Positions 1-64,000 of a stretch of DNA of 64,000 nt are shown here, in pieces. Where the stretch lies: the IMG/VR virus record IMGVR_UViG_3300027971_000029, positions 60,558 through 124,557 of that record; one strand, given 5' to 3'. Position 1 is the stretch's first letter. Each line of letters opens with the position of its first letter. The translations under genes were made by a program, and so were the position numbers. This stretch comes from a virus. Taxonomy: Duplodnaviria > Caudoviricetes. Under the pieces are notes generated by a model. It was not told the origin of the DNA. It ran no database searches and saw only the letters and a list, made by a program, of their open reading frames with translations.

Positions 1-241
1 CACGAGCCTTCTTGCGATTGGATTTGTAGTTAACAAAAACATCACGGCGCCAGTAATGGCGATTGTCACAGGCGATAACTACTTCAGGACCATGACTGGC
101 CTTGAATCGTTTAATGTATGTTCTCATTGTATTGAGAATCATATGCCTCACTAAACTTTCATCGATTGTTGCTTTGGGCGAGGATCCAATCTGTTCCATT
201 AGATTGGATATCGCTACTTGGTTATAGTCAAAAATAATCAT
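1..241 (-). CDS. rnh: T4-like RNase H / 5'-3' exonuclease, N-terminal part (runs off the window)
   Basis: Manual translation MIIFDYNQVAISNL...LVRHMILNTMR...EVVIACDNRHYWRRDVFVNYKSNRKK matches T4 Rnh N-terminal motifs (D..., YWRR, YKxNR). Confidence 0.9.
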   Translation of the reverse strand, partial: MIIFDYNQVAISNLMEQIGSSPKATIDESLVRHMILNTMRTYIKRFKASHGPEVVIACDNRHYWRRDVFVNYKSNRKKAR

Positions 242-290
242 AATGAAACCTATTATACTCTCTTTAAGATTTTAGTGGGGCAAACATGCA

Positions 291-506
291 TCAGTCATTT
301 TTATTGAATTTGATGCTTTCACCACGCAGGAATACACCAATCAGAACAATGGCACACCATGTATCAAAAGTGTATGGAATAGCCAGAGCAGGAAAAAGTA
401 TATTCAAAGACCACAGAACAAAAAACGGTGATATAAAAATGAATACGATAGCCGCTAGTGCAATCAATGCCATAACAGCAGGCGATTTAACTTTAATATT
501 AAACAT
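291..506 (-). CDS. small membrane protein
   Basis: 71 aa, two hydrophobic segments, GAGG RBS. Confidence 0.6.
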   Translation of the reverse strand: MFNIKVKSPAVMALIALAAIVFIFISPFFVLWSLNILFPALAIPYTFDTWCAIVLIGVFLRGESIKFNKND

Positions 507-512
507 AGAACC

Positions 513-1601
513 TCACTTAATAATTTTCAAAAGGATTGTATCATCATTTAGTCGACCTGTCAAGGGCGATTCAACTGCACGAATGTTTGCAATAACATTA
601 CGGAGAAAAACTTTGCCACCTTTGATAACTTCAGGCAAAGTCACTTCTGGTTTACGCAATTTCTTCTGTACCGATTTGGTATCAACAAAATTCTGTATCG
701 TGGTGCCTTTCAATGAAAGACCTGAAATGTCTTCAGCGATATAGCAACCAAGTTTACGAGTCTTGATATTGTAAACCCACAGAGTCGATGCACCAATCAC
801 CGATTTAGGGTCGATTGATTTTAGACCGAGTTCAGTGTCTTCAACGCAATACTTCATCTTACCAATCAGTTCATCGGCAGTCTTGACCTTGCGCTTGCGA
901 GGCTTGCGATTCTGTTTGGCTTCGCCTTGCAGAGTCAATGCATCATCAATAATTTTAGAAAGAAACGATTCGAACCTTTTCAGTTCGGTTTTCTTCATAT
1001 GCGAGTAGCCTTCGACCAATTGGTCATCGGTACCAGCAATTGCATCAGAAATTTCACTTCGCACTTTTTTGTAGTGTTCAACGATTGCCTTAACATGCAC
1101 ACCTTTTGTAGACAATTCAGTCATCATGCCTTTTGGTGTTTTTGTTTCACGATAAGCATTCAGTGTGAAGTCATCGACCAAACCATCTAGTTCAGCAAGG
1201 ATACGAGAAGTCGAGTCTTTAATCCTGTCTTGAATAGAAGGATTCACAGTGGCAACAACCGCAACATCTTCAACCACTTCTTCAACTTTACCATCACCTT
1301 TTTTAATGGTAGTCAATGTCTTATCGAAATAGTTTTGATTTTCAACGGGCAGAGTCGCACCATTGTAGAGAAGTCGGCACACCCAACCAAATGTGGTTGT
1401 TTGTTTCTTAATCATACCTTCAGGTATTTTCAGTTTCAGTTTTTTGTTAAGATAGTCACCAATGTATTTGTGAGCATCCTTGTAGTCCTTGTTTGCGGAA
1501 TACCAATTCAATGATTGAATCAATTGAATGCGAGTCATCTCTTCGATGTACTTCGGTTCACCACCAGCAAACACCGCATTAGCATCAAGTACTCTAGCCA
1601 T
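513..1601 (-). CDS. conserved hypothetical protein of T4-like phages
   Basis: 362-aa ORF with phage-like codon usage, located next to rnh; function not recognised. Confidence 0.75.
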   Translation of the reverse strand: MARVLDANAVFAGGEPKYIEEMTRIQLIQSLNWYSANKDYKDAHKYIGDYLNKKLKLKIPEGMIKKQTTTFGWVCRLLYNGATLPVENQNYFDKTLTTIKKGDGKVEEVVEDVAVVATVNPSIQDRIKDSTSRILAELDGLVDDFTLNAYRETKTPKGMMTELSTKGVHVKAIVEHYKKVRSEISDAIAGTDDQLVEGYSHMKKTELKRFESFLSKIIDDALTLQGEAKQNRKPRKRKVKTADELIGKMKYCVEDTELGLKSIDPKSVIGASTLWVYNIKTRKLGCYIAEDISGLSLKGTTIQNFVDTKSVQKKLRKPEVTLPEVIKGGKVFLRNVIANIRAVESPLTGRLNDDTILLKIIK

Positions 1602-1875
1602 TTATCACCTCTTCATAAGTTTGGTCAAACACTTCACGGATTGTGTAGATGCCGTCATCAAGATAACTGTATTGTACACTTAACATTCTAGCGGCCGTTT
1701 GGGCTTCAAGATAGTTAACAAAACAAAAACACTCACCGAACACACGATTAACAATCTCGCCATTTAGTTTGTGTCTCATGTTGTTTGCATCATAAGAACC
1801 AAGCATAGATTCATACTCGGTTGAATAAGCTACACGGTACCCGTCTGTAGTTTGTAAAATATAGACACCGTTCAT
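1594..1875 (-). CDS. hypothetical protein
   Basis: ORF coupled to the downstream gene. Confidence 0.6.
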   Translation of the reverse strand: MNGVYILQTTDGYRVAYSTEYESMLGSYDANNMRHKLNGEIVNRVFGECFCFVNYLEAQTAARMLSVQYSYLDDGIYTIREVFDQTYEEVING

Positions 1876-2191
1876 ATCATCACCATCACCTCTCCAGAAT
1901 TACATAATCACCAAAATACTTGTCGAATGTTTGTAAAAGATGTTCATAGTCACCTTCTCTCATTTCGGATATAATTTTTTCACTGGGAAGTTTCAATTGA
2001 TTTGCAAACCGATTAGCATAACCCATCAACGCAAATGCATTACCATCAGGTCCAGTCAAATCGATAACAATTTCACGAGCAACAGTTTTATCACGAAACA
2101 TAATAATCCTAAAACAACAATCCATTCAATCAAAGTATAGTGGCAATACGCTTTGTAGTACCAACCATAACGAGTCAGTCGGTTGTGTAAA

Positions 2192-2380
2192 TCACTCAGG
2201 ATTTTCAACAGACTTCCTACTGTCTTCCATTTCAAATTTAGTCACCAGTATTGAGTACATGGCATAGATTAATGCAACGATACAGAGCCAACCTAGCAAC
2301 TGAGGACTAACCATGGAAAATAAAACACCAGCACCCATGATACCTGCTGTGGCAAGAGCCGCTTTAACTTTGGAATTCAT
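2192..2380 (-). CDS. small membrane protein
   Basis: MNSKVKAALATAG... with two TM-like segments, downstream of the promoter at 2402-2430. Confidence 0.55.
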   Translation of the reverse strand: MNSKVKAALATAGIMGAGVLFSMVSPQLLGWLCIVALIYAMYSILVTKFEMEDSRKSVENPE

Positions 2381-2401
2381 AGAACAACCTTTCAAAAATA
2401 C

Positions 2402-2430
2402 ATTATACAACAAACCGTTCACTTTGTCAA
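2402..2430 (-). promoter_or_regulatory. sigma70 early promoter
   Basis: TTGACA-17bp-TATAAT on the minus strand. Confidence 0.8.
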
Positions 2431-2676
2431 GATGTTTTTTAGTGCCGCTTTGGCATCGTTGACATGCTCAACATCATCCATCAAACCGAGTTCATATACC
2501 ATCATTTCATTACGAGCGATACGAATCAGTTCAAGGGCATATATGATATCATCTTTATCTGAGTAGTGAAACCATTCATCAATAGTCTCTTGGTCAGACT
2601 GTAGCAAAAATTTCAGATTGTCTTTATCCCAATCATTCATTTTTGTAATTTTTTCAATCATTTCCCAATCATGCAT
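2419..2676 (-). CDS. hypothetical early protein
   Basis: ORF with GGAGG RBS, overlap-coupled. Confidence 0.6.
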   Translation of the reverse strand: MHDWEMIEKITKMNDWDKDNLKFLLQSDQETIDEWFHYSDKDDIIYALELIRIARNEMMVYELGLMDDVEHVNDAKAALKNILTK

Positions 2677-2995
2677 ATACTGCCTCCTTATTCATTGCGG
2701 CAGTCACAACCGCAACAGCATTAGAATCAAAACCACCAATGTGCCAACGATATTCATTGAATGGTGTATTGTATTGTTTCCAGTCGTATATGGTAACGGT
2801 CTCAATCTTTTCATCACCGTCCTCATCGACATAGAAAACATCAATTGCCCACTCGCAGGTAGTTTTGTCGCCACCATCATTAGGACCATATTTAGGTTTA
2901 CCAAAAATGCTCACAAGTTCATCATATGTGGTTTTGATATAACCTTGCAGGCTAGTAAGATTTCCACTAGAACAAGACATGAGAACAATATTCAT
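2669..2995 (-). CDS. hypothetical early protein
   Basis: TSLQG...FG.P...DKT..EW...TIYDWK...WHIGG pattern, common in small phage proteins. Confidence 0.7.
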   Translation of the reverse strand: MNIVLMSCSSGNLTSLQGYIKTTYDELVSIFGKPKYGPNDGGDKTTCEWAIDVFYVDEDGDEKIETVTIYDWKQYNTPFNEYRWHIGGFDSNAVAVVTAAMNKEAVYA

Positions 2996-3249
2996 TTTAA
3001 ATACTCCTTTTGAACAATCTTTTTCGCATCACTCAGCGATTTAAATTTCACTCCGTTGATGATGATGAATTTTGGACCATAGATTCTAGCCTCACCACCA
3101 TCAAACGGAATACGATAAAATGTTTTGCCACCATCTACGACCTTCGACCGCTTTTTCTCAAAAAAAGGACCGTAAGTCAGGCCAGCGAACCGAAAGGTGT
3201 CTTCGAGTTCGGCGGCCGTTTGTGACCTTGCATAGGCAAGTGGTATCAT
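2992..3249 (-). CDS. hypothetical early protein
   Basis: coupled ORF. Confidence 0.55.
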   Translation of the reverse strand: MIPLAYARSQTAAELEDTFRFAGLTYGPFFEKKRSKVVDGGKTFYRIPFDGGEARIYGPKFIIINGVKFKSLSDAKKIVQKEYLK

Positions 3250-3665
3250 TATGCAGTCACCGCATAAGGCTTATTCCAAGAACCGATGTTGCAGTGGAAA
3301 TAATAAGCGGTGTCGAAATAATCAGTCATTGCATCGGAACGGTCGTAGTAATCACCAGCCATCAATGCTTTTTTGATTGCTTGCATGGCTTCGAGAGCCT
3401 TGCCACTGTAGTGGTCTTGGATCCAGTAGAGGTTCACTTGTTCGTGACCACTGGTGTTGGCTGTAAAGCCACGAGAAACTTGATAAAATGACTCGGAACA
3501 GGTTTTGTTACCGTTACCGATAAAATCGATAGAACCCGATTTCAAGGTCAAGGTGATACTGGAAGAACCAGCGCCTTTGAGGGAACCTTTGAGTTTGTAC
3601 TTTTTCAGTACAGGCGCCAAAGCGGCGGCGATTTTTGCTTTTTTCTCTGTAGACACATAAGCCAT
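3249..3665 (-). CDS. conserved early phage protein
   Basis: First gene after the promoter, AAGGAG RBS; C-terminal YDRSDAMTDYFDTAYY...IG.W.KPY motif. Confidence 0.8.
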   Translation of the reverse strand: MAYVSTEKKAKIAAALAPVLKKYKLKGSLKGAGSSSITLTLKSGSIDFIGNGNKTCSESFYQVSRGFTANTSGHEQVNLYWIQDHYSGKALEAMQAIKKALMAGDYYDRSDAMTDYFDTAYYFHCNIGSWNKPYAVTA

Positions 3666-3697
3666 AACGAAACTCCTTTATCAACTGAACAAACTAC

Positions 3698-3726
3698 AGT
3701 ATAACGCACTTTCGCCGCTTTGTCAA
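3698..3726 (-). promoter_or_regulatory. sigma70 early promoter
   Basis: TTGACA-17bp-TATACT followed by GTAGT. Confidence 0.85.
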
Positions 3727-3764
3727 GTCTTTTTTGCGGTTGTTGCACAAAAACAACAACTTTT

Positions 3765-3998
3765 TTACACAATTCTTCCCAAGGATAGTTGCAAAAATTC
3801 GTCAAGTTCAGCATCAAAATTTCTACCAGTACGGCGTTTCTGATAGATTTTATCTAACAGGCCATTTCCGTTACCATGACCAATAGGCATGTGAGTTTCA
3901 GCAAAATCATGCCCACGGGATTCGAGTTCTTCGACCAAATCTGCGGTATCAAATTCACTCAGGTCAATTTCAACTTCGGTAGTGATATAGCGGCTCAT
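3765..3998 (-). CDS. hypothetical early protein
   Basis: coupled acidic ORF. Confidence 0.6.
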   Translation of the reverse strand: MSRYITTEVEIDLSEFDTADLVEELESRGHDFAETHMPIGHGNGNGLLDKIYQKRRTGRNFDAELDEFLQLSLGRIV

Positions 3999-4246
3999 AC
4001 GATTTTACCTTCTTCAATCAGAATGACAAAAGTGTCGAACAATTTATTGAATTTCACATTATACAAGGTAGCTAATGCATTCATGTATTCATTCAAATCT
4101 TCGCCAGATAACATTTCATTCTCAGTAACCGCTTTGATATCATCGACAATATTCGAGCAGTTTAGAATTTGCTGTTCTAGGTCAAATCGGTCAAGACCGC
4201 TACCAACATCAGCACTCACCGCATCTGCAATCACTCTTTTTTTCAT
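3995..4246 (-). CDS. hypothetical early protein
   Basis: AGGAG RBS; DRFDLEQQI motif. Confidence 0.6.
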   Translation of the reverse strand: MKKRVIADAVSADVGSGLDRFDLEQQILNCSNIVDDIKAVTENEMLSGEDLNEYMNALATLYNVKFNKLFDTFVILIEEGKIV

Positions 4247-4259
4247 AAAAAACTCCTAA

Positions 4260-4469
4260 TTAATCTAAAGCAACACCATCCATGTACTTCTTACCAGTCC
4301 AATGGTCTTTAGTAACACAGATTCCATTTTGTTTCACTCCTAACGGGTGTTTTTCAACAGCCCGTTTAAGAGCAACCTCACATTGTTTTTTCGATTCAAA
4401 CTCAGTGACGGACCTATCCATATAGTCACCGCCAGGAGAGAACATAAAAACAATCAAAACCCAATTCAT
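4260..4469 (-). CDS. small secreted/membrane protein
   Basis: hydrophobic N-terminus, FES..QC...C pattern. Confidence 0.55.
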   Translation of the reverse strand: MNWVLIVFMFSPGGDYMDRSVTEFESKKQCEVALKRAVEKHPLGVKQNGICVTKDHWTGKKYMDGVALD

Positions 4470-4690
4470 GCTTCTTTACCCTTTATAGGTTTTACCTTTG
4501 CAGTTGCACAAGTACCTTCAAGAACAGCAATAGTTACATTACCACGAGCGGCGATGCCTCTCATATGTTCCTTTTGTTTATCTAGAGAGTTCACGCATAA
4601 GGACTCTTGAGTGTAGTAGGTATCAGGTTGCATGAATTCGCAGGTGCCATTCATACAGATAACTAGAATAGGTATAAAAATTTCAATCAT
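4466..4690 (-). CDS. small secreted Cys-containing protein
   Basis: hydrophobic N-terminus plus 4 Cys. Confidence 0.55.
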   Translation of the reverse strand: MIEIFIPILVICMNGTCEFMQPDTYYTQESLCVNSLDKQKEHMRGIAARGNVTIAVLEGTCATAKVKPIKGKEA

Positions 4691-4971
4691 TGTTCAACTC
4701 CATGAAATAACGACCAAATGAAATCAATATCAGCATCCTCTATTTGATAATATAATATTTCGTTGAATATCTCTTCAGCTTTGTCGCCCACATACTCAAA
4801 TTCATACAACGATTCATCATCTTTTGTTCCAAGAGATAGTTCGTTAGAAAACACTAACATAGGATTATCCGACACTCCCAAAACAGCATCAAAAAAATCC
4901 AATTTCATATAACGACCATCGATATAATCTGGATGTTCTTTATTCATTCTAATATAACAAGTTTTACTCAT
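4687..4971 (-). CDS. hypothetical protein
   Basis: coupled ORF with GGAG RBS. Confidence 0.55.
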   Translation of the reverse strand: MSKTCYIRMNKEHPDYIDGRYMKLDFFDAVLGVSDNPMLVFSNELSLGTKDDESLYEFEYVGDKAEEIFNEILYYQIEDADIDFIWSLFHGVEQ

Positions 4972-5132
4972 TCTTCAACTCCAAAAGCAGTTTCTTAAAT
5001 TCATCCATTTTAGCTAACTGTATAGTATGTAGATAAATGTACATTTTCGCCTCATCTGGCCAAGATTTTGTCATTTCTAGCAATTCTGGATTTACCTCTT
5101 CTGCAAGTCCAGAAACAATATATTTCATATTT

Positions 5133-5579
5133 TCATAGTTGTACATCTAAAGACTCCTTAAATTTCTGCCATCTCAATGCTTTTTGTTCAGTATTAGGGC
5201 GATGTTTTTTTGATATATTGTCACCATTGATTCTTGTCTTTACAGCATGACAACATGCACAGAGGGTTTGCAAATTTGCAGGATCGGCTCTTTCACCATC
5301 AGGATCGATATGGTCAATAGTCAATTGTGCATCCATGATAATGGTTGTGGTGCATTTGAAGCCCAAGCGACTATCAGTATTCTCACAATAATTTTTGCGG
5401 AATTGCTTGTAGTCCCAATCCAACATTTTATATTTTTCTTTGTGATGCCTAGAACACCGCTTATGGTATCGGCCGCCACCAAGAGAGTCTCTAGGTTGGT
5501 CACAATCGGGAACAATACACGGATTCATCTCCGCAATTTCTTCTTCACCCCATAGGGTACGAATCAATGCTATAGTCAT
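5133..5579 (-). CDS. HNH endonuclease
   Basis: LTIDHID...NLQTLCACCHAVKT HNH motif; may start at 5528. Confidence 0.8.
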   Translation of the reverse strand: MTIALIRTLWGEEEIAEMNPCIVPDCDQPRDSLGGGRYHKRCSRHHKEKYKMLDWDYKQFRKNYCENTDSRLGFKCTTTIIMDAQLTIDHIDPDGERADPANLQTLCACCHAVKTRINGDNISKKHRPNTEQKALRWQKFKESLDVQL

Positions 5580-5790
5580 TCTTCAACTCCGAAATGTTTT
5601 AAAACATATGTACCAGGGCTTGCCCATTGATGTGTATTAATTGTTGCAATATCGGCACATTCCCGCACAATCAACTCGGCAAACTTTTCTGTGTAATATC
5701 TTGGATACTGGTCATAATCAGCACCTTCATCTATCAGTTCGCCAGCATAGATTTCAGCCTGTTCGGCAAGTTGTCGAATTCGTTCATTCA
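5576..5790 (-). CDS. hypothetical protein, MNERIxxL family paralog 1
   Basis: MNERIRQLAEQA...KFAELIVREC...HFGVEE. Confidence 0.7.
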
Positions 5791-5900
5791 TTTGTATCGT
5801 CTCCAGAAAGTTGTAAAGTCTGGACGGATAACATATTCCCATCCTTCGGGTATATGTTCAGGAAAGTAATGTGTTTTACCATTGCTATGTTTGTATAGTT

Positions 5901-6161
5901 TCATTCCTCAACTCCGAAAAATTGTTTGATACCCTTGCTGGCATCATTCACAGCCATTTCGTATCCGTAGTCATGGTCGGACCAGTATTGCTGTTCTTCG
6001 CACAGACATTCTTTCTGTTCTTCCACAATGCTGATACATTCTTTAATAATCAACTCGGCGAACCTTTGTTGGAAGTCTTCTTGAAAAACTACAATATCTC
6101 CAGTTCGCTCAATTATATCATCATAAGCCTGAGCGGACAGTTCTTTAAATCGTTCATTCAT
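5901..6161 (-). CDS. hypothetical protein, MNERIxxL family paralog 2
   Basis: MNERFKELSAQA...RFAELIIKEC...FFGVEE. Confidence 0.7.
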   Translation of the reverse strand: MNERFKELSAQAYDDIIERTGDIVVFQEDFQQRFAELIIKECISIVEEQKECLCEEQQYWSDHDYGYEMAVNDASKGIKQFFGVEE

Positions 6162-6482
6162 GTCAAAATATTCCTTATAACCTCAATTGCTATTTGCACA
6201 TCCGTAGGGTCAAGGTTCAATTTATGCGATATCTCAAGCAGGTTGTAACCTCGCTCAAGAAGTTCTCGGACTTGGGAAATGATATAATTTTTCATCCTGA
6301 CCTCGCCATTAAGTGGTAGACATTGCTTGTAATAACCGCAGTCTCATTATACAACTTTTCACGGTCCATTGCAAATAGCAAAGCGGTATCTCTGTCAGGT
6401 GTCAGCATTAATTGCCGATTCTCAAAAACCACAGAATACATTTCGCCTTGCTTTGTTATCTCAGCGCCAGTGATGAGGATTT

Positions 6483-6788
6483 TCATACAGTTCCTTCGAT
6501 AATGGTTAGTGAATCTTCATCATCATAACCATTTGGAACTACCTCTTCACCGTAAGTCAATTTATACAGATTAATAATTCTGCCAAAATTTCGCATGTAA
6601 CGATTAACAATCTGAGTAACACGATTACGAGAAAGACCGTGACGGCGACCAACTTCTGCACATGTTTCGTTATGGTAGAGTACCTCAGCGAGAATACTCA
6701 TATCTCGACCACGCCGCTGATGTTCAGAAAAGATACCAACTAGTTGTTTTTTATACAACTCATATTCGGGTTGGGAAAGGGTAGTCAT
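6483..6788 (-). CDS. sigma70 region-4-like HTH protein
   Basis: TCAEVGRRHGLSRNRVTQIV HTH pattern; start taken at MTTLSQ. Confidence 0.6.
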   Translation of the reverse strand: MTTLSQPEYELYKKQLVGIFSEHQRRGRDMSILAEVLYHNETCAEVGRRHGLSRNRVTQIVNRYMRNFGRIINLYKLTYGEEVVPNGYDDEDSLTIIEGTV

Positions 6789-6795
6789 ACAAATC

Positions 6796-7059
6796 CTAGT
6801 TATCGAATTCACAGCCGATATCAGCGGTATCGGCTTCATACTTAGCAACCGCCGATTTTGCATCGGACACAAAACTGACATATTTGTGTTCAAGGATAAC
6901 ACGGTCACGGATAGCACCATACACCACCACAGGTGTATCAAGAACAACAGTGTGGACAACCTCACCGCCGTATGCTACACGGCTGAGTTCCACAACACCT
7001 GACACGGCGATTTCGCCCATGTAGAGACCAGTAACTGACATGTTTTCAAGATTCCACAT
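6796..7059 (-). CDS. hypothetical early protein
   Basis: first ORF after the promoter at 7092-7120. Confidence 0.65.
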   Translation of the reverse strand: MWNLENMSVTGLYMGEIAVSGVVELSRVAYGGEVVHTVVLDTPVVVYGAIRDRVILEHKYVSFVSDAKSAVAKYEADTADIGCEFDN

Positions 7060-7091
7060 TTTCGAAAGTCCTTATCAACTGAACAGATTAC

Positions 7092-7120
7092 AGTATACTC
7101 TACATGGGTAGAAATGTCAA
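7092..7120 (-). promoter_or_regulatory. sigma70 early promoter
   Basis: TTGACA-17bp-TATACT. Confidence 0.85.
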
Positions 7121-7150
7121 GCAGAAAAAGTTGTTATTTTTGTTGTATTT

Positions 7151-7717
7151 TCACAACGGAACCGGAGCATAACTACGGGCCCAAGAAGTACTTTTCCGAT
7201 AAGGGTGTTCATCCGCTAAATCCCATGCTTGTGACACTAATGAAGATTTTAACTCAGGTATAATACCCAAAAAGTGATAATATTCACCACTCGGTTTATC
7301 AGCCCACATTGCATCAGCAAACTGTAAAAAAGGTTCTTCAGACAAGTCTTTTTTTATGGTGTGAAATTCATCAATAGTCAAATTGAACCATTCACCTTTT
7401 ATTTTTTTTTCACGATACTTGTCATGTAGAAAATATTCAACATTAAAGGGTTCAAGAATTTCAGGAGAAATTTTATCCACATATAGTTTCACCCAATTAC
7501 CCGAAGAAAAATCTTTAAGGCGATTCGATACTCCCTTGATAGTTTTCGATACCCCGATTTTAACCGGACATTCACCGATACCTTTAAACCATTTTTTCGG
7601 CACTTCCTCTGGGCGAATCAAATAAACATGCCCCGAATTTAAACGCATAGCCCGCTGGTCAATTGGGCATATATTGTCATTATAAAAACCAAATTCACGA
7701 GACTCAAACATAATCAA
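7151..7717 (-). CDS. T5orf172/MUG113-type GIY-YIG-like protein
   Basis: GHVYLI...VKIGVS...RL...E..LH......IKGEWF. Confidence 0.75.
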   Translation of the reverse strand: MIMFESREFGFYNDNICPIDQRAMRLNSGHVYLIRPEEVPKKWFKGIGECPVKIGVSKTIKGVSNRLKDFSSGNWVKLYVDKISPEILEPFNVEYFLHDKYREKKIKGEWFNLTIDEFHTIKKDLSEEPFLQFADAMWADKPSGEYYHFLGIIPELKSSLVSQAWDLADEHPYRKSTSWARSYAPVPL

Positions 7718-7729
7718 TCCTCTTTCATT

Positions 7730-7903
7730 TTACTCAGAATAGACAAGCGAGGAAGTACCATTTTCCTCTAGTGTAGTGAATGGACAACCAAAGTGCATGA
7801 TATCACGCCCTTGAATATCTTCTTCAACATTCAGAAATTCCACTTCTTCAGTAGAATGATACTGTAGACAATGCTGGCAGTATACTTTGAAATATCTTTC
7901 CAT
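7730..7903 (-). CDS. small Cys-containing protein
   Basis: VYCQHC...FLNVEEDIQGRD...FGCP. Confidence 0.55.
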   Translation of the reverse strand: MERYFKVYCQHCLQYHSTEEVEFLNVEEDIQGRDIMHFGCPFTTLEENGTSSLVYSE

Positions 7904-8092
7904 TTCACAACTCCAAAACAAAGGTGGTTGTTCCGTCAGGATGAACATGTTTTGTTACAATGCGCCAGCCACTCTTACTGAATTCCGCAAGTTTCTTTTT
8001 AGTGTAACTAGGCTTGCCATTAATCACTTTCCGTAAAACGGCAATTTCATTATCGATAATCATACCAGACTCCGTAAAACCTCTAGTCATAA

Positions 8093-8851
8093 TTAAGCCG
8101 CTTTCAATAACATAACAGTAGGATACTTCACAAAACCAGTGGTGTCTTTTTTAGCCTTGCCTTTTGCGTACAAGCCAACAATAACACCATGCGGGTCAAG
8201 GAATCTTAAATCGGATTCATCGCCGTTAAACACAGGAATACCCATGTAAGTCTCAGGCATCGGCAGGGTTTTCTTGATACCGAAAACAGTAGCAATATTG
8301 TAACCTTGTGCAATAGCCTTAGCAACATCCGCATCATTTCCATCAGCCGCTGAGAATGTCAATTGATAATTCTCATAGGTAACAGTCTTACGACCAAGAA
8401 TTTTGGTGTAGTCATAGAATTGGCAATCAGGAAATGCAGAGAAAATATTGCGATACATCACACCGTCACGGACTACTTCGTATTTTTCGAATGCGATATC
8501 CGAAGTACCATTCAAACGGAACACAGGAATCATGTCGATTTTACCAGCTTGCTTGATAGCCAACTCAATGTCTTTCACGAGCATAGCCATGAAGTCAACA
8601 CGGTTCTCGAAAAACATCTTGGTTTTGCGAATACGAGCCTTTTGAATCACATTGGTGGTTTCACCTTTTTTGAACATACCGCCACGACCAGCAGTATTCA
8701 GGCAAGCGGCTGTACAACCAGCGGTTCGTTTAGCGCAGGTCTCATAACCACTCAGGTTTGCTGGCGCTAGGTGCAGAATGTAGGTCATGTAACCTTGCGA
8801 CATTCCTTTAAGGACTTTGGGATTTCCGACTGAAAGTAATTTCATATACAC
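8093..8851 (-). CDS. Gp88-like phage protein
   Basis: LHLAPA...C...C...CLNTAGRG, FRLNGTSDI, FYDYTK, GDESDLRFLD. Confidence 0.75.
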   Translation of the reverse strand: MYMKLLSVGNPKVLKGMSQGYMTYILHLAPANLSGYETCAKRTAGCTAACLNTAGRGGMFKKGETTNVIQKARIRKTKMFFENRVDFMAMLVKDIELAIKQAGKIDMIPVFRLNGTSDIAFEKYEVVRDGVMYRNIFSAFPDCQFYDYTKILGRKTVTYENYQLTFSAADGNDADVAKAIAQGYNIATVFGIKKTLPMPETYMGIPVFNGDESDLRFLDPHGVIVGLYAKGKAKKDTTGFVKYPTVMLLKAA

Positions 8852-8871
8852 CTCTTAACTAATCAGACTAC

Positions 8872-8900
8872 AGTATACCTCATATGGGTACAATTGTCAA
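8872..8900 (-). promoter_or_regulatory. sigma70 early promoter
   Basis: TTGACA-17bp-TATACT-GTAGT. Confidence 0.85.
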
Positions 8901-8919
8901 GTGTTTTTTTGTTGTATTT

Positions 8920-9174
8920 TTACAACATGTCCAATTGAATTTGGTATGACTGCTCTTTCATTTCATGGTCGAATGTTCGTATTGTAGTACCAACACCACC
9001 ACAATTCTCAGTCTTTATGATATGCAACGCATTGAGCAATGCTGTGGTTTGTGTGGTGAAAGGACCAGCAACAAGGTCTTGAATTGTTGTAATATAGCCA
9101 ACACCATTGACAATAGCACGAACCCGTTGGCTGTTTTTGAAACCAGGAACACTTTGTTTAGTACGCATATACAA
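8920..9174 (-). CDS. hypothetical early protein
   Basis: ORF with GAGG RBS. Confidence 0.6.
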   Translation of the reverse strand: MYMRTKQSVPGFKNSQRVRAIVNGVGYITTIQDLVAGPFTTQTTALLNALHIIKTENCGGVGTTIRTFDHEMKEQSYQIQLDML

Positions 9175-9181
9175 TCCTCAA

Positions 9182-9388
9182 TTAAACATAAAAGTCGGAA
9201 GTGAGACCAAGTTCATCATAGACCATCTCACGGACTACAGTGTCAAAGGCTTCGGCAAATTGTGCATAATTAGCGAGTTTGCGGAGGTCAGCCTCAACAT
9301 CAGGCCAAGGGCTTTTAACCGCTTTGTGATACATGACAAGACCAGAGACAGCTTTGGCACCGTCTTTAGAGAACATACCGTATTTCAT
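9182..9388 (-). CDS. hypothetical early protein
   Basis: MKYGMFS...EAFDTVVREMVY; AAGGA RBS. Confidence 0.65.
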   Translation of the reverse strand: MKYGMFSKDGAKAVSGLVMYHKAVKSPWPDVEADLRKLANYAQFAEAFDTVVREMVYDELGLTSDFYV

Positions 9389-9397
9389 CTTTTTTCC

Positions 9398-9478
9398 TTA
9401 ACCGAGGGTTTTAACAGAACCTGACACGGAAGCACCAATCAGGACCAGGATACTAAAAACACAGAGAATCGTAAACAT
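9398..9478 (-). CDS. 26-aa hydrophobic early micropeptide
   Basis: Manual translation MFTILCVFSILVLIGASVSGSVKTLG; AAGGA RBS; first ORF after the promoter. Confidence 0.55.
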   Translation of the reverse strand: MFTILCVFSILVLIGASVSGSVKTLG

Positions 9479-9513
9479 CTTTTTTCCTTTTCAATCTCAA
9501 CTAACTTAACTAC

Positions 9514-9542
9514 AGTATAGCGCAAATCGGTAGAAATGTCAA
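9514..9542 (-). promoter_or_regulatory. sigma70 early promoter
   Basis: TTGACA-17bp-TATACT-GTAGT. Confidence 0.85.
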
Positions 9543-9569
9543 GTGTTTTCTTGTTGTATTTTTGCAACA

Positions 9570-9824
9570 CTATGCAAATTCATAAAACTTAACGGAAGGG
9601 TCAAGTTTTTGCAGTTCTTTAGCGGCTTTGGTCAAAGTCTTGTAACGAGCCTGTACTTGGCTACGGCTCAGTTCACCGTCACAAGTCAGGTTTTCGGGAC
9701 TCAAATCCGAATCGATGCTATCAGCAATGGATTGGCGGTCAGCGGCATTTTGCAAACTTAGTTGTCGGCTACCGAAGATTTTAGCAAATGCATTTTTTCG
9801 GTCAACATAGGCAGTGAGGGACAT
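9570..9824 (-). CDS. hypothetical early protein
   Basis: LSPENLTCDGE motif typical of small phage early proteins. Confidence 0.7.
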   Translation of the reverse strand: MSLTAYVDRKNAFAKIFGSRQLSLQNAADRQSIADSIDSDLSPENLTCDGELSRSQVQARYKTLTKAAKELQKLDPSVKFYEFA

Positions 9825-9853
9825 TTTGTTTCCTTTTCGATTAATCAGACTAC

Positions 9854-9882
9854 AGTATACACCAGATTGGTAGAAATGTCAA
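9854..9882 (-). promoter_or_regulatory. sigma70 early promoter
   Basis: TTGACA-17bp-TATACT-GTAGT. Confidence 0.85.
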
Positions 9883-9889
9883 GTGTTTT

Positions 9890-10114
9890 TTACGCACTAA
9901 TTTCAAAAAGTTTGCCTTCGCAACCTGATGTTACAGTGATTTTTTTGCCACCGATTGTGATGTAGCCGTAGCAACCATCATCATAGATGCCGAAAGGGCA
10001 GGGTTCGATTGTCACGGACCGAACAATCTCGCAAAACCCCCACCGCTTTGTGGGCAGGGTGCCACCGAAATACCTCATATTTTCTATGGAGGTGATTAGG
10101 ACTTTTGCTTTCAT
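9890..10114 (-). CDS. hypothetical early protein
   Basis: monocistronic ORF between two promoters. Confidence 0.6.
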   Translation of the reverse strand: MKAKVLITSIENMRYFGGTLPTKRWGFCEIVRSVTIEPCPFGIYDDGCYGYITIGGKKITVTSGCEGKLFEISA

Positions 10115-10142
10115 CGGTGACCTTTCTTACTAACTTAACTAC

Positions 10143-10171
10143 AGTATAGCGCAGTTCTACCGATTTGTCAA
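10143..10171 (-). promoter_or_regulatory. sigma70 early promoter
   Basis: TTGACA-17bp-TATACT-GTAGT. Confidence 0.85.
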
Positions 10172-10351
10172 GTGTTTTTAATGTATACTTTAGTGTATAC
10201 GGGAAACATCATTGTTCCATCGGGTCGCCAAGTGTGTACTCAGTAATCCACTCAATGGTAAATTTTTCGCCTTTGTGTTCTTTCACATAGGAAATCATTG
10301 TATCAAGGTCACGGAAAATCAGGCTTCCGAGTTCATTCGTAATTCTAAACA

Positions 10352-10726
10352 TTATTTTCTTTCAAAGTAGCGATAAGGGAGACCGTTCAGGAAACAGAAG
10401 TATTCCCAGTCACCATTGGCGGTGCTAGCCTCCATAATCCAACGAAGTGCAGTTTCACGGTCACGAGCACCCATGCAAATGGTGTTGATAACATGCTGTT
10501 CGAAGTTCTTTACAGCGGTGGCTTCAGCGGCTTCACGAGCCACAGCCTCTGCATCGATAACATTAGCGAGTAAGTCAAACTCAGCCATGAAGTCAGCTTC
10601 GGTCCAGCTGGAAGTGTCGATACCACGAGGGCGAACACCATAGGCGTCCTTGTACATGTCCCAGTACTGGCACTGCAACTGCTCTAGGACAGTCATCTCT
10701 TCCCAGCTTGTAAAAACTTCATTCAT
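10352..10726 (-). CDS. conserved early phage protein
   Basis: DMYKDAYGVRPR...GARDRETALRWI...GLPY motif. Confidence 0.75.
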   Translation of the reverse strand: MNEVFTSWEEMTVLEQLQCQYWDMYKDAYGVRPRGIDTSSWTEADFMAEFDLLANVIDAEAVAREAAEATAVKNFEQHVINTICMGARDRETALRWIMEASTANGDWEYFCFLNGLPYRYFERK

Positions 10727-10735
10727 ATCAATTCC

Positions 10736-11008
10736 TTAGTTCGACCAAAAAGATTCGGAACGGGGTGAGCAATGGTACGGTGTATCGTATCGTTCTTGGA
10801 ATTCTTTACCAGTCATCAGATTACGAGTAGTCACAAAGGTTGCGAACACTTCAACGACAAAACCATTCTCACGGATGCTATCAGCAACGGACTTGATAGC
10901 GGCATCGGTGGAAGGTGCAAAATCACGCACTTCAACCAAACGGCGACCTGCTTTGGTACGCTTATCGGTCTTGTAAATTTCGAGGGTGTATTCTTTCATT
11001 GCAGACAT
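10736..11008 (-). CDS. hypothetical early protein
   Basis: YKTDKRTKAG...RNLMTGKEF.E..DTPY.CSP.SE motif; start at MSAMKE. Confidence 0.7.
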   Translation of the reverse strand: MSAMKEYTLEIYKTDKRTKAGRRLVEVRDFAPSTDAAIKSVADSIRENGFVVEVFATFVTTRNLMTGKEFQERYDTPYHCSPRSESFWSN

Positions 11009-11038
11009 TTGGTTTCCTTTTCTTACTAACTTAACTAC

Positions 11039-11067
11039 AGTATACAACAGATTGGCACACTTGTCAA
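11039..11067 (-). promoter_or_regulatory. sigma70 early promoter
   Basis: TTGACA-17bp-TATACT-GTAGT. Confidence 0.85.
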
Positions 11068-11133
11068 GCAATAAAAGTTGTTATTTGCCAGTAATTTTTC
11101 AACTGGCGACCTCGGGGATCCGATCCCTCTGTC

Positions 11134-11328
11134 TTAATCGTACAAGCACTCAAAGGCGTATTGTTCATCACTCATGGTCTGAGCCGCAAGCAAATCAACA
11201 GAAATCACTTCGAGAAAGGACTCAACCTGTTCAACAGGAAACTTCACAATCTCAGCAATCTCAGCACTATCGTAACCAGCACAGGCTAGTTCTTCGATAC
11301 TGAGGGCTAGGTCGGACATCTTACTCAT
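11134..11328 (-). CDS. hypothetical early protein
   Basis: first ORF after the promoter. Confidence 0.6.
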   Translation of the reverse strand: MSKMSDLALSIEELACAGYDSAEIAEIVKFPVEQVESFLEVISVDLLAAQTMSDEQYAFECLYD

Positions 11329-11361
11329 TTTTTCAACTCACTTTTTTGCTAACTTGAATGT

Positions 11362-11390
11362 ATTATAGCGCAATTCGGTACAATTGTCAA
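11362..11390 (-). promoter_or_regulatory. sigma70 early promoter
   Basis: TTGACA-17bp-TATAAT. Confidence 0.85.
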
Positions 11391-12205
11391 GCACTATTTG
11401 TTGTTATTTTGCTCAAGCGCCAGCGACTTTGATAGTTGCAACTCCTCTTGCAGTTCTCGCTGATTCAACTGTTCGCCAATCTCAATCAGCAACTCATGCA
11501 AGGCTTCGGTTTTGAGGTACAGGTTGTCGATTTGTGGGTCATACAACCTAGTGAATGTTCTCAACTTCCAATCTACAGCATCCACCGCTTGGCAGAGTTC
11601 ATTGTACTTGGCGTTAATTTCATCAATGTTTTTCATAGGTTCACCTTGCAAATAACAATCTCAACTCATAACGAGCACCTAAACGGCTAGAGAACCAACG
11701 GGCTAAGCCGCTATCATAGTCTTGGCAGAGACCAGTGTTCCATCCTGTTGCTGGTGGTGTGGGGTGTGTCGTTTTCATAGGTGTATTATATCGCAACTCT
11801 GCCGATTAGTCACACACTATAGTTGCGATTTACTTGCTACGGCGATATTCTTTTCCGTCTATGATAAGCACATGGTTATAGGAATCAGCATCGACTTCGT
11901 TCACTTTAGTTTGCAACTGTTGCAAACCTTGGTGGGCTAGTTCTATGCACTTTGTGGGACCGAGAGTAGCAATTACCAGACCCAATATGATACCAACAAT
12001 AAAATGCATGTTAACGACCTCCGTTGGATGCTTTGCAATAGCCAAGATTCTTCAGTTCAGCAACTTTGTGTCCGTTGTAGGAAATGCTTCCCCGTTTCAT
12101 TGGCCAAGTTCTTTCAGCAGGTCGAGCCTTGCGAGTAGCTAAGACTGACACATAGACACCAAGTTCTTCGTTGAAATATTTGTTAACAACTTTCATTGTG
12201 TTTCC

Positions 12206-12523
12206 TTAGAATGTATTCAGTGAGGGATTCAGTTCAGAAATCAACTGTCGTTCTCGCTGGTGCGCTGGTTTGCGACCACGGACAACTTCAATCACTTGAT
12301 AGGTCCATGTACAGTCACTCAGTTCACGGAGAGCCGTACACATAGCCCATGCTTTATTCTCGCACTTAGCACGGCTCATATGCTTTTGCCAGCGGACTTT
12401 GACCGAACGGAGATATGCTTGTCCTTGCGCTACAGTCAGGCCGATGTAGCTATCGCCAGTGTCTATGCACTCTACACGATACAGCACATGGTTTCTGTCT
12501 TGGCGGGGTTTTCTTTTCAGCAT
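12206..12523 (-). CDS. small GIY-YIG domain protein, probably leaderless
   Basis: HVLYRV...DSYIGLT...RWQKH...E..LI....P.LN; ATG at 12523 coincides with the predicted +1. Confidence 0.75.
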   Translation of the reverse strand: MLKRKPRQDRNHVLYRVECIDTGDSYIGLTVAQGQAYLRSVKVRWQKHMSRAKCENKAWAMCTALRELSDCTWTYQVIEVVRGRKPAHQRERQLISELNPSLNTF

Positions 12524-12529
12524 ATGCAT

Positions 12530-12558
12530 ATAATAGCACAAACTGGCAGTAATGTCAA
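12530..12558 (-). promoter_or_regulatory. sigma70 promoter
   Basis: TTGACA-17bp-TATTAT. Confidence 0.75.
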
Positions 12559-12783
12559 GTACTATTGTTGCGATTAAAATACACTTTCAAAATTGTCGGA
12601 CATAACTTCAGCACGAGCAAACTCAACTGTATCACGAACTCGGTCTTTCATTGGGAGTTCGGAATATTCTATTTTGGTTTGGTTCTCAGATATCATTATT
12701 TGATTGGACAAATAATAGACAACTTCAAGCAATTCGGTGTAGGTGGGTTTCATAATTTTTCTGCTTTCTCAATCTATGGATAG

Positions 12784-12812
12784 AGTATAGCACTAAATGT
12801 CACACTTGTCAA
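12784..12812 (-). promoter_or_regulatory. sigma70 early promoter
   Basis: TTGACA-17bp-TATACT. Confidence 0.8.
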
Positions 12813-12847
12813 GCACTTTTAGTTGCGAAAATACAACAAGATTTGTG

Positions 12848-12876
12848 TTGACAGGCTCGGATTTCTGTGATATAAT
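12848..12876 (+). promoter_or_regulatory. consensus sigma70 promoter on the plus strand (antisense orientation)
   Basis: TTGACA 12848-53, 17 bp, TATAAT 12871-76. Confidence 0.7.
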
Positions 12877-12887
12877 AGAGGGTTACG

Positions 12888-13193
12888 CTACCACTTGCCG
12901 CTTACATCCCAGCCTTCGTAGCCATCCATGTCTGGTATGTCTGGCACACCCACTGCGAATTCATCGATACTCACTGAGTCACTCTGTTCGCCACTGTTTA
13001 TTCTTCGTATCTTCTCTAGTGTAGCGACACCCTCTGGTGTTTGCTGATACTCAAGCATGGCGATTCTGCGCTTTTCGTTAGTGTCTTCGCTGTGTTCTCG
13101 CACATTACCACACGATGCAGAGCAATATGGTCCTCTTTTGCGGTGTTTTATCCCACACCTCGGGCATTCTTTCTCTCTGAAGATTCCTGGCAT
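12888..13193 (-). CDS. small Zn-finger protein
   Basis: CPRC...YCSASC motif. Confidence 0.6.
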   Translation of the reverse strand: MPGIFREKECPRCGIKHRKRGPYCSASCGNVREHSEDTNEKRRIAMLEYQQTPEGVATLEKIRRINSGEQSDSVSIDEFAVGVPDIPDMDGYEGWDVSGKW

Positions 13194-13862
13194 ATTTAAT
13201 AATACCGTTTGCACCCCACATTATGACACATTATTGCACTGCCGTTTCACTCTTTCTTCTTTCTTTTTTAATCTTCTTAGAGTCTTAGCATCTCTGAGTC
13301 TTTTCTGAAATTCTCTGTGTGCTTCTAATGCTTTAATCTCTTCTCTGACCATCATAGCGATTAGTTGCACCTGTGTGTCTTTCAGTGGCAGATTGTGTTT
13401 AATGAAGAATTGAATTATCTCATTATATGTAAATGTCTTTGGTTTCATATTATTGCACTCTATTATGTTCTTTATTCATATCTTGATTCCCGCCAGTCAT
13501 TTCTTAATTTAAGAAGTATTTTAGTTGATTCGCCAGCATCTGATGAATAAAGCAAAACATCAAATATGCGTTCTAATTCTTGGTTAGGTCGGTTGTACCA
13601 TGTGCCAATGAATCTACCATGCGGATTTCTTATACCTCTTATTGTATTTGGTCCTGAGACATATACATGAGCCGATGGTGTCAATATCTTTCTTTTAATC
13701 CAATCACAATACTCGGCCCAGTTGCCTGCGATAATATAGTTTTTCATTGTGCCATTAGTGCAATTGTTAATAGAAACCACCAGCCGGACCAGTTATATGT
13801 TACCATGAGAAACACTGTTCCGGCTACTAGTGCAAGATTGTATATCAGTTTCATTGCTACTA

Positions 13863-14258
13863 TCATTTTGTTTGCTCTGCTAGTTTCTTATATCCTGCCC
13901 AACTCGGATGCACTTTGTCTGCTTGTAGGTTTGATATGGGTAACACTGTATCACCATAGTCCTTCGCTACTAACTGAACCATCTGTTGTATATCAGGTTT
14001 GATTGCTGGCAATATCCAGAATACTCTAGCGGCTTCGACTTTTGCTCTTAACTGTTGCAGTTCCCATAGTGTACGAACACCTGCATGGTCGTTTGAACCT
14101 AGACTGATAATCACTGTGTTTGCATTCAGTTTTCTATTCGCATTCTGTTTGTTCCATTGCCAGCTATTAATACCGCCTTTAGCATATGCGACACACTCAG
14201 GTTTGAATTGATGTGTGCCAACTGCAATACTATCACCTACAATCAAACAATCAATCAT
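13863..14258 (-). CDS. SGNH/GDSL hydrolase-like protein
   Basis: GDSIA block I, LGSND block III, DKVHP block V. Confidence 0.8.
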   Translation of the reverse strand: MIDCLIVGDSIAVGTHQFKPECVAYAKGGINSWQWNKQNANRKLNANTVIISLGSNDHAGVRTLWELQQLRAKVEAARVFWILPAIKPDIQQMVQLVAKDYGDTVLPISNLQADKVHPSWAGYKKLAEQTK

Positions 14259-14596
14259 CTTGATACCCTCAGTTCGGCTTCTGGATTGTCCCAACATGCA
14301 TCACGATAATTGCTTACAAATTCAACCAGACCTTTATAAGTACCCCAACCATTCTCAGGCTCAAATATTTTATAATACTCTGGATCAGAGAGTAGGATTT
14401 TCAAACCCTCATCTAGATAATATACAATGTTTCTTGCATGAACAAACCCATGTTCATCGGGTCGCCATAGTACATTGTATAATGTCAGACCATTAGACAC
14501 TTTGACTTCACCAGCCATTATAGCCAAATTGTGTGTGATGTTGCTACTGTATACCGAACAAGGTTGAGTAACCATCAAATCAACATCAAGACTCAT
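14255..14596 (-). CDS. conserved hypothetical phage protein
   Basis: NITHNL..MA...PENGWGTY motif. Confidence 0.7.
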   Translation of the reverse strand: MSLDVDLMVTQPCSVYSSNITHNLAIMAGEVKVSNGLTLYNVLWRPDEHGFVHARNIVYYLDEGLKILLSDPEYYKIFEPENGWGTYKGLVEFVSNYRDACWDNPEAELRVSR

Positions 14597-14828
14597 CTTT
14601 ATAATCTTCCATAAAATAATTAATGTACTTCAAAGCCTCTTCAGCCTCAGGTTCTGTGCATCCATATCGTTCAATCAAAACTGTCTTCATCTCAGCATGT
14701 TCCATATATTCAATCAGGTCATCATAGTCCCAATCGAATGTATGGTCCATGTCATACCACAGAGACAGTTTGCCGTTTGCATTATAGAATGCATACCAGC
14801 AACTATTACTCCATCTGGCGTAACTCAT
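14586..14828 (-). CDS. hypothetical protein
   Basis: MSYARWSNS.WY; coupled ORF. Confidence 0.6.
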   Translation of the reverse strand: MSYARWSNSCWYAFYNANGKLSLWYDMDHTFDWDYDDLIEYMEHAEMKTVLIERYGCTEPEAEEALKYINYFMEDYKDES

Positions 14829-15937
14829 CAGAATGCATCAAAGTTAAAGTACTTCGGTACTTCTTTTGATAGAATCACAGTGATATCATCTTTCTCAAAG
14901 ATGAATTGACCACTACTGGCATTGTACTTGACCATATTGCTATTGTTCAATGATTTCTCATGCCAACCATTTCCACTGTCATCTTCAACATCTTCATCAC
15001 CAAGAGTCTCATTTAGAAGTTTAGCGGCTTCTTTTTTGTGTTTAAACCAGTAACTAATATCAATCTCTCTTTGAGTAGACAATGGCGAACCAACCCAAAC
15101 AGATGGGCTTACTCTATCTGCTTTTCTGTCACCACGCCACACTTCGACATTGTATGATGTACCACCATCAAACTCTGCTTTGACATTCAGAATACGCATA
15201 GCCTCTTGAGGTGTTTCGTTGTAACGATTCATCTCTTCGACAACTGCTTTCAGCATGTCAAAATTGAATGATGCAAACACAGATGCAATATTCACCATAG
15301 AATCGATGTGTGCTTTGTTGGCCAAGTTATCGTTGCAGTATTCACGAATGAAATTCTCATCTAAGCCTTTGAATTCTACCATATAGAAGATACGACCAGG
15401 GCGATTTCTCATATGCTCATCTACACGCCATTTGTCGTTGCTGGTTAGCATAAACAATTTTTTAGATGTGAAGATGCCATCTAGCAATGTCAACAGTCTT
15501 TCTTGGTCTTCTCTATCATAGACCTTTTCAAACTCATCAAAGAAAACAATGCATGGTTGTTCAATAGATTGAATCAATGTATTGAATTTGTCACCAGTAA
15601 ACTCAGCATTCACTACAATGGTCGGCACACCTTGCTTAGCCAACTCAACTGAGATGTTTTTACTCAATAGCGTTTTGCCTGAGCCTTTCTCACCAACAAG
15701 CATTACACCTGTACTTTGGTCACGATTCCAGAAACTATTGATAATTCTATCAGTGTTTCTAGCGGTATCACCATATAACTTTGTGGGTAGGGTGAAGTCT
15801 TCAATGTGTTCAATGAAGAAGTTTTCGTATTGGTCTTGCTTTACAACATAGTTACCAGCTGGTAACTGCTCATGCAAATCCATCGATTCTTTGGTCGCAA
15901 TACGGAATGTATTGCCTGATTTCATGTAGTAACTCAT
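14828..15937 (-). CDS. AAA+ ATPase
   Basis: Walker A GEKGSGKT, Walker B FFDEFEK, NRPGR arginine finger. Confidence 0.9.
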   Translation of the reverse strand: MSYYMKSGNTFRIATKESMDLHEQLPAGNYVVKQDQYENFFIEHIEDFTLPTKLYGDTARNTDRIINSFWNRDQSTGVMLVGEKGSGKTLLSKNISVELAKQGVPTIVVNAEFTGDKFNTLIQSIEQPCIVFFDEFEKVYDREDQERLLTLLDGIFTSKKLFMLTSNDKWRVDEHMRNRPGRIFYMVEFKGLDENFIREYCNDNLANKAHIDSMVNIASVFASFNFDMLKAVVEEMNRYNETPQEAMRILNVKAEFDGGTSYNVEVWRGDRKADRVSPSVWVGSPLSTQREIDISYWFKHKKEAAKLLNETLGDEDVEDDSGNGWHEKSLNNSNMVKYNASSGQFIFEKDDITVILSKEVPKYFNFDAF

Positions 15938-15945
15938 AATAAACC

Positions 15946-16302
15946 TTATGTATTTCGTGTCATTTGGCGCAAAATTCTAACATTATCATCTGGTGCTAGA
16001 TAGCATCTCGCATTGATTATGGTTGAATTTTCAAGTAGATTCTCCATCTTTGTGAATTCGATTAATTTATTCTCAATCATGTATTTGACCAAGTGGTCAG
16101 CAACTCTCCATTTGATGGCATCTGGATTCAAACTGATGGTATCAAAATTTGATAATGTTATGTTCACATTAACAAGTTTACCACCAATAGCAATGTCAGT
16201 GTACTTACCAACATAATTGTTGTCCCAAACATCATTAAGAATTGTAGAACTACCGACACCACCATTCACAATTGGCAGTGCTGTAGAATTAGAAAATGCC
16301 AT
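15946..16302 (-). CDS. hypothetical protein
   Basis: 118-aa ORF. Confidence 0.55.
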   Translation of the reverse strand: MAFSNSTALPIVNGGVGSSTILNDVWDNNYVGKYTDIAIGGKLVNVNITLSNFDTISLNPDAIKWRVADHLVKYMIENKLIEFTKMENLLENSTIINARCYLAPDDNVRILRQMTRNT

Positions 16303-16340
16303 ATTTAATCACTCTCATAACTAACTCCTTCATAAAAAAC

Positions 16341-16424
16341 TGGTGCGAGTGGCGGGACTCGAACCCGCATACCTTGCGGCGGCAGATTTTAAGTCTGCTG
16401 TGTATACCATTCCACCACACTCGC
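16341..16424 (-). tRNA. tRNA-Leu(TAA)
   Basis: cloverleaf, long variable arm, loop CTTAAAA, encoded CCA. Confidence 0.93.
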
Positions 16425-16429
16425 TTGAT

Positions 16430-16504
16430 TGGTCCGGCGTGAGAGAATCGAACTCCCATCAGAAGGGTAGAAGCCTACTGTACTATCCATTGTACTAACG
16501 CCAG
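16430..16504 (-). tRNA. tRNA-Arg(TCT)
   Basis: loop CTTCTAC, GTTCGA T-loop, CCA. Confidence 0.9.
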
Positions 16505-16510
16505 AATATT

Positions 16511-16777
16511 TTATTTGAATATTGCAGACCACTTCTGCAATTTTTGTCGTTTAAGACCTGATGCATTCAGTAATTCTTCTCGGTTAATCATACCTGATTC
16601 AACCATCAATTCAATCATGCAATGCAAGTCACCTAACTCTTCAGTTAATCGTTGCTTATTTGTACGCTCATTGTACATTTCATTTAGACCAAATCGGAAA
16701 CACTTGCTAATAGCCTGTGTGACCTCTGCACATTCTTCCTGTGCAATCAACATAATTTCTCTATCAACATCATTCAT
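16511..16777 (-). CDS. MazG-like NTP pyrophosphohydrolase
   Basis: EECAEV..AISK..RFG...L.EELGDL. Confidence 0.8.
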   Translation of the reverse strand: MNDVDREIMLIAQEECAEVTQAISKCFRFGLNEMYNERTNKQRLTEELGDLHCMIELMVESGMINREELLNASGLKRQKLQKWSAIFK

Positions 16778-16835
16778 TGTGCTTTCTCCTAATGAATGCA
16801 TTATAACACAACCACACAGACTTGTGTGGCAATAA

Positions 16836-16919
16836 TGGTGCCCCAAGAGAGACTCGAACTCTCAATCCTTTCGGCACTGGTTTCTAAGACCAGCGTGTAT
16901 ACCATTCCACCATCGGGGC
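16836..16919 (-). tRNA. tRNA-Leu(TAG)
   Basis: loop CTTAGAA, long variable arm, CCA. Confidence 0.93.
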
Positions 16920-16946
16920 ATAAATTTGCATTGCTTTTAAATTATA

Positions 16947-17141
16947 TTCAACATCTCGTAGCCAGGATTCTGTTTTTACCCTAACATTAATCTTTGCCAC
17001 AACCCGAATCAATAGCGCAAGTGTTGCCTGACTCTGTTTGTGTTGCTTGTTATATCACGGTAGTTTAATGCTTTCGCTCCTACACACACTTGCCACAAGT
17101 CCTGAACTTCCTCTGTTACCAGCGTTAGGTCGGATGTTGAA
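16947..17141 (-). ncRNA. rnpB: minimal RNase P RNA-like gene (about 195 nt)
   Basis: P1 TTCAACATC/GATGTTGAA; P2 CCTAAC/GTTAGG; mini P3 CTG-GTAA-CAG; CR-I GAGGAAGTTCAGGA; CR-IV AGATTAATG; CR-V AACAGAATCCTGGCTA, complementary to CR-I (P4). Confidence 0.8.
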
Positions 17142-17147
17142 ATTCTT

Positions 17148-17223
17148 TGGTGCTACCTAGAGGAATCGAACCTCTTTCAATGGTTCTTCAGACCACCGCT
17201 ATGACCACATCAGCTAAAGTAGC
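17148..17223 (-). tRNA. tRNA-Phe(GAA)
   Basis: loop CTGAAGA, CCA. Confidence 0.9.
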
Positions 17224-17224
17224 A

Positions 17225-17298
17225 TGGTGCTCTCACCGAGAATTGAACTCAGAATTCATCCTTACCAAGGATGTGTTATACCACTTAACTATGAGAGC
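17225..17298 (-). tRNA. tRNA-Thr(GGT)
   Basis: loop TTGGTAA, CCA. Confidence 0.9.
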
Positions 17299-17305
17299 GA
17301 TTGAA

Positions 17306-17502
17306 TTTGTAAGTAGTTTCACCCATATTATTGAAACCATTCACCTTAGTATATAAAGCCGGCAAGGTCTCGGTACGCCACTTGGGATACTCAACAAAGG
17401 TGCTCCGATGCGTTTACGGGACTCGAACCCGTCCTTCTTTTTCATTAGTTGGCTCTTCGAAGAAGCCTTCTAGCGAGTCTTTCTCTTGCTGACACTTACA
17501 AA
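17306..17502 (-). ncRNA. unidentified structured RNA (about 197 nt) with an internal T-arm-like hairpin
   Basis: terminal stem TTTGTAAGT/ACTTACAAA, UUCG hairpin, ACGGG-TTCGAGT-CCCGT, CACCTT/AAGGTG, GTTTCA/TGAAAC. Confidence 0.6.
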
Positions 17503-17505
17503 ACT

Positions 17506-17580
17506 TGGTACCTTGTGACGGGATTGAACCGCCGACCTTCTCCGTGTAAAAGAGTTACTCTACCGCTGAGTTAACAAGGC
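17506..17580 (-). tRNA. tRNA-Val(TAC)
   Basis: loop TTTACAC, CCA. Confidence 0.9.
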
Positions 17581-17583
17581 AAA

Positions 17584-18159
17584 TTACATAGTGGGACCGT
17601 TGCCGTTTTTAAAGCCAACGGAACCACCTTCTTCATTGATTCTCTTAATCACATCTTCAAAGAGAATTGGTCTAAAATCTGTTTGTTCTACACAAACACA
17701 ATGGTAACGGGTGTCAATTTCATATTCACCCCACACTTCAGTCTTCACACGGTTTGAATGGGTGTGACCATGAATGTTTGTACCAAAACGACCTAGACTG
17801 TCACTATGAATTGGGATATGACTAAGAATCATTCCATTCATTACATGATATGCTCTCAATTCACGAAAATGAATTCTGTATTCATCATCACGAAAGATAT
17901 CATGGTTACCACGAATCAGAACTTTATCACCATTCAGCCTGTGCATGATGCTAAGTGCCTTTCGGTTGATTACAACATCACCGAGGTGGTACACTTTATC
18001 ATTTGGTCGAACAGTTTCGTTCCATCGCTTGACCATTTCTTCATCCATATCTTCTGGATTGTCCCATGGTCTTAATTTCGTTACTCCGTCATCACGAAGA
18101 AACTTACACACTCCAGCATGACCAAAATGTGTGTCACTTGTTAAAAATACTGAAGGCAT
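17584..18159 (-). CDS. calcineurin-like metallophosphoesterase
   Basis: SDTHFGH, HLGDV, GNHD, HGHTH motifs. Confidence 0.88.
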   Translation of the reverse strand: MPSVFLTSDTHFGHAGVCKFLRDDGVTKLRPWDNPEDMDEEMVKRWNETVRPNDKVYHLGDVVINRKALSIMHRLNGDKVLIRGNHDIFRDDEYRIHFRELRAYHVMNGMILSHIPIHSDSLGRFGTNIHGHTHSNRVKTEVWGEYEIDTRYHCVCVEQTDFRPILFEDVIKRINEEGGSVGFKNGNGPTM

Positions 18160-18182
18160 AATTTTCTCCTATTAATTCGCTT

Positions 18183-18258
18183 TGGGTTGTGCTATGAGGA
18201 TTGAACTCATACTATCTCGGTCACAGCGAGAGGTGCAGACCACTACACTAAGCACAAC
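18183..18258 (-). tRNA. tRNA-His(GTG)
   Basis: loop CTGTGAC, G-1:C73, CCA. Confidence 0.9.
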
Positions 18259-18288
18259 CCAAAACAAATTGGTATCATAAATATAAGG

Positions 18289-18531
18289 ATGTTTTGGACC
18301 ATTGTCATCATAAGCGTTGGTATTATATCACCAAACATTCAATATGTGGGGCAATTTACAGAAGAAGCCCAATGTACGAATGCTTTGGCAACTCTGAAGA
18401 CTCAAACTTATCCACCGCAAGTAAAACTAACATGCGCTCAATTTCCTGAGCCACCGATACCTCCTGCGCCACCGCCACCAGCTAAAGTCACACCAAAAGA
18501 ATCAATATCTTCAAAAGATGCTAAGAAATGA
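18289..18531 (+). CDS. small secreted/membrane protein with Pro-rich tail
   Basis: AAGGA RBS, upstream CATAAATA late-like promoter, coupled to the next ORF. Confidence 0.65.
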   Translation: MFWTIVIISVGIISPNIQYVGQFTEEAQCTNALATLKTQTYPPQVKLTCAQFPEPPIPPAPPPPAKVTPKESISSKDAKK

Positions 18532-19019
18532 TTGACCCGTTTACAGCATTTGCATTAGCACAAGGTGCTGTTGCTGGTATTAAAAAAGCAATTGCATTAG
18601 GCAAAGACATTAATGGTCTTATACATGAATTCAGTGCATTCTACAAAGCCGCTGATGATGTACATCACTCGGCAGTAAAAGCTAAAATAGATTCTATTCG
18701 CATGAGTAATGCTGAGATAAGTGCCAGAGCATTACAAATTGCTATGGCATCAAGAGCATTAAGACAACATGAAAAAGAACTCAAAGACATTCTATTTTGG
18801 TCTGGTAATGCTGAAGTCTATTATGAAATGCAAGCAGAACGAAAAAGAATGATAGATGAGCGTCAAGCAGAAGAAAAAAGAGTAGAAGAGCAAAAACAAA
18901 AAGACCGTGAAGCCAAAGCAAGGGCTATGATGGGCACTCTTTGGATTATGGGTTCTCTTTGCATTGTCATACCAATGTGTACAATTCTCTTTCAACTGAT
19001 AACAGTCAAACATTTATAA
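18528..19019 (+). CDS. coiled-coil protein with C-terminal TM; paralog of 38363-39040
   Basis: MIDPFTAFALAQGAV...E.EL..L; C-terminal TM. Confidence 0.75.
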   Translation: MIDPFTAFALAQGAVAGIKKAIALGKDINGLIHEFSAFYKAADDVHHSAVKAKIDSIRMSNAEISARALQIAMASRALRQHEKELKDILFWSGNAEVYYEMQAERKRMIDERQAEEKRVEEQKQKDREAKARAMMGTLWIMGSLCIVIPMCTILFQLITVKHL

Positions 19020-19093
19020 TGGAGCGGAGTGAGAGAATCGAACTCTCAACGGAAGATTGGAAATCTACAGTTTTACCATTAAACTAACCCCGC
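19020..19093 (-). tRNA. tRNA-Gly(TCC)
   Basis: loop TTTCCAA, U73, CCA. Confidence 0.9.
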
Positions 19094-19175
19094 AAATGCA
19101 CCGATGCTTATTCAAGCAGAAGCAATGTTCGGTGCCACACAAAGGCAAGATTTAAAAAGAGCCTGCACTCTATAC

Positions 19176-19250
19176 TGGAGCGGGTAGAGGGAATCGAACC
19201 CTCAACTAAACCTTGGCAAGGTCTTGTGTTACCACTAGCACCATACCCGC
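19176..19250 (-). tRNA. tRNA-Gly(GCC)
   Basis: loop TTGCCAA, U73, CCA. Confidence 0.92.
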
Positions 19251-19253
19251 ATA

Positions 19254-19742
19254 CTACGCCTCAGCTAATTCTTGTTCAGCCAAGATTCTTTTCAGTCTAT
19301 CAGCACAGAAACTTGCGGCTGGCGCATCTGGCTTGACCATTGGTGTCACATTACATGTACCTTTGATATAACCAATTGCTTGTTGCACTACGCAAGAACT
19401 TCCGTGTTCATCAGATTTGTTCAAGTCCAAATGAACTTCAACATGTCTATCTTCAAGCACATCGGCTAACGATTGAAACAATTCTGAAACCTTGTAGACT
19501 TCAGTCATCAATCTCATAGCAGGTTTGCTTTTCTTGTGGTCATAATCTAATTCACGAGTTAAAAAACCGAAAATCTTACAGCCATGGCGTCCATCAATAT
19601 GAACTACAACAGCCAATGCATAATCTGCATACCACACGCCGTCAACTCTAACTCTTTCTGAATCAGCACCGAGATATACTTTCGTGTCAGGTCCTTGATT
19701 CACAATGAATTGTTTCACTTTTTCGATTTCAAAATTTTTCAT
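19254..19742 (-). CDS. RNase H-like YkuK (DUF458) family protein
   Basis: VYLGADS...VVVH..G..G...RLMTEVY...VEVHLD...KP.A.AAS..AD. Confidence 0.8.
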   Translation of the reverse strand: MKNFEIEKVKQFIVNQGPDTKVYLGADSERVRVDGVWYADYALAVVVHIDGRHGCKIFGFLTRELDYDHKKSKPAMRLMTEVYKVSELFQSLADVLEDRHVEVHLDLNKSDEHGSSCVVQQAIGYIKGTCNVTPMVKPDAPAASFCADRLKRILAEQELAEA

Positions 19743-19758
19743 AGATACTTCTTTCTTA

Positions 19759-19833
19759 TGGCACCCCGCCAGGGATTCGAACCCCGTCCCACGGTTTTGG
19801 AGACCGTCATGCTGCCGTTAACACCAGCGAGAT
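19759..19833 (-). tRNA. tRNA-Trp(CCA)
   Basis: loop CTCCAAA, G73, CCA. Confidence 0.9.
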
Positions 19834-19836
19834 ATA

Positions 19837-19911
19837 TGGTCCTCTCGAAAGGAATCGAACCTTAGGTCTTTCGGTTATCAGCCGAATGCTCTACCATTAA
19901 GCTACAAGAGG
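19837..19911 (-). tRNA. tRNA-Ile(GAT)
   Basis: loop CTGATAA, CCA. Confidence 0.9.
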
Positions 19912-19916
19912 AAACT

Positions 19917-19991
19917 TGGCGGGTCCTGAGAGAATCGAACTCCCACTCGTAGGTTCGTAGCCTACTGTAATATCCATTTTACTAAAGACCC
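19917..19991 (-). tRNA. tRNA-Arg(ACG)
   Basis: loop CTACGAA, CCA. Confidence 0.92.
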
Positions 19992-19995
19992 ATAT

Positions 19996-20070
19996 TGGTG
20001 GTGATAGTTGGATTCGAGCCAACGACCTACTGCGTATGAAGCAGTTGCACTACCGCTGTGCTATATCACC
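19996..20070 (-). tRNA. tRNA-Met(CAT), probably elongator
   Basis: loop TTCATAC, fully paired acceptor stem, CCA. Confidence 0.8.
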
Positions 20071-20074
20071 ATAT

Positions 20075-20150
20075 TGGTTGCAGAGGCAGGATTCGAACCT
20101 GCGGTTCTTGGCTTATGAGACCAAGCGGATGACCACTTCCATACTCTGCG
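20075..20150 (-). tRNA. tRNA-fMet(CAT), initiator-type
   Basis: C1:A72 mismatch, loop CTCATAA, CCA. Confidence 0.8.
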
Positions 20151-20155
20151 ACAAT

Positions 20156-20232
<77 letters not shown>

Positions 20233-20241
20233 ATAAAAACT

Positions 20242-20315
20242 TGGTGCCCCATGACAGAATCGAACTGCCGTAACCTGATTACAAAACAGGTGTAATACCA
20301 TTATACTAATAGGGC
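20242..20315 (-). tRNA. tRNA-Thr(TGT)
   Basis: loop TTTGTAA, CCA. Confidence 0.92.
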
Positions 20316-20409
20316 GAAATAGGTGTCGGGCTTCCACCGACTGCTAATCAAACTACTCTGAACTCAGAGGTGATTAATCTGCCTTGATACAATCTTCAAG
20401 GACTTTTAT

Positions 20410-20487
20410 TGGTCTGTGTGGTTGGATTCGAACCAACGGCTCCTCACTTCCAAGGCGAGATGTCTGACCTGACTGACATACACACAG
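20410..20487 (-). tRNA. tRNA-Pro(TGG), second divergent copy
   Basis: stem CTCGC/GTGAG, loop CTTGGAA, CCA. Confidence 0.85.
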
Positions 20488-20493
20488 ATAAAA

Positions 20494-20567
20494 TGGTGGA
20501 GGATAAGAGAATCGAACTCTTGTGACTAACTTGCAAGGCTAGTATAATACCATTATATGAATCCCCC
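20494..20567 (-). tRNA. tRNA-Ala(TGC)
   Basis: G3:U70, loop CTTGCAA, CCA. Confidence 0.92.
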
Positions 20568-20623
20568 GAAATATGTGATTGACTACTTATCTCATTATAC
20601 GCCATCAATCAAGGCGAGTTATA

Positions 20624-20699
20624 TGGCTCCACAGGGTGGGTTCGAACCACCGACCAAATGATTAACAGTCATCTACTCTACCGACTGAGCTACTGCGGA
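20624..20699 (-). tRNA. tRNA-Asn(GTT)
   Basis: loop CTGTTAA, CCA. Confidence 0.93.
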
Positions 20700-20705
20700 A
20701 TATTC

Positions 20706-21068
20706 TTAAACTAAATCGTGTGTCAAATTTACGCTAGTCGAGTAGTAGCCGTTAGACTCACCAAACCAACGAACATCAACATAACCTTTGCGTGTTGCAA
20801 ATTTGTAGAATGTCCACTCAACACACTCGTGGTTCATAGCATCAAACTCAACTGGTGTTTCACCTGATACCTCTTCAGCCATCAATAGTGGTTCACCTTC
20901 TAAGTCTGACAAGTCACCAACGATATCTTCTATCGAAACAGACTCACAACAATCTTGGTAATGAAGGAAAGTGAATACTTCTTTATCATTAGCAAATGTC
21001 ATTGTTTCGCCATCTTGTGTCACCGATGTGAACACTTTACCTATCATATTCTCTATATTCATTTTCAA
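20706..21068 (-). CDS. conserved acidic phage protein
   Basis: QDCCESV...WTFYK..T.KG.V..RW.GESNGYYS. Confidence 0.75.
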   Translation of the reverse strand: MKMNIENMIGKVFTSVTQDGETMTFANDKEVFTFLHYQDCCESVSIEDIVGDLSDLEGEPLLMAEEVSGETPVEFDAMNHECVEWTFYKFATRKGYVDVRWFGESNGYYSTSVNLTHDLV

Positions 21069-21085
21069 CTCCTTACAAAAAAACT

Positions 21086-21160
21086 TGGCGGTTCGTAGGG
21101 GTAACGATCCCCTTCTTTATGCGTGACAGGCATATGTGCGTCCATGAACACTTACGAACC
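21086..21160 (-). tRNA. tRNA-Asp(GTC)
   Basis: loop CTGTCAC, non-canonical T-loop ATCGTTA, CCA. Confidence 0.85.
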
Positions 21161-21164
21161 AAAT

Positions 21165-21250
21165 TGGTGGAGACAGATGGATTCGAACCACCGTGCTTTT
21201 TACAGAACAGATTTACAGTCTGCCGCCTTCAGCCACTCGGCCATATCTCC
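21165..21250 (-). tRNA. tRNA-Tyr(GTA)
   Basis: loop CTGTAAA, long variable arm, CCA. Confidence 0.93.
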
Positions 21251-21258
21251 AAAACTTT

Positions 21259-21333
21259 TGGTAGGGGTACAGAGAATCGAACTCTGATTAATAGGTTAAA
21301 AGCCTACTACTTTAGCCGTTAAGTTATACCCCC
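21259..21333 (-). tRNA. tRNA-Lys(TTT)
   Basis: loop CTTTTAA, CCA. Confidence 0.9.
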
Positions 21334-21340
21334 AAACTTT

Positions 21341-21423
21341 ACCATAGAAAAACACATTAGTCTCAAAAAGCGTAACAGCAGTTTTCACCGACAGGCTTAT
21401 GAGATAATGCGTTTATCTATGGT
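21341..21423 (-). repeat. tRNA 3'-trailer long hairpin, copy 1
   Basis: plus ACCATAGAAAAACACATTA ... TAATGCGTTTATCTATGGT; homologous to 22316-22397. Confidence 0.65.
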
Positions 21424-21494
21424 ACTCAGTACGGGAGTCGAACCCGTCTTTCCAGATTGAAAGTCTAGCGACCTAACCGATAGTCGAACTGAGC
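21420..21494 (-). tRNA. tRNA-Glu(TTC)
   Basis: loop CTTTCAA, CCA. Confidence 0.9.
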
Positions 21495-21496
21495 AT

Positions 21497-21521
21497 AAGC
21501 AATGCAAATTTTTAAAGAACT
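21497..21521 (-). promoter_or_regulatory. boxA-like leader, 25-bp repeat copy 1
   Basis: minus AGTTCTTTAAAAATTTGCATTGCTT, identical to 22472-22496; resembles rrn boxA GCTCTTTAACAA. Confidence 0.7.
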
Positions 21522-21546
21522 TATCGATTTCTCAACCGATGCATGA

Positions 21547-21574
21547 AGTATAACAGAACTGTAGGTTTTGTCAA
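21547..21574 (-). promoter_or_regulatory. sigma70 promoter internal to the tRNA array
   Basis: TTGACA-16bp-TATACT. Confidence 0.75.
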
Positions 21575-21625
21575 CATCTTTTTTTCATACTGTTACAAAA
21601 ATACAACACAACTTCTATTTGCAAT

Positions 21626-21702
21626 TGGAGTGCGTGACAGGAATCGAACCTGCATAAAACGGATTTGCAATCCGACACCTAACCGTTCAGTAGCACACGC
21701 AC
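21626..21702 (-). tRNA. tRNA-Cys(GCA)
   Basis: loop TTGCAAA, U73, CCA. Confidence 0.9.
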
Positions 21703-21709
21703 ATAAAAT

Positions 21710-21788
21710 TGGTACCCTTGCTCAGATTCGAACTGAGAGAACTCTTCCTTTTGAGAGAAGCGACTTTACCAGATTTGTCCACAAGGGC
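21710..21788 (-). tRNA. tRNA-Leu(CAA), short variable arm
   Basis: loop CTCAAAA, A73, CCA; 79 nt. Confidence 0.85.
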
Positions 21789-21789
21789 A

Positions 21790-21864
21790 TGGTAGACTGA
21801 AAGAGAATTGAACTCTTACTCGACCGATTATGAGTCGGCTGCTTTACCATTAAGCTATCAGTCT
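21790..21864 (-). tRNA. tRNA-Ile2(CAT, lysidine type)
   Basis: anticodon arm GCCGA-CTCATAA-TCGGT resembles bacterial ileX; CCA. Confidence 0.75.
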
Positions 21865-22106
21865 TCTTTTTCTAAATCTTGTTCGAGTCTTTGTTCTTGT
21901 ATCGTTTTCTCTTTGAAAACTTTTCTAGGATTACTGCACATCACACATCTAGGATTACCACAATTCATAGCATGATGTTTTGCGAACTTGTGAGGTTCAT
22001 CAACAACAATGCCGAACTCTTTAGCAATCTTAACTTGTTTCTTCACTGCATTGTCTGTTTCGAAAATGCGTTTAGAATGCTTGATTTTTTCTTCTTCATG
22101 CGACAT
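21858..22106 (-). CDS. small basic Cys-rich protein
   Basis: MSHEEEKIKHSKR...HHAMNCGNPRCVMCSNPRK; AAGGAG RBS (longer ORF call runs through tRNAs). Confidence 0.7.
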   Translation of the reverse strand: MSHEEEKIKHSKRIFETDNAVKKQVKIAKEFGIVVDEPHKFAKHHAMNCGNPRCVMCSNPRKVFKEKTIQEQRLEQDLEKED

Positions 22107-22126
22107 ACCAACTCCTTTTAAGAAAA

Positions 22127-22214
22127 TGGCAGAGAGTATCAGATTCGAACTGATGCACCCATTTCTGAATGACGGTTTAGCAAACCGCTGGTTTAACCAC
22201 TCACCCAACTCTCT
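22127..22214 (-). tRNA. tRNA-Ser(GCT)
   Basis: loop TTGCTAA, long variable arm, G73, CCA. Confidence 0.92.
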
Positions 22215-22221
22215 ATAAACT

Positions 22222-22310
22222 TGGCGGAAGAACTGAGATTCGAACTCAGGGACCTTGTTACAGTCGGCAGTTTTCAAGACTGCTGGTTTAAACCACTCAC
22301 CCACTCTTCC
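22222..22310 (-). tRNA. tRNA-Ser(TGA)
   Basis: loop CTTGAAA, long variable arm, CCA. Confidence 0.93.
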
Positions 22311-22315
22311 AATAT

Positions 22316-22397
22316 CATAGAAAAACACACTTCGAATACTGTACTAAACAGAAACTATCCATCACGGGCTCCCCCGCTGAAATGTGTTTATCTATGG
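22316..22397 (-). repeat. tRNA 3'-trailer long hairpin, copy 2
   Basis: plus CATAGAAAAACACA ... TGTGTTTATCTATGG. Confidence 0.65.
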
Positions 22398-22468
22398 CAG
22401 GGGATACAAGAATCGAACTTGTACTAACAGATTCAAAGTCTGCTGTGCTACCACTACACAAATCCCCA
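22395..22468 (-). tRNA. tRNA-Gln(TTG)
   Basis: loop CTTTGAA, G73, CCA. Confidence 0.9.
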
Positions 22469-22471
22469 ACA

Positions 22472-22496
22472 AAGCAATGCAAATTTTTAAAGAACT
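22472..22496 (-). promoter_or_regulatory. boxA-like leader, 25-bp repeat copy 2
   Basis: identical to 21497-21521. Confidence 0.7.
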
Positions 22497-22502
22497 GTAG
22501 TC

Positions 22503-22531
22503 AGTGTAACAGAAGTCGATGCATCTGTCAA
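22503..22531 (-). promoter_or_regulatory. sigma70 promoter at the head of the tRNA array
   Basis: TTGACA-17bp-TACACT. Confidence 0.7.
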
Positions 22532-22561
22532 GCAACCTAAGTTGCTATTTTTTACAACTAC

Positions 22562-22600
22562 AAACAAAAATCCCCTAGTTTTTTAGGCTAGGGGATTTTG
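22562..22600 (-). terminator. intrinsic terminator (attenuator)
   Basis: minus AAAATCCCCTAG-loop-CTAGGGGATTTT ending in the U-tract TTTTTGTTT. Confidence 0.85.
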
Positions 22601-22624
22601 GTTTATTTTGTATTGGTTACAAAG

Positions 22625-22741
22625 TTAGCAAAATCCCCATTGTGTTCCATAATCCGCACCTGTATTAATTGAGCATGGGCGTGACTCAACCTGCCAGAGT
22701 GCGGCGGGGCTTAACTTAAAGAAATGGGATATATTTTGCAT
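22625..22741 (-). CDS. leaderless leader peptide containing all 20 amino acids (attenuator peptide)
   Basis: MQNISHFFKLSPAALWQVESRPCSINTGADYGTQWGFC*; ATG at the predicted +1; last codons GGGGATTTTG are complementary to the terminator 5' arm. Confidence 0.8.
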   Translation of the reverse strand: MQNISHFFKLSPAALWQVESRPCSINTGADYGTQWGFC

Positions 22742-22747
22742 CATATT

Positions 22748-22776
22748 ATTATATATGTTTTTTTATTGCTTGTCAA
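22748..22776 (-). promoter_or_regulatory. perfect sigma70 promoter for the leader peptide
   Basis: TTGACA (22771-76)-17bp-TATAAT (22748-53); predicted +1 = 22741. Confidence 0.85.
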
Positions 22777-23099
22777 GTGTTTTCTTCGGAAATATTTGGA
22801 TTAATTTGTAAATTTTCTACAACATGATTCCAAACTTCTTCTGACTGCTCATCTGCAAGTGCATTTTCCAATTCTTCCACACTTGATCCATCACGAACAT
22901 CTTCCCACAATTTATAGAATGAATCATCTAAATTTTTCTGAATGTCCTCTAGCGAACCTTCAAGATAAAACAATGCCTCATTGATATCTTCAGGTGTCGA
23001 TTGTTCAACACCATTAGCGATTACTCGAAATGTTGAATAGAAAGATTTAAGGCGAATTACTTCTTGTTCTAATTGGCTTAATTGATAATAATATTTCAT
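22773..23099 (-). CDS. hypothetical protein
   Basis: AAGGA RBS, acidic helical ORF. Confidence 0.6.
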   Translation of the reverse strand: MKYYYQLSQLEQEVIRLKSFYSTFRVIANGVEQSTPEDINEALFYLEGSLEDIQKNLDDSFYKLWEDVRDGSSVEELENALADEQSEEVWNHVVENLQINPNISEENT

Positions 23100-23110
23100 A
23101 ACGATTCCTT

Positions 23111-23617
23111 TTAATTTTGCGGGCTAACATAAACATTCACATTCAGCGTTGAGCCGATTTGTGCGGGGCGATTTGTACGAACTGTCATGTATCTTCCATT
23201 GTAATCTACAGTCATATTGTATCCTTCAGGTGATGATACTGTTTGATATGTGGTAAAGCATTGTGTCTGGACTTGTGATTGTTGCGACATTGATTTATCA
23301 ATCTTACCGCCAACTATTGCACCAGTCACAGCACCAATTGCTGTTGATATACCTTGACCAATACCGCCACCTACTTGATGACCAAGAATGCCACCAGCAA
23401 CACCACCAATCACTGTTCCTGTAGTGCCATCACTGCTAGGTGAAACTACACTCACTTGCCTACATGATTGCGATGGGACATTCTGCATTGAAAACACAGG
23501 CTCAACACTCACAACTCTAGCAACATCATGGAACTGTAATTGATTGTTAGGTGTCAATGCATTCTGTGCAAAGACTATACTAGGTGCAATCAACAATGCA
23601 AGAACTGTCTTTCTCAT
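23111..23617 (-). CDS. glycine-zipper 2TM (YcfJ-like) envelope protein
   Basis: signal peptide; GTVIGGVAGGILGHQVGGG.G...TAIGAVTGAIVG. Confidence 0.85.
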   Translation of the reverse strand: MRKTVLALLIAPSIVFAQNALTPNNQLQFHDVARVVSVEPVFSMQNVPSQSCRQVSVVSPSSDGTTGTVIGGVAGGILGHQVGGGIGQGISTAIGAVTGAIVGGKIDKSMSQQSQVQTQCFTTYQTVSSPEGYNMTVDYNGRYMTVRTNRPAQIGSTLNVNVYVSPQN

Positions 23618-23916
23618 ACTTCTTCTCCGATAGAAAAATTGAAACCCTTAATAGAATCCCAGCGAAATGAACGCCATTCATCTTTCTCAACATCAAACAC
23701 CGATTGTGATTCTTCACTCTTCTTGCGAGTAGAGGTTCCTTTTGGAATCATATCGAAAGGAATCAAATCTTCTTTCAGTGTAGCCTTAATCACTCGCTCA
23801 CTTAAATCTTTTTTAGTGAATGTGATTGACACAACACCTTCTTGCAATATGGCTCGAAGCCAATTCTTTTCTTTTTCACTCTTAAACACAAATTCATCAT
23901 TCATAAACATCTCCAT
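23614..23916 (-). CDS. WYL_2 / SH3 beta-barrel fold protein
   Basis: V..TFTKKD..ER...ATL...VFDVEKDEWRSFR. Confidence 0.75.
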   Translation of the reverse strand: MEMFMNDEFVFKSEKEKNWLRAILQEGVVSITFTKKDLSERVIKATLKEDLIPFDMIPKGTSTRKKSEESQSVFDVEKDEWRSFRWDSIKGFNFSIGEEV

Positions 23917-24284
23917 TACGATTCAGACAGATACATCTTAACACGATCCGCATAGTTTGTCAAGTAATCTTTTATCCAATTGGGCGAAGTATTGGTCTTT
24001 CTTAGAATGCAACCATAGATGCTCATGTCAGATAAATTTTTGGCATAGACAATTGGGTCACTGAAGACTGCCTCAAAGTTTTCATCAAGAATCGGCACAT
24101 TGTCATCATTGGTCTTGAACAGAATTACATGATACAAGTCACCAAAATCATTGCCCTTAACTTTCAGTCCTCTAGTCTCAGCATTGTTGAATGTGAAATA
24201 CTGAAACTGTGTGCTATCATCATCCTCCGGGTCTGGTACGAAATAGAATCCATCGTAATCGGTAGGTTTAGGATGTAATGACAT
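23916..24284 (-). CDS. hypothetical protein
   Basis: AAGGA RBS, coupled ORF. Confidence 0.6.
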   Translation of the reverse strand: MSLHPKPTDYDGFYFVPDPEDDDSTQFQYFTFNNAETRGLKVKGNDFGDLYHVILFKTNDDNVPILDENFEAVFSDPIVYAKNLSDMSIYGCILRKTNTSPNWIKDYLTNYADRVKMYLSES

Positions 24285-24429
24285 GCAGTTCCTTTTGATA
24301 GTTTTGTTTGTTCTTTGGGCGTGAATACACTTTTACACTCAACTCTACCCGTTGGCGATATTTAGGTGTGCGTAAATCTTTTGCAACTAGGTTGCGAGGT
24401 TTTAGTGAAAGTTTCATAATGTGTGCCAT
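24268..24429 (-). CDS. small basic ArfA-like peptide (53 aa)
   Basis: Manual translation MAHIMKLSLKPRNLVAKDLRTPKYRQRVELSVKVYSRPKNKQNYQKELHVITS; AGGTGAG RBS; has its own promoter. Confidence 0.6.
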   Translation of the reverse strand: MAHIMKLSLKPRNLVAKDLRTPKYRQRVELSVKVYSRPKNKQNYQKELHVITS

Positions 24430-24465
24430 GGCTCACCTAATGCAGTGAAATGTGTCAATATGTGT

Positions 24466-24494
24466 ACTATAACACACATTGTGCCATTTGTCAA
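24466..24494 (-). promoter_or_regulatory. sigma70 promoter
   Basis: TTGACA-17bp-TATAGT. Confidence 0.75.
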
Positions 24495-24552
24495 GCACAA
24501 AAAAAAGTGTTGTTTTTACGCAACACTTTTCTGAATGACAACTAAGATTGTA

Positions 24553-24825
24553 CTATTTTGAATTTTCGAAATGAACCCTATTGGAATCTAATACATCACA
24601 CACAAAATTGATAAAAGTGACTGCATCGTTTTCCTCATTGAAGTACCTGATAAAAGTCTGCCCAGTGTGCTTAGAGGTGAATACCAATAAAATATTCTCT
24701 TCTCTATAGATAGAGAACTTGATGACCCAACCGTTTCTAAGGATTGGGTTCCAAGTTTTCATCGTCTTACGAATATCCTGTTGAAGGATTTTTCGATAGA
24801 TGAGAGATAGAGGTTCTTTCTGCAT
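24553..24825 (-). CDS. hypothetical protein
   Basis: 90-aa ORF. Confidence 0.55.
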   Translation of the reverse strand: MQKEPLSLIYRKILQQDIRKTMKTWNPILRNGWVIKFSIYREENILLVFTSKHTGQTFIRYFNEENDAVTFINFVCDVLDSNRVHFENSK

Positions 24826-24942
24826 ACTATTATGTATGTAAAAGCAATCCTCTACTTTAGTACCATGATTTGTAACCGTGGCGCTTATGATATTCTAAAC
24901 GCAACTGTCCAATTCTTTCAAAGAAGTTCCATATTTTCTTAA

Positions 24943-25101
24943 TCATATCATACCTCTGCGTTGAAGTGATATAATTCTTCTTTCAACATCTGCATGGTCA
25001 ACCGATTCAGCAAGATATTTCTCAATTTCATTTCTGTAAGAAGGTGTGAATGTTTCCCTGACCCAATCCCAAAAATCTTTTAGGTTAATGGAATTGGTCA
25101 T
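24943..25101 (-). CDS. DUF3563-like small protein
   Basis: Manual translation ...EIEKYLAESVDHADVERRIISLQRRG resembles the YLA.S.D..DLERR motif. Confidence 0.6.
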   Translation of the reverse strand: MTNSINLKDFWDWVRETFTPSYRNEIEKYLAESVDHADVERRIISLQRRGMI

Positions 25102-25102
25102 A

Positions 25103-25315
25103 TTACGCCTTTGCTGTTTTTGCGAACTTCTCTAGGGTTGCTTGCATTTGCTCAGCCAACTCTTGATTAGTCTTCACAATTTGCTTAACAAAAGCGGTTT
25201 GTGTATCAACGAAAGCATTTAGAGGTTTTTGGATTTCTTTGTCTGTGATGTAAGTATTGACAAAGTATTTTTTTGCACCTTGAACGGTGTCGATGAATGT
25301 ATCTACTGCGAACAT
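25103..25315 (-). CDS. phasin-like amphipathic helical protein
   Basis: AGGAG RBS; A/Q/K/T-rich all-helical composition; upstream TGC-repeat motif. Confidence 0.45.
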   Translation of the reverse strand: MFAVDTFIDTVQGAKKYFVNTYITDKEIQKPLNAFVDTQTAFVKQIVKTNQELAEQMQATLEKFAKTAKA

Positions 25316-25405
25316 ATTTTATCTCCTAAGACGATTAATTAATGGGCCTCACAATTGAGCGCCCATATCATTATATAGTAATTCATTGTGCGGTGCAACA
25401 TAAAA

Positions 25406-26161
25406 TCAGCTAATTTTGTCTTCATATTGCAATTTTGCCATGATGTAGTCTTTCACCAATGATGAACGAACAATGTCATCTGCGGTAAACTCAATTCTAG
25501 TGAATGCTTTCATGTGCATGGCAATGTCAAAGAATTTAAGAATACCAGACACATCATTTTTCTTCTTGTTCAAGTCTGTTTGTCTATAGTCACCACACCA
25601 AATAATTTTTGAACGATAACCAACCCGTGTCATAACGGTATCGATTTCTTCAAAAGTCATGTTCTGCATCTCATCTACAATAATGATAGCGTCATCGAAT
25701 GACATACCACGAATGAATGAAGTACTGATGAACTCTATGTGATGTTGCTCTTCTAGTCTGTCCCATGCATCACGGCGGCCGAATAGTGTCTCGCAAATTT
25801 GCCTGTATGGTTGTTGATAGATTTCCATCTTTTCGTTTACATCACCCGGAAGGTGACCTATCTCACGGCTTTGCACCGCTGAACGAACTACAATGATTTT
25901 GTTGAATGGATTAGATTTGTCTAGAACTTCTTCAATTGCTTTGTATAATGCACAGAATGTTTTACCTGTACCTGCAACACCATGTAGTGCTACGAAATAA
26001 TCACCTCTACGATACGCATCAAAAAATATCTTTTGATTCTCTGTTAATGGGGTAAATGTTTTTAAGTCATCAATTCTAATTTTTAGTTGGTTGGTTGTTT
26101 TGAATTGATTGGTTGTTTTGGCCGCTGTCGATTCATTGTTTGCTGTTGGTTTTCGTGCCAT
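25406..26161 (-). CDS. phoH: PhoH family ATPase
   Basis: GVAGTGKT, GHLPG, RGMSFD, DEMQN, GDYRQTDL, DIVRS. Confidence 0.93.
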   Translation of the reverse strand: MARKPTANNESTAAKTTNQFKTTNQLKIRIDDLKTFTPLTENQKIFFDAYRRGDYFVALHGVAGTGKTFCALYKAIEEVLDKSNPFNKIIVVRSAVQSREIGHLPGDVNEKMEIYQQPYRQICETLFGRRDAWDRLEEQHHIEFISTSFIRGMSFDDAIIIVDEMQNMTFEEIDTVMTRVGYRSKIIWCGDYRQTDLNKKKNDVSGILKFFDIAMHMKAFTRIEFTADDIVRSSLVKDYIMAKLQYEDKIS

Positions 26162-26576
26162 CGATTTTTCCTATTACATGAGATTTGTGGATTTTACAAG
26201 TCACCCATGAGTTATAGTAAGACTCACTCAAAAGAGCGGAACGATTGAAGATTTCAAAAGTCTCCATATAACTGCATTCGGACCTAGATTTGCAAAGATG
26301 TAGAATTTCCCTCCTGTATTTTTCTTTACCATGAACTGCAACTTCTTCAACTAAAACTTTATTAGAACCCCAATAGTCTTCCCATCCAGAGCCGACTCTT
26401 GACCTTTTCTTTTTGCCTTTTAGCTGAGTTGTTTTTGCTTTTGTGAAATACTTTCGACCTATATACTTTCGATTGTTATCAGTATTCGTAATCAAATATA
26501 CGAACCCATAAAAACCTTCAGTTTGTTCTGATGTAAATAGATTGTCATTATATGTCCACTCATTCGTTATCATCAT
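26133..26576 (-). CDS. stand-alone GIY-YIG endonuclease domain
   Basis: GFVYLITN...KYIGRK...YWGS...REIL...YYN. Confidence 0.85.
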   Translation of the reverse strand: MMITNEWTYNDNLFTSEQTEGFYGFVYLITNTDNNRKYIGRKYFTKAKTTQLKGKKKRSRVGSGWEDYWGSNKVLVEEVAVHGKEKYRREILHLCKSRSECSYMETFEIFNRSALLSESYYNSWVTCKIHKSHVIGKIDGTKTNSKQ

Positions 26577-26715
26577 CGTTTGTTAAAGTATCATCATCCT
26601 CAATAATGTATTCGCCGCAAAATGGGCAGTAATGAGGGTCATCCTCAGTTTCCGTCTCAACATATGAAATTCTAAAACTGGAATTGCAGTTTTCGCAAGT
26701 GTGTTTTAACTGCAT
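26560..26715 (-). CDS. small Zn-ribbon protein
   Basis: Manual translation MQLKHTCENC...YCPFCG with acidic tail; AAGGAG RBS. Confidence 0.7.
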   Translation of the reverse strand: MQLKHTCENCNSSFRISYVETETEDDPHYCPFCGEYIIEDDDTLTNDDDNE

Positions 26716-26725
26716 ACTTTCTCCT

Positions 26726-26733
26726 TATAAATA
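26726..26733 (+). promoter_or_regulatory. T4-type late promoter
   Basis: TATAAATA upstream of dps. Confidence 0.7.
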
Positions 26734-26763
26734 TACTTATATCTCTTAATTAAAGGACTTTTC

Positions 26764-27201
26764 ATGGACCTAGTTGAACTTCTCAAGCGTGTGCAAGCAA
26801 ATACCTTTGCTATGTATCTTAAAACTCATAACTTCCATTGGAATGTTGAAGGCATGTTTTTTGCACAGTTTCACGATTTCTTTGCTAATTTATATAACGA
26901 ACTTTTTCTTGCTGTAGATACAATTGCTGAATTGATTCGTACACAAGATGCATATGCTCCTGGTTCGCTTGGTCGATTTGCAGAACTTTCATCTATCCAA
27001 GATGAAAATGCAGTACCATCAGCCCGTGACATGGTTATGAAACTTGTTGCTGATAATGACATTGTAAGAGCATCTTTGTATGATGCTTTCAATGCGGCAA
27101 ATGCGGCCAATGAGCAAGGTATTGCTAATGCTTTGCAAGATAGAATCTCAGCCCATGATAAGCATGGATGGATGCTTCGCTCATTCTTGAAACAAATATA
27201 A
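26764..27201 (+). CDS. dps: Dps family ferritin-like protein
   Basis: KTHNFHWNVEG..F..FH.FF..LY.EL...D.IAE..R; K..WML. Confidence 0.92.
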   Translation: MDLVELLKRVQANTFAMYLKTHNFHWNVEGMFFAQFHDFFANLYNELFLAVDTIAELIRTQDAYAPGSLGRFAELSSIQDENAVPSARDMVMKLVADNDIVRASLYDAFNAANAANEQGIANALQDRISAHDKHGWMLRSFLKQI

Positions 27202-27948
27202 TCACCAATTTTTTTGTTGCTCAAGTTTTTGAGTAGTTGGTAATTTGGGGTTGAAGTTTATACCAGTCATAGCTTCAATCTCTTGAATTGTTACCTTATG
27301 TTTCTCTAAGTCTTCAACAGGCAAGGCTTCGTTCGGAAAGACATAGGCAGATGCCCTATTGTTATCCAAATCAATAATCACTTTAAATAGTTTAGTTGGC
27401 ACACCAACTTTGTTGCCACCAATCGTTTTGTAGTTGTGTTCATAGATTGTTCCTGATACAACATAAACACTACCAATCTTTACAACATAGTCTCTAACTT
27501 TTGTTTCTAACTGTTTCCAAATCCCACGATTGTTATTTGGTACTTGTGGTACCATATTTGAGAGAAAAAAACTTTCACTCATAATTTCATCTGACATTGT
27601 ATTGTCACCAGCTGGCGCTAGATGGCCACGGTCATATGGATGACCCGCATAGTCTGCTAGTTGACTTTGATATTCTCTCTTGATTTCGGGGTCTGGTCTA
27701 AAATCATTTTCTCTTTTTGATTCACCAGCGACACCCTCTAGTGTAACATGTTCAACAACATACTCTGCGGTTCTTGTATCAAATCTGTAGTGAATAGCAT
27801 AATTCTTTTTGCAAAGATATTGTGACTGAGTTAATTTACTTACTGGCGCCCCATATTTAGGAACAAACTGCGGACAGTTATCATCAATAGGATTTGCACT
27901 TGCAATACCTAATGTTAAAATGCTTATGAGTAAAAATAGTTTTTTCAT
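27202..27948 (-). CDS. secreted DNA/RNA non-specific endonuclease
   Basis: signal peptide; YDRGHLAPA, SNMVPQ...NRGIW..LE. Confidence 0.92.
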   Translation of the reverse strand: MKKLFLLISILTLGIASANPIDDNCPQFVPKYGAPVSKLTQSQYLCKKNYAIHYRFDTRTAEYVVEHVTLEGVAGESKRENDFRPDPEIKREYQSQLADYAGHPYDRGHLAPAGDNTMSDEIMSESFFLSNMVPQVPNNNRGIWKQLETKVRDYVVKIGSVYVVSGTIYEHNYKTIGGNKVGVPTKLFKVIIDLDNNRASAYVFPNEALPVEDLEKHKVTIQEIEAMTGINFNPKLPTTQKLEQQKNW

Positions 27949-28662
27949 TTATTTCCAATATTTTGAATAGTCTAATTTGTTCCAGTAATCTTCATTATTT
28001 CTGTTCCAAAAGTTTTTTATGAGATACCATACCATACCAAAGTATCCCATTCTTTCAAATCTTCTGCTGTCTTGTCCGAAGTAATGTTTGACTAATTTGA
28101 ATTTCTTTACATCATATTTTTTAGATAAAAAGAAGTCTTCACTAGTGCCATACTTTTCTGAGAACCCACCATACTCTTCAAATTTGTCTCGGCGTGTTAG
28201 CATAAATGCACCAACAGCAAATGGGACTTTGCGACTCATTATCTTATTCACACCATTGAATAGCATGAATCCAATCTGAGCCCTTTTATCACCATCGTAA
28301 CACTTTATGTATGTACCAATTAAATCTAGATTTTTTGTCTCTAACTCTTGCACACAATCAGATATAATTGTATCTGAGAAGAATCTCACATCACTATCAA
28401 TGAATAGAATGTATGGTGTGGTAGCAAGTTTAGCGCCATTGTTCTTTGCAATAGAAACTGGTCCACCATCAATAACTTCTACATTCAATTTCAAATCTTC
28501 TTTGTAGAAATCGATGACTTCTCTTGTATCATCAGTAGAGCAATCGGCAATGATAATTTTTGTGTTGCCAATGTTTTGTTTCTTCAGATGATACAACAGA
28601 TGAAAAATATATGTTTCTTCATTTTTACATGGAACAACGATTGTAATTTTATCCTGTAACAC
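27949..28662 (-). CDS. glycosyltransferase family 2
   Basis: IVVPCKNEE, DCSTDDT, FIDSD, SED, DSRRF. Confidence 0.88.
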   Translation of the reverse strand: MLQDKITIVVPCKNEETYIFHLLYHLKKQNIGNTKIIIADCSTDDTREVIDFYKEDLKLNVEVIDGGPVSIAKNNGAKLATTPYILFIDSDVRFFSDTIISDCVQELETKNLDLIGTYIKCYDGDKRAQIGFMLFNGVNKIMSRKVPFAVGAFMLTRRDKFEEYGGFSEKYGTSEDFFLSKKYDVKKFKLVKHYFGQDSRRFERMGYFGMVWYLIKNFWNRNNEDYWNKLDYSKYWK

Positions 28663-29413
28663 TATCGGTCTCCTGTGTCCATGTGATTATCTCCCAACGG
28701 CCATCGTGATGTTCTACAAGTGCTGTACAACTTTCAACCCAATCACCATCGTTCATGTACACGACACCATTAATCTCTTTTATCTCTGCATGATGTATGT
28801 GACCACATATCACACCATCATAACCTTTTTTCTTGCAATAGTTCGCTAAGTTTTCTTCAAACTTAAAAATAAAATCAACTGCTCTTTTTACTCTTGTTTT
28901 GAGATATTTGCTAAGACTAAAATACCGAAAACCAAAGCGGTGCAGTAACCAATTGAATTTGCTATTAAGCGATAAAATAAAATCATATGCTCTGTCTCCT
29001 AAAAATGAAAGCCATGGCGCCAGCCTTGTGATGCCATCGAAGAGGTCACCATGTGTGACCAGATAGTGTTTACCATCAGCACCGATGTGTTCTATTTGAT
29101 TATGTATTTCGACTAGACCAAAACTGAAACCATAAGGTATCATTGGCCTTAAAAATTCATCGTGATTGCCAGCAACATAGATTACTCGTGTGCCTCGTTT
29201 AGCATGACCAAGCACACGGCGAACAACATTAGTATGACTTTGTTTCCAACGCCACTTGTTCTGCTGAATGCGCCATGCATCAATGATATCACCTACAAGA
29301 TACAATGTCTCGCAGGTGTTATTCTTTAAAAAATTGTTGAGTTGCTCTGCTTTGCAATCTCTAGTTCCCAAATGTACATCACTAATAAAAATACTGCGAT
29401 ATGTTTTGTTCAT
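28649..29413 (-). CDS. plcP: PlcP-like phospholipase C (LpxH-related metallophosphoesterase)
   Basis: FISDVHLG, LVGDIID.W, GNHD (His rather than the Arg of LpxH GNRD), HGD.FD, ICGHIH, N.GDWVESCTA. Confidence 0.7.
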   Translation of the reverse strand: MNKTYRSIFISDVHLGTRDCKAEQLNNFLKNNTCETLYLVGDIIDAWRIQQNKWRWKQSHTNVVRRVLGHAKRGTRVIYVAGNHDEFLRPMIPYGFSFGLVEIHNQIEHIGADGKHYLVTHGDLFDGITRLAPWLSFLGDRAYDFILSLNSKFNWLLHRFGFRYFSLSKYLKTRVKRAVDFIFKFEENLANYCKKKGYDGVICGHIHHAEIKEINGVVYMNDGDWVESCTALVEHHDGRWEIITWTQETDSVTG

Positions 29414-30042
29414 TTTGAGTGTTCGTACATGACCGTATCTGTATCACCCAATGCCCATTTCAAATCGGTTTCAACTGACCATTTTTTTGTTGCAACTTTA
29501 AAATCTGGCTTTTTTAATTCTCTTGGATTACTACTAGGTTCCAAAATAATTAATCGATTATTTGGCTGAGCACCAAACTGACCATTATCACACATGATGA
29601 AATTATAAGACTTGTGGTCTTCGATATCTTCAGAAAACCCTGTATCAAGTATGTTAAAATCAGGATGAGCAGAATCAACTGTAAACATATAAACACCATA
29701 TTGCCAATCTCCATTTTTTAACTTAAACTTACATTTCATTGATTGCAACTGCGCTTTTTTAATGACAGTTATATCATATGAAAGGCAGTCCCACAATTGC
29801 AAATAGTCTAATGGCAATTCGTTTTGAATTGGTTTCCAACAAAATGCGTGTAATGGTAGTTTGTCATACAATGCGCCATAGTTGTTTAGATATGCTTCAA
29901 TACGAAATGCTTGACCTCTTAGTGACTTGATGCTAACCCACCAACACGGCTCAAGTTCTCCATGACCTTTCTCAAAGTCATAGAGAAACTCTTTACGAAC
30001 AAAACATTTTACTGGTGGTAAATTAGCAACGATATGTGACAT
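29410..30042 (-). CDS. conserved hypothetical phage protein
   Basis: GALYDKLP, LQLWDC.SY, NGQF.AQPNNR. Confidence 0.75.
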   Translation of the reverse strand: MSHIVANLPPVKCFVRKEFLYDFEKGHGELEPCWWVSIKSLRGQAFRIEAYLNNYGALYDKLPLHAFCWKPIQNELPLDYLQLWDCLSYDITVIKKAQLQSMKCKFKLKNGDWQYGVYMFTVDSAHPDFNILDTGFSEDIEDHKSYNFIMCDNGQFGAQPNNRLIILEPSSNPRELKKPDFKVATKKWSVETDLKWALGDTDTVMYEHSK

Positions 30043-30061
30043 TATGCCTTCTTAATATTTT

Positions 30062-30379
30062 CTATACTGAAAAGCTACTGCCGCAACCACATGTTGATTT
30101 TGCATTCGGGTTTGATATCACAAATTGTGATCCCTTTAGTTTGTCTGTCGTGTAGTCGATTGTAGCAGTATCAAAATACTGCATACTCATGGCATCAACT
30201 AAAAGATTGTCGAAAACAAAGTCATCTTCTTCTTTGTTTTCTTCAAGTGTAAATCCATAATTGAATCCTGAGCAACCACCACCAGTGATAAATGCTCTCA
30301 CATATTTCATGGCAGGTTCATCCAAAAGAATCTCAGTTAGTTGAGTTTTTGCGTTTTCTGTTAGAGTAATCATACACAC
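30062..30379 (-). CDS. A-type Fe-S carrier (IscA/ErpA family)
   Basis: GGGCSGF.Y...NPNAKSTCGCGSSF. Confidence 0.92.
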   Translation of the reverse strand: MCMITLTENAKTQLTEILLDEPAMKYVRAFITGGGCSGFNYGFTLEENKEEDDFVFDNLLVDAMSMQYFDTATIDYTTDKLKGSQFVISNPNAKSTCGCGSSFSV

Positions 30380-30753
30380 TCACATTTTAGTTGATAGTCA
30401 TGTATTGCCGCTTTAATTGCATCTTCTGCAAGTATAGAGCAATGAATCTTAACTGGTGGTAAGGCCAGTTCATTAGCAATCTCACTGTTTTTGATTTGCC
30501 ATGCTTGGTCAAGTGTCTTTCCTTTGACCCATTCGGTAACAAGTGAACTTGATGCGATAGCTGAACCACATCCATATGTTTTAAATTTAGCATCAGTAAT
30601 AATTCCATCTTCAACTTTAATTTGAAGTTTCATTACATCACCACAAGCTGGCGCACCTACCATACCAGTGCCAACTGTTGGATCGTTTTTATCTAGAGAA
30701 CCAACATTTCGTGGATTCTCGTAGTGTTCAATAACCAGATTAGAATATGACAT
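30370..30753 (-). CDS. iscU: Fe-S scaffold IscU
   Basis: HYENPRNVG, APACGDVM, GCGSAIASSS, LPPVKIHCS. Confidence 0.96.
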   Translation of the reverse strand: MSYSNLVIEHYENPRNVGSLDKNDPTVGTGMVGAPACGDVMKLQIKVEDGIITDAKFKTYGCGSAIASSSLVTEWVKGKTLDQAWQIKNSEIANELALPPVKIHCSILAEDAIKAAIHDYQLKCECV

Positions 30754-31745
30754 TATGCCGCCTTAGCCCAAACATCTTCTCCCCAACTACCAGACAAAGC
30801 GCCTTTAGCATAGTCGGTCACTCTATTCTCAAAGAAGTTTCCGTGAATAGGTGCATTAATCATTTCTTCGACCCATGGTAGTGGATTTCTTTTTACTTTA
30901 AAAATACCTTTAAGACCAAGAGATATCAATCGTCTATCAGCAATATAACGAATATACTTCTTAACATCTTCACTAGAAAGACCTTCCATAGCACCCATAG
31001 AAAAAGCAAGGTCAATAAACTTATCTTCTAACTCGACCATTCTTTCTGCAATAGAATAGATGCGCCCTTTGAGGTCATCGTTCCATATCTCTTTGTTCTC
31101 TTCTATGTATGTGCGAAAAACTTTAATCATGTTCTCAGCATGTAGAGTTTCATCTACAATAGACCAAGTAACAATTTGACCCATACCCTTCATCTTACCT
31201 GTTCTTGGAAAATTCAACAACATGATAAAAGATGAGAACAACTGCATCCCTTCAGTGAAAGCACTGAACACGGCGATATGGGTTGCAGTGTTCTCTTTAG
31301 TTGTATTCTGTGCAGATAAGTCCATGACATAATCATGCTTGGCTCTCATTGCCTCATACTCAAGAAACTGATTGTATGTTGTTTCAGGAAGACCGAGTGT
31401 CTCAATCAAATGTGAATATGCGGCAATGTGCAATGCTTCACGGGCCGCAAATCCTAACAACATCATACGAACTTCTGGTTGTGGAAAGTATGGTAGATAG
31501 TTTGTTACATAGCCACCAGCAACATCAATGTCACCTTGTGTAAAGAATCTAAAGATATGTGTTAGAAATTGTTTCTCTTCTTTTGATAACTTATTCTTCC
31601 AATCTTTAACATCTTCTGCCATCGGCACTTCTGTATGTAACCAATGTGATTGCTCATGTTTCAACCATGCATCATATGCCCATGGATAGTTGAAAGGTTT
31701 AAAACTTGTTCTCTCTTCTGATAGATTGTTTTTTCTTTTGCTCAT
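30753..31745 (-). CDS. nrdB: ribonucleotide reductase class I beta subunit
   Basis: FFTQGD, EALHIAAY, EGMQLFSSF, DETLH, NFFE.RVTDY. Confidence 0.95.
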   Translation of the reverse strand: MSKRKNNLSEERTSFKPFNYPWAYDAWLKHEQSHWLHTEVPMAEDVKDWKNKLSKEEKQFLTHIFRFFTQGDIDVAGGYVTNYLPYFPQPEVRMMLLGFAAREALHIAAYSHLIETLGLPETTYNQFLEYEAMRAKHDYVMDLSAQNTTKENTATHIAVFSAFTEGMQLFSSFIMLLNFPRTGKMKGMGQIVTWSIVDETLHAENMIKVFRTYIEENKEIWNDDLKGRIYSIAERMVELEDKFIDLAFSMGAMEGLSSEDVKKYIRYIADRRLISLGLKGIFKVKRNPLPWVEEMINAPIHGNFFENRVTDYAKGALSGSWGEDVWAKAA

Positions 31746-31984
31746 TGTGCCCACTCTTGTAATTCTTTTACTGTTTTTGAACCAACCATTCTCTTTACTT
31801 CGATATTTTCATCAAGCATCACTAATGTAGGTACACTGCGAATACCATATTCTCTTGCCAAATCATCATGCACATCAATATCAACAACTTCAATAGGCAT
31901 TTCAATATTTGCACTTTCTAAATTCATTGACAATGCTTTGCATGGTTCACACCATGATGCAGTAAATCTTAAAATTCTTTTCAT
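31742..31984 (-). CDS. thioredoxin
   Basis: FTASWCEPCK, GIRSVPT. Confidence 0.9.
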   Translation of the reverse strand: MKRILRFTASWCEPCKALSMNLESANIEMPIEVVDIDVHDDLAREYGIRSVPTLVMLDENIEVKRMVGSKTVKELQEWAQ

Positions 31985-32632
31985 TTATCTCTCCATTAAT
32001 TCGTTTACAAAATCTAATAATAGTGTGTGTTGAGTTCCATTATGATACTTACCCTTCATCCAACTATAACTATCATACCAAAACTGTCCACTCTCTGGAT
32101 GACAACCAATTAAACCTATACGATTTTGAATAATGGCCATGTTGTCACCATTACTATATGTTGCTATGGTTTCATACGGAGAGTTTTCACCACCAACTAA
32201 AGCACAACCATCATAGAAGAACATGTCGTATGGTTGATTTCTCCACACAACACGCATATTTTTTGCATGTGGTCTTCTTGTGCAAGTACCAGGTCTCTTA
32301 ATATACTGTACCGCATCTACTTTGTCAAGTATGTTGAAGTAATCTTTACCTGCCCAATATGCACCCATGCAAATGCCAAGATACTTACCACCTCTTGCTA
32401 CAAAATTGACTACAACATCTTTGTTGTTTTTCAGTATGATATCATATGAATCTGAATCACCGATACCACCTGGAAATGCAACCATATCAACATCATCAAA
32501 GAAACCCTCTTCAACTTCATTCTTTGAAAACAATTTGAAGTCATAACTACCTGATAATGCTTTCATTACACCATTAGATGATTGTACTGAACACTTCGGA
32601 TCACATACAAACAATGCTATAGTAGGTTTCAT
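31985..32632 (-). CDS. class I glutamine amidotransferase-like (BPL_N-type) protein
   Basis: FPGG, YLGICMGAY, HPE triad. Confidence 0.8.
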   Translation of the reverse strand: MKPTIALFVCDPKCSVQSSNGVMKALSGSYDFKLFSKNEVEEGFFDDVDMVAFPGGIGDSDSYDIILKNNKDVVVNFVARGGKYLGICMGAYWAGKDYFNILDKVDAVQYIKRPGTCTRRPHAKNMRVVWRNQPYDMFFYDGCALVGGENSPYETIATYSNGDNMAIIQNRIGLIGCHPESGQFWYDSYSWMKGKYHNGTQHTLLLDFVNELMER

Positions 32633-34426
32633 TTAGCCCTCGCAAGCTAAACAAACTTCTTCAGTTGAAGCGAGTGCCTTCATATCAATTTCTTCAATTA
32701 CACTTCTTTCGATTCTCTTCGATACTTTATCTGCTTTAGCTAATTTCTCAGAGCGGCAGTAGTACATAGTCTTCAATCCTTGTTTCCATGCTTGAAAGTG
32801 TACTGCATGAAGATACTTCACATTTACATCTGGTCTAAAGAAAACATTCAATGATTGTGCTTGGTCGATAAATTCTTGTCTATCAGCCGCATGTTGAATG
32901 ACCCATCGTTGGTCAATCTCCATACCTGTTTTGAATACATCTTTCTGCCATTCATCAAGTATATCTAGATGTTGGCATGAACCATCGTTAGCAATGATTG
33001 ATGACCATACATCATTATATTCGTTTTCAGTTTGTACAAGGCCTTTGATAATTCTATCCAACCATTTATTTTTATTCAATGATGCACCACTCAAGGTGTC
33101 TTGCCTGTAAGCATTTGCTCTGTAAGGTTCAATGGAAGGAGAAGTATTGCCCATGATAATAGAGGAAGATGCGTTAGGAGCAATGGCCAGCATATGACTA
33201 AAACGCCTCCCAGTACCAACGGCATCAGGTGCTTCACCCCTTTCAGAACCCAATTGAAGATTTGCATCATCTAATTTACTCCTAATGTGTTGGAAGATTT
33301 GTTTGTTTCTTCCGACTGCTTGTGCTGATTCCCACGGGAAGCTGTTTCGTTGTAGATAAGCATGAAAACCCAAAGCACCGATGCCAATGCTCCGCTCACG
33401 AATGGCAGAATACTTTGCACGGCTAATGGCTTCAGGAGCATTAGAAATGAAATACTCCAAAACATTATCCAACATTTCAGCAATATCACGAAGAAAATTA
33501 GGATCCGTTCTCCACTCATCATAGTACTCCAAGTTAACAGAAGATAAACAACAAACAGCAGTGCGGTCTTTGTCTGTTGGTAAAATAATTTCAGAACATA
33601 GATTTGATTGTTTGATTGATAGACCTAGTTTCTTTTGAAACTCTGGCATCATACGATTGCTTGTGTCAATGAAATGTAGATACGGCTCGCCTGTCATCAT
33701 ACGCATCTCAAGAATTCTCTGCCACAATTCTCTTGCAGGTATTGTGTCTCTTACTTCATTATTGTGTGGGTCTTTTAGTTCCCATGTATCATCGAACTCA
33801 GGGTCAAGCATACACTGTTCAATGATATGCATGAAGTCATCTGTGATGTTGATACCATGATGTAGATTCAAGCAACGCATGTTCTGGTCGCCTGTAGGCT
33901 TTCTCATTTCAAGAAAGATAAGAATGTCTGGATGAGAAATATCAAGATAAGCGGCATAAGAACCACGGCGTGTACGGCCCTGGCGGTAGGCGAGGCTTGA
34001 CGCATCATAAGTCCTAAGGTGAGGCATAACACCAACAGACTTATCGTCAGTACTACGGATTCCAACGCCAATTCCCACTCCACCACCTAGCATCGATAGC
34101 CAGTTAACTTCTGCCAAACAGTCAACCAAACCTTCAGCAGAATCGTGAAGATAAGGTAAGAAACATGATATAGGAAGGCCACGCTTAGAACGCCCAAAAC
34201 TAAGAATGGGAGTAGAATAAGATAACCAATGCTTACTGCTATACTCATAGAGTCTCTGCGAATGTTCCTGATTAGAGCCGAACGCCTTTGATACATATGC
34301 AAATCTTTCTTGAGGAGAAGATTCTTCTTCTCGCATATATGATTCTTTCAATCTCTTTAAACCCAACTCATCAAATAAATTATCACGAGAAAAATCTACT
34401 ACAATACCATTAACGGTGTCTACCAT
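32633..34426 (-). CDS. nrdA: ribonucleotide reductase class I alpha subunit (short, no ATP cone evident)
   Basis: PISCF, SNLCSE, VCCLSS, APNASSS, KTMYY, C-terminal CLACEG. Confidence 0.95.
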   Translation of the reverse strand: MVDTVNGIVVDFSRDNLFDELGLKRLKESYMREEESSPQERFAYVSKAFGSNQEHSQRLYEYSSKHWLSYSTPILSFGRSKRGLPISCFLPYLHDSAEGLVDCLAEVNWLSMLGGGVGIGVGIRSTDDKSVGVMPHLRTYDASSLAYRQGRTRRGSYAAYLDISHPDILIFLEMRKPTGDQNMRCLNLHHGINITDDFMHIIEQCMLDPEFDDTWELKDPHNNEVRDTIPARELWQRILEMRMMTGEPYLHFIDTSNRMMPEFQKKLGLSIKQSNLCSEIILPTDKDRTAVCCLSSVNLEYYDEWRTDPNFLRDIAEMLDNVLEYFISNAPEAISRAKYSAIRERSIGIGALGFHAYLQRNSFPWESAQAVGRNKQIFQHIRSKLDDANLQLGSERGEAPDAVGTGRRFSHMLAIAPNASSSIIMGNTSPSIEPYRANAYRQDTLSGASLNKNKWLDRIIKGLVQTENEYNDVWSSIIANDGSCQHLDILDEWQKDVFKTGMEIDQRWVIQHAADRQEFIDQAQSLNVFFRPDVNVKYLHAVHFQAWKQGLKTMYYCRSEKLAKADKVSKRIERSVIEEIDMKALASTEEVCLACEG

Positions 34427-34443
34427 CTTAACTCCAATTTTAA

Positions 34444-35127
34444 TTAATTACTGCTATCTAATGCTTTTACAACATTAGGAAATTTCTGACCAATAATGTC
34501 CCAACAAGCACTTGCAATTTCTGCATGTTCTTTTTGAGTGCCGTTAGACATTCTTAATTTACAATAGTGAATCCATGAACGAAGAGTGCCGTTCATGTAC
34601 ATTTTTGAGTGTGTGTTACCTTCAGGAAGAACTGCTCTCGCTTGTTCTTTAGCAATACCTTTTTCAATAGCCCACTGATATGTTTCTAATGAATGAGCAA
34701 TCAATTCTTGTTGTTTCTGAATCCATTCATCACTTAACAATGCACTACCCAATGTACCATCTAACTCAATACTGTTTTGACGATTCTTTGGGTCTTGCTT
34801 TCTAGCTGACCTTAAACCAAAAGTCAATTCAGTTGTTGGGTCAGCATATCTTTGTGAAAATTCTTGAAACGAAAAAGAACGATGTCTTAAAATCTGTCTT
34901 GCTATATCCCGTGTAGTATTTATTTCTATCACGACTGACACCATTTCAAATGGCGACCAGTGTTCATTGCGAATCAAATAACCAATGAGTTTGTCTTTAC
35001 CTGTCGTGCTTTGTTGATTGCTTGGGTTAGAAACTCTAGCCATGTAAACAATCAAATCTTCTGCACTACCATGTCCGTCTATTCCGGCTGTCAATCCTAT
35101 CAATTTAACTCTCATAATTTCTTCCAA
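34444..35127 (-). CDS. thyX: flavin-dependent thymidylate synthase
   Basis: HWSPFE, QILRHRSFSFQEFSQRY, KEQARAVLP, TQKEH. Confidence 0.96.
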   Translation of the reverse strand: MEEIMRVKLIGLTAGIDGHGSAEDLIVYMARVSNPSNQQSTTGKDKLIGYLIRNEHWSPFEMVSVVIEINTTRDIARQILRHRSFSFQEFSQRYADPTTELTFGLRSARKQDPKNRQNSIELDGTLGSALLSDEWIQKQQELIAHSLETYQWAIEKGIAKEQARAVLPEGNTHSKMYMNGTLRSWIHYCKLRMSNGTQKEHAEIASACWDIIGQKFPNVVKALDSSN

Positions 35128-36143
35128 TATGTAAACTCAGTCAACGCTCTCAAACCAGAGAATGTATTAGTATCTATGATTTCTTTGATTTCACTTTCTG
35201 TCATACCATTCATTATCATCTCATTTATGTCTTTACCTTCAACATTATTTGGCCAAATGACAACTCTGTAGTTATTTTTTACAGCCCTCTCGACCATATT
35301 GACAATCTCTCTATTTCGAGGTTCATTGTCATATATCAGAACTGTATTGTGAATGCCTAGTTTATCTGCAACAGCAGTCAGATTAGCATCGCCTGCGGCT
35401 ACAGCATTGTTGATAAAGAATGAATCGATTGGACCTTCTACGACATATATGGGTTTGCTTGTATCTACAGTGTCCATTCCGTAAATCAATTTATCAGTAC
35501 TATCCGTGGTTCGAACAGTTATATATCTGAGTGTTTTATCGGAAGTTTCTAGCGCACGACCAGAGACCGCTATTAGGTTATTATACTCATCGTAAAATGG
35601 TATAACAAGCCTTGCATCATCAATTAGTTTTTTTTCGTGATTCGGAACAAGCGCATCAATGAATTGTCTGTAGTTACTAGTGAATAGCAATCTGTCTGCT
35701 ATTCTAGACAAAAAGCCTCTATTTGTACAGTATACTAGACAAAAATGTCCACTCGGGAGTTTGCTGAGCCATTCAGCATTTTCGAAGATTTTTTCTTTTT
35801 CGACTTTTCCGAATCTTGGTGATGGGATGTTGAATGAGGGCTTTTTGAAGTTGGAGTTACCACTTTCTCCATTCTTGAATCTCTCAAGTATGTATTCCTT
35901 ATAGAGATTTGGGTCGATATACTTGATAAGGTTACCAAGGCTCAGTCCTTGACCACAGTTGTGGCATTTGTAAAACATATCATTTTCTTTGCGAAAGATG
36001 AACCCTCGCATCTTTGATAGGTTTTTCTTTGAGTCGCCGCAGATGGGGCAACGAACATTGAATAGGTAATCATTTTTTCGAGAGAACTTCTCAAATCGAT
36101 GTGCTATTTGATTTGTGTATTTAAGGTCGATGTAAAGGCTCAT
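35112..36143 (-). CDS. T4 gp61-like DNA primase
   Basis: RCPICGDS...CHNC Zn finger; VEGPIDS; DNEPRN; KDINEM. Confidence 0.95.
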   Translation of the reverse strand: MSLYIDLKYTNQIAHRFEKFSRKNDYLFNVRCPICGDSKKNLSKMRGFIFRKENDMFYKCHNCGQGLSLGNLIKYIDPNLYKEYILERFKNGESGNSNFKKPSFNIPSPRFGKVEKEKIFENAEWLSKLPSGHFCLVYCTNRGFLSRIADRLLFTSNYRQFIDALVPNHEKKLIDDARLVIPFYDEYNNLIAVSGRALETSDKTLRYITVRTTDSTDKLIYGMDTVDTSKPIYVVEGPIDSFFINNAVAAGDANLTAVADKLGIHNTVLIYDNEPRNREIVNMVERAVKNNYRVVIWPNNVEGKDINEMIMNGMTESEIKEIIDTNTFSGLRALTEFTYWKKL

Positions 36144-36152
36144 AGTCTCATA

Positions 36153-36181
36153 ATTATACACGAGACCATGAGGTTTGTCAA
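36153..36181 (-). promoter_or_regulatory. sigma70 promoter upstream of primase
   Basis: TTGACA-17bp-TATAAT. Confidence 0.75.
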
Positions 36182-36188
36182 CTACTTT

Positions 36189-36500
36189 TTAATGTCCACC
36201 GACAATTTTTAATAGAGTTTCGGCATGCCCTGATACGAATCCACCAGCGGCAATTATACCAGCGAATGTCCACACCCATTTATCTCTTTGGTTTTTCAAG
36301 TATGATATCTCTTTAGCTAATTCAGAATGTTGTTTGCATGATGCAGTATACATCTCTTCTAACTTCTCTGTCAAGCCTTCTCTTGTATTATCAAGGCAAT
36401 CATGCATATCTTTCACATCAATTTTCAAATCATCCATCTTCTCATTGAGATTTTCTACTTTGGTCTCTACGATACCAATTCGTTCAACTGTGGTTGCCAT
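36189..36500 (-). CDS. coiled-coil protein with C-terminal TM (lysis region)
   Basis: heptad N-terminus, TM WVWTFAGIIAAGGFV. Confidence 0.65.
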   Translation of the reverse strand: MATTVERIGIVETKVENLNEKMDDLKIDVKDMHDCLDNTREGLTEKLEEMYTASCKQHSELAKEISYLKNQRDKWVWTFAGIIAAGGFVSGHAETLLKIVGGH

Positions 36501-36516
36501 TTTCTTTTCCTAGTTA

Positions 36517-36813
36517 TTAGTTGTTTTGTTCCATTGCTGTTGTCTTTTCTTTAGTACGACCATAAGCGGCAATACCAAGAACAGCACCCATAGCAAGGTG
36601 AAACAATCCAGCGCCTTGCAATGTAATTGGTTGCCATTGCATATCAACTTTACCCGAACCTATTACTTGCACCAATGACCAAAGAATCGGTGCAATAATA
36701 AAGTCAAATATACATGTCGCCATGTAAGTCCATCCCATAGCTGGTCTCCATTTTTTAGTCATCCAATCTTCATCTTTTCCGTTAATGGAAACTTCTGTTG
36801 ATATTTCTGGCAT
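36517..36813 (-). CDS. holin (GTA 3TM holin-like)
   Basis: WRPAMGW...LG..AYGRT.EK. Confidence 0.75.
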   Translation of the reverse strand: MPEISTEVSINGKDEDWMTKKWRPAMGWTYMATCIFDFIIAPILWSLVQVIGSGKVDMQWQPITLQGAGLFHLAMGAVLGIAAYGRTKEKTTAMEQNN

Positions 36814-36997
36814 TTTTTGTTCCTCTTATTGTTATTTTGAATTAACAAAAATCGCCGTATCAATAATATTTTTCAAACCTTCATCGTCAGTCTCTAACAC
36901 ACCCAGTAAAGCTAAGTACTCTTCTTTCGAAATTTCTTCAGCTTCAAAAAGTCTTGTATACTCATTATAAAAAACTTCTGTTGATTCTGTATTCATT

Positions 36998-37348
36998 TCA
37001 ATCTTTACCCATCGGCCCGACTTTTTTCTGAATATTCATTCTGTCTTCCATGACTGCAATATGTTGACGATTCTCCATAATTGCATCACGATTCTTCTGA
37101 ATTTCTTTTTCTAAGTCTTGTCGTAATTTTTCACGAGCAAGTTCTGCGCCGGTGTTTGATGCTTGTTTGTTATCTGTTGTAACAACTAAACTAACTTTCT
37201 GATTCAAAATAGTCACATCATGTTGCAAGGCTCCTAATGCTGAAATCAAATATCCTACTGAACCAACTAATAGGGGTAATAGAGCAAACAAAAGTTTTTC
37301 TATGAATGCGCCTTTTTCATGTGCGGATTCTGCTGTTTTTTCTGCCAT
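36998..37348 (-). CDS. membrane-anchored coiled-coil protein
   Basis: N-terminal TM plus coiled coil. Confidence 0.6.
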   Translation of the reverse strand: MAEKTAESAHEKGAFIEKLLFALLPLLVGSVGYLISALGALQHDVTILNQKVSLVVTTDNKQASNTGAELAREKLRQDLEKEIQKNRDAIMENRQHIAVMEDRMNIQKKVGPMGKD

Positions 37349-37349
37349 T

Positions 37350-37613
37350 TTATTCTACCTTTTCGAATGTTTCTTTTTGTTTATTGTACCATTCAATCCA
37401 TGTATCGTTTCTATCCGAACATCCATGATATTTCGCATAATTATCTGAAATGGTTTTTGTCACTTCAGATATTTTCATTGTATTATTTAACACATCTAAA
37501 TTTGGGCATTTCTCTAACATAACTTCTGGAGCATCAGGAAACTTGCGTGTCAAAGGAACATCAGTAGAACAGCCTACTAATATAGTAAGCAATAAACATG
37601 CAAGGTATTTCAT
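37350..37613 (-). CDS. o-spanin-like lipoprotein
   Basis: lipobox LVGC, Pro-rich segment, adjacent to the i-spanin-like gene. Confidence 0.75.
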   Translation of the reverse strand: MKYLACLLLTILVGCSTDVPLTRKFPDAPEVMLEKCPNLDVLNNTMKISEVTKTISDNYAKYHGCSDRNDTWIEWYNKQKETFEKVE

Positions 37614-38059
37614 TTCTCTGCTCCTGCGGCTTTATTTAATGCATCAAAAAATTCATTAGGTAATGCACACTCAGCACCTTGAACAAATTTTGTATCGTAC
37701 TTGACAACTTCTTTGTCGATGTACTTAATAACTTCTTCACCCTTTTCTTTGACTATTTGTTTCTTTACAATAATTTTCTCAACAATCTTTATATTCTCTT
37801 CAGCAGATTGTGTTTCTGATTGTGATATCTTCAACTCAAGGTCTTTGATTTTCAATTGCCATTTGTCTTCATTCGATATAACACCTGCCATGTATGTGCC
37901 AATGACAATAGCAACAATAGATGTTGCTTGAATGAGATTTCTGTACATCGAAACAAACGGAATGAAACTCATCAAATAACTTACAAATATACCTGCTAGA
38001 CCTAAAGCCAGCAAAGCATAGAACCACCAATCAGGCAGAAAACTTAATAACCACATCAT
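37610..38059 (-). CDS. i-spanin-like protein
   Basis: TM segments, coiled coil, C-terminal C.LP..F...LN.A. Confidence 0.7.
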   Translation of the reverse strand: MMWLLSFLPDWWFYALLALGLAGIFVSYLMSFIPFVSMYRNLIQATSIVAIVIGTYMAGVISNEDKWQLKIKDLELKISQSETQSAEENIKIVEKIIVKKQIVKEKGEEVIKYIDKEVVKYDTKFVQGAECALPNEFFDALNKAAGAEK

Positions 38060-38370
38060 ATTGATTTTCCATATCTTAAATACATCATTGCGCCAGTAGT
38101 TTCATCTTGTACAATGATAGGTTTACCATAATTTGAATTACCGTATTCACGAATTTGTTGACCTACTTCATCTGCACCAACATACTCTTCATACTTTGCA
38201 TATTTTCTTTTCATCATTCTTGCATTGAGAAAGAACTTTGTAGGAACTTTGAATACACGAGAACCAGCAAATTTCTTAATGCCGGGTTCACCTTGTGAGC
38301 CGACACCAGCGCCAGCAATGTTACCTGAACCAACATTGTTGACTGCCACATCTTCGTTTATATCATTCAT
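38056..38370 (-). CDS. hypothetical late protein
   Basis: INED...NNVGSGNIAG; T4-like late region. Confidence 0.65.
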   Translation of the reverse strand: MNDINEDVAVNNVGSGNIAGAGVGSQGEPGIKKFAGSRVFKVPTKFFLNARMMKRKYAKYEEYVGADEVGQQIREYGNSNYGKPIIVQDETTGAMMYLRYGKSI

Positions 38371-39040
38371 TTCTTGACCTGCTGTATTGTTCTTTTAATT
38401 TTTGTTCTCTCTCATCTAATTCTCTTCTCTTCTGAGCAATCTCTTTTAATCTCCAATCCGGTTGAAGACTTGGTATGAAATTGTCTCCGTATTCTGGATG
38501 GTCTATCTTTCTCATTTCAACAACCCAAAATATTGAACCTAACCAAGACAAAAACACAAGAAACCCTATACCAGCCCATATGATTGCATCTCTATGCTTC
38601 TTCATCAACTCACGGCGTGCCCTGAGTTTTCTAGCTTCTTCAAGTTTTTCTTGTGCTTCTTGCTTTTCTTGTAAATCTCTTAGTCTACTTCTCTCTGTCT
38701 CAAACTCTGTCCACACAGCACCTAGTTCTGGTGGGCTATGATACACTAACATCTCTCTTAACTCTTCTTCCGCCATCTGAACTTGTTTGGCTCTAAGAAC
38801 ATTATCTAATGCCTTTGAGTTTAATCCTTGTCCTTTTTTCGGAACAACTTTTCTCTGCTCTTCTGCCGCTGTTCTTACAACATCTGCGGCATCCATAAAT
38901 CTACCTATGTGACCACTCACCTCATGGGCAACATCCATGACTTCTTTACCGGCTTGTTTCGCCTCCTTGTAGAAGGCTACACCTTTCCTGATAGCACCTA
39001 TGGCAGCCTGTGCCATGGCAAATGCAGTGATTGGATCCAT
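38363..39040 (-). CDS. coiled-coil TM protein; paralog of 18528-19019
   Basis: MDPITAFAMAQAAI...EEELREML...TM. Confidence 0.75.
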   Translation of the reverse strand: MDPITAFAMAQAAIGAIRKGVAFYKEAKQAGKEVMDVAHEVSGHIGRFMDAADVVRTAAEEQRKVVPKKGQGLNSKALDNVLRAKQVQMAEEELREMLVYHSPPELGAVWTEFETERSRLRDLQEKQEAQEKLEEARKLRARRELMKKHRDAIIWAGIGFLVFLSWLGSIFWVVEMRKIDHPEYGDNFIPSLQPDWRLKEIAQKRRELDEREQKLKEQYSRSRNE

Positions 39041-39052
39041 TACCTCTTTCGG

Positions 39053-39448
39053 TCATTTTACTATTCTTCTCAATAAGTCCACAGTTTGTAAATCTAATTG
39101 AATATCTGATGAAATTATATCATCATCACCAATACCCTTTACTCTCTCTGGCATATAACTCAAAAAAACTAAAAATGTCTTTAGCACTGGCCAATCTTCT
39201 TTTCGAATTTCGTGAAACAACATTCGAGTAGTAGGCTCAACACCAAAAACATTGTATAGCACGACAAGATGGTTGAGAACAAGTCTCTCACGCATCTCCT
39301 TATATTTACTATATCTACGAAAAAGGCGTTTCAAATAATTGAATCGTTTCATGTCCTCCTGAAATTCACTCTGTATTACATTCGGTCTATCGTATGCCTT
39401 AGCCGCATATAATATAAAATTATCTTTATTCAGATTTTTAAAAGACAT
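39053..39448 (-). CDS. conserved T4-like hypothetical protein
   Basis: LYAAKAYD.P...EF.ED.KRF.YLKRL...RLVLNH...LYNVFG. Confidence 0.8.
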   Translation of the reverse strand: MSFKNLNKDNFILYAAKAYDRPNVIQSEFQEDMKRFNYLKRLFRRYSKYKEMRERLVLNHLVVLYNVFGVEPTTRMLFHEIRKEDWPVLKTFLVFLSYMPERVKGIGDDDIISSDIQLDLQTVDLLRRIVK

Positions 39449-39840
39449 TATTCTTCTTCGTAGTCCTCCCCACCAATTGACATAATTTCTTCCAATTCAT
39501 CTTCATCAATAATTTCAGAATAGAATTCATAATAACCGTCATCAGTGAGGCCATAGTTAATATACAAAAAGTAATCCGTTCCTTCGATTGAAACTACTTC
39601 TTCGCATTCATAATCATCATCAGGCATTTCAGCTTCTATTGAAAAAGAGAAGTCTGCACCATATCGTGATAGAATGCTTCGAAGCATTTCAAGTCCAGCT
39701 TCGGCAGATAAAAATTGTTTATCTAAGTCCATAAGACCTTGATTGATATCTGCACGAACCATAGGATCGTTTACATCGACTGAGACTTGAAGACTAGCGT
39801 CATTCAACTCTTCAGTCAAATAGTCAGCAAACTTTTTCAT
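39448..39840 (-). CDS. acidic hypothetical protein
   Basis: MKKF..YLTE N-terminus. Confidence 0.6.
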   Translation of the reverse strand: MKKFADYLTEELNDASLQVSVDVNDPMVRADINQGLMDLDKQFLSAEAGLEMLRSILSRYGADFSFSIEAEMPDDDYECEEVVSIEGTDYFLYINYGLTDDGYYEFYSEIIDEDELEEIMSIGGEDYEEE

Positions 39841-40193
39841 TAGCCTGCTGTATCTTGGAAGATTACATCATCGTTAGCAGATGCGGAACCGTCACCAGTC
39901 ATCGAACCCATCGCTACCAAAACTTCAGTTTGGACACGACCGACACGATTGCCAGTACCAGCTTTACGCAAAACCCAACCAGCGTGAGCAGGTTTACTCG
40001 CTTTACTTGCGGCTGATGTATTTGCTACCTCATTTGTATCGACACCAAATATTCCAACATTAGCACCAGTTACGAATGCGCTTGTTTGAGTATTAGCATA
40101 CAATGTTCTTCCGTTTGCGGAAACGCCTAAACCACCTGCTCCACCCCATTTTGGTGCGCTTGTGTTTGCGTCTGTATTTGACCATAAAGCCAT
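39840..40193 (-). CDS. putative virion structural protein
   Basis: MALW..TD...HAGWV...GRVQ.EVLVAM; G/A/S/T-rich. Confidence 0.65.
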   Translation of the reverse strand: MALWSNTDANTSAPKWGGAGGLGVSANGRTLYANTQTSAFVTGANVGIFGVDTNEVANTSAASKASKPAHAGWVLRKAGTGNRVGRVQTEVLVAMGSMTGDGSASANDDVIFQDTAG

Positions 40194-40203
40194 TTTTTTC
40201 TCC

Positions 40204-40710
40204 TTAGTGAAAACCTAGTTCTCTTAATTTTAATAATGAAACCCTTGCGCTAACATGGTGAATGCCGATACCATCAGCACTGTCAAATTCTTTGATGTTC
40301 TTGATATAATCGTCAATCAAAATATTCTTCTTGTCACCATCTTTAGCGTAATCTTGTTTCTCTTCTCTTTTAACTGCATGAAAACGGTCCATCGGAAGAT
40401 TCAAGTGTTTCTTTACCCACAACTTTTTACCTTCAATCGATGATGGATCCCATTCAGCATACGCAGTTAGAATGTGTGCATCATATTTATCTATAATTTT
40501 CCACAATGTTTTAAAATCTTTCATTGGTGGTAAGTCAGCCCAGAAATCATCATGGCTCGCTATTTTTGCCTTACGAGCAATCTTATCTTTTTTATCATTG
40601 TATGGTGCATCGAAATGGTGTCCTAGAACTTTCTCAGCACCAGCCAAGAAGTCAACTAAGACACCATCCATGTCACAATATATGATACCTATATCTTCTT
40701 TGTTTTTCAT
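40204..40710 (-). CDS. HAD-family 5'(3')-deoxyribonucleotidase-like protein
   Basis: DMDGVLVDF, ILT, LIDD..KNI. Confidence 0.85.
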   Translation of the reverse strand: MKNKEDIGIIYCDMDGVLVDFLAGAEKVLGHHFDAPYNDKKDKIARKAKIASHDDFWADLPPMKDFKTLWKIIDKYDAHILTAYAEWDPSSIEGKKLWVKKHLNLPMDRFHAVKREEKQDYAKDGDKKNILIDDYIKNIKEFDSADGIGIHHVSARVSLLKLRELGFH

Positions 40711-42602
40711 TGTTTATCATTAACTAGTGAAGTCATTTGAGGTTCGGCTTCGAATTTATCACCCTTACCACTCATGGTATCTTTTTTCTCTTCTTTTTTA
40801 CCTTTTTTTTCCATGCGTTCTTTTGCATCTTTCATTGCTTCACGAACAATAGCTTTCTTGCGAGATTCTCGAATGTTATCGATTGCTTCGGATGCTTGCA
40901 CTTCTTCACCATCAAGAACTTCTACAGATTCTTTGACATGACCATATTTCTTTTTGTACCAATCAGGCATACCATTCTTCTGACGGAAGTAACGAACAGT
41001 TGCAGAATCATTTGCTTGGTCACGATACTTATTCTCAGCATCTGTATTGTGTGACTTCATTGCATCGGCTGCCTTGTGTGCATCTTTTGCAATATAAACT
41101 AATTCAGCATCAGTCTTTTTGTGATAGTCATGTCCTTCTAAAGGATGTCTTTGTGATGGGCGACCCTCTTCAAGAGTCTCATTCATAGGTTTCTTACCTG
41201 CTTTCTTCATAGCAATTGCAATAGCCGCTTGTTGAGCAGGACTACTTGCTTCTTCCACATCCTTCTTTTTATCTTTTGCCTGCAATGATTTTTGCAAAAT
41301 ACCTAATGCATGATTTTTAAATTTTTGAGCAGTGATAGGTTTGACATATTTGTCTGGTCCAGGTCTTGGTGGACCATCACGGCCTGGTGGTGTTTGCGAT
41401 TTATCCATTTCCATCACACTCTCTTTCTTCAAGTCATTATTAAATTGTTTCTTTGTTGCTTTTACAATACCGCTGAAACGACTATCAGCTTTTTTATAGT
41501 TGCCTGCTTTATCTAACTCAGATGCTTGTTTGCTTGCACCAGTCTTGTAACGACCAAGTAGGTCAGTAGACAATTCATCAACTTGTTCAACTTCTTCTTT
41601 TCTTAATTCGCTTGCAGTTTTCTTATGAGTAATCACACCATACTTATCTTTAACTTTAACATGTATAGTATCACCTTCAACTTTATGTACTGTTCCAACT
41701 TTTTTCATAGTCTTTCCAGGAATTGCTTTCATTGGATGGTCAAAGTTAACTTTGTCTCCAACTTGCATTTCTTCATCCATACGACCATTTGATGCTAGTC
41801 TTTGCTTGCGTCTTTGAGCGGCAAAGTCTGCACCCTGTGGTAGTTTCTTTTTAGCTTGAGCATCATCATAAGCCTTATCAGTTTTCACATTGTATTCTTT
41901 ACCACCAGCACCAACATCAGAAACACGAACACCAATTGGTTTATTGGTTTTAATCACAACAGCTTCATCAACTTCACTCATCATATAATTAGCAACTGTT
42001 GAAATGTAATCTTCTGCAAGAGTAATCTTTGATTGAACCCACTCAGGAAGATTATCATTATCTTCTAGCATGTCATGCACTCTCTGTGCATTGCTGACAA
42101 TGCTTTGCAATTGACCACGAGCCATATCACCTTCGTAATCATACTCAGTCTTTTCTTTGGCTTCAGAAACAGTTTTCCAATCACCACCATGTTCCTTATA
42201 CCATTTTGACGCCCAACCATTTGCATATGCAGAAGGATAAACATCAAATTTGGCTTTTGCTTGAGCGATAGCCCTTGCCCACAATTCTGGATTGGTGGGT
42301 TTATTTTTTTCGTCTAGTTGTTCCATATTTTCATTTACCTTACTTGTAACATCTATTGGTTCGCCATGTCTCTCTGGATTTGGGTCTGCTTTTCTTTTTC
42401 TTCTCACAGCATTTGCTTTTTCTTTTTTAGACAAAGATGCTCTCATAGAATTTGACATACACTTTGGTTTAGGTTCGCCAGGTTCTCTTGCACAATCACC
42501 AACAACTTCACCCTTTGTGTTTACCCTTTTCCAACCACCATCGGGGTGGTTGGGATTAAACCAATTACGCAAATCTTCTTGAAAAGACAAAAAAGATTTC
42601 AT
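40707..42602 (-). CDS. multi-module charged late protein (putative internal head protein)
   Basis: modules separated by [LIV]xE sites; VYPSAYANGW and LPEWVQSKITLA modules. Confidence 0.7.
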   Translation of the reverse strand: MKSFLSFQEDLRNWFNPNHPDGGWKRVNTKGEVVGDCAREPGEPKPKCMSNSMRASLSKKEKANAVRRKRKADPNPERHGEPIDVTSKVNENMEQLDEKNKPTNPELWARAIAQAKAKFDVYPSAYANGWASKWYKEHGGDWKTVSEAKEKTEYDYEGDMARGQLQSIVSNAQRVHDMLEDNDNLPEWVQSKITLAEDYISTVANYMMSEVDEAVVIKTNKPIGVRVSDVGAGGKEYNVKTDKAYDDAQAKKKLPQGADFAAQRRKQRLASNGRMDEEMQVGDKVNFDHPMKAIPGKTMKKVGTVHKVEGDTIHVKVKDKYGVITHKKTASELRKEEVEQVDELSTDLLGRYKTGASKQASELDKAGNYKKADSRFSGIVKATKKQFNNDLKKESVMEMDKSQTPPGRDGPPRPGPDKYVKPITAQKFKNHALGILQKSLQAKDKKKDVEEASSPAQQAAIAIAMKKAGKKPMNETLEEGRPSQRHPLEGHDYHKKTDAELVYIAKDAHKAADAMKSHNTDAENKYRDQANDSATVRYFRQKNGMPDWYKKKYGHVKESVEVLDGEEVQASEAIDNIRESRKKAIVREAMKDAKERMEKKGKKEEKKDTMSGKGDKFEAEPQMTSLVNDKQ

Positions 42603-42603
42603 C

Positions 42604-43500
42604 TCAGTCTTTCATTGCCTGTTTAGTTGCTGTTGCATACATCACTGATTTAGCACGGTCACCATAACGCTCTTTGAAACCTGTCAGGCCTTTTTTCATA
42701 CCTTTTACAATATCTTCACGCTTTTTCATTTGGTCATCAGTCATTTCTTCTTCACCAATAGTAGACATTCTCACACCATTGATAGCATTGATATCCATGT
42801 CTTCTTTTTTCATTGTAGGCTTTGTCATCTTAGCATGTTTACGAACAGCGTGTTCTGGACCATCTGCCCAAACATGATGAGGTTCATCTTTCTCACCTCT
42901 TTCTGGATTATGTTTAACTGCTTTGCCATTCTTAACAGCATAACGGTCTTGATAACCAGTATCATCTTCTGCAATCGCTTCAACTTCTTCTTGTTGAACA
43001 GCATCAACTTTAGGTTTAGAAACTTCAGCTTTTTTCTTACCTGTAGATTTAGATTGTGTGTCATCTAATTCTGCTTTGAATTCATCATTGGTAGATTCTT
43101 CAGCAATTGCTTTCTCTTCAATAGCTTCAAACAATGATTTTAGACCAGCAGACTTGTATGTCTGAAGCATTTCAGAGAAAGGTTTTTTCTTTGTTTTTGC
43201 CATTGGTTTTTCTTTTACTTCTGGCTCATCTTTTTGATTACTGCCACCATAGCGAGTACCTTTTTTGATACCGCTACCGCCACTTGGTTGTGGACCAGAC
43301 TTAGCTTTAACAGCTTTCATCATATCATCCCAACCTTCTTCAACTTCATTGTCTTCTTTGCGAAGTTTAGCTAAATCTTCACCATCAATTTTGTTGTTTT
43401 TGTTGAGGTCTATCTTTTTTTGTTTTGCTGTCAATTCTTCAGCCTTCATTTTTGTGTAGGCTTTTGAGACACTTTTTGTGATTGAGTCATTCATATGCAT
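42604..43500 (-). CDS. charged late protein (putative internal head protein)
   Basis: IDLNKNNKIDGEDL; KSVMYATATK motif. Confidence 0.7.
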   Translation of the reverse strand: MHMNDSITKSVSKAYTKMKAEELTAKQKKIDLNKNNKIDGEDLAKLRKEDNEVEEGWDDMMKAVKAKSGPQPSGGSGIKKGTRYGGSNQKDEPEVKEKPMAKTKKKPFSEMLQTYKSAGLKSLFEAIEEKAIAEESTNDEFKAELDDTQSKSTGKKKAEVSKPKVDAVQQEEVEAIAEDDTGYQDRYAVKNGKAVKHNPERGEKDEPHHVWADGPEHAVRKHAKMTKPTMKKEDMDINAINGVRMSTIGEEEMTDDQMKKREDIVKGMKKGLTGFKERYGDRAKSVMYATATKQAMKD

Positions 43501-43537
43501 TTGGGGTTCTCCTATTTAATTTTAAAATTTGTTTTGG

Positions 43538-43906
43538 TTAGCAATTCCATCTTCTTAATGCTTTGTTAATCGGTGAATCGGGGTCTCTCGCATTCTCAGG
43601 ATTAGTCAATCTCTTTTTCATGCCACCCATTCTACGACAAAACGCTAGACGGCGGTCTGCTCTTTTACCCTTTGGGTCTTTTTCAGTCACAGCAGTTTTT
43701 AATTTTGATCCAGGATTTTCACTACGATATGCGTTGACTGCTTTCTGAGAAAGCCCATCAGTCTTATCTTTGCGATTAACATCTTGCCAATCTTCTTCCA
43801 TTTCATCTTCTTTCATACAAGAACCTGAAGAAAATGCTTTTTTACCTGGAACTGATTTATATCCAGGCCAACATCTTTCGGTAACAAATGTTTTGAATGA
43901 TTTCAT
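43538..43906 (-). CDS. small basic late protein
   Basis: CWPGYK; NPGSKLKTAVT...FC.RM.GM...INKALRRWNC. Confidence 0.75.
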   Translation of the reverse strand: MKSFKTFVTERCWPGYKSVPGKKAFSSGSCMKEDEMEEDWQDVNRKDKTDGLSQKAVNAYRSENPGSKLKTAVTEKDPKGKRADRRLAFCRRMGGMKKRLTNPENARDPDSPINKALRRWNC

Positions 43907-46272
43907 TTTGGTATCAACTCAGGATATTTTTTATACATGTCTTCTTTTGATAACTCATGCATATCAGCCCACACCTTAGCTTCTTTTTTTGTTTTTGTGG
44001 TTCTGATATGATTGCCTTTTTCATCATGCACATTATATTCAACATCAGCAGTAGTTCTACCTCTAAAACTTTCTTTCTTAGTTATAGAGGCTTTCTTTTC
44101 TTCTGTCACTCTACCCAATGAATCGTATTTACTACTAGCAGTTCCTAATGGTGGCGTGATTAATTCTTTACCTCCAAACTCATCGTCAATATTTATTGGA
44201 GATTTATGAAGTTTTTTCTTTATTTCTTTGAGCGAGAGGGTGCCGGTTTTGCGAGTACTTTTTTCGCCGCTGGCTTCTTTGGCGTAGATTGTTGTTTCTT
44301 CGCTGGCGTTTTCTTCGGTGGGGTTGGCTTCGCAACCACAGTGTTCTCTAAGTTCACGGGTGCTTCTTGGACCGGTGCTGGCTCGACTGCTGGTGTCTCT
44401 ACTACTTCCGGTTCCGATTTCTTCTTGAATAGTGCCGCTATTGCTTTGAACATTGTAATTCTCCTGTTTGAATTTTTCTCTGATTGATGATAACGATACA
44501 GATTTCTCTGTAATTAATTCACTGAAACTTATATCGATTTCTTCTTTTCTGATACCTTTTTCTGCCGCTTTCAATTTATTGAGAGTGGATGATTTCTTTG
44601 CTTTGTCTAAACGACCCTTGAGTTCTGGTGTCATTTCAGTCTTTGTAATGTCTGCAACTGATTTTAATTTTGGTGCTGTAGGTTGTCTAGCGGTTGTTGG
44701 TTTTGATGAACCCAAAGAACCTGACTGAGTTGGAATGTCTGGAGATGGTGTTGGTTGATTCTTATTGATAGCAACCAATTCATCATTAACTGAATGATGT
44801 GTGATTTCTCTATCTTTACCATAACGACCAAAACCATAGTAAGTCAGACCAAGTTTAGATGCTTGCTCACCAGCACCAGAACCTTTACGAACAGGTCTTG
44901 CTTCAAGATTTTTCTCGACTGTCTTATCTTTACGAACAAGTTCAGTTGAAATCCATGACTTAGCAATATCTGATTTAGGTGCAGACGCTGTAAATTTTCT
45001 TACAGTCTTAAAAATATTATTAAGTTCTTGTGTCTTTCTATGAACAACATCAGGTGGTGCATTTCGTAAATCTTCTGAGTTATCATAGTGAAAGAAATTA
45101 GATTGACCAAATAGCTTTTGTAATTCAGGTCTTGCAGCCTGTGCAGAATCCCATTTCTCTTTGCGAATTTTATCAGGTACTTCACGACCGCCTCTTTGAC
45201 CTCTATCAATATTTCTTTGGCGAGATACTTCATCAGCAGTGTCAACGAAAACCATTTGAGTTTCATAACCCAAGTCTTCAAGTTCTTTTTTGATACGCTT
45301 TGTCTTTTCGATATCGTCAGCAGTACCATTGATGATTAGACCATTGCGTCCATTGATTGCAAGGCGCTGTCTTAATTCTGTAACTGACTTAGCAGTACCA
45401 CGAATCTCATCTCTCTGTGCTTGTTCTGATTCAGGCATCTTTTTATTCAGACGCTTTTTGTCCATCAAGAATTCAAAAGCATTGTCAGAATTGATTTCAG
45501 TTAGACCATTCCCAGCAAGAGTTTTACCCATCACAAAATCTTTGCCTGAACCAGGACCACCTGCTAAGAAAATTGCTTTGAAGATACCTGAATCGTGAAC
45601 ACCTTCAACAAGAAGATTCTCAAAAAGAATGTCCATTGTAATCTCAACAGATTCTTTCACTTCACCGATGTACTTGTCTAAAAGACTCTTCACTTTCTCA
45701 GGACTTTTTGCATGTGGATATAATTGACTTATCATTTGTCTCTTTGCCTTATCATCCGCTTTGGCATACATCTCTCTGACTTGTGAACCTGAGTAGACTT
45801 CTTTGCCATTTAATTGGAATACTTTTTTCTTTGTAACGAATATGTATCCATGCCCAGTCTTCTCATCAAAAGGTTTGCATTCTTTAATTGATTTGTATGG
45901 TTGATAGTATGACTTTGAACCATCTTTCTTTGTGTAGTTCACAGGGTCTCGCTCACTACGAACCAAGATAAGAATATCTTTCTTTGGGTTGTACTGCGCT
46001 AGAATTTCTTTGGGATTTACAGGTTGAATAACCTGCACGAATTTATCTGTAACGCCTGCTTGTTGCGCTAAGAATTGTTTGTCTTTGAATGGGATAGGTC
46101 TTTGCTTTGTGTCGTTACTTGAGGCGACATAGAAATCAGCACTTGGGAAAGCACTTTTCGCTTGTTCGTAACTACTCATATGACCTGCATGAAAAGGCTG
46201 AAAGCCTCCACCATACACGACAATGACCTTGGATTGACTTTTGGCTTCTGCCAAAAATTTGCTAAATTTCAT
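43903..46272 (-). CDS. fusion of HIGH-type nucleotidyltransferase-like and P-loop kinase domains with a disordered tail
   Basis: GGGFQPFHAGH; AIFLAGGPGSGKD...IINGT...RN..R..R. Confidence 0.8.
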   Translation of the reverse strand: MKFSKFLAEAKSQSKVIVVYGGGFQPFHAGHMSSYEQAKSAFPSADFYVASSNDTKQRPIPFKDKQFLAQQAGVTDKFVQVIQPVNPKEILAQYNPKKDILILVRSERDPVNYTKKDGSKSYYQPYKSIKECKPFDEKTGHGYIFVTKKKVFQLNGKEVYSGSQVREMYAKADDKAKRQMISQLYPHAKSPEKVKSLLDKYIGEVKESVEITMDILFENLLVEGVHDSGIFKAIFLAGGPGSGKDFVMGKTLAGNGLTEINSDNAFEFLMDKKRLNKKMPESEQAQRDEIRGTAKSVTELRQRLAINGRNGLIINGTADDIEKTKRIKKELEDLGYETQMVFVDTADEVSRQRNIDRGQRGGREVPDKIRKEKWDSAQAARPELQKLFGQSNFFHYDNSEDLRNAPPDVVHRKTQELNNIFKTVRKFTASAPKSDIAKSWISTELVRKDKTVEKNLEARPVRKGSGAGEQASKLGLTYYGFGRYGKDREITHHSVNDELVAINKNQPTPSPDIPTQSGSLGSSKPTTARQPTAPKLKSVADITKTEMTPELKGRLDKAKKSSTLNKLKAAEKGIRKEEIDISFSELITEKSVSLSSIREKFKQENYNVQSNSGTIQEEIGTGSSRDTSSRASTGPRSTRELREHCGCEANPTEENASEETTIYAKEASGEKSTRKTGTLSLKEIKKKLHKSPINIDDEFGGKELITPPLGTASSKYDSLGRVTEEKKASITKKESFRGRTTADVEYNVHDEKGNHIRTTKTKKEAKVWADMHELSKEDMYKKYPELIPK
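44220..44453 (-). CDS. nested alternate-frame gene; Lys/Ala/Pro-rich histone-like peptide
   Basis: AGGAG-7nt-ATG; MFKAIAALF... KKTPAKK, KKPAAKK repeats. Confidence 0.55.
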   Translation of the reverse strand: MFKAIAALFKKKSEPEVVETPAVEPAPVQEAPVNLENTVVAKPTPPKKTPAKKQQSTPKKPAAKKVLAKPAPSRSKK

Positions 46273-46306
46273 TTTGCCTCTACAGCAAACAGTTAAAGAA
46301 TACTGT

Positions 46307-46314
46307 TATTTATA
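46307..46314 (-). promoter_or_regulatory. T4-type late promoter
   Basis: TATAAATA on the minus strand upstream of 46272. Confidence 0.75.
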
Positions 46315-46777
46315 ATTCTGCCATAGTGGGGTCTTTCAATAACTCAGGAAAATCAGTACAGATACCTAAGAAACTCATTTTAAGAGTGTCATCAGGTAAG
46401 AAATGATGTTCTGGCATTACACCTACAGACAATTGTCCTACTGGCATTTGACCTGGATAAGCCCACACATATCCCCATGAAGTCATGGTGTAATCATCTT
46501 TATCATGGAAGAATGTGTGTAGGTTATGTTTCAGACAATATTCAAATGCTTCTCTATTTTTAGCATGAATCCAAAGAAGAGTTCTTCTACTCTGAAGCCA
46601 ATCTAAATCAATATCATATTGTGGACCATCGTGACCGAGATAGAGTACATCTCCAACGAGCCTCAAATCTATCTCAACAGAAAAACCTTTTGCTATCGCC
46701 TCATCAATGAATGATGGAGAATTCTCTCTGGTCTCATCAGGACCAAAGCGATTGCCACGATGGGAGATAAACATCAT
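46310..46777 (-). CDS. GDPD/PLC-like phosphodiesterase domain protein
   Basis: ISHRGN..G....EN...VEID...LGHD, WIHAKN, GICTD. Confidence 0.75.
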   Translation of the reverse strand: MMFISHRGNRFGPDETRENSPSFIDEAIAKGFSVEIDLRLVGDVLYLGHDGPQYDIDLDWLQSRRTLLWIHAKNREAFEYCLKHNLHTFFHDKDDYTMTSWGYVWAYPGQMPVGQLSVGVMPEHHFLPDDTLKMSFLGICTDFPELLKDPTMAEL

Positions 46778-47466
46778 TTTTGCACCTGAACCCAAATCCA
46801 TTGTGGATGCTCATCATGGCAAGTACCAGTCAATGTGTGTGAGAAGTTTTTGAATCCTACACTGCAAACATCAGTCTGTAATGCATCAACATCTTCAACT
46901 CTTGTATCTTTGTTATGTACTTCACTAAACGAACCATAGTCGCTTTGAAAGTAATCAACTGACCTTGGATGTCCTGGACCAAATCCCATTTGAAAACAGA
47001 AACTACCGCCTGGTTTCAATGCACGAAAAAACTCTTTGTAGAGATTGATACGAACATTTCTTGATGTAATGTGTTGCATACAGATAACACTGAAGATAAC
47101 ATCATATGTTTCATCAGCAATCATCGGAATAGATTTACCATCATTAGCCCAAAGATTTGGGATTGCAATACCAGCATCTTCAAGATTGATTTTTGCTTTA
47201 TCGATACAGTCAGGTGCAATATCGCAACCATCGACTCTATCGAACCAATCTTTGAATCGAATCATGTTACGACCAGGACCGCAACCATATTCAAATGCTA
47301 ACTTGCCTTTTGTATCAAGACCTCTGAACAACTCAGTCTCATATTCTTTGAATGCTTGATGTTCGTGATACCATCCAACTACAGGATTCTTATTCTGTAA
47401 TGACCAACCACCAGAAATGTGATTCCAAAAGTTGGATTGATTTTGTAAAAACTCTTCTTCTTTCAT
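46774..47466 (-). CDS. class I SAM-dependent methyltransferase
   Basis: EYGCGPGR, GCDI, YDVI, LKPGG. Confidence 0.9.
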   Translation of the reverse strand: MKEEEFLQNQSNFWNHISGGWSLQNKNPVVGWYHEHQAFKEYETELFRGLDTKGKLAFEYGCGPGRNMIRFKDWFDRVDGCDIAPDCIDKAKINLEDAGIAIPNLWANDGKSIPMIADETYDVIFSVICMQHITSRNVRINLYKEFFRALKPGGSFCFQMGFGPGHPRSVDYFQSDYGSFSEVHNKDTRVEDVDALQTDVCSVGFKNFSHTLTGTCHDEHPQWIWVQVQK

Positions 47467-47467
47467 A

Positions 47468-48265
47468 TTAACCTCTCAAATATTTTGTTGTGAACCATGG
47501 ATACCAATCAATCTCAGGGAATGCTGGCGGCGTCATATAATTGGTAATCGGACCGATACCATTTATTCCGTTGCCAGGAGTCTGCCACTTCGCTTTGAAG
47601 TGTCCTTGAGAATGATTTAGAATATAATTTGTATTAACACCAGTGATGTTTTCAATTTCGTGATGTTGATTTACATATGTTTCATCGATTGCTTTAGAAC
47701 CAATGTCAGTAGCGATTAAACTTCTGATACCAATATCATTGTGAATAAAACCCCAATCGTGAGTTTCTGCAATAGACAATTTAGATTTATCATAGAACAT
47801 GAAACATCTTTTTAGAAAGTCTGCATCACCACAATAGCAACCAAGATATCTTTCATCAAACCAACCTACTGTAGCCAATACTTTCTTCTTCATGTAAAAG
47901 AATGTGTCGCCAGCAGGTCCCCAAATCAAATCATACTTATCACAGTCTCTGCGAATTAGATTTGAAATATTAGGATGAATAGCAGTATCATCTTGAACAA
48001 ACATTGCATCATCATGTTTTTTGAATGCTTTGATGAAGATGTTGTTCCAAGACCTAGCACAATATGAATTAGCCTCAGGGTCTGATAGAGTATTGTAAGT
48101 GATACTCTTAACACGCTTTGCATTTTCTTCAGTCAACCTAACTTCAGGATGATTAGAAAATATATGAATGTCGTGAGCAGTCGATGCACCGAAGGTGTTA
48201 ATCTGTCTGTTCAGTGCCTGTGGTCTATTAAATGTCAAAATCCAAACTTGCATAATTATCTCCAA
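47468..48265 (-). CDS. glycosyltransferase (GT-A fold)
   Basis: LTFNRP, SWN, QDD, VGWFDERY...D.D. Confidence 0.75.
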   Translation of the reverse strand: MEIIMQVWILTFNRPQALNRQINTFGASTAHDIHIFSNHPEVRLTEENAKRVKSITYNTLSDPEANSYCARSWNNIFIKAFKKHDDAMFVQDDTAIHPNISNLIRRDCDKYDLIWGPAGDTFFYMKKKVLATVGWFDERYLGCYCGDADFLKRCFMFYDKSKLSIAETHDWGFIHNDIGIRSLIATDIGSKAIDETYVNQHHEIENITGVNTNYILNHSQGHFKAKWQTPGNGINGIGPITNYMTPPAFPEIDWYPWFTTKYLRG

Positions 48266-48269
48266 AATT

Positions 48270-49646
48270 TCATTTATGATTATCTAAAAAGTAATTCAAG
48301 TCTTCTGGTGTACCGATACCCCACATCTTTTGGATTTGTTTAACACGAATCTTCTTTCCATCACCAATTGCCTCATTGAATACTGGGCAGACATAAAACT
48401 CGCCATTTGTTCTAATGTCTTTATGAATCATTTGTCTAGCATACTTGACATAATCAGAACCTTTGTTCCAATAGTAAACACCAACTGTTGCTTGATTAGA
48501 AATCACTTTCTTCTCTGCAACTTCTGAAACAAAACCATTGTCATCTAGTTTAGCATATGACCATTTAGGATGTGTAGCTTCGAATGTTAGAATGCCACCA
48601 TCGATGTTATCTGCTTTGAAAGCATACATGCATTCGTTTGAATTCCATTCGACAAACTGGTCAGAGTTTGCCATGATGAGTGGTTCGTCATTGTCGATAA
48701 ATTCTTGTGCAAGAAGTGTGGTGCAAGCGGCACCTTCTGTCATACCATCAACTTGAACGATTGTACAGTTTGGTGCAATCAAGTTAAGCATGTATTTGAG
48801 ATTGTATTTCTCATAGTGTTCTTTCTGAACTAGAAAAATGTAGTTGGCTTCAATGTTCAAATTCTCAACAACAACTTGAATCATTGGTTTACCACGAACT
48901 TCAATCAGTGGTTTAGGGAATGTATAACCCGCTTGTGCAAATCTTGAACCTGCGCCAGCCATTGGGATTAAGACATTCAGTTTTTTGTCACGCCAAGGAA
49001 TGTTTGTCTTCTGTTGTTCATTTTCAAACTCTTCGACTCTTTGCATAAATTTTAATGCATTCAAGTCACTGGCATTCTCAACTGGATATAAAATAGCACC
49101 AGAGTCAATTGCGCCTTGTCGCCCTATGTGGCTGTCTTCAATAATGATTGTATTCTTAGGTAATGCATTCAACCCAATCATACAACGCCAGTACATTTCT
49201 GGAAATGGTTTTGCGAATCGAACATCTTGATTGCTGACAATGTAATCAATTTCACCTAAGATGCCAATCGTATCAAGTGCAATGCGAACAGTTTCACGAA
49301 TGCTGTTAGATGCAACTGCAATCTTCCAGCCTTTCATTTTCAACTGAGCAATTAGATATCTAGCTGTATGATTCTTTGGAAGTTTTCTTAGCAAATCAAA
49401 TGTTGCTATCTGCTTATCTTCCCAAATTTTATTAAAGTATTTTCTATCTAAGCCTTTTCGTTCAGATAGCATCTCAAGTTTTCTTGTAGTGTTCAATCCA
49501 TCATATGTGCTTAGATGTTCTTCACGAGTAATTACAAACTCTTGACCAATCTTAGCAAGTGCATCATTCAATGCATCATAGTGTAACTCTCTCGAATCAA
49601 TTAACACACCATCTAAATCAAAAATTACAAGTTTATTCTGCATCAC
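48270..49646 (-). CDS. HAD phosphatase fused to sugar-phosphate nucleotidyltransferase
   Basis: FDLDGVLIDS...KP.PE...IEDS; IPMAGAGSRF...PKPLI...GTPEDL. Confidence 0.9.
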   Translation of the reverse strand: MMQNKLVIFDLDGVLIDSRELHYDALNDALAKIGQEFVITREEHLSTYDGLNTTRKLEMLSERKGLDRKYFNKIWEDKQIATFDLLRKLPKNHTARYLIAQLKMKGWKIAVASNSIRETVRIALDTIGILGEIDYIVSNQDVRFAKPFPEMYWRCMIGLNALPKNTIIIEDSHIGRQGAIDSGAILYPVENASDLNALKFMQRVEEFENEQQKTNIPWRDKKLNVLIPMAGAGSRFAQAGYTFPKPLIEVRGKPMIQVVVENLNIEANYIFLVQKEHYEKYNLKYMLNLIAPNCTIVQVDGMTEGAACTTLLAQEFIDNDEPLIMANSDQFVEWNSNECMYAFKADNIDGGILTFEATHPKWSYAKLDDNGFVSEVAEKKVISNQATVGVYYWNKGSDYVKYARQMIHKDIRTNGEFYVCPVFNEAIGDGKKIRVKQIQKMWGIGTPEDLNYFLDNHK

Positions 49647-50262
49647 GATGAACCTTATTATGTTTTACTATACTTGCACCATTACACTTCCAATTAGCAA
49701 TCTCTCTCATACGAATAGACCACTCAACATCTTCAGCACTACCCCATGTCATTTCTTCATTCATTGGGCACTTCTTCATAAAATCTTTCTTCACAATCAT
49801 GTAACCGCCTGACTGATACATGAATTTAGTATGACCCCAATCATCATATCTCAATGATGTGTAGCGAGGAAAGATACGAGAATCCCAGCAAACCCAATCA
49901 GTGAAATGTCTCTTACCAGTAATCAACTGTTGTGCATTAGAACACACATCCCAATCTTCACCGAATGCTACAAAGTTTGTATACCAGTCTTTGTCGAAAG
50001 TGTAGTAGTCGTGAAAAATTACAACATTGTCGTACTTAGCTTCCTGTGCAAGAATGTTTTTCTTACGAGTAACCCACTTCTTTTTTATAGTCTCATCAAA
50101 GAAGATATGCTTTGCATTAGCAGTATCGTTAAAAAGACCTTGTCCGATAATTAAAATTTCATGGTTAGGTATATTGAGTGCGGCAATAGAATTACAGACT
50201 TCATTTAGTCTCTGTACATTTTTGTAGTCTGTTGTTATGCCGAAAGTAAAATTCATACGCAC
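49633..50262 (-). CDS. glycosyltransferase (GT-A fold)
   Basis: W.TRKKN, FHDY, EDVEWS. Confidence 0.75.
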   Translation of the reverse strand: MRMNFTFGITTDYKNVQRLNEVCNSIAALNIPNHEILIIGQGLFNDTANAKHIFFDETIKKKWVTRKKNILAQEAKYDNVVIFHDYYTFDKDWYTNFVAFGEDWDVCSNAQQLITGKRHFTDWVCWDSRIFPRYTSLRYDDWGHTKFMYQSGGYMIVKKDFMKKCPMNEEMTWGSAEDVEWSIRMREIANWKCNGASIVKHNKVHRDAE

Positions 50263-51206
50263 CTCAAAATATCATCGACTGTGTTCCCAATCAATCTATT
50301 AAGTGTAACATATTCATAGGATTTGTCAATCAATTCTTTGTCACTTTTGAATGTTTTAAGGATGTTTACCAATTGTTCATCAGTATCATACACCATACCA
50401 AAGTCTTTCATTGTCTCAGCGCCAGCAATGTTACGAGCAACCCATTGTGTTTTATTCAACATTGATTCAAGAAGAACTAAACCAAAGCCTTCTGAGTATG
50501 AATGTAGAATATACAAGTCTGCTTCACGAATTGCAGACATAACATCTGCACGAGAATCGATTAGAAATGGTTTGACAAACTCTGATTCATTTGGCATTAG
50601 TCCATGACGATTATCATAACCAGTTAGAACGAGAGTTGTATCAGGAACTTGTGCATTGTTGAACACTTCAACTAATTCATGCATTGCTTTGTTTGGCCAG
50701 TAACCACCGCATGATAGAAACATGTTCTTAGTTTTGATACCATACTTTTCACGAAAGCCTTGCATACCGATAGAAATCTTCTCATCAATACCATGTCGAA
50801 CAGCAATACCCTTTCTAAGTATATTGTGTTTTCTAATGTGTTTCCAATCTGCTGTAGTTGAGCATCCAAGATACTTACACTCTTGCAATGCTTTCAAACA
50901 TGTTGGTGATTCAGATGGTAGAATTAATTGATAGAGAATAGGTGATTTTATTTTTGATGCATTTGATAAAACAAAATTCTGTACATTAACATCACCACCA
51001 TGAACAACAATCAAATCCCATGTTTCATTTAAAATTTGTGCATCACTGCTAACTTTAACACCATTCAAGTCGCCCTGATGTTCGCCTGCTAGAACCCACA
51101 CTTCATGCCCACGAGATAGGGTTTCTTCTGCCATGTCTCGCACATAGTTTTCTGAGCCACCAGGAAAAGGTGCATAACGATGCACAACATATAATAACTT
51201 AGCCAT
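50253..51206 (-). CDS. glycosyltransferase family 4 (GT-B fold)
   Basis: P..GGSE, ADLYILHS.SEGFGLVLLESM; start at MAKLL. Confidence 0.88.
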   Translation of the reverse strand: MAKLLYVVHRYAPFPGGSENYVRDMAEETLSRGHEVWVLAGEHQGDLNGVKVSSDAQILNETWDLIVVHGGDVNVQNFVLSNASKIKSPILYQLILPSESPTCLKALQECKYLGCSTTADWKHIRKHNILRKGIAVRHGIDEKISIGMQGFREKYGIKTKNMFLSCGGYWPNKAMHELVEVFNNAQVPDTTLVLTGYDNRHGLMPNESEFVKPFLIDSRADVMSAIREADLYILHSYSEGFGLVLLESMLNKTQWVARNIAGAETMKDFGMVYDTDEQLVNILKTFKSDKELIDKSYEYVTLNRLIGNTVDDILRCV

Positions 51207-52062
51207 ATTTCTTCTCAATAATTTTTCGCCATTCGGGAACACGGTCATACTGATGCACAAGATAGAATGGTTCACCTGTACTGGTACACACTACATCATC
51301 TTTCATAATTGGTGTAGGCTCAAAGAGATGTGGTCTGAATTCTTCAATCTTACTTGGGTCAGCAGTTGTTCCTAATTGGGCTGCCCATCCTTCTTCAGAA
51401 TTTGTAAACCTAGTTACATCACGATATGTTTTTGTGTGTAGCAGAACATTCAATGCGGCTTGGTCTGGACCACCACCGCCAGGAACATTCTGTGGTGAAC
51501 CTGAACATGACATGAACAGATTCAAAAACAAATCAATCATTGTATCAAATCTACCTGATACAGTTCCTGCATTGTAGATGAGATTGTTTTTGTTTGCTTC
51601 GTAGATTAATGGACCAAAAGATTGAATGAGGTTGTTCTTACCCCATGCCTCATCTCTGTAACGAATAGATTCACAAGCAACATTGATAGTCTTGTCGCCC
51701 ATATTCTTTTCTAACCACTCTGATGGATTTCTTTGAAAGACAACATCACGAACATCGGTTGCTATTAGATAGCGATATTCTGCACGGTCTTCTAGTTGAC
51801 TCATAAAGTACCATAGATGCATGAATCGTTCAAGCATAATGTTGAACTCTTCACGGTACTCGAATCTTTTCAATTCATCATTGCGAGTGAAAGCAATGAT
51901 TACATAACCTCTCTTGGTTAATTCTTCTACAACATCAAAAGAGATATTGTAGCAAAGCATAACTTTCTTGCCTGTGAACCCACAGGTGTCAAGAGAGTTT
52001 ACCCAATACTTTATTTTGTCGAAATCATAATTGGTGATAGCACCAACAACCACATCTTGCAT
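51199..52062 (-). CDS. glycosyltransferase-like protein
   Basis: TDVRDVVFQ.NP, NAG, DQAALN, VHQYDR. Confidence 0.75.
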   Translation of the reverse strand: MQDVVVGAITNYDFDKIKYWVNSLDTCGFTGKKVMLCYNISFDVVEELTKRGYVIIAFTRNDELKRFEYREEFNIMLERFMHLWYFMSQLEDRAEYRYLIATDVRDVVFQRNPSEWLEKNMGDKTINVACESIRYRDEAWGKNNLIQSFGPLIYEANKNNLIYNAGTVSGRFDTMIDLFLNLFMSCSGSPQNVPGGGGPDQAALNVLLHTKTYRDVTRFTNSEEGWAAQLGTTADPSKIEEFRPHLFEPTPIMKDDVVCTSTGEPFYLVHQYDRVPEWRKIIEKKYG

Positions 52063-52081
52063 AACAACCTCACTTGTTTAA

Positions 52082-52603
52082 TTACTTATCTATAAATCCT
52101 AAAAATGACTCTACAGCAATTTTATCGTCACTTGTTTTAAAATCTTTCTTTCGCATGATAGTCTTCATTCTAACTTCAAACGAATCACCCATTATATCAA
52201 TAACTACAGGAAGATTCAAGTCTTTTTGCAAGTCTACCAATACTGCTTGCCCATCACCATGTGCTTTAATCTTAGCCGCTTTGTTCTTCTCAATCTTTTT
52301 GAAGAACTGTTGCAACTCGGTAATCTTAATACAAGGAACATTTCTCGAATCGCTCATTCTTTCAGCAAAGTGTTTTGTGAATTGAATGTCTACTTGATAT
52401 TTTTTAAGAAGTCTATCGGCAAAAGTTTCTAAGTCTTTCAATTGCTGTGATGTATATAGAGTACATTGTTCAGCATCTTCTTTGACTGTTTGACCAGGAG
52501 TGTCTTTCTTATATTTCTTCACTAACTCTGGTCTACCTTCTTCACCAGCACCAGCTTTTGAAACAAACTCTTGTTCAGCAATATGTTCAGAGAATTTTAA
52601 CAT
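52082..52603 (-). CDS. hypothetical late protein
   Basis: MLKFSEHIAE N-terminus; FTKHF.ER..D.RN...KTIMRK. Confidence 0.65.
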   Translation of the reverse strand: MLKFSEHIAEQEFVSKAGAGEEGRPELVKKYKKDTPGQTVKEDAEQCTLYTSQQLKDLETFADRLLKKYQVDIQFTKHFAERMSDSRNVPCIKITELQQFFKKIEKNKAAKIKAHGDGQAVLVDLQKDLNLPVVIDIMGDSFEVRMKTIMRKKDFKTSDDKIAVESFLGFIDK

Positions 52604-52888
52604 TTAGCTTCTTGTAAGTGTTAGAATCTTTTGAATCTGCGTTTCAAGAATTGGTCTACGATTAGGCCAATTGATATATGGTTTGTCAGCAGTCTTTAGA
52701 AGATTCGATAAGAACGGCATAATAAGTTTTTCTACTTGCATCAATCGTGCTTTGTATTCTTCAACAGTCTCATCTTTCTCTGCAATTACAGCATTGTATT
52801 CTTCTTCAGATACAGCAGAGAATCCAAAATCATTATCACTGTATTCATTTAGAATAGCATTAATATCATATGTAATTTTTGTTGCCAT
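52604..52888 (-). CDS. conserved hypothetical protein
   Basis: DFGFSAV...P.L.NL.K...YI.WPNR. Confidence 0.7.
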   Translation of the reverse strand: MATKITYDINAILNEYSDNDFGFSAVSEEEYNAVIAEKDETVEEYKARLMQVEKLIMPFLSNLLKTADKPYINWPNRRPILETQIQKILTLTRS

Positions 52889-54120
52889 TATTTACTCCAT
52901 GCCTTTTGTGCAGTAAAGTTTAGATGACTGAATTCAAGCCTATCAACTAATTTCACAGCGTTGCCTTTTAGTTTATCTACTGCAACAAAACCTTCTGGAT
53001 TTGTCACTTTGAAACCGTCTTCAGTTTGTACAAATGTACTTGTGACTTGTTTCATTTGTTGCAACTTCTTAATGGTCATGTTCTTTGCTTCAACAAGTAA
53101 ATTCTGCAAATCAAAAATGAGTTTTAAGTTACTTGCATTTGAACGATAGAATCGCATGATTTCATTCTTCTCTGCGATTCTTTTCTTTATAGTCTCTGCC
53201 ATCTTAACTTCTTTGATAGCTTTGTTCAATTTCTCTTCAACATAACGAATCAATTCGGCAGTGTGTGCAGTAGTGTTCTTAATAGCTTCACCTGAACGAA
53301 CTTTTGTATTGTTGAATGTTTTGATTTGAACTTTTATAGTCTCACTTGTAGCAATCTCATTCAATGTTTTTGCATTGATTTGATTGAAGAGTCTTCCTGC
53401 ATCAGCAAGAATACCTGTGATTTCTACTGTCTCTTCTTTTGTGAATGTTGCAGTGCCTGATGCATCAGTGAAATATGCATCACGGAACCAAACATCTTTC
53501 GTTGTTGTCAGATTCTTGATATCGATATTGAATGACGCCTTCATGTCTGAGAAAGTTTTACCAGTGTATGAAGTGTGAAATACAATACCCATCTGTGCGG
53601 CAAGCATTGTCTTTGCTAACTTTGATTCTGATGGAACTGCATAGACTAATGTGTTCGGTTGAAATGTGATATACTCAACACCATCAATTGTTTGAGTCTT
53701 CACATCACCTTTAGAGAACATCATGTCACCTTGCAAGACACCTTTGATACCAAGTTTTGGAAGATATCTTAGTGCAACTTTTAACTTTGCATTAAGACCT
53801 TCACCACTATGGTTAGTATCGATATCGGCATCAGTATAATTCAACTTTGCATTTGCATTGAATACACCTTTAGTGCCAACAAAGAACTTACCATTGTCTG
53901 GATTGATACCGCAGAATACTGCTGGTGAACCATCCCATTTTGTTGTGGTATTGATTTTTGATTCTGAATGACCAGCAAGCATATCACGCAGTGAACGGAG
54001 AAAGTTAATCGCATCTCTAGTACCAGCGACACCACGATTCAGAACTTCATCTTCAAGGTGTTCGAGGTGAAGGTTTGCACCTTCTTTCTTTGATTCGATT
54101 AAAAATTGTGCGAATTTCAT
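52888..54120 (-). CDS. conserved T4-like protein (DUF6267-like; nucleotidyltransferase-like KxDG motif)
   Basis: HLEHLED, TKWDGSPA, FFVGTK, QGD, FQPNT..Y, PEGFV, KLVDR.EFS. Confidence 0.75.
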   Translation of the reverse strand: MKFAQFLIESKKEGANLHLEHLEDEVLNRGVAGTRDAINFLRSLRDMLAGHSESKINTTTKWDGSPAVFCGINPDNGKFFVGTKGVFNANAKLNYTDADIDTNHSGEGLNAKLKVALRYLPKLGIKGVLQGDMMFSKGDVKTQTIDGVEYITFQPNTLVYAVPSESKLAKTMLAAQMGIVFHTSYTGKTFSDMKASFNIDIKNLTTTKDVWFRDAYFTDASGTATFTKEETVEITGILADAGRLFNQINAKTLNEIATSETIKVQIKTFNNTKVRSGEAIKNTTAHTAELIRYVEEKLNKAIKEVKMAETIKKRIAEKNEIMRFYRSNASNLKLIFDLQNLLVEAKNMTIKKLQQMKQVTSTFVQTEDGFKVTNPEGFVAVDKLKGNAVKLVDRLEFSHLNFTAQKAWSK

Positions 54121-54899
54121 ATTTCTTTTGCTTTTGATCCAATTAGCTTTTTAGGCATAATTAATACACGAACACCACTATATGTTTTTCCGCCAGATTC
54201 GTAATTGCGACCTGATGTATATCTTGCGGCAACAATAGCTGTATAATCACCCGTCATAAATTCTTTCACATCAGGATTGTAACTAACATGAGCAGTAAAG
54301 CCTAACTTATGTTTTTTACCAGACGCAGTAAACTTAACATCACCTTGACCAATTAAATGAATATTATCAATTCCATAACTTGATGAACCAAATAAAGGTC
54401 CATAAACTGCTTTACCAATCAAGTTTGCATCTTTAATAGTTTCATAAACTCTTTCTTTTCCATCAACAATAGTTTTATGTATTCCTGTTAATTTTTTTAA
54501 AAATGAAATTACAGTTGAATCTTTTGAAATAGAACCTGATTTAGCACCATCGGCCTTCTTGGTTATCCCGCTATATTGTTGAAATCCACTAGCATCTTTA
54601 CCCATTTTATGTGATATAAAACACACATCAACAAATTTCTTTTTTCTTTCATCATACATCACTAAAGCAATATCAGCTTTAGGCGTACCTTCAACTTTAT
54701 TTGCACCATAAATGTTTTCAAATGTATGTTTGCCAACCACAACAGTTATTGGCGATCCTATTTTTGATATGTAACCATTAATTTGTTGCAGTACTGCCAA
54801 CTCACCTCCTTCGGTTGATGTTGGTGAATATAACATATATGATTTATCCAAATCTTTAAACTTATGTAAAAGACCATGAACTTTGTACGATCCAGCCAT
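54117..54899 (-). CDS. putative PD-(D/E)XK-like nuclease
   Basis: TPKADIAL...FISHK...FQQYSG. Confidence 0.5.
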   Translation of the reverse strand: MAGSYKVHGLLHKFKDLDKSYMLYSPTSTEGGELAVLQQINGYISKIGSPITVVVGKHTFENIYGANKVEGTPKADIALVMYDERKKKFVDVCFISHKMGKDASGFQQYSGITKKADGAKSGSISKDSTVISFLKKLTGIHKTIVDGKERVYETIKDANLIGKAVYGPLFGSSSYGIDNIHLIGQGDVKFTASGKKHKLGFTAHVSYNPDVKEFMTGDYTAIVAARYTSGRNYESGGKTYSGVRVLIMPKKLIGSKAKEI

Positions 54900-54931
54900 T
54901 ATAACTCCATGAAGTTGTTATTGTAATGGCT

Positions 54932-54939
54932 TATTTATA
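54932..54939 (-). promoter_or_regulatory. T4-type late promoter
   Basis: TATAAATA on the minus strand upstream of 54899. Confidence 0.7.
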
Positions 54940-55192
54940 TCAATCGGGTCCTAACATCTTCTCCATAAGCATGTTATGTTTGGCAGTCTCAAGCATTCCG
55001 ATTGTACCAACAAAATCATTTGTGTGACCATATAGAGTTATCTCAGCATCTGAATCCATAGATGCTACAAGATATTCTTTAATTGTTCCATCTTCAATGT
55101 TTTTTCTCACTTCTTCTAAAATGTCAAGCATATGTTGCTTTGTCTTTTTTTCATTTTTACTCGAATCAAATTCTACGACTTTCATATGTTTC

Positions 55193-55756
55193 CTAAGTGT
55201 AATGCAAATAACCACCAATGATATATTTAGGTCCGCTTATAGGTTTCAGGCCTGCGTGTGGATATGTCCACATAGGAGGAAACATAAGCAATCTGCCTGC
55301 GACTGGTTTAACAGTGCTGGTCGTTTCAGAAGCACTATTCCACTGAAAAGCAGTCTCGCCACCAACTTCAACATCATTCAAGTACCAGAAGTAAACAAGA
55401 AATCTACGAGCCGAATCGTGATTACCCACATCAACATGAAGTTTGAATTCATCTTTATCGTTAGGCATGTATCTTTTCATTCGAAAATGTTCACATGCAA
55501 GTTCATCTGGCCAGACTTTATCATCAAGGCTCAAGTCATGCTTGTAGTATTTCAGAAACTTCTGCATCTCATCCACAAGCATATTGTGAATGTCTTTCCA
55601 ATCAGGATATGCTGATATGTTCAATTCAGTGAAGTGCCTGTGGTCTTGCAATTCTGTCTGCATATGCCTATCAGTATCATACTCGAATCTCTTAATGATT
55701 TCATCACATTTGTTTTTATCAAGTGCATCATCGTAATATCTTACACAGTTTATCAT
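55193..55756 (-). CDS. 2OG-Fe(II) oxygenase
   Basis: HVD...YLND...GGET.F...G.LL.FP..W...H...P....KY. Confidence 0.9.
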   Translation of the reverse strand: MINCVRYYDDALDKNKCDEIIKRFEYDTDRHMQTELQDHRHFTELNISAYPDWKDIHNMLVDEMQKFLKYYKHDLSLDDKVWPDELACEHFRMKRYMPNDKDEFKLHVDVGNHDSARRFLVYFWYLNDVEVGGETAFQWNSASETTSTVKPVAGRLLMFPPMWTYPHAGLKPISGPKYIIGGYLHYT

Positions 55757-57156
55757 ACTTTAAACCCCTCAAACTTTTTATTGAATTTACCTTCACGATT
55801 ACCGAATGTGTTCAGTGGTCTGTCAGGCGCATTCTGACCTGAGTCAGATATATCTTCTTGTGCAGACTGTTCAACATCATACAACCTCATCTTCGATTTG
55901 TCAATACCAACAACGAATCTTTTGTTCATAGTTGGGTCTGCATATCGATTCTTCAATTGCTTTACCATAATCTGATTCAAGGCTTCAAGTTCTTCAGTTG
56001 AAATCAAAGCAAACATAAAGTCAGCAGTCGCTGGTAGACCAAACGATTCAGAAGTATCTTCAAGCCCCGGATCGGTATTTGAGAAACCACTTCTTGTTGT
56101 TTGTGTAGCTGATACAATTGGTAGATTCTCTTCAACAGCAAGCCCACGCAACTCTTCTGCAATTGCTTTGATGTATGAATAACTATTCACATTTGCGCCA
56201 TGTTTCAATCGTGCAGAACAGCAGATGTTCAGATAGTCAATGAAGATGATATCAGGACTGAAATTTCTCTTCAATCTCAATTCATTCAACAGTGCTTTAA
56301 AGTGCAGAACAGATGCGGCCGCTGTTGGATATTCTTTGATGATTAACTTGCCTTGAGTCTTTGACTTCAGTGCATTGAATCTTCTATCATAGTCTGACTT
56401 AGAAATCGAGGCTAAGTCATTGATAGGTACATTCAAAAGGTTCGCATCAATTCTTTCAGCAATCTTTTCTTCAGCCATTTCCATTGTGATATAGAGAACA
56501 TTCTGACCAGCAGAGATACAACCAGATGCAACATGACACATGAACAAACTCTTACCAACACCAGTACCAGCAAGTGCAATGTTGAGTGTCTTGTTAGGCA
56601 GACCACCTTTTGTAATCTTGTTGAAGTAGTCTAAATCAAAAGGAATTCTTTCTTCTTTACGATGATAGAATTCGAATCGTTCATTTGAATTTTCAATATA
56701 ATCATGCCCAACATTTGGGTCAAACGAAACACCAAGTGCTGAAGAAAGCATCTCTGGAATAGCACCTTTGTTCTTTGCGCCACTCTTATCATCAAGAACA
56801 GAAACGGCTTCTAGAACTGCATTGTAGATTGCTTTATCTTGACAGAACTTTTCTGTAGTCTTTACCAACCATTCTTTTTCAGTTGGCTCATCTTTATTTG
56901 TTTTGATTGTTTCGAGAATGCCAATCGCAGAACGAACTTCTTCTTCTTTGAGTTTCTTAGACTCAGTTAAGTTTATTACAAGAGATTCGTGAGTTGGTAG
57001 ATTGTTGTATTCATTAACGAAGTCAGATATTTCTTTGAATACAACTCTCTCATTAGTATCGCCAAAGTATTCTGGCTTTAGGAATGGCAGAACTTTTCGT
57101 GTAAATTCTTCACTATAGATTAGATTCTTCAGAATCGTAAGTTCCAACCGATGCAT
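55753..57156 (-). CDS. T4 gp41-like replicative helicase
   Basis: LAGTGVGKS, ITMEMAEE, IDYLNIC, TSESFGLPATAD, KQLKNRY. Confidence 0.97.
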   Translation of the reverse strand: MHRLELTILKNLIYSEEFTRKVLPFLKPEYFGDTNERVVFKEISDFVNEYNNLPTHESLVINLTESKKLKEEEVRSAIGILETIKTNKDEPTEKEWLVKTTEKFCQDKAIYNAVLEAVSVLDDKSGAKNKGAIPEMLSSALGVSFDPNVGHDYIENSNERFEFYHRKEERIPFDLDYFNKITKGGLPNKTLNIALAGTGVGKSLFMCHVASGCISAGQNVLYITMEMAEEKIAERIDANLLNVPINDLASISKSDYDRRFNALKSKTQGKLIIKEYPTAAASVLHFKALLNELRLKRNFSPDIIFIDYLNICCSARLKHGANVNSYSYIKAIAEELRGLAVEENLPIVSATQTTRSGFSNTDPGLEDTSESFGLPATADFMFALISTEELEALNQIMVKQLKNRYADPTMNKRFVVGIDKSKMRLYDVEQSAQEDISDSGQNAPDRPLNTFGNREGKFNKKFEGFKV

Positions 57157-57487
57157 TTTCTTCCTTTAAAATATATTGTTCAAGCAACAGCACAAGGATG
57201 TCACCCATCATTGTAGCAAATTTTTCATTTGATTGCAATGATTCGTATGAATGTTCACCTAGATAATCCACAGTATATTCATACGATAATTTTGCCTGAA
57301 CATCTTGGTCGGTTATCCATGTCTTTCCGTAGTGATACTTTACACCTTTGAAGTCACCTTGTAGGATTGTAACACCAGTCCATTCAGGTGCTTCAAAGAA
57401 TTTATAGTCTACGCCTTCTTCAAGCGTCTTCGGCTTCGGCATGAACAAGTTCTTCAGTTTGGAGAATACTTCCATAAGATATCTCAT
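57113..57487 (-). CDS. hypothetical protein between uvsX and 41
   Basis: syntenic small ORF. Confidence 0.6.
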   Translation of the reverse strand: MRYLMEVFSKLKNLFMPKPKTLEEGVDYKFFEAPEWTGVTILQGDFKGVKYHYGKTWITDQDVQAKLSYEYTVDYLGEHSYESLQSNEKFATMMGDILVLLLEQYILKEENASVGTYDSEESNL

Positions 57488-58478
57488 ATTTTTTACTCAC
57501 ATATTCTTTGAAAGATTCACTTGATAAAATGTCTTTCCAAAATGCTTCGGTTTGAGTTACATCGAATCTAACTTTGTCACCAATCTCACCAGTCGATTGA
57601 TTGACTTTCGCATACCAACCGGGACTTGGTTTAGCAACAAACTTACCTTCCATTGCAACATCAAGTAGACCAGAGAATTTCTGAATGCCACCTTCAAATG
57701 AAACTGTGATTGGTATCTTTGATTTCTCTCTCACATAACGAGACTTCTCAACATTGATAATGAAGTTATAACCTACAACTTCTGTACCATCTTTTTCTTG
57801 TTGGCGACCAATGATGAAGATGTTATCAGCAGAGTAGTAAGAACCTGTACCACCACCAACGATATCTTTAGGATACAAACCAATTTCTTTGTATGTGTGA
57901 TTCACAACAATCATCGGAATGTCTTTTAGATTCAAGTGAGGTGTAATCATACGAAACAAACTCTTCACTTGTTTTGCACGAGACATGTCTGCAACAGACT
58001 TACCTTCAAGTGCATCATCAACTTCTTTCTTTGATGCCAAGTTACCGATTGAGTCAAGAATAACAATCAGTTTGTCACCACGGTCAACACCTTGAAATTG
58101 TTGCATGATATCAAACTTTAACTGTTCAATGTCAGTCAATGGTGTGTGTAGAACACGGTCCATGTCAATGCCAAATGTCTCAAAGTATTTGATGGGTGTA
58201 CCAAACTCAGAGTCATAGAACAAAAGAACTGCATCTTGATACTTGTCCATGTAAGACTTTGCCATGAGTAAAGAGAATGCAGTTTTAAAGTGTTTAGATG
58301 GTCCTGCCCACATTGTAAGACCTGGAGTCAATCCACCATCTAGCTTACCAGACAATGCCACATTGACCATTGGCACTCCAGTAGTAATCATATCTTTATT
58401 GTTAAAGAATTTTGATTTCGAAAGAATCGCTGTCTCTTTGATAGAGGAATTCTTTTTCAATTTTTCAAGTATGCTCAT
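57420..58478 (-). CDS. uvsX: UvsX RecA-like recombinase
   Basis: AGPSKHFKT, FYDSEFG, DSIGNLAS, VNHTY, GGTG.YYSAD. Confidence 0.96.
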   Translation of the reverse strand: MSILEKLKKNSSIKETAILSKSKFFNNKDMITTGVPMVNVALSGKLDGGLTPGLTMWAGPSKHFKTAFSLLMAKSYMDKYQDAVLLFYDSEFGTPIKYFETFGIDMDRVLHTPLTDIEQLKFDIMQQFQGVDRGDKLIVILDSIGNLASKKEVDDALEGKSVADMSRAKQVKSLFRMITPHLNLKDIPMIVVNHTYKEIGLYPKDIVGGGTGSYYSADNIFIIGRQQEKDGTEVVGYNFIINVEKSRYVREKSKIPITVSFEGGIQKFSGLLDVAMEGKFVAKPSPGWYAKVNQSTGEIGDKVRFDVTQTEAFWKDILSSESFKEYVSKKYEISYGSILQTEELVHAEAEDA

Positions 58479-59296
58479 TTAAAATCTCCAGTCATATTAG
58501 TAATTTGTGTTTTCGGTATAACTTCTGAATGTTCATCAACAAAGAAGTTGTCAATCGTATTTGTAGGTTTAGTTTCAGATTTCTTTTTCTTATTCTTGTT
58601 CACTATTATATCAGGTGTCTTCTCAGATTGCAAGTTCTTTAGTGTCATATTAGCGGCAATCAATAGCAAAACTGCTAATGGGTCAAAGACAAAAATGATG
58701 ATGAAGATAACCACCCTTACAGCTTTATCTATGAATTGGGCATCGTTTTTATCATACAACAACTCGGCGACATAGCGAATAGGACCAACATCTGCCATCA
58801 ATTTATTTTCTTCAGTCATCAATGGCAATTTGTCTTTTGTTATCTGAGTCAACTCAACCTGTGTCTCTTGTATTTGCTTATCGATTTTTCGACTTGCTGT
58901 TGCAGGGTCGCCGGCTCTTTTCATCAAATACTCAAGTCTTTCTCTTGTCATCTTTTCTTGTGATTCAAGAGTCTTCAACTGAACCGTATTGGCACCAACT
59001 GATACAGTAGATTCAATGTGTGCTTTTGAAAGATAACCAAAGATACCCATCGATGTAATCAACATCAATAAGGCAACTGCAACTGTGAAATATGATTTCA
59101 TCAAGATGGGTGCAGTCTTCCAGTTACGATACAACCATGATACAGTAACTAACTTAGATAACTCTAATGCACCACCCATCACAATGATTGGCCAATACGA
59201 ACCAGGAAAGATTAAAGCAAGCCCCACTACCGAATAGTAACCTGCGATTGCTGATAGAACAATTGCTGTAATAAATGGTAATAGAACTTGTATCAT
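58475..59296 (-). CDS. membrane protein with coiled coil
   Basis: TMs, TSMGIFGYLSKAH, VGPI.Y.A, FVFDPLAV. Confidence 0.75.
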   Translation of the reverse strand: MIQVLLPFITAIVLSAIAGYYSVVGLALIFPGSYWPIIVMGGALELSKLVTVSWLYRNWKTAPILMKSYFTVAVALLMLITSMGIFGYLSKAHIESTVSVGANTVQLKTLESQEKMTRERLEYLMKRAGDPATASRKIDKQIQETQVELTQITKDKLPLMTEENKLMADVGPIRYVAELLYDKNDAQFIDKAVRVVIFIIIFVFDPLAVLLLIAANMTLKNLQSEKTPDIIVNKNKKKKSETKPTNTIDNFFVDEHSEVIPKTQITNMTGDFK

Positions 59297-61833
59297 CCGA
59301 AGAAGTCTTCTAAAGAACTTTCTTTGATTGGTCTCCATCCAATACAGTCAAGAACAATCGTCAAAGGTTCAATGAATGATTTCTCAAACTGCATATCATA
59401 ATCAATAACAGTAGTCATATTCCATTCGCTTGGCATACGACTTGCAAAAGAAAGAACATTGGATTGAAATGTGTTTGGCTCACGAAGAAAAATAAACTTA
59501 ATCTTTTCACCTTCACGAATCAATTCATATCTCTTAGTCAACTTGTCAGCACGAAGTCTGTTATTGTGAATCAATGCACCACGAACATGAATCGGTGTGC
59601 CTTTTGAATAAACAGTCTTCTCATTAGCATACTCTTTCAAGCCATTGACTGTTCTCGGAAAAGAAATATCTTCAATCGGAATCGACTTGAATTCTTTTCT
59701 AAAATTTTCAATGAATGACTGCAACTGTTCTTCTGTACCACCAATGATAATCTTCAAGGCTTCTTTAATCTTCTCACGACATGCACTTGGTGTCGATGAT
59801 TTAATTGCCTCAAGACCTTGAATCTTGATTTGTGGTTCAGCATATTGAACACCTTCAGAATTATGTACATGAAGAATGTATCTCTTCTTAGCAGTCCAGA
59901 TTGCTTTGTCTGCCAAGACCTCTCTCTTCATTTGCATTTTTTGTTCGTATGCGTGAACATAGTCAGCAAGTTTCTGATAACTTTCATCAATAGATGGTTG
60001 AAGTTTATCTTCACAGACACGGTCCATGAAGGAGATAAGATTGTTAACATCTCCTGTTTTCGAATAGACCTTATCAACAAGCGGACCAAGATTGAGATAA
60101 ATCGAATCTGTGTCTGAGGCGAGAACATAATCAACTTCATTTGTCTTCAATAGGTTGTTCATATATTGATTGATGTGATTTTCAATCCATCTAATACTTA
60201 GTTGACCCGCTAAGGTAATACCTTCTGCTTGTCTCACATCAAAGAATCTAAAGTATTGACTACCCAAAGCACCATAAGCAGAATTCAGACCAACTTTCTT
60301 AGCTAACTGAAGATTCTTGTATCGTGAAATATGATTGCTCAATTCTTTTTTTATTTCAAGATTCGTTTCTACTTCATACTTCTGCTGTGCCTCAATCATG
60401 CTCTTCTTATAAATCACACGACCATTGTAAATTCTTTCCATAATGTCTGGAAGAAAGCCTTTGATGTCTGTGCGAAAGAATTGACCGTTTGGAGTCAGAG
60501 TCACATTTTTCAATCTTGATGTGTCAATTTGACATGTCAAGAGTTTATCAACTGTAACACCTTGGGCAATGATTTCACGCATCTCTGGTGTATAATCACG
60601 AGGCTCAACCAATGTCTCAGGTGAGATATTGTATTGCATAATCAAATGTGGATACAAACTGTTCAAGTCAAACGATGCGACATATTCATGTTTACCTAAG
60701 TGTGGGTCTTTAACATATGCACCTTCATAGGCAGTGTTTTTTGAAGATATTCTCTTTGGCGGAACAATGATATTCTTTGCACGAAGATGATTGAATGTGA
60801 TTGTATCCCACATACGAACTTGCGTAAACACATCATCATAATTCACTTTGTTGTCATAAGCCAAAGTCAATGCCATATCAATCAAGCGACCTTTAGCATT
60901 CAAGTTTTCTACAAGTTCTACATCTCGAATGTTGTACTCAATGAACAACTGAAAGTTCTCACGATACAATGCTTGCAAGCTATCATATTCATCGTATGAA
61001 ATCTTTTGACCGACTTTTTCAACTTGTGCAATGTGGTCTAAACGATATGATTCTTGTGAAGAATTTGGTGCATACTTACGAAACAACTGTAAATAGTCTA
61101 GTGTTGGTAGACCAACCAAGTCATAAATTTTAGTTGTCTTACCATAAAATGTTTCTTCACGAACACTTATTATGCCCCAAGGAGAAAGTTTTCTCACTTC
61201 TTTATCATCAAAAAGTCTTGAGATTCGATTGTGCAGATATGGTATATCGAAGTTTTTGACATTCCAACCAGTCAATGCATCAGGATAATGTTTCTGCCAG
61301 AATTCTATAAATCTTGAAAGCAGAGACAATTCATCTCGACATTGTGTATAGATGATATCATCACGATGTGGTTTGAAGTCACCACATGCAAACACATAAA
61401 ATTTTGGATCATTAGAAAGTTTAACTGTGATTGCAGTCACAGGTTCAGATGCCAGTGATGGTTCAGGAAAACCATTCTCAGAACCAACCTCAATATCAAG
61501 ATAGGCTACACAAACATCTTGAACATTCCATTCAATAGTTTCTTCTGGATGTTCATCTGAAATGTAGACATATTCGTAGCGGTTGTTACCATAGATTTCA
61601 AAGCTATCAACACCTTCATATCTTTTCACAAAGTCACGGGCATCACGAATACTCTCAAACTTCATAGGTTCGAGATAGTCGCCTTTGAGGGTTTTAAATT
61701 TTGTTTGTTTTTTAGCAGGTAAAAACAAAGTCGGCGTATAAGGAATTTTCTCTTTTATACGCCGACCGTTCTCTACGCCACGATAGAGAATGTTGTTACC
61801 TACACTCATTACGCTAGTGTAGAATTTACTCAT
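59293..61833 (-). CDS. T4 gp43-like family B DNA polymerase
   Basis: DIEV exo I, SFDLNSLYP, K...NSAYG, SDTDS, KKRY. Confidence 0.98.
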   Translation of the reverse strand: MSKFYTSVMSVGNNILYRGVENGRRIKEKIPYTPTLFLPAKKQTKFKTLKGDYLEPMKFESIRDARDFVKRYEGVDSFEIYGNNRYEYVYISDEHPEETIEWNVQDVCVAYLDIEVGSENGFPEPSLASEPVTAITVKLSNDPKFYVFACGDFKPHRDDIIYTQCRDELSLLSRFIEFWQKHYPDALTGWNVKNFDIPYLHNRISRLFDDKEVRKLSPWGIISVREETFYGKTTKIYDLVGLPTLDYLQLFRKYAPNSSQESYRLDHIAQVEKVGQKISYDEYDSLQALYRENFQLFIEYNIRDVELVENLNAKGRLIDMALTLAYDNKVNYDDVFTQVRMWDTITFNHLRAKNIIVPPKRISSKNTAYEGAYVKDPHLGKHEYVASFDLNSLYPHLIMQYNISPETLVEPRDYTPEMREIIAQGVTVDKLLTCQIDTSRLKNVTLTPNGQFFRTDIKGFLPDIMERIYNGRVIYKKSMIEAQQKYEVETNLEIKKELSNHISRYKNLQLAKKVGLNSAYGALGSQYFRFFDVRQAEGITLAGQLSIRWIENHINQYMNNLLKTNEVDYVLASDTDSIYLNLGPLVDKVYSKTGDVNNLISFMDRVCEDKLQPSIDESYQKLADYVHAYEQKMQMKREVLADKAIWTAKKRYILHVHNSEGVQYAEPQIKIQGLEAIKSSTPSACREKIKEALKIIIGGTEEQLQSFIENFRKEFKSIPIEDISFPRTVNGLKEYANEKTVYSKGTPIHVRGALIHNNRLRADKLTKRYELIREGEKIKFIFLREPNTFQSNVLSFASRMPSEWNMTTVIDYDMQFEKSFIEPLTIVLDCIGWRPIKESSLEDFFG

Positions 61834-61848
61834 TGAGTTATTGTATCA

Positions 61849-62151
61849 TTATTTAGGGATAGATGTGGCAATTTGAATACCGCTACCAAACACAGAATTG
61901 TATTGATTCTCAAGTTCAACCACTGGTGTTGTAATGGCAAGAATGTCGTTACGGTGAAACGAGATTCCTGTTTTGAATTCAGCACAGTAGTCTAAGAAAG
62001 GAGAGAAAGCCATGCCGCCTTGGTCTTGGGCACTCTTTGGAGGAATCACAACAACTTGAACTGGTTGTTTGATTTTGATTGTTTCATTACTAACATCAAC
62101 ATCACCTAAGATGGTGTGATTTGTTTTAAATGTGAGTAGCTTGATGTTCAT
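61849..62151 (-). CDS. conserved hypothetical protein (Sm-like fold?)
   Basis: syntenic with gp43; L.NQYNS.FGSGI. Confidence 0.65.
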   Translation of the reverse strand: MNIKLLTFKTNHTILGDVDVSNETIKIKQPVQVVVIPPKSAQDQGGMAFSPFLDYCAEFKTGISFHRNDILAITTPVVELENQYNSVFGSGIQIATSIPK

Positions 62152-62447
62152 GCAACACTCACTTTCGTGCCTGCATCAAGCACGGCTAAGGTTACCCAAC
62201 GCTTGGGTACGAGCATTTCTCTACCAGAGAAATCATTCATGTTCACTGTTGGGTCAGGAACTCGACCAATCAACTCGACCATATTGTCGAAGTCACGAAG
62301 AACCAAATCGTACCGGTCTGCACGAGGAAGTTTCTTTTCGATTGCAATTTTCTTAGCAATTTCAAAAATATTCATATTCTCTTTCATTAACATTAAAAAA
62401 ACATTATAACATAGTTCATGTTAGAATTCAACACATATGTTAGATTA

Positions 62448-62804
62448 TTACCTAACATATTCCTTCAAGTCAGGAGGTTTCCATCCTTCTGGCTTCAAGA
62501 CTTTGCCGTCTGCACGGCGTATCACTTTACCAGTTGCTTTATCAACTTTGGCAAAATTAGATTTGGCAACTTCATCCCATGCTTCGGCTACTTTGAAATT
62601 CTTCATGTGACAGTAACCTAAGATGACCCAAATCATATCCATACATGCATCTAGCTGTTCAACATCATCATTTTGGTCAACGGCATTTCTAAATTCATAG
62701 GATTCTTCTTCAATTAATTTTGCATAAAGTTCAGCATTTTCTTTTGAAGCGAATTGGTCACACGCAAGTTGAAATGCACGAACATCTAGTGGCATGTTAG
62801 TCAT
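62448..62804 (-). CDS. MazG-like / PRA-PH-like NTP pyrophosphohydrolase
   Basis: LIEEE..E...E.LDA..D..WV...SN..K...DGKVLKP.GW.PPDL. Confidence 0.85.
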   Translation of the reverse strand: MTNMPLDVRAFQLACDQFASKENAELYAKLIEEESYEFRNAVDQNDDVEQLDACMDMIWVILGYCHMKNFKVAEAWDEVAKSNFAKVDKATGKVIRRADGKVLKPEGWKPPDLKEYVR

Positions 62805-62805
62805 A

Positions 62806-63417
62806 CTATAGTACCTGTAAATTATTGTTCCAATGTTTTGTTCGGTCTTCAAGACCAATAGTACCACCATTGATTCGTTTAGTCATCAAGGTAATATCTT
62901 TCTTATCTGCAATCTCATTCAATCCATTCTTCTTCCAGAACCAACATGCAGATTCAATTGCACCTTCTAGTGTTTCAAGATATGCGATAGTCTCATCAAT
63001 AGTCTTACCGATATCTTTTGCAAATGCAGTATAGTTATCATGTCCAGTCAATTGAATTGCACCACGACCACGGTACTTGTAACCATCACCAGATGCCTCA
63101 TTACCATTACCCATACGAGATGCATAAACACGATTAGCAATCATCTCTGGCTTGCGTTCATATTTTGCGGCAGTCGCATCATCAGGAAAGTACTTACCAA
63201 ATGTTCCACGAAGACCTTTAGCACCATAATTCAAATTCTCTTTTAGAACAGTGAAGTCTAAAGATTCATGTCCACATTGTGCTAGAAAACCAGCAACTCT
63301 TTCTTTAGTGTTTATCTGATACTTCTCAAACACTTTATTGAATGCGTTCAACAGACCTGCATGGTCTTTGTTATTTGGTACGCACTTTTTTAGTTTTTCC
63401 AGATTTAGTTCGACCAT
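62806..63417 (-). CDS. GH19 family endolysin
   Basis: FLAQCGHES, ENLNY, YRGRGAIQLTG, INGG.IGL.DR. Confidence 0.92.
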   Translation of the reverse strand: MVELNLEKLKKCVPNNKDHAGLLNAFNKVFEKYQINTKERVAGFLAQCGHESLDFTVLKENLNYGAKGLRGTFGKYFPDDATAAKYERKPEMIANRVYASRMGNGNEASGDGYKYRGRGAIQLTGHDNYTAFAKDIGKTIDETIAYLETLEGAIESACWFWKKNGLNEIADKKDITLMTKRINGGTIGLEDRTKHWNNNLQVL

Positions 63418-63589
63418 CTCTCTTGTCCTTTGTTAGATTTTTTATGAATACTTTTCCATCTTTCAATTTATAATCTAAAGTATCACCAATCTCCCATCCT
63501 AATTGTGTTACCAATTCATCTGGCAGTTCGACAATAGCGTCACCGTTATCGCATATTTCAACGACCTTTGTAGTATATATCTTACTCAT
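63371..63589 (-). CDS. AbrB/MazE-like DNA-binding protein
   Basis: LPDELVTQLGWEIGDTL pattern. Confidence 0.6.
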   Translation of the reverse strand: MSKIYTTKVVEICDNGDAIVELPDELVTQLGWEIGDTLDYKLKDGKVFIKNLTKDKRDGRTKSGKTKKVRTK

Positions 63590-64000
63590 ACTTGTTCCAC
63601 CTCAATACCGGAATTTTTGAGAAATACGACACCAGCAATATCCCTATAAGTGTTACGATATAGAACATTGCTAATACCACTTTGGTATATAAGTTTGGCG
63701 CAGTCCAAACATGGAGCATGGGTAATGAACATAGTAGCACCCATACCAGATTCGGTAGATTTAGCAAGTTTCGCAATTGCATTCGTTTCAGCATGAAGTA
63801 CCTCTGGTTTTGTTTTAAGTTCTTCGCTAAAATTATTGAAGTCATATCTAGAATCACTAGGATGAACATCAGCAACATATTCACATTCGTTTGTCCATCC
63901 AGATGGCATGCCATTGTAACCGATTGATATGATGCGGTCATCTTTCACAACAATGGCACCAACATGAAGTCTTTTTGCAGTCGAGCATTCAGCAAATATT
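63586..64000 (-). CDS. cd: dCMP deaminase (5' end outside the window)
   Basis: VGAIVV...IGYNG, HAETNAI, PCLDCAK. Confidence 0.93.
   Translation of the reverse strand, partial: IFAECSTAKRLHVGAIVVKDDRIISIGYNGMPSGWTNECEYVADVHPSDSRYDFNNFSEELKTKPEVLHAETNAIAKLAKSTESGMGATMFITHAPCLDCAKLIYQSGISNVLYRNTYRDIAGVVFLKNSGIEVEQV

What the first reader, a model, noticed from the sequence alone, without database searches (positions are those of the whole stretch)
16947..17141. Phage-encoded minimal RNase P RNA inside the tRNA array
SEEN (minus): P1 TTCAACATC/GATGTTGAA closes 195 nt. Inside are P2 CCTAAC/GTTAGG, a 3-bp P3 with GTAA tetraloop, GAGGAAGTTCAGGA, AGATTAATG just before the P2 3' strand, and AACAGAATCCTGGCTA. 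AGTTCAGGA pairs with TCCTGGCT with a bulged U. There is also a GCAAGTGT/ACACTTGC complementarity and a GGGT that could be the CCA-binding L15 motif. KNOWN: these match the order and sequence of CR-I (GAGGAAAGUCC), CR-IV (AGAUGAAUG), CR-V (AACAGAAnnCGGCUUA) and the P4 pseudoknot of bacterial RNase P RNA, which is normally about 350-400 nt. INFERENCE: a roughly half-size ribozyme with a strongly reduced specificity domain that matures the phage's own pre-tRNAs, probably with host RnpA protein.
Basis: partly seen in the sequence, partly recalled or inferred. Interest (0 to 1): 0.86.

Follow-up and report, generated by a model that had tools for sequence, protein, structure and literature searches.

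The report
Phage-encoded miniature RNase P RNA
A freshwater T4-like phage carries, between two of its 29 tRNA genes, a 195-base stripped-down copy of RNase P RNA (the ribozyme that trims the front end of new tRNAs) that keeps the catalytic half and has almost lost the half that reads the tRNA elbow.

Summary
Rfam's archaeal RNase P model aligns end to end to exactly these coordinates (33.6 bits, E 2.2e-8; below the gathering score of 84). Motif scans of IMG/VR and my own covariance model found 56 related elements. On 50 distinct sequences the proposed structure is 95.3% paired. 49 of 54 pairs change on both sides, against 18-29 in slid controls. The P4 and P6 pseudoknots, which were not in the model, covary strongly. 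The catalytic-core nucleotides, the bulged U of P4 and the CCA-binding GGU are near-invariant. All 29 phage tRNA genes encode CCA. The S-domain is a 24-nt stub and P18 is absent. I found no RnpA gene in this phage or in four complete relatives. The cultured Stenotrophomonas phage DLP6 has an unannotated member. Seven targeted literature searches found no description of it. Catalysis, expression and RnpA use remain untested. My model does not recover bacterial rnpB. Earlier agents of this scan noted the same kind of RNA on at least eight other genomes.

The parts
16947..17141 (-). Whole miniature RNase P RNA gene (195 nt, P1 to P1)
   Evidence: RF00373 full-length match at 33.6 bits, E 2.2e-8. 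R1 scores 220 bits and this is the only hit in the window.
17133..17141 (-). P1 5' strand (element 1-9)
   Evidence: Pairs with 16947-16955. All 9 of 9 pairs change on both sides in the family, 95.8% paired.
16947..16955 (-). P1 3' strand (element 187-195)
17124..17129 (-). P2 5' strand (element 13-18)
   Evidence: Pairs with 16980-16985. All 6 of 6 pairs are compensatory, 98-99.6% paired.
16980..16985 (-). P2 3' strand (element 157-162)
17113..17122 (-). P3: 3-bp hairpin with GUAA tetraloop (element 20-29)
   Evidence: 3 of 3 pairs compensatory. Relatives have longer P3 inserts at this position.
17100..17113 (-). CR-I plus P4 5' strand, GAGGAAGUUCAGGA (element 29-42). The invariant bulged U37 is window 17105.
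   Evidence: GAGGAA is conserved in 46-47 of 47 sequences and U37 in 47 of 47. P4 is 99.7% paired with 6 of 8 pairs compensatory.
16959..16974 (-). CR-V, AACAGAAUCCUGGCUA (element 168-183). The P4 3' strand is 16960-16967.
   Evidence: ACAGAA is conserved in 42-48 of 48 and A183 in 48 of 48. P4 pairing is shown.
17095..17099 (-). P5 5' strand (element 43-47)
   Evidence: Pairs with 17046-17050. 4 of 5 pairs compensatory.
17046..17050 (-). P5 3' strand (element 92-96), followed by the invariant 3-nt CAA linker (element 97-99, window 17043-17045)
   Evidence: CAA is conserved in 50 of 50. Pairing is shown.
17087..17093 (-). P6 pseudoknot 5' strand (element 49-55)
   Evidence: Pairs with 17017-17023. 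7 of 7 pairs compensatory, 81-89% paired, and P6 was not in the model.
17017..17023 (-). P6 pseudoknot 3' strand (element 119-125), lying in the P16 loop
17060..17083 (-). Specificity-domain stub (element 59-82): 4-bp stem, conserved GGAG, 2-bp hairpin with GAAA loop
   Evidence: Stem pairs are compensatory. GGAG is conserved in 44-46 of 46. Relatives carry 36-152-nt inserts in the loop.
17029..17042 (-). P15 5' strand (element 100-103), A-rich internal loop, P16 5' strand (element 108-113)
   Evidence: P15 has 4 of 4 and P16 6 of 6 pairs with changes on both sides.
16998..17011 (-). P16 3' strand (element 131-136), L15 GGU (element 138-140, window 17002-17004), P15 3' strand (element 141-144)
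   Evidence: G138 46/48, G139 44/47 and U140 45/47 of rows with a letter. 29 of 29 phage tRNA genes encode CCA.
16985..16993 (-). CR-IV, AGAUUAAUG (element 149-157). Only 4 nt separate it from P15, so there is no P18.
   Evidence: Conserved AG..AAUG pattern. It aligns to CR-IV of the Rfam model and of Klebsiella rnpB.
17148..17223 (-). Upstream neighbour tRNA-Phe(gaa), ends with CCA 6 nt before the element
16836..16919 (-). Downstream neighbour tRNA-Leu(tag), starts 27 nt after the element

Best explanation
The 195-nt interval is a gene for a miniature bacterial-type (type A-derived) RNase P RNA carried by a freshwater T4-like phage. It keeps the complete catalytic domain: P1-P5, the P4 pseudoknot with its bulged U, CR-I/IV/V, P15/P16 with the GGU that pairs with the tRNA 3'-CCA, and a lengthened P6 pseudoknot. 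It has lost P18 and all of the specificity domain except a 24-nt stub. Inferred mechanism: the RNA is co-transcribed with the neighbouring tRNAs and released by the same processing events that free them. It then assembles with the host's RnpA protein and cleaves 5' leaders and inter-tRNA spacers of the phage's densely packed, CCA-encoding tRNA precursors. Substrate recognition would rely on the acceptor stem, the CCA and the leader rather than on the T-loop elbow. Homology, architecture, purifying selection on the fold, and genomic linkage to tRNA arrays are shown. Transcription, catalysis and the protein partner are inferred.
For: (1) The Rfam RNase P model RF00373 aligns end to end at exactly these coordinates (33.6 bits, E 2.2e-8). 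Relatives aligned by my model also hit RNase P-clan models at the same coordinates: L013 scores 42.7 bits and L058 53.5 bits with bacterial class A RF00010, and L017, L001 and L015 score 43.9, 35.8 and 28.1 bits with RF00373. (2) The element belongs to a family. R1 finds 57 matches in 71 sources. On 50 distinct rows, 95.3% of cells are paired. 49 of 54 pairs change on both sides, against 18-29 when the partners are slid. The covariation score is 0.507 against about 0.05, and 0 of 500 shuffles reach it. P4 and P6 were not in the model and still show 6 of 8 and 7 of 7 compensatory pairs. (3) The single-stranded core nucleotides are near-invariant: GAGGAA, U37, the CAA linker, GGU, AG..AAUG, ACAGAA and A183. 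(4) The substrate matches: 29 of 29 tRNA genes encode CCA, and 14 of 28 spacers are 9 nt or shorter. (5) Genomic linkage: 39 of 53 elements have a same-strand tRNA within 100 nt, 23 of them on both sides, and in every locus that holds tRNAs all of them lie on the element's strand. (6) It is not coding: no ORF spans it and variability has no 3-base periodicity. (7) No RnpA (PF00825) is found in this record or in 4 complete plus 1 partial related phage genomes. (8) There is an experimental precedent, read as passages of PMC5839562. The E. coli C-domain without the S-domain is active with and without C5 protein. It depends on a 'P6-mimic' pairing and no longer needs P18. That is the combination this RNA has kept and lost.
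Against: The score is far below Rfam's gathering cut-offs (33.6 against 84), and the gathering scan lists nothing here. The genome search with RF00373 and RF00010 reported no match in the window's own record. 8 of 14 related loci, L029 and DLP6 get no RNase P-clan hit even at permissive thresholds. Reciprocity fails: R1 finds 0 of 10 curated bacterial rnpB genes with default filters and only a 5.9-bit CR-IV/V fragment with filters off. A bacterial rnpB HMM finds nothing in the window. The phage HMM gives only E 0.08-2.3 hits, although 5 of 5 lie inside rnpB. Single-sequence folding is not significant (z = -1.70). The engineered S-domain-less E. coli ribozyme is about 100-fold slower than wild type (PMC5839562). 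P3 is only 3 bp. Three cultured cyanomyoviruses, the nearest polymerase relatives, have no match, so the gene is not universal in this phage group.
Confidence: 0.72

Rival explanations
1. It is an RNase P RNA homologue that acts as a decoy or regulator rather than an enzyme. It would bind host RnpA or pre-tRNA and so re-route or throttle host RNase P during infection.
For: The RnpA-contacting C-domain is retained while the phage has no RnpA gene. The loss of the S-domain should cost about 100-fold in rate (PMC5839562). An orthopoxvirus RNase P-like RNA showed no pre-tRNA processing activity in vitro and was discussed as a possible decoy (PMC3001073 passages).
Against: A decoy would not need the near-invariant active-site features: the bulged U37, ACAGAA, A183 and the CCA-binding GGU. 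It would not need a covarying P6 that stabilises the catalytic fold either. The tight same-strand linkage to CCA-encoding tRNA arrays fits a processing role better.
Confidence: 0.12
2. It is an active ribozyme whose partner is not host RnpA. It would work alone or with an unrecognised phage protein, and it may act on other substrates such as tmRNA-like or tRNA-like RNAs or mRNA leaders, rather than mainly on tRNAs.
For: Related contigs carry tmRNA, permuted tmRNA or GOLLD RNA near their copy. Some relatives carry a tRNA-like module inside the stub loop. Many neighbouring ORFs have no known function.
Against: The protein-facing CR-IV/CR-V/P2-P4 region has the bacterial type A form, so host RnpA is the obvious partner. 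tRNAs are the constant neighbours. No candidate phage partner protein was identified.
Confidence: 0.1
3. It is not a functional RNase P relative. It would be a decaying fragment of a captured host rnpB, or an unrelated structured spacer that resembles the core motifs by chance.
For: The Rfam score is sub-threshold. R1 and HMMs fail to link it to bacterial rnpB. No expression has been shown.
Against: A decaying relic would not keep 95% pairing through 539 double-sided changes across 50 distinct sequences, including two pseudoknots. It would not keep invariant core nucleotides down to 53-60% overall identity. Chance does not give E 2.2e-8 with the correct order of P1-P2-P3-CR-I-P5-P15-CR-IV-CR-V, nor E 5e-10 to 1e-13 against bacterial class A for aligned relatives.
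Confidence: 0.03

Closest known systems
Bacterial type A RNase P RNA (rnpB / M1 RNA; Rfam RF00010)
   Same: It has the same order of P1, P2, P3, CR-I/P4, P5, the 3-nt P5/P15 linker, P15-P16 with the GGU loop, the P6 pseudoknot, CR-IV, CR-V and the P4 3' strand. It has the same bulged U in P4. Its CR-IV/P2/CR-V segment aligns to Klebsiella rnpB. The relatives L013, L058 and L008 score 42.7-79.6 bits with RF00010.
   Different: It is 195 nt, against 363-427 nt for the 10 bacterial genes checked. P7-P14, the T-loop-binding S-domain, is replaced by a 24-nt stub. There is no P18, P3 is only 3 bp and P6 is lengthened to 7-8 bp. It is encoded by a virus and falls below the family's gathering score.
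Archaeal type T RNase P RNA of Thermoproteaceae (Rfam RF02357; Chan, Brown & Lowe 2012, PMC3579882, abstract and section 5 read)
   Same: Both are natural ~200-nt RNase P RNAs with a conventional catalytic domain and most of the S-domain lost. P6 is modelled as present and P18 as absent (the latter from PMC5839562 passages).
   Different: The diagnostic type T features are not present. P2 here is 6 bp, not 3. The P5/P15 linker is 3 nt (CAA, 50 of 50), not 2. The best Rfam clan member for the window was RF00373, not RF02357. The core is bacterial-like, so this is an independent, convergent reduction in a bacteriophage lineage.
Engineered E. coli C-domain-only ribozyme, 'Eco CP RPR' (Mao et al. 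2018, PMC5839562, abstract and passages read)
   Same: Both are a catalytic domain without an S-domain. The engineered RNA's activity depends on a P6-like pairing, and P18 becomes dispensable. It is stimulated by C5 (RnpA).
   Different: That RNA is a laboratory deletion and is about 100-fold slower than wild type. This one is a natural, evolutionarily maintained version with a longer P6, a conserved stub (GGAG plus a conserved single-stranded tract) and a minimal P3. Those features may compensate for the lost parts.
Orthopoxvirus (camelpox) RNase P-like RNA (described in Jarrous & Gopalan 2010, PMC3001073, passages read)
   Same: It is a virus-encoded RNA with some resemblance to RNase P RNA.
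   Different: It belongs to a eukaryotic virus and has only 'some secondary structure similarity'. It showed no pre-tRNA processing activity in vitro. It has no link to viral tRNA genes. The phage RNA keeps the full conserved core with covariation support.

Membership tests
RNase P RNA (clan CL00002), bacterial type A core | Conserved regions CR-I, CR-IV and CR-V present in canonical order with their conserved nucleotides | tested here: met
   Sequence read. The Rfam alignment places GAGGAA, AG..AAUG and ACAGAA on the model's conserved columns. They are conserved in 42-48 of 47-48 family members.
RNase P RNA (clan CL00002), bacterial type A core | Long-range P4 helix between CR-I and CR-V with a bulged U | tested here: met
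   P4 is 99.7% paired with 6 of 8 pairs compensatory. U37 is invariant in 47 of 47. P4 was not in the aligning model.
RNase P RNA (clan CL00002), bacterial type A core | P1-P2-P3, P5 and P15/P16 helices, and the L15 GGU that pairs with the tRNA CCA | tested here: met
   Every helix has compensatory changes. GGU is conserved in 44-46 of 47-48. 29 of 29 tRNA genes encode CCA.
Bacterial type A specifically (as opposed to type B) | P6 pseudoknot between the P5/P7 region and the P16/P17 loop | tested here: met
   A 7-bp pairing, 49-55 with 119-125, has 7 of 7 compensatory pairs. That P6 distinguishes type A from type B is taken from PMC5839562 passages.
Bacterial type A RNase P RNA (RF00010) | Specificity domain (P7-P14 with the T-stem-loop binding site) | tested here: not met
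   Only a 24-nt stub lies between P5/P6 and the P5 3' strand. The Rfam alignment deletes most of the S-domain columns.
Bacterial type A RNase P RNA (RF00010) | P18 helix between P15 and CR-IV | tested here: not met
   Only 4 nt (GCAA, element 145-148) separate the P15 3' strand from CR-IV.
Bacterial type A RNase P RNA (RF00010) / archaeal (RF00373) | Score at or above Rfam's curated gathering threshold | tested here: not met
   The window scores 33.6 against 84 for RF00373, and nothing is listed at gathering. Relatives score 28-80 bits against 84-100. None of 17 loci passes at gathering.
RNase P RNA (any type) | Endonucleolytic removal of pre-tRNA 5' leaders (catalysis) | not testable with these tools
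   Needs an in vitro cleavage assay or in vivo complementation.
Bacterial RNase P holoenzyme | Association with RnpA (C5) protein | not testable with these tools
   The only result is negative: no PF00825 in the phage record or in 5 related records. A host partner is inferred.
Archaeal type T RNase P RNA (RF02357) | Catalytic domain retained, most of the S-domain lost | tested here: met
   Shown. The feature list comes from PMC3579882 section 5.
Archaeal type T RNase P RNA (RF02357) | P2 of only 3 bp and a contracted 2-nt P5/P15 linker | tested here: not met
   P2 is 6 bp. The linker is CAA, 3 nt, in 50 of 50.

The most novel reading that the evidence does not exclude
Tailed phages with large tRNA arrays carry their own minimal ribozyme. 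It would be a naturally evolved, S-domain-less bacterial RNase P RNA that borrows host RnpA and is tuned to tightly packed, CCA-encoding polycistronic tRNA precursors. That would make phage tRNA supply independent of host rnpB levels. Its stub loop would also serve as a docking site for add-on modules, including a tRNA-like domain in the window's closest relative. This would be the first catalytic RNase P RNA known from any virus, and a second, independent natural 'minimal RNase P' beside archaeal type T.
Probability: 0.4. Interest if true: 0.9.

Novelty: new variant of a known kind. Interest (0 to 1): 0.8.

Why it matters
RNase P RNA is regarded as a cellular housekeeping gene. A conserved family of such genes in viruses would extend the list of translation-related functions that phages carry (tRNAs, tmRNA) to tRNA maturation itself. 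It would also give a natural experiment in how small a bacterial-type RNase P can be. The parts it keeps and loses match what deletion studies of the E. coli ribozyme found: P6 is needed, and P18 is dispensable once the S-domain is gone. The family is invisible to standard annotation, because no member checked reached any Rfam gathering score. A member exists in a cultured phage (DLP6), so the biochemistry and genetics can be tested directly. The reduced substrate-recognition mode also bears on the open question of how RNase P handles multimeric tRNA precursors.

Tried and rejected
blastn of the 195 nt against 50,697 GenBank phage records gave no match. The 701-nt query matched only through the flanking tRNAs.

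An exact CR-I...CR-IV pattern scan of IMG/VR found nothing. A stricter pattern only re-found 5 known loci.

Of the 23 loci from the CR-V 16-mer scan, L005, L009, L011 and L012 are chance matches without the other motifs. Of the 56 loci, several gave no R1 hit and were treated as chance, for example L027, L039, L044, L046, L053, L056, L067 and L069.

My first guess of a T5-like phage, based on polymerase length, was wrong. tblastn shows a T4-type gp43 polymerase.

Expression. Four metatranscriptome runs, held as contigs only, were laid on 16600-17600. Their contigs cover the flanking tRNAs and other parts. They do not cover the core of the element, apart from one low-depth contig (X16, record 9, 17089-17303, depth 2.3) that runs from tRNA-Thr/Phe into the first 53 nt. 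Contigs cannot show absence, strand or ends, and DNA carry-over is possible. I therefore draw no conclusion on expression either way.

Reciprocal searches. R1 on 10 bacterial rnpB loci gave 0 hits with default filters and only fragments with filters off. nhmmer gave nothing significant in either direction. I attribute this to a narrow seed (effective sequence number 1.21) and the roughly 170-nt S-domain insertion, but it remains a failed test.

Rfam at a permissive threshold found nothing for L029 or for the DLP6 element.

Three cultured cyanomyoviruses (S-BM3, S-PRM1, S-SCSM1) gave no R1 match. The tool notes that an empty answer there shows little.

Literature. Searches found no paper describing a phage-encoded RNase P RNA. 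The search was too loose to be informative. The DLP6 genome paper has 0 occurrences of 'RNase P' in its main text. The library lacks most subscription journals, and supplements were closed, so a prior description cannot be excluded.

Full report
WHAT IS THERE. The window is the 3' 64 kb of a 124.6-kb IMG/VR virus record that is estimated 76% complete. It carries 29 tRNA genes, all on the minus strand, between 16341 and 22468. It also carries T4-type replication genes: a gp43-family DNA polymerase about 51% identical to those of cyanomyoviruses, a DnaB-like helicase and ribonucleotide reductase. Near-identical DNA occurs in freshwater and lake metagenomes from many studies. The finding lies in the 228-nt gap between tRNA-Phe (17148-17223) and tRNA-Leu(tag) (16836-16919). 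It starts 6 nt after the CCA of tRNA-Phe and ends 27 nt before tRNA-Leu.

CHECK OF THE OBSERVATION. Rfam lists only tRNAs in the window at gathering thresholds. A permissive scan of the 231-nt interval gives a full-length (model 1-288) match of the archaeal RNase P model RF00373 to exactly 16947-17141(-), at 33.6 bits and E 2.2e-8. The alignment places P1, P2, P3, CR-I, P5, P15, CR-IV and CR-V on the corresponding model elements and deletes most S-domain columns. Single-sequence folding energy is unremarkable (z = -1.70). This is expected for a pseudoknotted RNA and is not evidence either way.

A FAMILY, AND COVARIATION. blastn found no relative among GenBank phages. A scan of IMG/VR for the CR-V 16-mer returned 23 loci, most of which also carry CR-I and CR-IV at the right distances. 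All of those share the P4 3' strand by construction. I therefore fished again with the P5-3'/P15 segment. The two P4 strands in those loci vary together. I aligned 10 compact members (A2) and mapped an explicit structure onto them. It is 98% paired, and 29 of 55 pairs change on both sides against 2-5 in slid controls. From this I built covariance model R1 using the nested helices only. R1 finds 57 matches in 71 sources, only one of them in the window (220 bits).

On the resulting alignment of 50 distinct rows, 95.3% of cells are paired. 49 of 54 pairs change on both sides, against 18-29 when the partners are slid. The covariation score is 0.507 against about 0.05, and 0 of 500 shuffles reach it. 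The alignment was fitted to the nested helices, so those counts lean towards the structure. The two pseudoknots were not in the model and are the cleaner test. P4 is 99.7% paired with 6 of 8 pairs compensatory, and P6 has 7 of 7 pairs compensatory. Family variants fix the P4 register: position 36 pairs with 180 (UG:32, CG:13, GC:1), and the invariant U37 is the bulge.

The unpaired core nucleotides are near-invariant. These are GAGGAA, the CAA linker between P5 and P15, GGU in L15, AG..AAUG, ACAGAA and A183. They stay so in members only 53-60% identical to the window's copy overall. No ORF spans the element and variability has no codon periodicity.

LINK TO BONA FIDE RNase P. At a permissive threshold, 6 of 14 related loci give RNase P-clan hits. 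Five of them are at the coordinates R1 found: L058 (53.5 bits, E 1e-13) and L013 (42.7 bits, E 5e-10) with bacterial class A RF00010, and L017, L001 and L015 (43.9, 35.8 and 28.1 bits) with RF00373. The sixth is L008, a 325-nt RNA on a phage contig that has the same P4 strands as the window. It scores 79.6 bits (E 1.6e-22) with RF00010, but R1 does not match it.

The negative results must be stated too. None of the 17 longer-form loci passes any gathering score. L029 and DLP6 get no hit at all. The genome search with RF00373 and RF00010 reports nothing in the window's own record. R1 does not recover any of 10 curated bacterial rnpB genes (257-339 bits with RF00010), either with default filters or, beyond a 5.9-bit CR-IV/CR-V fragment, with filters off. 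Plain HMMs are not significant in either direction, although all 5 weak phage-profile hits fall inside rnpB. The assignment therefore rests on structure-aware scoring and on the full set of diagnostic features, not on overall sequence similarity.

ARCHITECTURE. The type A features present are P1 (9 bp), P2 (6 bp), a 3-bp P3 with a GUAA loop, P4 with its bulged U, P5 (5 bp), a 3-nt P5/P15 linker, P15 (4 bp), the GGU loop, P16 (6 bp), and a 7-8-bp P6 pseudoknot from just after P5 into the P16 loop. Two things are absent. There is no P18, since only 4 nt separate P15 from CR-IV. The S-domain is replaced by a 24-nt stub with a conserved GGAG and a GAAA-capped hairpin, followed by a conserved single-stranded tract. 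Longer relatives (229-344 nt) differ mainly by unrelated 36-152-nt inserts in the stub's apical loop, and some also have longer P3 or P18-like hairpins.

This pattern matches published deletion work (passages of PMC5839562). The E. coli C-domain alone is active with and without C5 protein, about 100-fold slower than wild type. It depends on a 'P6-mimic', and it no longer benefits from P18. Archaeal type T RNAs are the natural analogue, but their diagnostic 3-bp P2 and 2-nt linker (PMC3579882 section 5) are not found here. I therefore read this as a convergent reduction of a bacterial type A RNA.

LIKELY MECHANISM (inferred). No promoter-like site lies between the element and its tRNA neighbours on the minus strand. 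The nearest is upstream at 18308-18280, and a weak terminator-like hairpin follows tRNA-Leu at 16830-16811. The RNA is therefore probably part of a polycistronic tRNA transcript and is freed by the cuts that release tRNA-Phe and tRNA-Leu. All 29 tRNA genes encode CCA, the partner of the conserved GGU, and 14 of 28 spacers are 9 nt or shorter. Across the family, 39 of 53 elements have a same-strand tRNA within 100 nt. That set is 52 full or near-full R1 hits plus DLP6. Duplicates were not removed, and the window and four truncated hits (L042, L064, L007, L060) were left out. No RnpA family protein is encoded in this record or in 4 complete and 1 partial related genomes of 161-470 kb. If a protein is needed, it is probably the host's. 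I put about 0.7 on an active, RnpA-assisted pre-tRNA 5'-processing ribozyme. The main rival is a catalytically inert decoy or regulator.

CULTURED EXAMPLE AND PRIOR KNOWLEDGE. R1 matches a 245-nt unannotated interval there (L077 13775-14019, record about 105,774-106,018) at 122.8 bits and E 4e-39, directly upstream of tRNA-Arg-CCG. Seven targeted full-text searches found no description of a phage-encoded RNase P RNA. The nearest item in print is an orthopoxvirus 'RNase P-like RNA' that showed no pre-tRNA processing activity in vitro (PMC3001073 passages). The 2024 RNase P review (PMC11143913, passages) mentions phages only as sources of substrates. The library is incomplete and supplements were closed. 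The same kind of element had already been noted by earlier agents of this scan on at least eight other genomes. I treated those notes as leads only.

VERDICT. Function is inferred and untested. This is a new viral, S-domain-less variant of a known kind of RNA.

Noticed in passing
L029:341-682(-); also L068:5484-5826(+) and L034:338-681(+): The window element's closest relative (93.7% identity over 191 core columns) carries a ~150-nt insert in place of the GAAA loop of the S-domain stub. The insert is an 11-bp stem extension capped by a tRNA-like module: an acceptor-like stem, a T-arm and a 3' CCA. ARAGORN calls neither tRNA nor tmRNA, and Rfam sees only the T-arm. It could be a cis substrate mimic, a nested excisable gene, or a substitute for the lost S-domain.
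   Followed up: partly
L061, L065, L045, L036, L041, L033 (stub loop); L031, L048, L040, L030, L006, L023: The same stub loop is a hot spot for insertions. Six loci have a 36-nt insert made of two copies of a ~14-nt direct repeat. Six others have mutually unrelated inserts of 115-139 nt at the same position.
   Followed up: no
L077:13775-14019 (KU682439.2, about 105,774-106,018): The cultured Stenotrophomonas phage DLP6 has an unannotated 245-nt family member (R1 122.8 bits) between CDS AAY80_165 and tRNA-Arg-CCG. Rfam gives no hit there even at E <= 1.
   Followed up: yes
L008:2103-2427(+): A 325-nt RNase P RNA on a 57-kb viral contig scores 79.6 bits with bacterial class A RF00010 (below the gathering score of 100). 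It has the same P4 strands as the window's element but is not matched by my compact-form model R1. It seems to be a fuller-length phage form.
   Followed up: partly
window 16941-17147, in run X17 (tables 5 and 5c): One metatranscriptome contig (depth 4.48, 50 nt on the shorter side, laid at 92% likeness) joins 16941 directly to 17147 with two other letters between. It skips exactly the element and its spacers. This suggests a related phage in which tRNA-Phe and tRNA-Leu are adjacent without the ribozyme gene. It may come from another organism.
   Followed up: no
L055:2524-2979 and 5446-5667; L038:7153-7462; L015:1020-1390; L062:635-987; L017:1996-2307: Contigs that carry a miniature RNase P RNA often also carry other large non-coding RNAs near their tRNA arrays. 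These include a GOLLD RNA (175.8 bits), tmRNAs and permuted tmRNAs.
   Followed up: no
window 17584-18159(-), 19254-19742(-), 14828-15937(-): Protein genes are interspersed in or beside the tRNA array: a 191-aa phosphoesterase (phrog_547), a 162-aa protein of unknown function (phrog_11311) and a 369-aa ATPase (phrog_2376). A metallophosphoesterase also lies in DLP6's tRNA region.
   Followed up: no
window, whole record: the genome search with RF00373 or RF00010 reported no match in the window's own record at E <= 10. cmscan on the 231-nt interval gave 33.6 bits for RF00373. The loose first look of the genome search can therefore miss this family, and negative results from that route are weak.
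   Followed up: partly

What the first reader, a model, noticed from the sequence alone, without database searches (positions are those of the whole stretch)
22562..22776. Candidate pan-amino-acid attenuator: a leaderless peptide using all 20 amino acids gates the phage tRNA array
SEEN: a perfect TTGACA-17-TATAAT promoter (22748-22776, minus) has its predicted +1 on the A of an ATG (22741). That ATG opens a 38-codon ORF, MQNISHFFKLSPAALWQVESRPCSINTGADYGTQWGFC*. All 20 amino acids occur within the first 31 codons. The ORF uses 30 different codons, often changing synonymous codon (TTC/TTT, GCC/GCA/GCG, TCC/AGC/TCA, CCC/CCA, CAA/CAG, ATA/ATT, TTA/CTC, GGT/GGA), including GC-ending codons that look atypical for this AT-rich genome. 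Its last codons contain GGGGATTTTG (22629-38), a perfect 10-nt complement of the 5' arm CAAAATCCCC (22591-600) of the intrinsic terminator just downstream. The 29-tRNA array follows. KNOWN: trp/his/ilv-type attenuators use this geometry but sense one or a few amino acids; host anticodon nucleases (PrrC, RloC, VapC, PARIS AriB) deplete tRNAs as anti-phage defence. INFERENCE: a ribosome that reaches the stop codon masks the antiterminator strand and the terminator forms. A stall on any missing tRNA frees the strand, giving read-through into the tRNA genes. This would be a general tRNA-depletion sensor and counter-defence; I know of no described equivalent. Caveat: further promoters at 22503-31 and 21547-74 lie downstream of the terminator, so attenuation may boost rather than solely control expression.
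Basis: partly seen in the sequence, partly recalled or inferred. Interest (0 to 1): 0.96.

Follow-up and report, generated by a model that had tools for sequence, protein, structure and literature searches.

The report
Leader-peptide attenuator gating phage tRNA genes
In front of this lake phage's 29 tRNA genes sits a tiny translated test gene that spells out all 20 amino acids and is wired to a switchable transcription stop, so the phage probably makes more tRNAs whenever ribosomes run short of any one of them.

Summary
These are the consensus promoter with an ATG at the predicted +1, a 38-codon ORF with all 20 amino acids and 30 different codons, a 10-nt complement of the terminator's 5' arm, and the 29-tRNA array.

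Related uncultured phages carry the same unit at the head of their tRNA arrays, with peptides only 15-46% identical between lineages. Of 23 unique leader peptides, 18 contain all 20 amino acids, 3 contain 19 and 2 contain 18. The composition-matched chance per unit is 1-5%. Five of 6 non-discovery lineages have all 20 (binomial about 2e-6).

Only this frame stays open. Peptide sequence drifts almost neutrally.

The ORF's last codons co-vary with the terminator's 5' flank and arm (cognate versus non-cognate pairing: 0 of 20,000 permutations). A match to the published boxA consensus follows, then the tRNAs. In 7 of 24 units no second promoter lies behind the terminator.

Best reading: a ribosome-mediated attenuator that senses decoding of all amino acids and gates tRNA transcription.

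No experiment exists, and the RNA data were uninformative. I found no published account. This scan has noted similar units on other phage DNA.

The parts
22748..22776 (-). Promoter P1, TTGACA-17-TATAAT (12/12 consensus)
   Evidence: Conserved with 10-12/12 matches in 14 of 24 related units.
22625..22741 (-). Leader ORF: 38 codons plus TAA, with the ATG at the predicted +1. Contains all 20 amino acids and 30 different codons.
   Evidence: The ORF is kept open in 38 of 47 related sources. Of 23 unique peptides, 18 have all 20 amino acids. The other two frames are closed.
22723..22739 (-). Segment 1 (leader nt 3-19). Pairs with segment 2 in the fold of the leader alone, acting as a possible anti-antiterminator or pause helix in this lineage.
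   Evidence: One A-to-G change keeps a pair as G-U. Two pairs are lost in 4 relatives. This helix is lineage-specific.
22662..22699 (-). Central stretch (leader nt 43-80) with a hairpin. Invariant in all 9 close relatives. Role unknown; possibly a polymerase pause hairpin.
22629..22638 (-). Segment 2, GGGGATTTTG, in codons 35-38. This is the antiterminator strand.
   Evidence: In 10 of 10 representative units, the ORF window that best pairs with segment 3 ends within -3 to +7 nt of the ORF end.
22591..22600 (-). Segment 3, CAAAATCCCC: the 5' flank and 5' arm of the terminator.
   Evidence: co-varies with segment 2 across lineages.
22562..22599 (-). Intrinsic terminator (segments 3:4): 12-15 bp stem, 9-nt loop, T run.
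   Evidence: -15.8 kcal/mol.
22503..22531 (-). Promoter P2 (TTGACA-17-TACACT, TG-extended) behind the terminator.
   Evidence: Such a promoter is present in 17 of 24 units and absent in 7.
22485..22495 (-). boxA-like element. Perfect match to the published gamma-proteobacterial boxA consensus GYTCTTTAANA, 27 nt before tRNA-Gln.
   Evidence: 23 of 24 units. Consensus taken from PMC5725501.
16341..22468 (-). Array of 29 tRNA genes covering all 20 amino acids, beginning with tRNA-Gln.
21510..21574 (-). Internal promoter (21574-21547) followed by a second exact boxA match (21520-21510) before tRNA-Glu.

Best explanation
This is a ribosome-mediated (leader-peptide) transcription attenuator placed at the head of the phage tRNA array.

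Host RNA polymerase starts at P1 on the A of an ATG, so the transcript is a leaderless mRNA for a 38-codon ORF. The last four codons (segment 2) can pair with the 5' flank and arm of the intrinsic terminator (segment 3).

If a ribosome runs through to the stop codon, it covers segment 2 while the polymerase makes segments 3 and 4. The terminator then forms and a roughly 175-nt RNA is released.

If the ribosome stalls at any of the first ~31 codons because a charged tRNA is scarce, segment 2 stays free. It pairs with segment 3 before segment 4 exists, and the terminator cannot form. The polymerase reads on over a boxA element, which probably loads the Nus antitermination complex, and into the tRNA genes.

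Because the sensing part of the ORF contains a codon for every amino acid, shortage of any amino-acid/tRNA class raises phage tRNA synthesis, and the new tRNAs then shut the switch again.

Shown here by computation: the anatomy, its conservation, the coverage of amino acids, and the co-variation.

Inferred: translation from +1, the effect of ribosome position, Nus loading, and any link to host tRNA-cleaving defences.
For: 1. The unit recurs at array heads in relatives. Of 47 sources examined, 38 have it, giving 23 unique peptides. Representative peptides are 15-46% identical between lineages.

2. Coverage of amino acids. Of the 23 unique peptides, 18 have all 20 amino acids, 3 have 19 and 2 have 18. 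Per-unit chance from dinucleotide shuffles is 1.1-4.9%. Five of 6 non-discovery lineages have all 20, binomial 1.8e-6, or 3e-5 if two related lineages are merged. As a control, the 13 non-homologous ORF-plus-terminator pairs in the same 97 loci had 10-17 distinct residues.

3. The ORF is translated rather than incidental. Only this frame is open; the other frames have 1-5 stops, with one exception. The two indels seen inside the MazG-lineage ORF are of 3 nt: an insertion in 1 sequence and a deletion shared by 2.

4. The act of translation matters, not the product. Variable sites fall evenly on codon positions: 3/4/5, 9/5/11, 4/4/4, 4/3/4. The neighbouring genes show 26/17/38 and 12/10/31. Amino-acid-changing columns outnumber synonymous-only columns.

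5. The switch. The 2:3 duplex is -16 to -23 kcal/mol against -10 to -22 for the terminator hairpin. In 10 of 10 units it sits at the ORF's 3' end (shuffle p 0.003-0.06). Cognate pairs beat non-cognate pairs in 20,000 of 20,000 permutations.

6. Masking a ribosome footprint on the nascent RNA leaves the antiterminator in place for stalls at codons 1 to about 30. It is lost for the last 8-10 codons and the stop. The pattern is clean in 6 of 10 units and partial in the other 4: L131, where it returns at the last 4 positions, L120, L132 and G001. L150 shows no pattern. In 6 of 10 units the full residue set lies before segment 2. In the other 4 only Gly or Val is missing.

7. An ATG lies exactly 7 nt after the -10 in 14 of 24 units, although the -10 has shifted by 3 nt relative to the ATGATG pair between lineages.

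8. In 7 of 24 units no promoter lies between the terminator and the first tRNA. In G001 the terminator abuts tRNA-Leu.

9. The one complete genome whose array lacks only tRNA-Phe (G007) has a leader lacking only Phe.
Against: - There is no experimental or transcript-level evidence. RNA-library contigs are from relatives, bridge the P1 promoter and cannot show starts or ends.
- At full-length equilibrium the terminator conformation wins for most stall positions in 7 of 10 units. The model therefore needs kinetic, co-transcriptional control, as classical attenuators do.
- A leaderless start is not universal. The MazG-linked lineage starts the ORF 1 nt after the upstream stop, and G002 has a 5' leader.
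- The 1:2 helix is lineage-specific. In the window lineage two of its pairs are lost in 4 relatives without compensation.
- Some leaders lack Phe, or Phe and Val. Two arrays disagree with their leaders: G008 has Phe in the leader but no tRNA-Phe was seen, and G009 has tRNA-Phe but no Phe codon.
- P2 (17 of 24 units) and internal promoters mean the attenuator modulates array expression rather than solely controlling it.
- The invariant central 38 nt in the window lineage is not explained by codon sensing alone.
- Four leader codons (TCC, CCC, GCC, CTC) are not Watson-Crick or G:U cognate to any array anticodon under strict wobble rules. This is my reading.
Confidence: 0.7

Rival explanations
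1. The switch senses only whether translation as a whole is running (coupled ribosome present or absent), not individual codons. Efficient translation terminates transcription, and any global block gives read-through. On this view the all-20 composition has no sensing role.
For: The geometry works for any stall or for no translation. In 7 of 10 units the untranslated nascent RNA already has the antiterminator in place. Some leaders lack 1-2 amino acids.
Against: It does not explain why complete coverage recurs in lineages with 15-46% peptide identity at 1-5% chance each. It does not explain the unusually high codon diversity of 30 of 38, top 0.7%. It does not explain the joint absence of tRNA-Phe and the Phe codon in G007.
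Confidence: 0.14
2. An independent small RNA gene with its own promoter and terminator, whose structured ~175-nt product acts in trans. The ORF would be incidental, or the RNA dual-function. This would resemble the stable small RNAs that I recall from the T4 and T5 tRNA regions.
For: The strong promoter plus strong terminator delimit a discrete transcript. The fold is well below shuffles (z = -4.5). In the window lineage nucleotide identity is 92-100% with a 38-nt invariant core, while the neighbouring gene shows 80-96%. Terminated attenuator RNAs can act in trans (rnTrpL, PMC6614838; search listing and abstract start only).
Against: There is no Rfam family. A non-coding RNA would not keep one frame open over 37-45 codons in all lineages, while the other frames carry 1-5 stops and ORF-internal indels are multiples of three. 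It would not keep amino-acid coverage. MFE helices other than 2:3 and 3:4 are not conserved between lineages.
Confidence: 0.08
3. An ordinary small-protein gene (38-45 residues) followed by its terminator. The peptide itself has a function.
For: The ORF is conserved in position and length. One Trp is present in every lineage, and a loose W-Q...R...S-D pattern is shared by several.
Against: No PHROG family matches. Substitutions are spread evenly over codon positions and most change the residue. Peptide identity between lineages is 15-46%. This reading does not account for the co-varying pairing with the terminator arm or the coverage of all residues.
Confidence: 0.06
4. A chance ORF in a promoter/terminator-rich intergenic region.
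For: In this genome alone the all-20 property is only a 1-2% event given composition. About 0.3 such ORFs are expected among 307 small ORFs.
Against: The recurrence in relatives.
Confidence: 0.02

Closest known systems
Leader-peptide attenuators of amino-acid operons (trpL, hisL, leuL, pheL; multivalent thrL and ilvGMEDA leader). Textbook knowledge, recalled.
   Same: A short translated ORF sits in the 5' leader. An intrinsic terminator lies before the regulated genes. An antiterminator strand at the ORF end competes for the terminator's 5' arm. In some lineages an upstream 1:2 helix is present. The position of the ribosome decides the outcome.
   Different: The regulated genes are tRNAs, not biosynthetic enzymes. 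The leader has no run of one or a few regulatory codons but one to a few codons for every amino acid. At 37-45 codons it is long for a leader. In most lineages it is leaderless, with the ATG at +1. It belongs to a phage.
T-box leaders of Gram-positive aminoacyl-tRNA synthetase and amino-acid genes (recalled)
   Same: A transcription attenuator that reports on tRNA charging through competing terminator and antiterminator helices.
   Different: A T-box binds one uncharged tRNA directly and needs no ribosome. No T-box or other Rfam family matches here.
Silent long tRNA array (trn operon) of Anabaena sp. PCC 7120, induced under translational stress (PMC8421152, PMC10272220; passages read)
   Same: An accessory tRNA array that is switched on when translation is impaired.
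   Different: Control there is by the repressor TrcR, binding direct repeats over the -10 and the start site. 'Leader peptide' and 'attenuat' occur 0 times in either text. It is a cellular megaplasmid array, not a phage array.
rrn-type boxA / Nus-factor antitermination (consensus GYTCTTTAANA, PMC5725501; passage read)
   Same: A perfect consensus match lies just downstream of each promoter and before untranslated RNA genes, where protection from Rho is needed.
   Different: It sits in a phage tRNA array and behind an attenuator. Binding of NusB/NusE is untested.
Similar units noted earlier in this scan on other phage DNA (AI notes e1-5618024, e1-3450868, e1-4047519, e1-4040834, e1-3412744, e1-4045671, e1-5943215, e1-4047717)
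   Same: A mini-ORF plus switchable terminator in front of phage tRNA blocks, with the ORF built from the amino acids the block decodes.
   Different: Those leaders mirror partial tRNA sets of 6-14 tRNAs. Here the array covers all 20 amino acids, and so does the leader. The notes are unchecked by me.

Membership tests
Ribosome-mediated (leader-peptide) transcription attenuators | A short ORF in the 5' leader that is translated | tested here: inconclusive
   The ORF is conserved and only this frame is open. The ATG lies at the predicted +1 in 14 of 24 units. There is no ribosome or start-site data (uninformative).
Ribosome-mediated (leader-peptide) transcription attenuators | An intrinsic terminator between the leader ORF and the regulated genes | tested here: met
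   Stem of 12-15 bp plus T run, 25 nt after the stop codon. Present in all 38 units found.
Ribosome-mediated (leader-peptide) transcription attenuators | An alternative antiterminator pairing that uses the terminator's 5' arm and a strand a terminating ribosome would cover | tested here: met
   Found in 10 of 10 representatives, at -16 to -23 kcal/mol and always at the ORF's 3' end. Co-variation gives 0 of 20,000 permutations. RNAalifold on a MAFFT alignment recovered only the G-run/C-run core.
Ribosome-mediated (leader-peptide) transcription attenuators | Regulatory codons that correspond to the product of the regulated genes | tested here: met
   The array covers 20 amino acids and so does the leader. 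Of 23 unique leaders, 18 are complete. G007 lacks Phe in both array and leader. G008 and G009 disagree.
Ribosome-mediated (leader-peptide) transcription attenuators | An upstream 1:2 (anti-antiterminator or pause) helix | tested here: inconclusive
   Strong in the window lineage and seen in L120, L132 and L119. Weak or replaced by a local hairpin in G004 and L118.
Ribosome-mediated (leader-peptide) transcription attenuators | Read-through responds to the supply of charged tRNA | not testable with these tools
   Needs reporter or in-vitro assays.
rrn-type boxA antitermination site | Match to the boxA consensus in a promoter-proximal transcribed position | tested here: met
   There are exactly 2 matches in the 64-kb window. 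Both are on the - strand, after promoter-like sites and before tRNAs (0.59 expected by chance). 23 of 24 related units have a match 25-35 nt before the first tRNA.
rrn-type boxA antitermination site | Binding of NusB/NusE and resistance to Rho | not testable with these tools
   The host is unknown and no assay is available.
T-box riboswitch or any curated RNA family (Rfam 15) | Covariance-model match at the gathering score | tested here: not met
   Only sub-threshold hits to the terminator hairpin, the best being ohsC at 30 bits against a gathering score of 50.
Known phage protein family (PHROGs) | Profile match of the peptide | tested here: not met
   0 families at E <= 0.01.

The most novel reading that the evidence does not exclude
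Phages with large tRNA arrays run a closed-loop gauge of decoding capacity. A leaderless mini-gene samples a codon for every amino acid. Any hungry codon flips an RNA switch that sends the host polymerase, made Rho-resistant by boxA, into the phage's own tRNA genes. The cause of the hungry codon could be starvation, codon-usage mismatch or cleavage of a host tRNA by an anticodon nuclease. The array would then be an inducible, self-limiting rescue and counter-defence system rather than a constitutive supplement. The same design, tuned to each array's content, would be widespread among unrelated phages.
Probability: 0.5. Interest if true: 0.92.

Novelty: new variant of a known kind. Interest (0 to 1): 0.88.

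Why it matters
Why phages carry tRNA genes, and how they are regulated, has been debated for decades. Current ideas are codon compensation and replacement of tRNAs destroyed by host defences (PMC10264068; listing and abstract start only).

A leader that reads out all 20 amino acids would be the first attenuator known to me that controls tRNA genes, and the first with pan-amino-acid specificity. It would turn the question 'when does a phage need its tRNAs?' into a directly testable reporter assay.

It would also supply a compact natural sensor of global decoding capacity, and show rrn-style boxA antitermination reused for a phage tRNA operon.

Tried and rejected
**Searches that found nothing**
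- GenBank phages hold no relative of the element or of the upstream 108-residue gene. PhoH and the ATPase only reach distant phages, so no cultured relative or host could be named.
- Rfam gave nothing above threshold. PHROGs gave nothing for the peptide.
- An exact 38-nt pattern in viral contigs returned only 4 close relatives.

**Relatives too close or too far**
- The upstream-gene relatives from the protein database and the metagenome scan were all of the same tight clade. They were too similar (92-100%) for co-variation tests.
- In the PhoH relatives (80 loci), the 76 new loci have no tRNA within 6 kb. The arrays had to be found with tRNA searches of whole records.

**Structure tests that were weak or went against the model**
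- RNAalifold on a MAFFT alignment of 13 units found only 4 pairs, the G-run/C-run, because the flanks are out of register. I used per-unit duplexes and a cognate/non-cognate permutation instead.
- Equilibrium folding with a masked ribosome favours the terminator in most units. I report this as evidence against a purely thermodynamic switch.
- My first duplex script mis-set the segment 3 window for L150, G002 and L131. It was redone.

**RNA data**
- Of the 22 runs listed, 18 are on record as RNA, and all are kept only as Logan contigs. Laid on 22300-23100, the contigs are from related strains. Three of them bridge P1 (22642-22957, 22644-22855, 22680-22834). None covers 22570-22623.
- This shows neither a start, an end, nor transcription as opposed to carried-over DNA. 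I draw nothing from it.

**Leader versus array content**
- The 'leader mirrors the array' idea is mixed. There is one supporting event (G007/G006 lack Phe in both) and two disagreements (G008, G009). The G001 and G008 arrays are cut by contig ends.

**Literature**
- Searches (listings and abstract starts) and passages of PMC8421152, PMC10272220 and PMC5725501 gave no account of a leader-peptide attenuator for tRNA genes.
- Supplementary files were not consulted.
Full report
**1. What is in the window**

On the minus strand the region reads as follows.
- The stop of a 108-codon gene overlaps a perfect TTGACA-17-TATAAT promoter at 22776-22748. This is the only 12/12 match in 18000-26000.
- Six bases after the -10 comes the A of an ATG, at 22741. 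A second ATG lies 3 nt upstream.
- Twenty-five bases further lies an intrinsic terminator: stem 22599-22567, 9-nt loop, T run.
- Then follow a second promoter-like site (22531-22503), a conserved box (22495-22481) and tRNA-Gln (22468). This is the first of 29 tRNA genes, which together cover all 20 amino acids.
- GGGGATTTTG in codons 35-38 is the exact complement of CAAAATCCCC, the 5' flank and arm of the terminator.

The window is part of a 124.6-kb uncultured virus record estimated at 76% complete. It has no close relative among GenBank phages.

**2. Is the single case more than chance?**

Within this genome:
- All 20 amino acids occur in 58 of 57,828 stop-free 38-residue windows (12 loci).
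- They occur in 3 of 69,153 31-residue windows; one of these is this ORF and the other two overlap each other.
- They occur in 1 of 307 ATG-ORFs of 30-45 codons.

The element is 44% G+C with nearly equal bases. Shuffles of the ORF that stay open give all 20 residues in 0.9% (mononucleotide) to 2.2-2.4% (dinucleotide) of cases.

The ORF uses 30 different codons, the top 0.7% of 38-codon windows of the genome's 83 long ORFs. Its codon-adaptation index is at the 3.3 percentile.

Taken alone, this is suggestive only.

**3. Close relatives**

The upstream gene led to 7 viral and 12 metagenome loci. Seven full and two partial copies of the element are 92-100% identical. Nucleotides 43-80 of the leader are invariant, while the neighbouring gene is 80-96% identical.

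In the ORF, variable sites fall 3/4/5 on codon positions 1/2/3. In the neighbouring gene they fall 26/17/38. At this depth the data could not separate a leader from a non-coding RNA.

**4. Distant relatives: the decisive result**

Relatives of the nearby PhoH gene (80 loci) have their tRNA arrays further away. I fetched four array heads. I then fetched loci around the two genes that precede those heads.

Directly before the first tRNA, the same unit appears again and again: an ATG-ORF of 37-45 codons (26 in one case), then 19-32 nt, then a terminator.

A census of 47 sources gave the following:
- 38 have the unit, with 23 unique peptides.
- Three array heads lack it (L128-L130).
- Five loci have no tRNA in the DNA held (L134, L137, L141, L147, L149).
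- One copy (L007) was missed by the script but has the ORF.

Of the 23 unique peptides, 18 contain all 20 amino acids, 3 contain 19 (no Phe) and 2 contain 18.

Representative peptides of different lineages share only 15-46% identity. For each, the chance of complete coverage from its own dinucleotide shuffles is 1.1-4.9%.

Leaving out the discovery case, 5 of 6 lineages are complete. The binomial is 1.8e-6 at p = 0.05. It is 3e-5 if the two lineages at 45% identity are merged. Fisher's combination gives 3e-5.

In the same 97 loci, the 13 other small ORFs that happen to precede a terminator have 10-17 distinct residues.

**5. Translated, but not for the sake of the product**
- In 19 units, the two other frames carry 1-5 stops. 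The one exception has a frame with none.
- The two indels seen inside the MazG-lineage ORF are of 3 nt: an insertion in 1 sequence and a deletion shared by 2. Indels in the spacer and loop are of 2, 3 and 4 nt.
- Within lineages, variable sites are spread evenly over codon positions: 9/5/11, 4/4/4, 4/3/4. The upstream MazG-like gene shows 12/10/31.
- Residue-changing columns outnumber synonymous-only ones: 12:4, 7:1, 12:5, 7:1.

So the frame, its length and its residue coverage are kept while the peptide sequence drifts. This is what is expected of a leader peptide and not of a functional small protein. The peptide matches no PHROG family.

**6. The switch**

In all 10 representative units, the 30-nt ORF window that pairs best with the terminator's 5' flank and arm ends within -3 to +7 nt of the ORF end. 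The energy is -16 to -23 kcal/mol, against -10 to -22 for the terminator hairpin. Shuffle p-values are 0.003-0.06.

The paired sequences differ between lineages and change together. The mean cognate duplex is -18.7 kcal/mol against -14.0 for random pairings, and 0 of 20,000 permutations reach the cognate mean. The cognate partner ranks first for 6 of 10 ORF ends.

In the full-length fold, the antiterminator is the minimum-energy structure in 5 of 10 units and the terminator in 4. In G001 the two coexist.

With a ribosome footprint masked, the equilibrium fold of the full RNA mostly prefers the terminator. In the nascent RNA that ends at the terminator loop, the picture is different. The 5' arm is held by ORF nucleotides for stalls at codons 1 to about 30. 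It is free when the ribosome is on the last 8-10 codons or the stop. The pattern is clean in 6 of 10 units and partial in the other 4: L131, where it returns at the last 4 positions, L120, L132 and G001. L150 shows no pattern.

In the window, the boundary falls after codon 31, which is the codon at which the 20th amino acid has appeared. In 6 of 10 units the full residue set lies before segment 2. In the other four, only Gly or Val, coded by the G/U-rich segment 2 itself, lies inside it.

In the window lineage, the 5' end (nt 3-19) can also pair with segment 2. This is the classical 1:2 helix. It is lineage-specific and only partly kept.

**7. Start of translation and what lies behind the terminator**

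In 14 of 24 units (five lineages) there is a 10-12/12 promoter with an ATG whose A is exactly 7 nt after the -10. This holds although the -10 sits 3 nt or 6 nt before a conserved ATGATG pair, depending on the lineage.
- The MazG-linked lineage has no such promoter. Its ORF starts 1 nt after the upstream stop.
- G002 has a longer 5' leader.
- G001 has the ATG 4 nt after the -10.

A perfect match to the published gamma-proteobacterial boxA consensus GYTCTTTAANA (PMC5725501, passage read) lies 25-35 nt before the first tRNA in 23 of 24 units.

The window has exactly two matches. Both are on the minus strand, each after a promoter-like site and before a tRNA (0.59 expected by chance, 14 of 100 shuffles reach two).

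A promoter-like site between terminator and first tRNA is present in 17 of 24 units and absent in 7. In G001 the terminator ends 5 nt before tRNA-Leu. In those phages, transcription of the first tRNAs has to pass the terminator.

**8. Does the leader follow the array?**

This idea came from earlier notes of this scan. Results:
- Complete or near-complete arrays of G004, G010, G002 and the window cover 20 amino acids, and so do their leaders.
- G007, a complete 150-kb genome, lacks only tRNA-Phe, and its leader lacks only Phe.
- G006 has the same leader as G007. Its array lacks Phe, Cys and Asn.
- G008 has Phe in the leader, but no tRNA-Phe was seen. Its record is cut.
- G009 has tRNA-Phe, but no Phe codon.

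That makes one supporting event and two disagreements.

**9. Mechanism and rivals**

The best-supported reading is a ribosome-mediated attenuator. A ribosome that reaches the stop hides segment 2, so the terminator forms. A ribosome held at any earlier codon leaves segment 2 free to capture segment 3 before segment 4 is made. The polymerase then continues over boxA into the tRNA genes. Complete residue coverage makes the gauge sensitive to any amino-acid/tRNA class, and the tRNAs produced close the loop.

Rivals:
- A switch that senses only global translation.
- A trans-acting small RNA.
- A small protein.
- Chance.

They are weighed in the fields above. None of them explains the recurrent coverage together with the co-varying pairing.

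Still unexplained: the invariant central 38 nt of the window lineage, the single Trp kept in every lineage, and the four codons that no array tRNA reads by strict wobble.

**10. Comparison with what is known**

The anatomy is that of the trp/his/leu/thr/ilv attenuators (recalled textbook knowledge). The regulated genes are tRNAs, and the leader samples all amino acids instead of one to three.

T-box leaders sense tRNA directly and do not match.

The nearest published case of an inducible tRNA array, in Anabaena, is controlled by a repressor at the promoter. Neither paper mentions a leader peptide or attenuation.

Four literature searches gave no account of such a unit (listings and abstract starts only).

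This scan has noted similar units on other phage DNA. Those notes are unchecked by me and do not count as evidence.

**11. Verdict**

The mechanism is still inferred, with no transcript or ribosome data.

It is a new variant of a known kind of regulator, and of high interest.

Noticed in passing
window 22485-22495 and 21510-21520 (-): Two exact copies of a 15-nt box that match the published boxA consensus GYTCTTTAANA. Each lies just after a promoter-like site and before a tRNA. This suggests rrn-style Nus antitermination of the phage tRNA array.
   Followed up: partly
L115:1900-2140 (G002): Three tandem consensus promoters (11-12/12) sit between the terminator and the first tRNA, each within a repeated ~100-nt unit.
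   Followed up: no
L216 (G007) and L143-L145: A complete 150-kb relative lacks only tRNA-Phe, and its leader lacks only Phe. Two other relatives (G008, G009) break the rule.
   Followed up: partly
L128:1780-1876, L129 and L130:1770-1866: These array heads lack the leader unit and tRNA-Gln. Instead, a long inverted repeat of about 20 nt per arm lies directly before tRNA-Ser.
   Followed up: no
window 16511-16846 and 17584-18159 (-): Protein genes are embedded in the tRNA array. One is a MazG-like NTP pyrophosphohydrolase (phrog_4856, E 1.5e-22) and one a phosphoesterase (phrog_547, E 1.5e-49). In sister lineages the MazG-like gene sits directly before the leader ORF.
   Followed up: partly
window 22773-23099 (-) and its homologues: The 108-residue upstream gene varies in length (108-117 residues) through insertions in an acidic D/E-rich stretch. 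It has no PHROG family and no GenBank phage homologue.
   Followed up: no
window 16309-16368 and 20959-21220 (-): Sub-threshold Rfam hits to permuted tmRNA (22 bits, E about 0.3), probably chance. Other first-reader notes on this genome mention an RNase P-like RNA at 16947-17141 and a two-piece tmRNA upstream of the window. I did not examine them.
   Followed up: no
window 22662-22699 (-): A 38-nt stretch in the middle of the leader is invariant in all 9 close relatives. Parts of it are shared with two other lineages (a TGGCAGG stretch and, further on, GCTCAATTAA). It may be a pause hairpin or a second function of the released RNA.
   Followed up: partly
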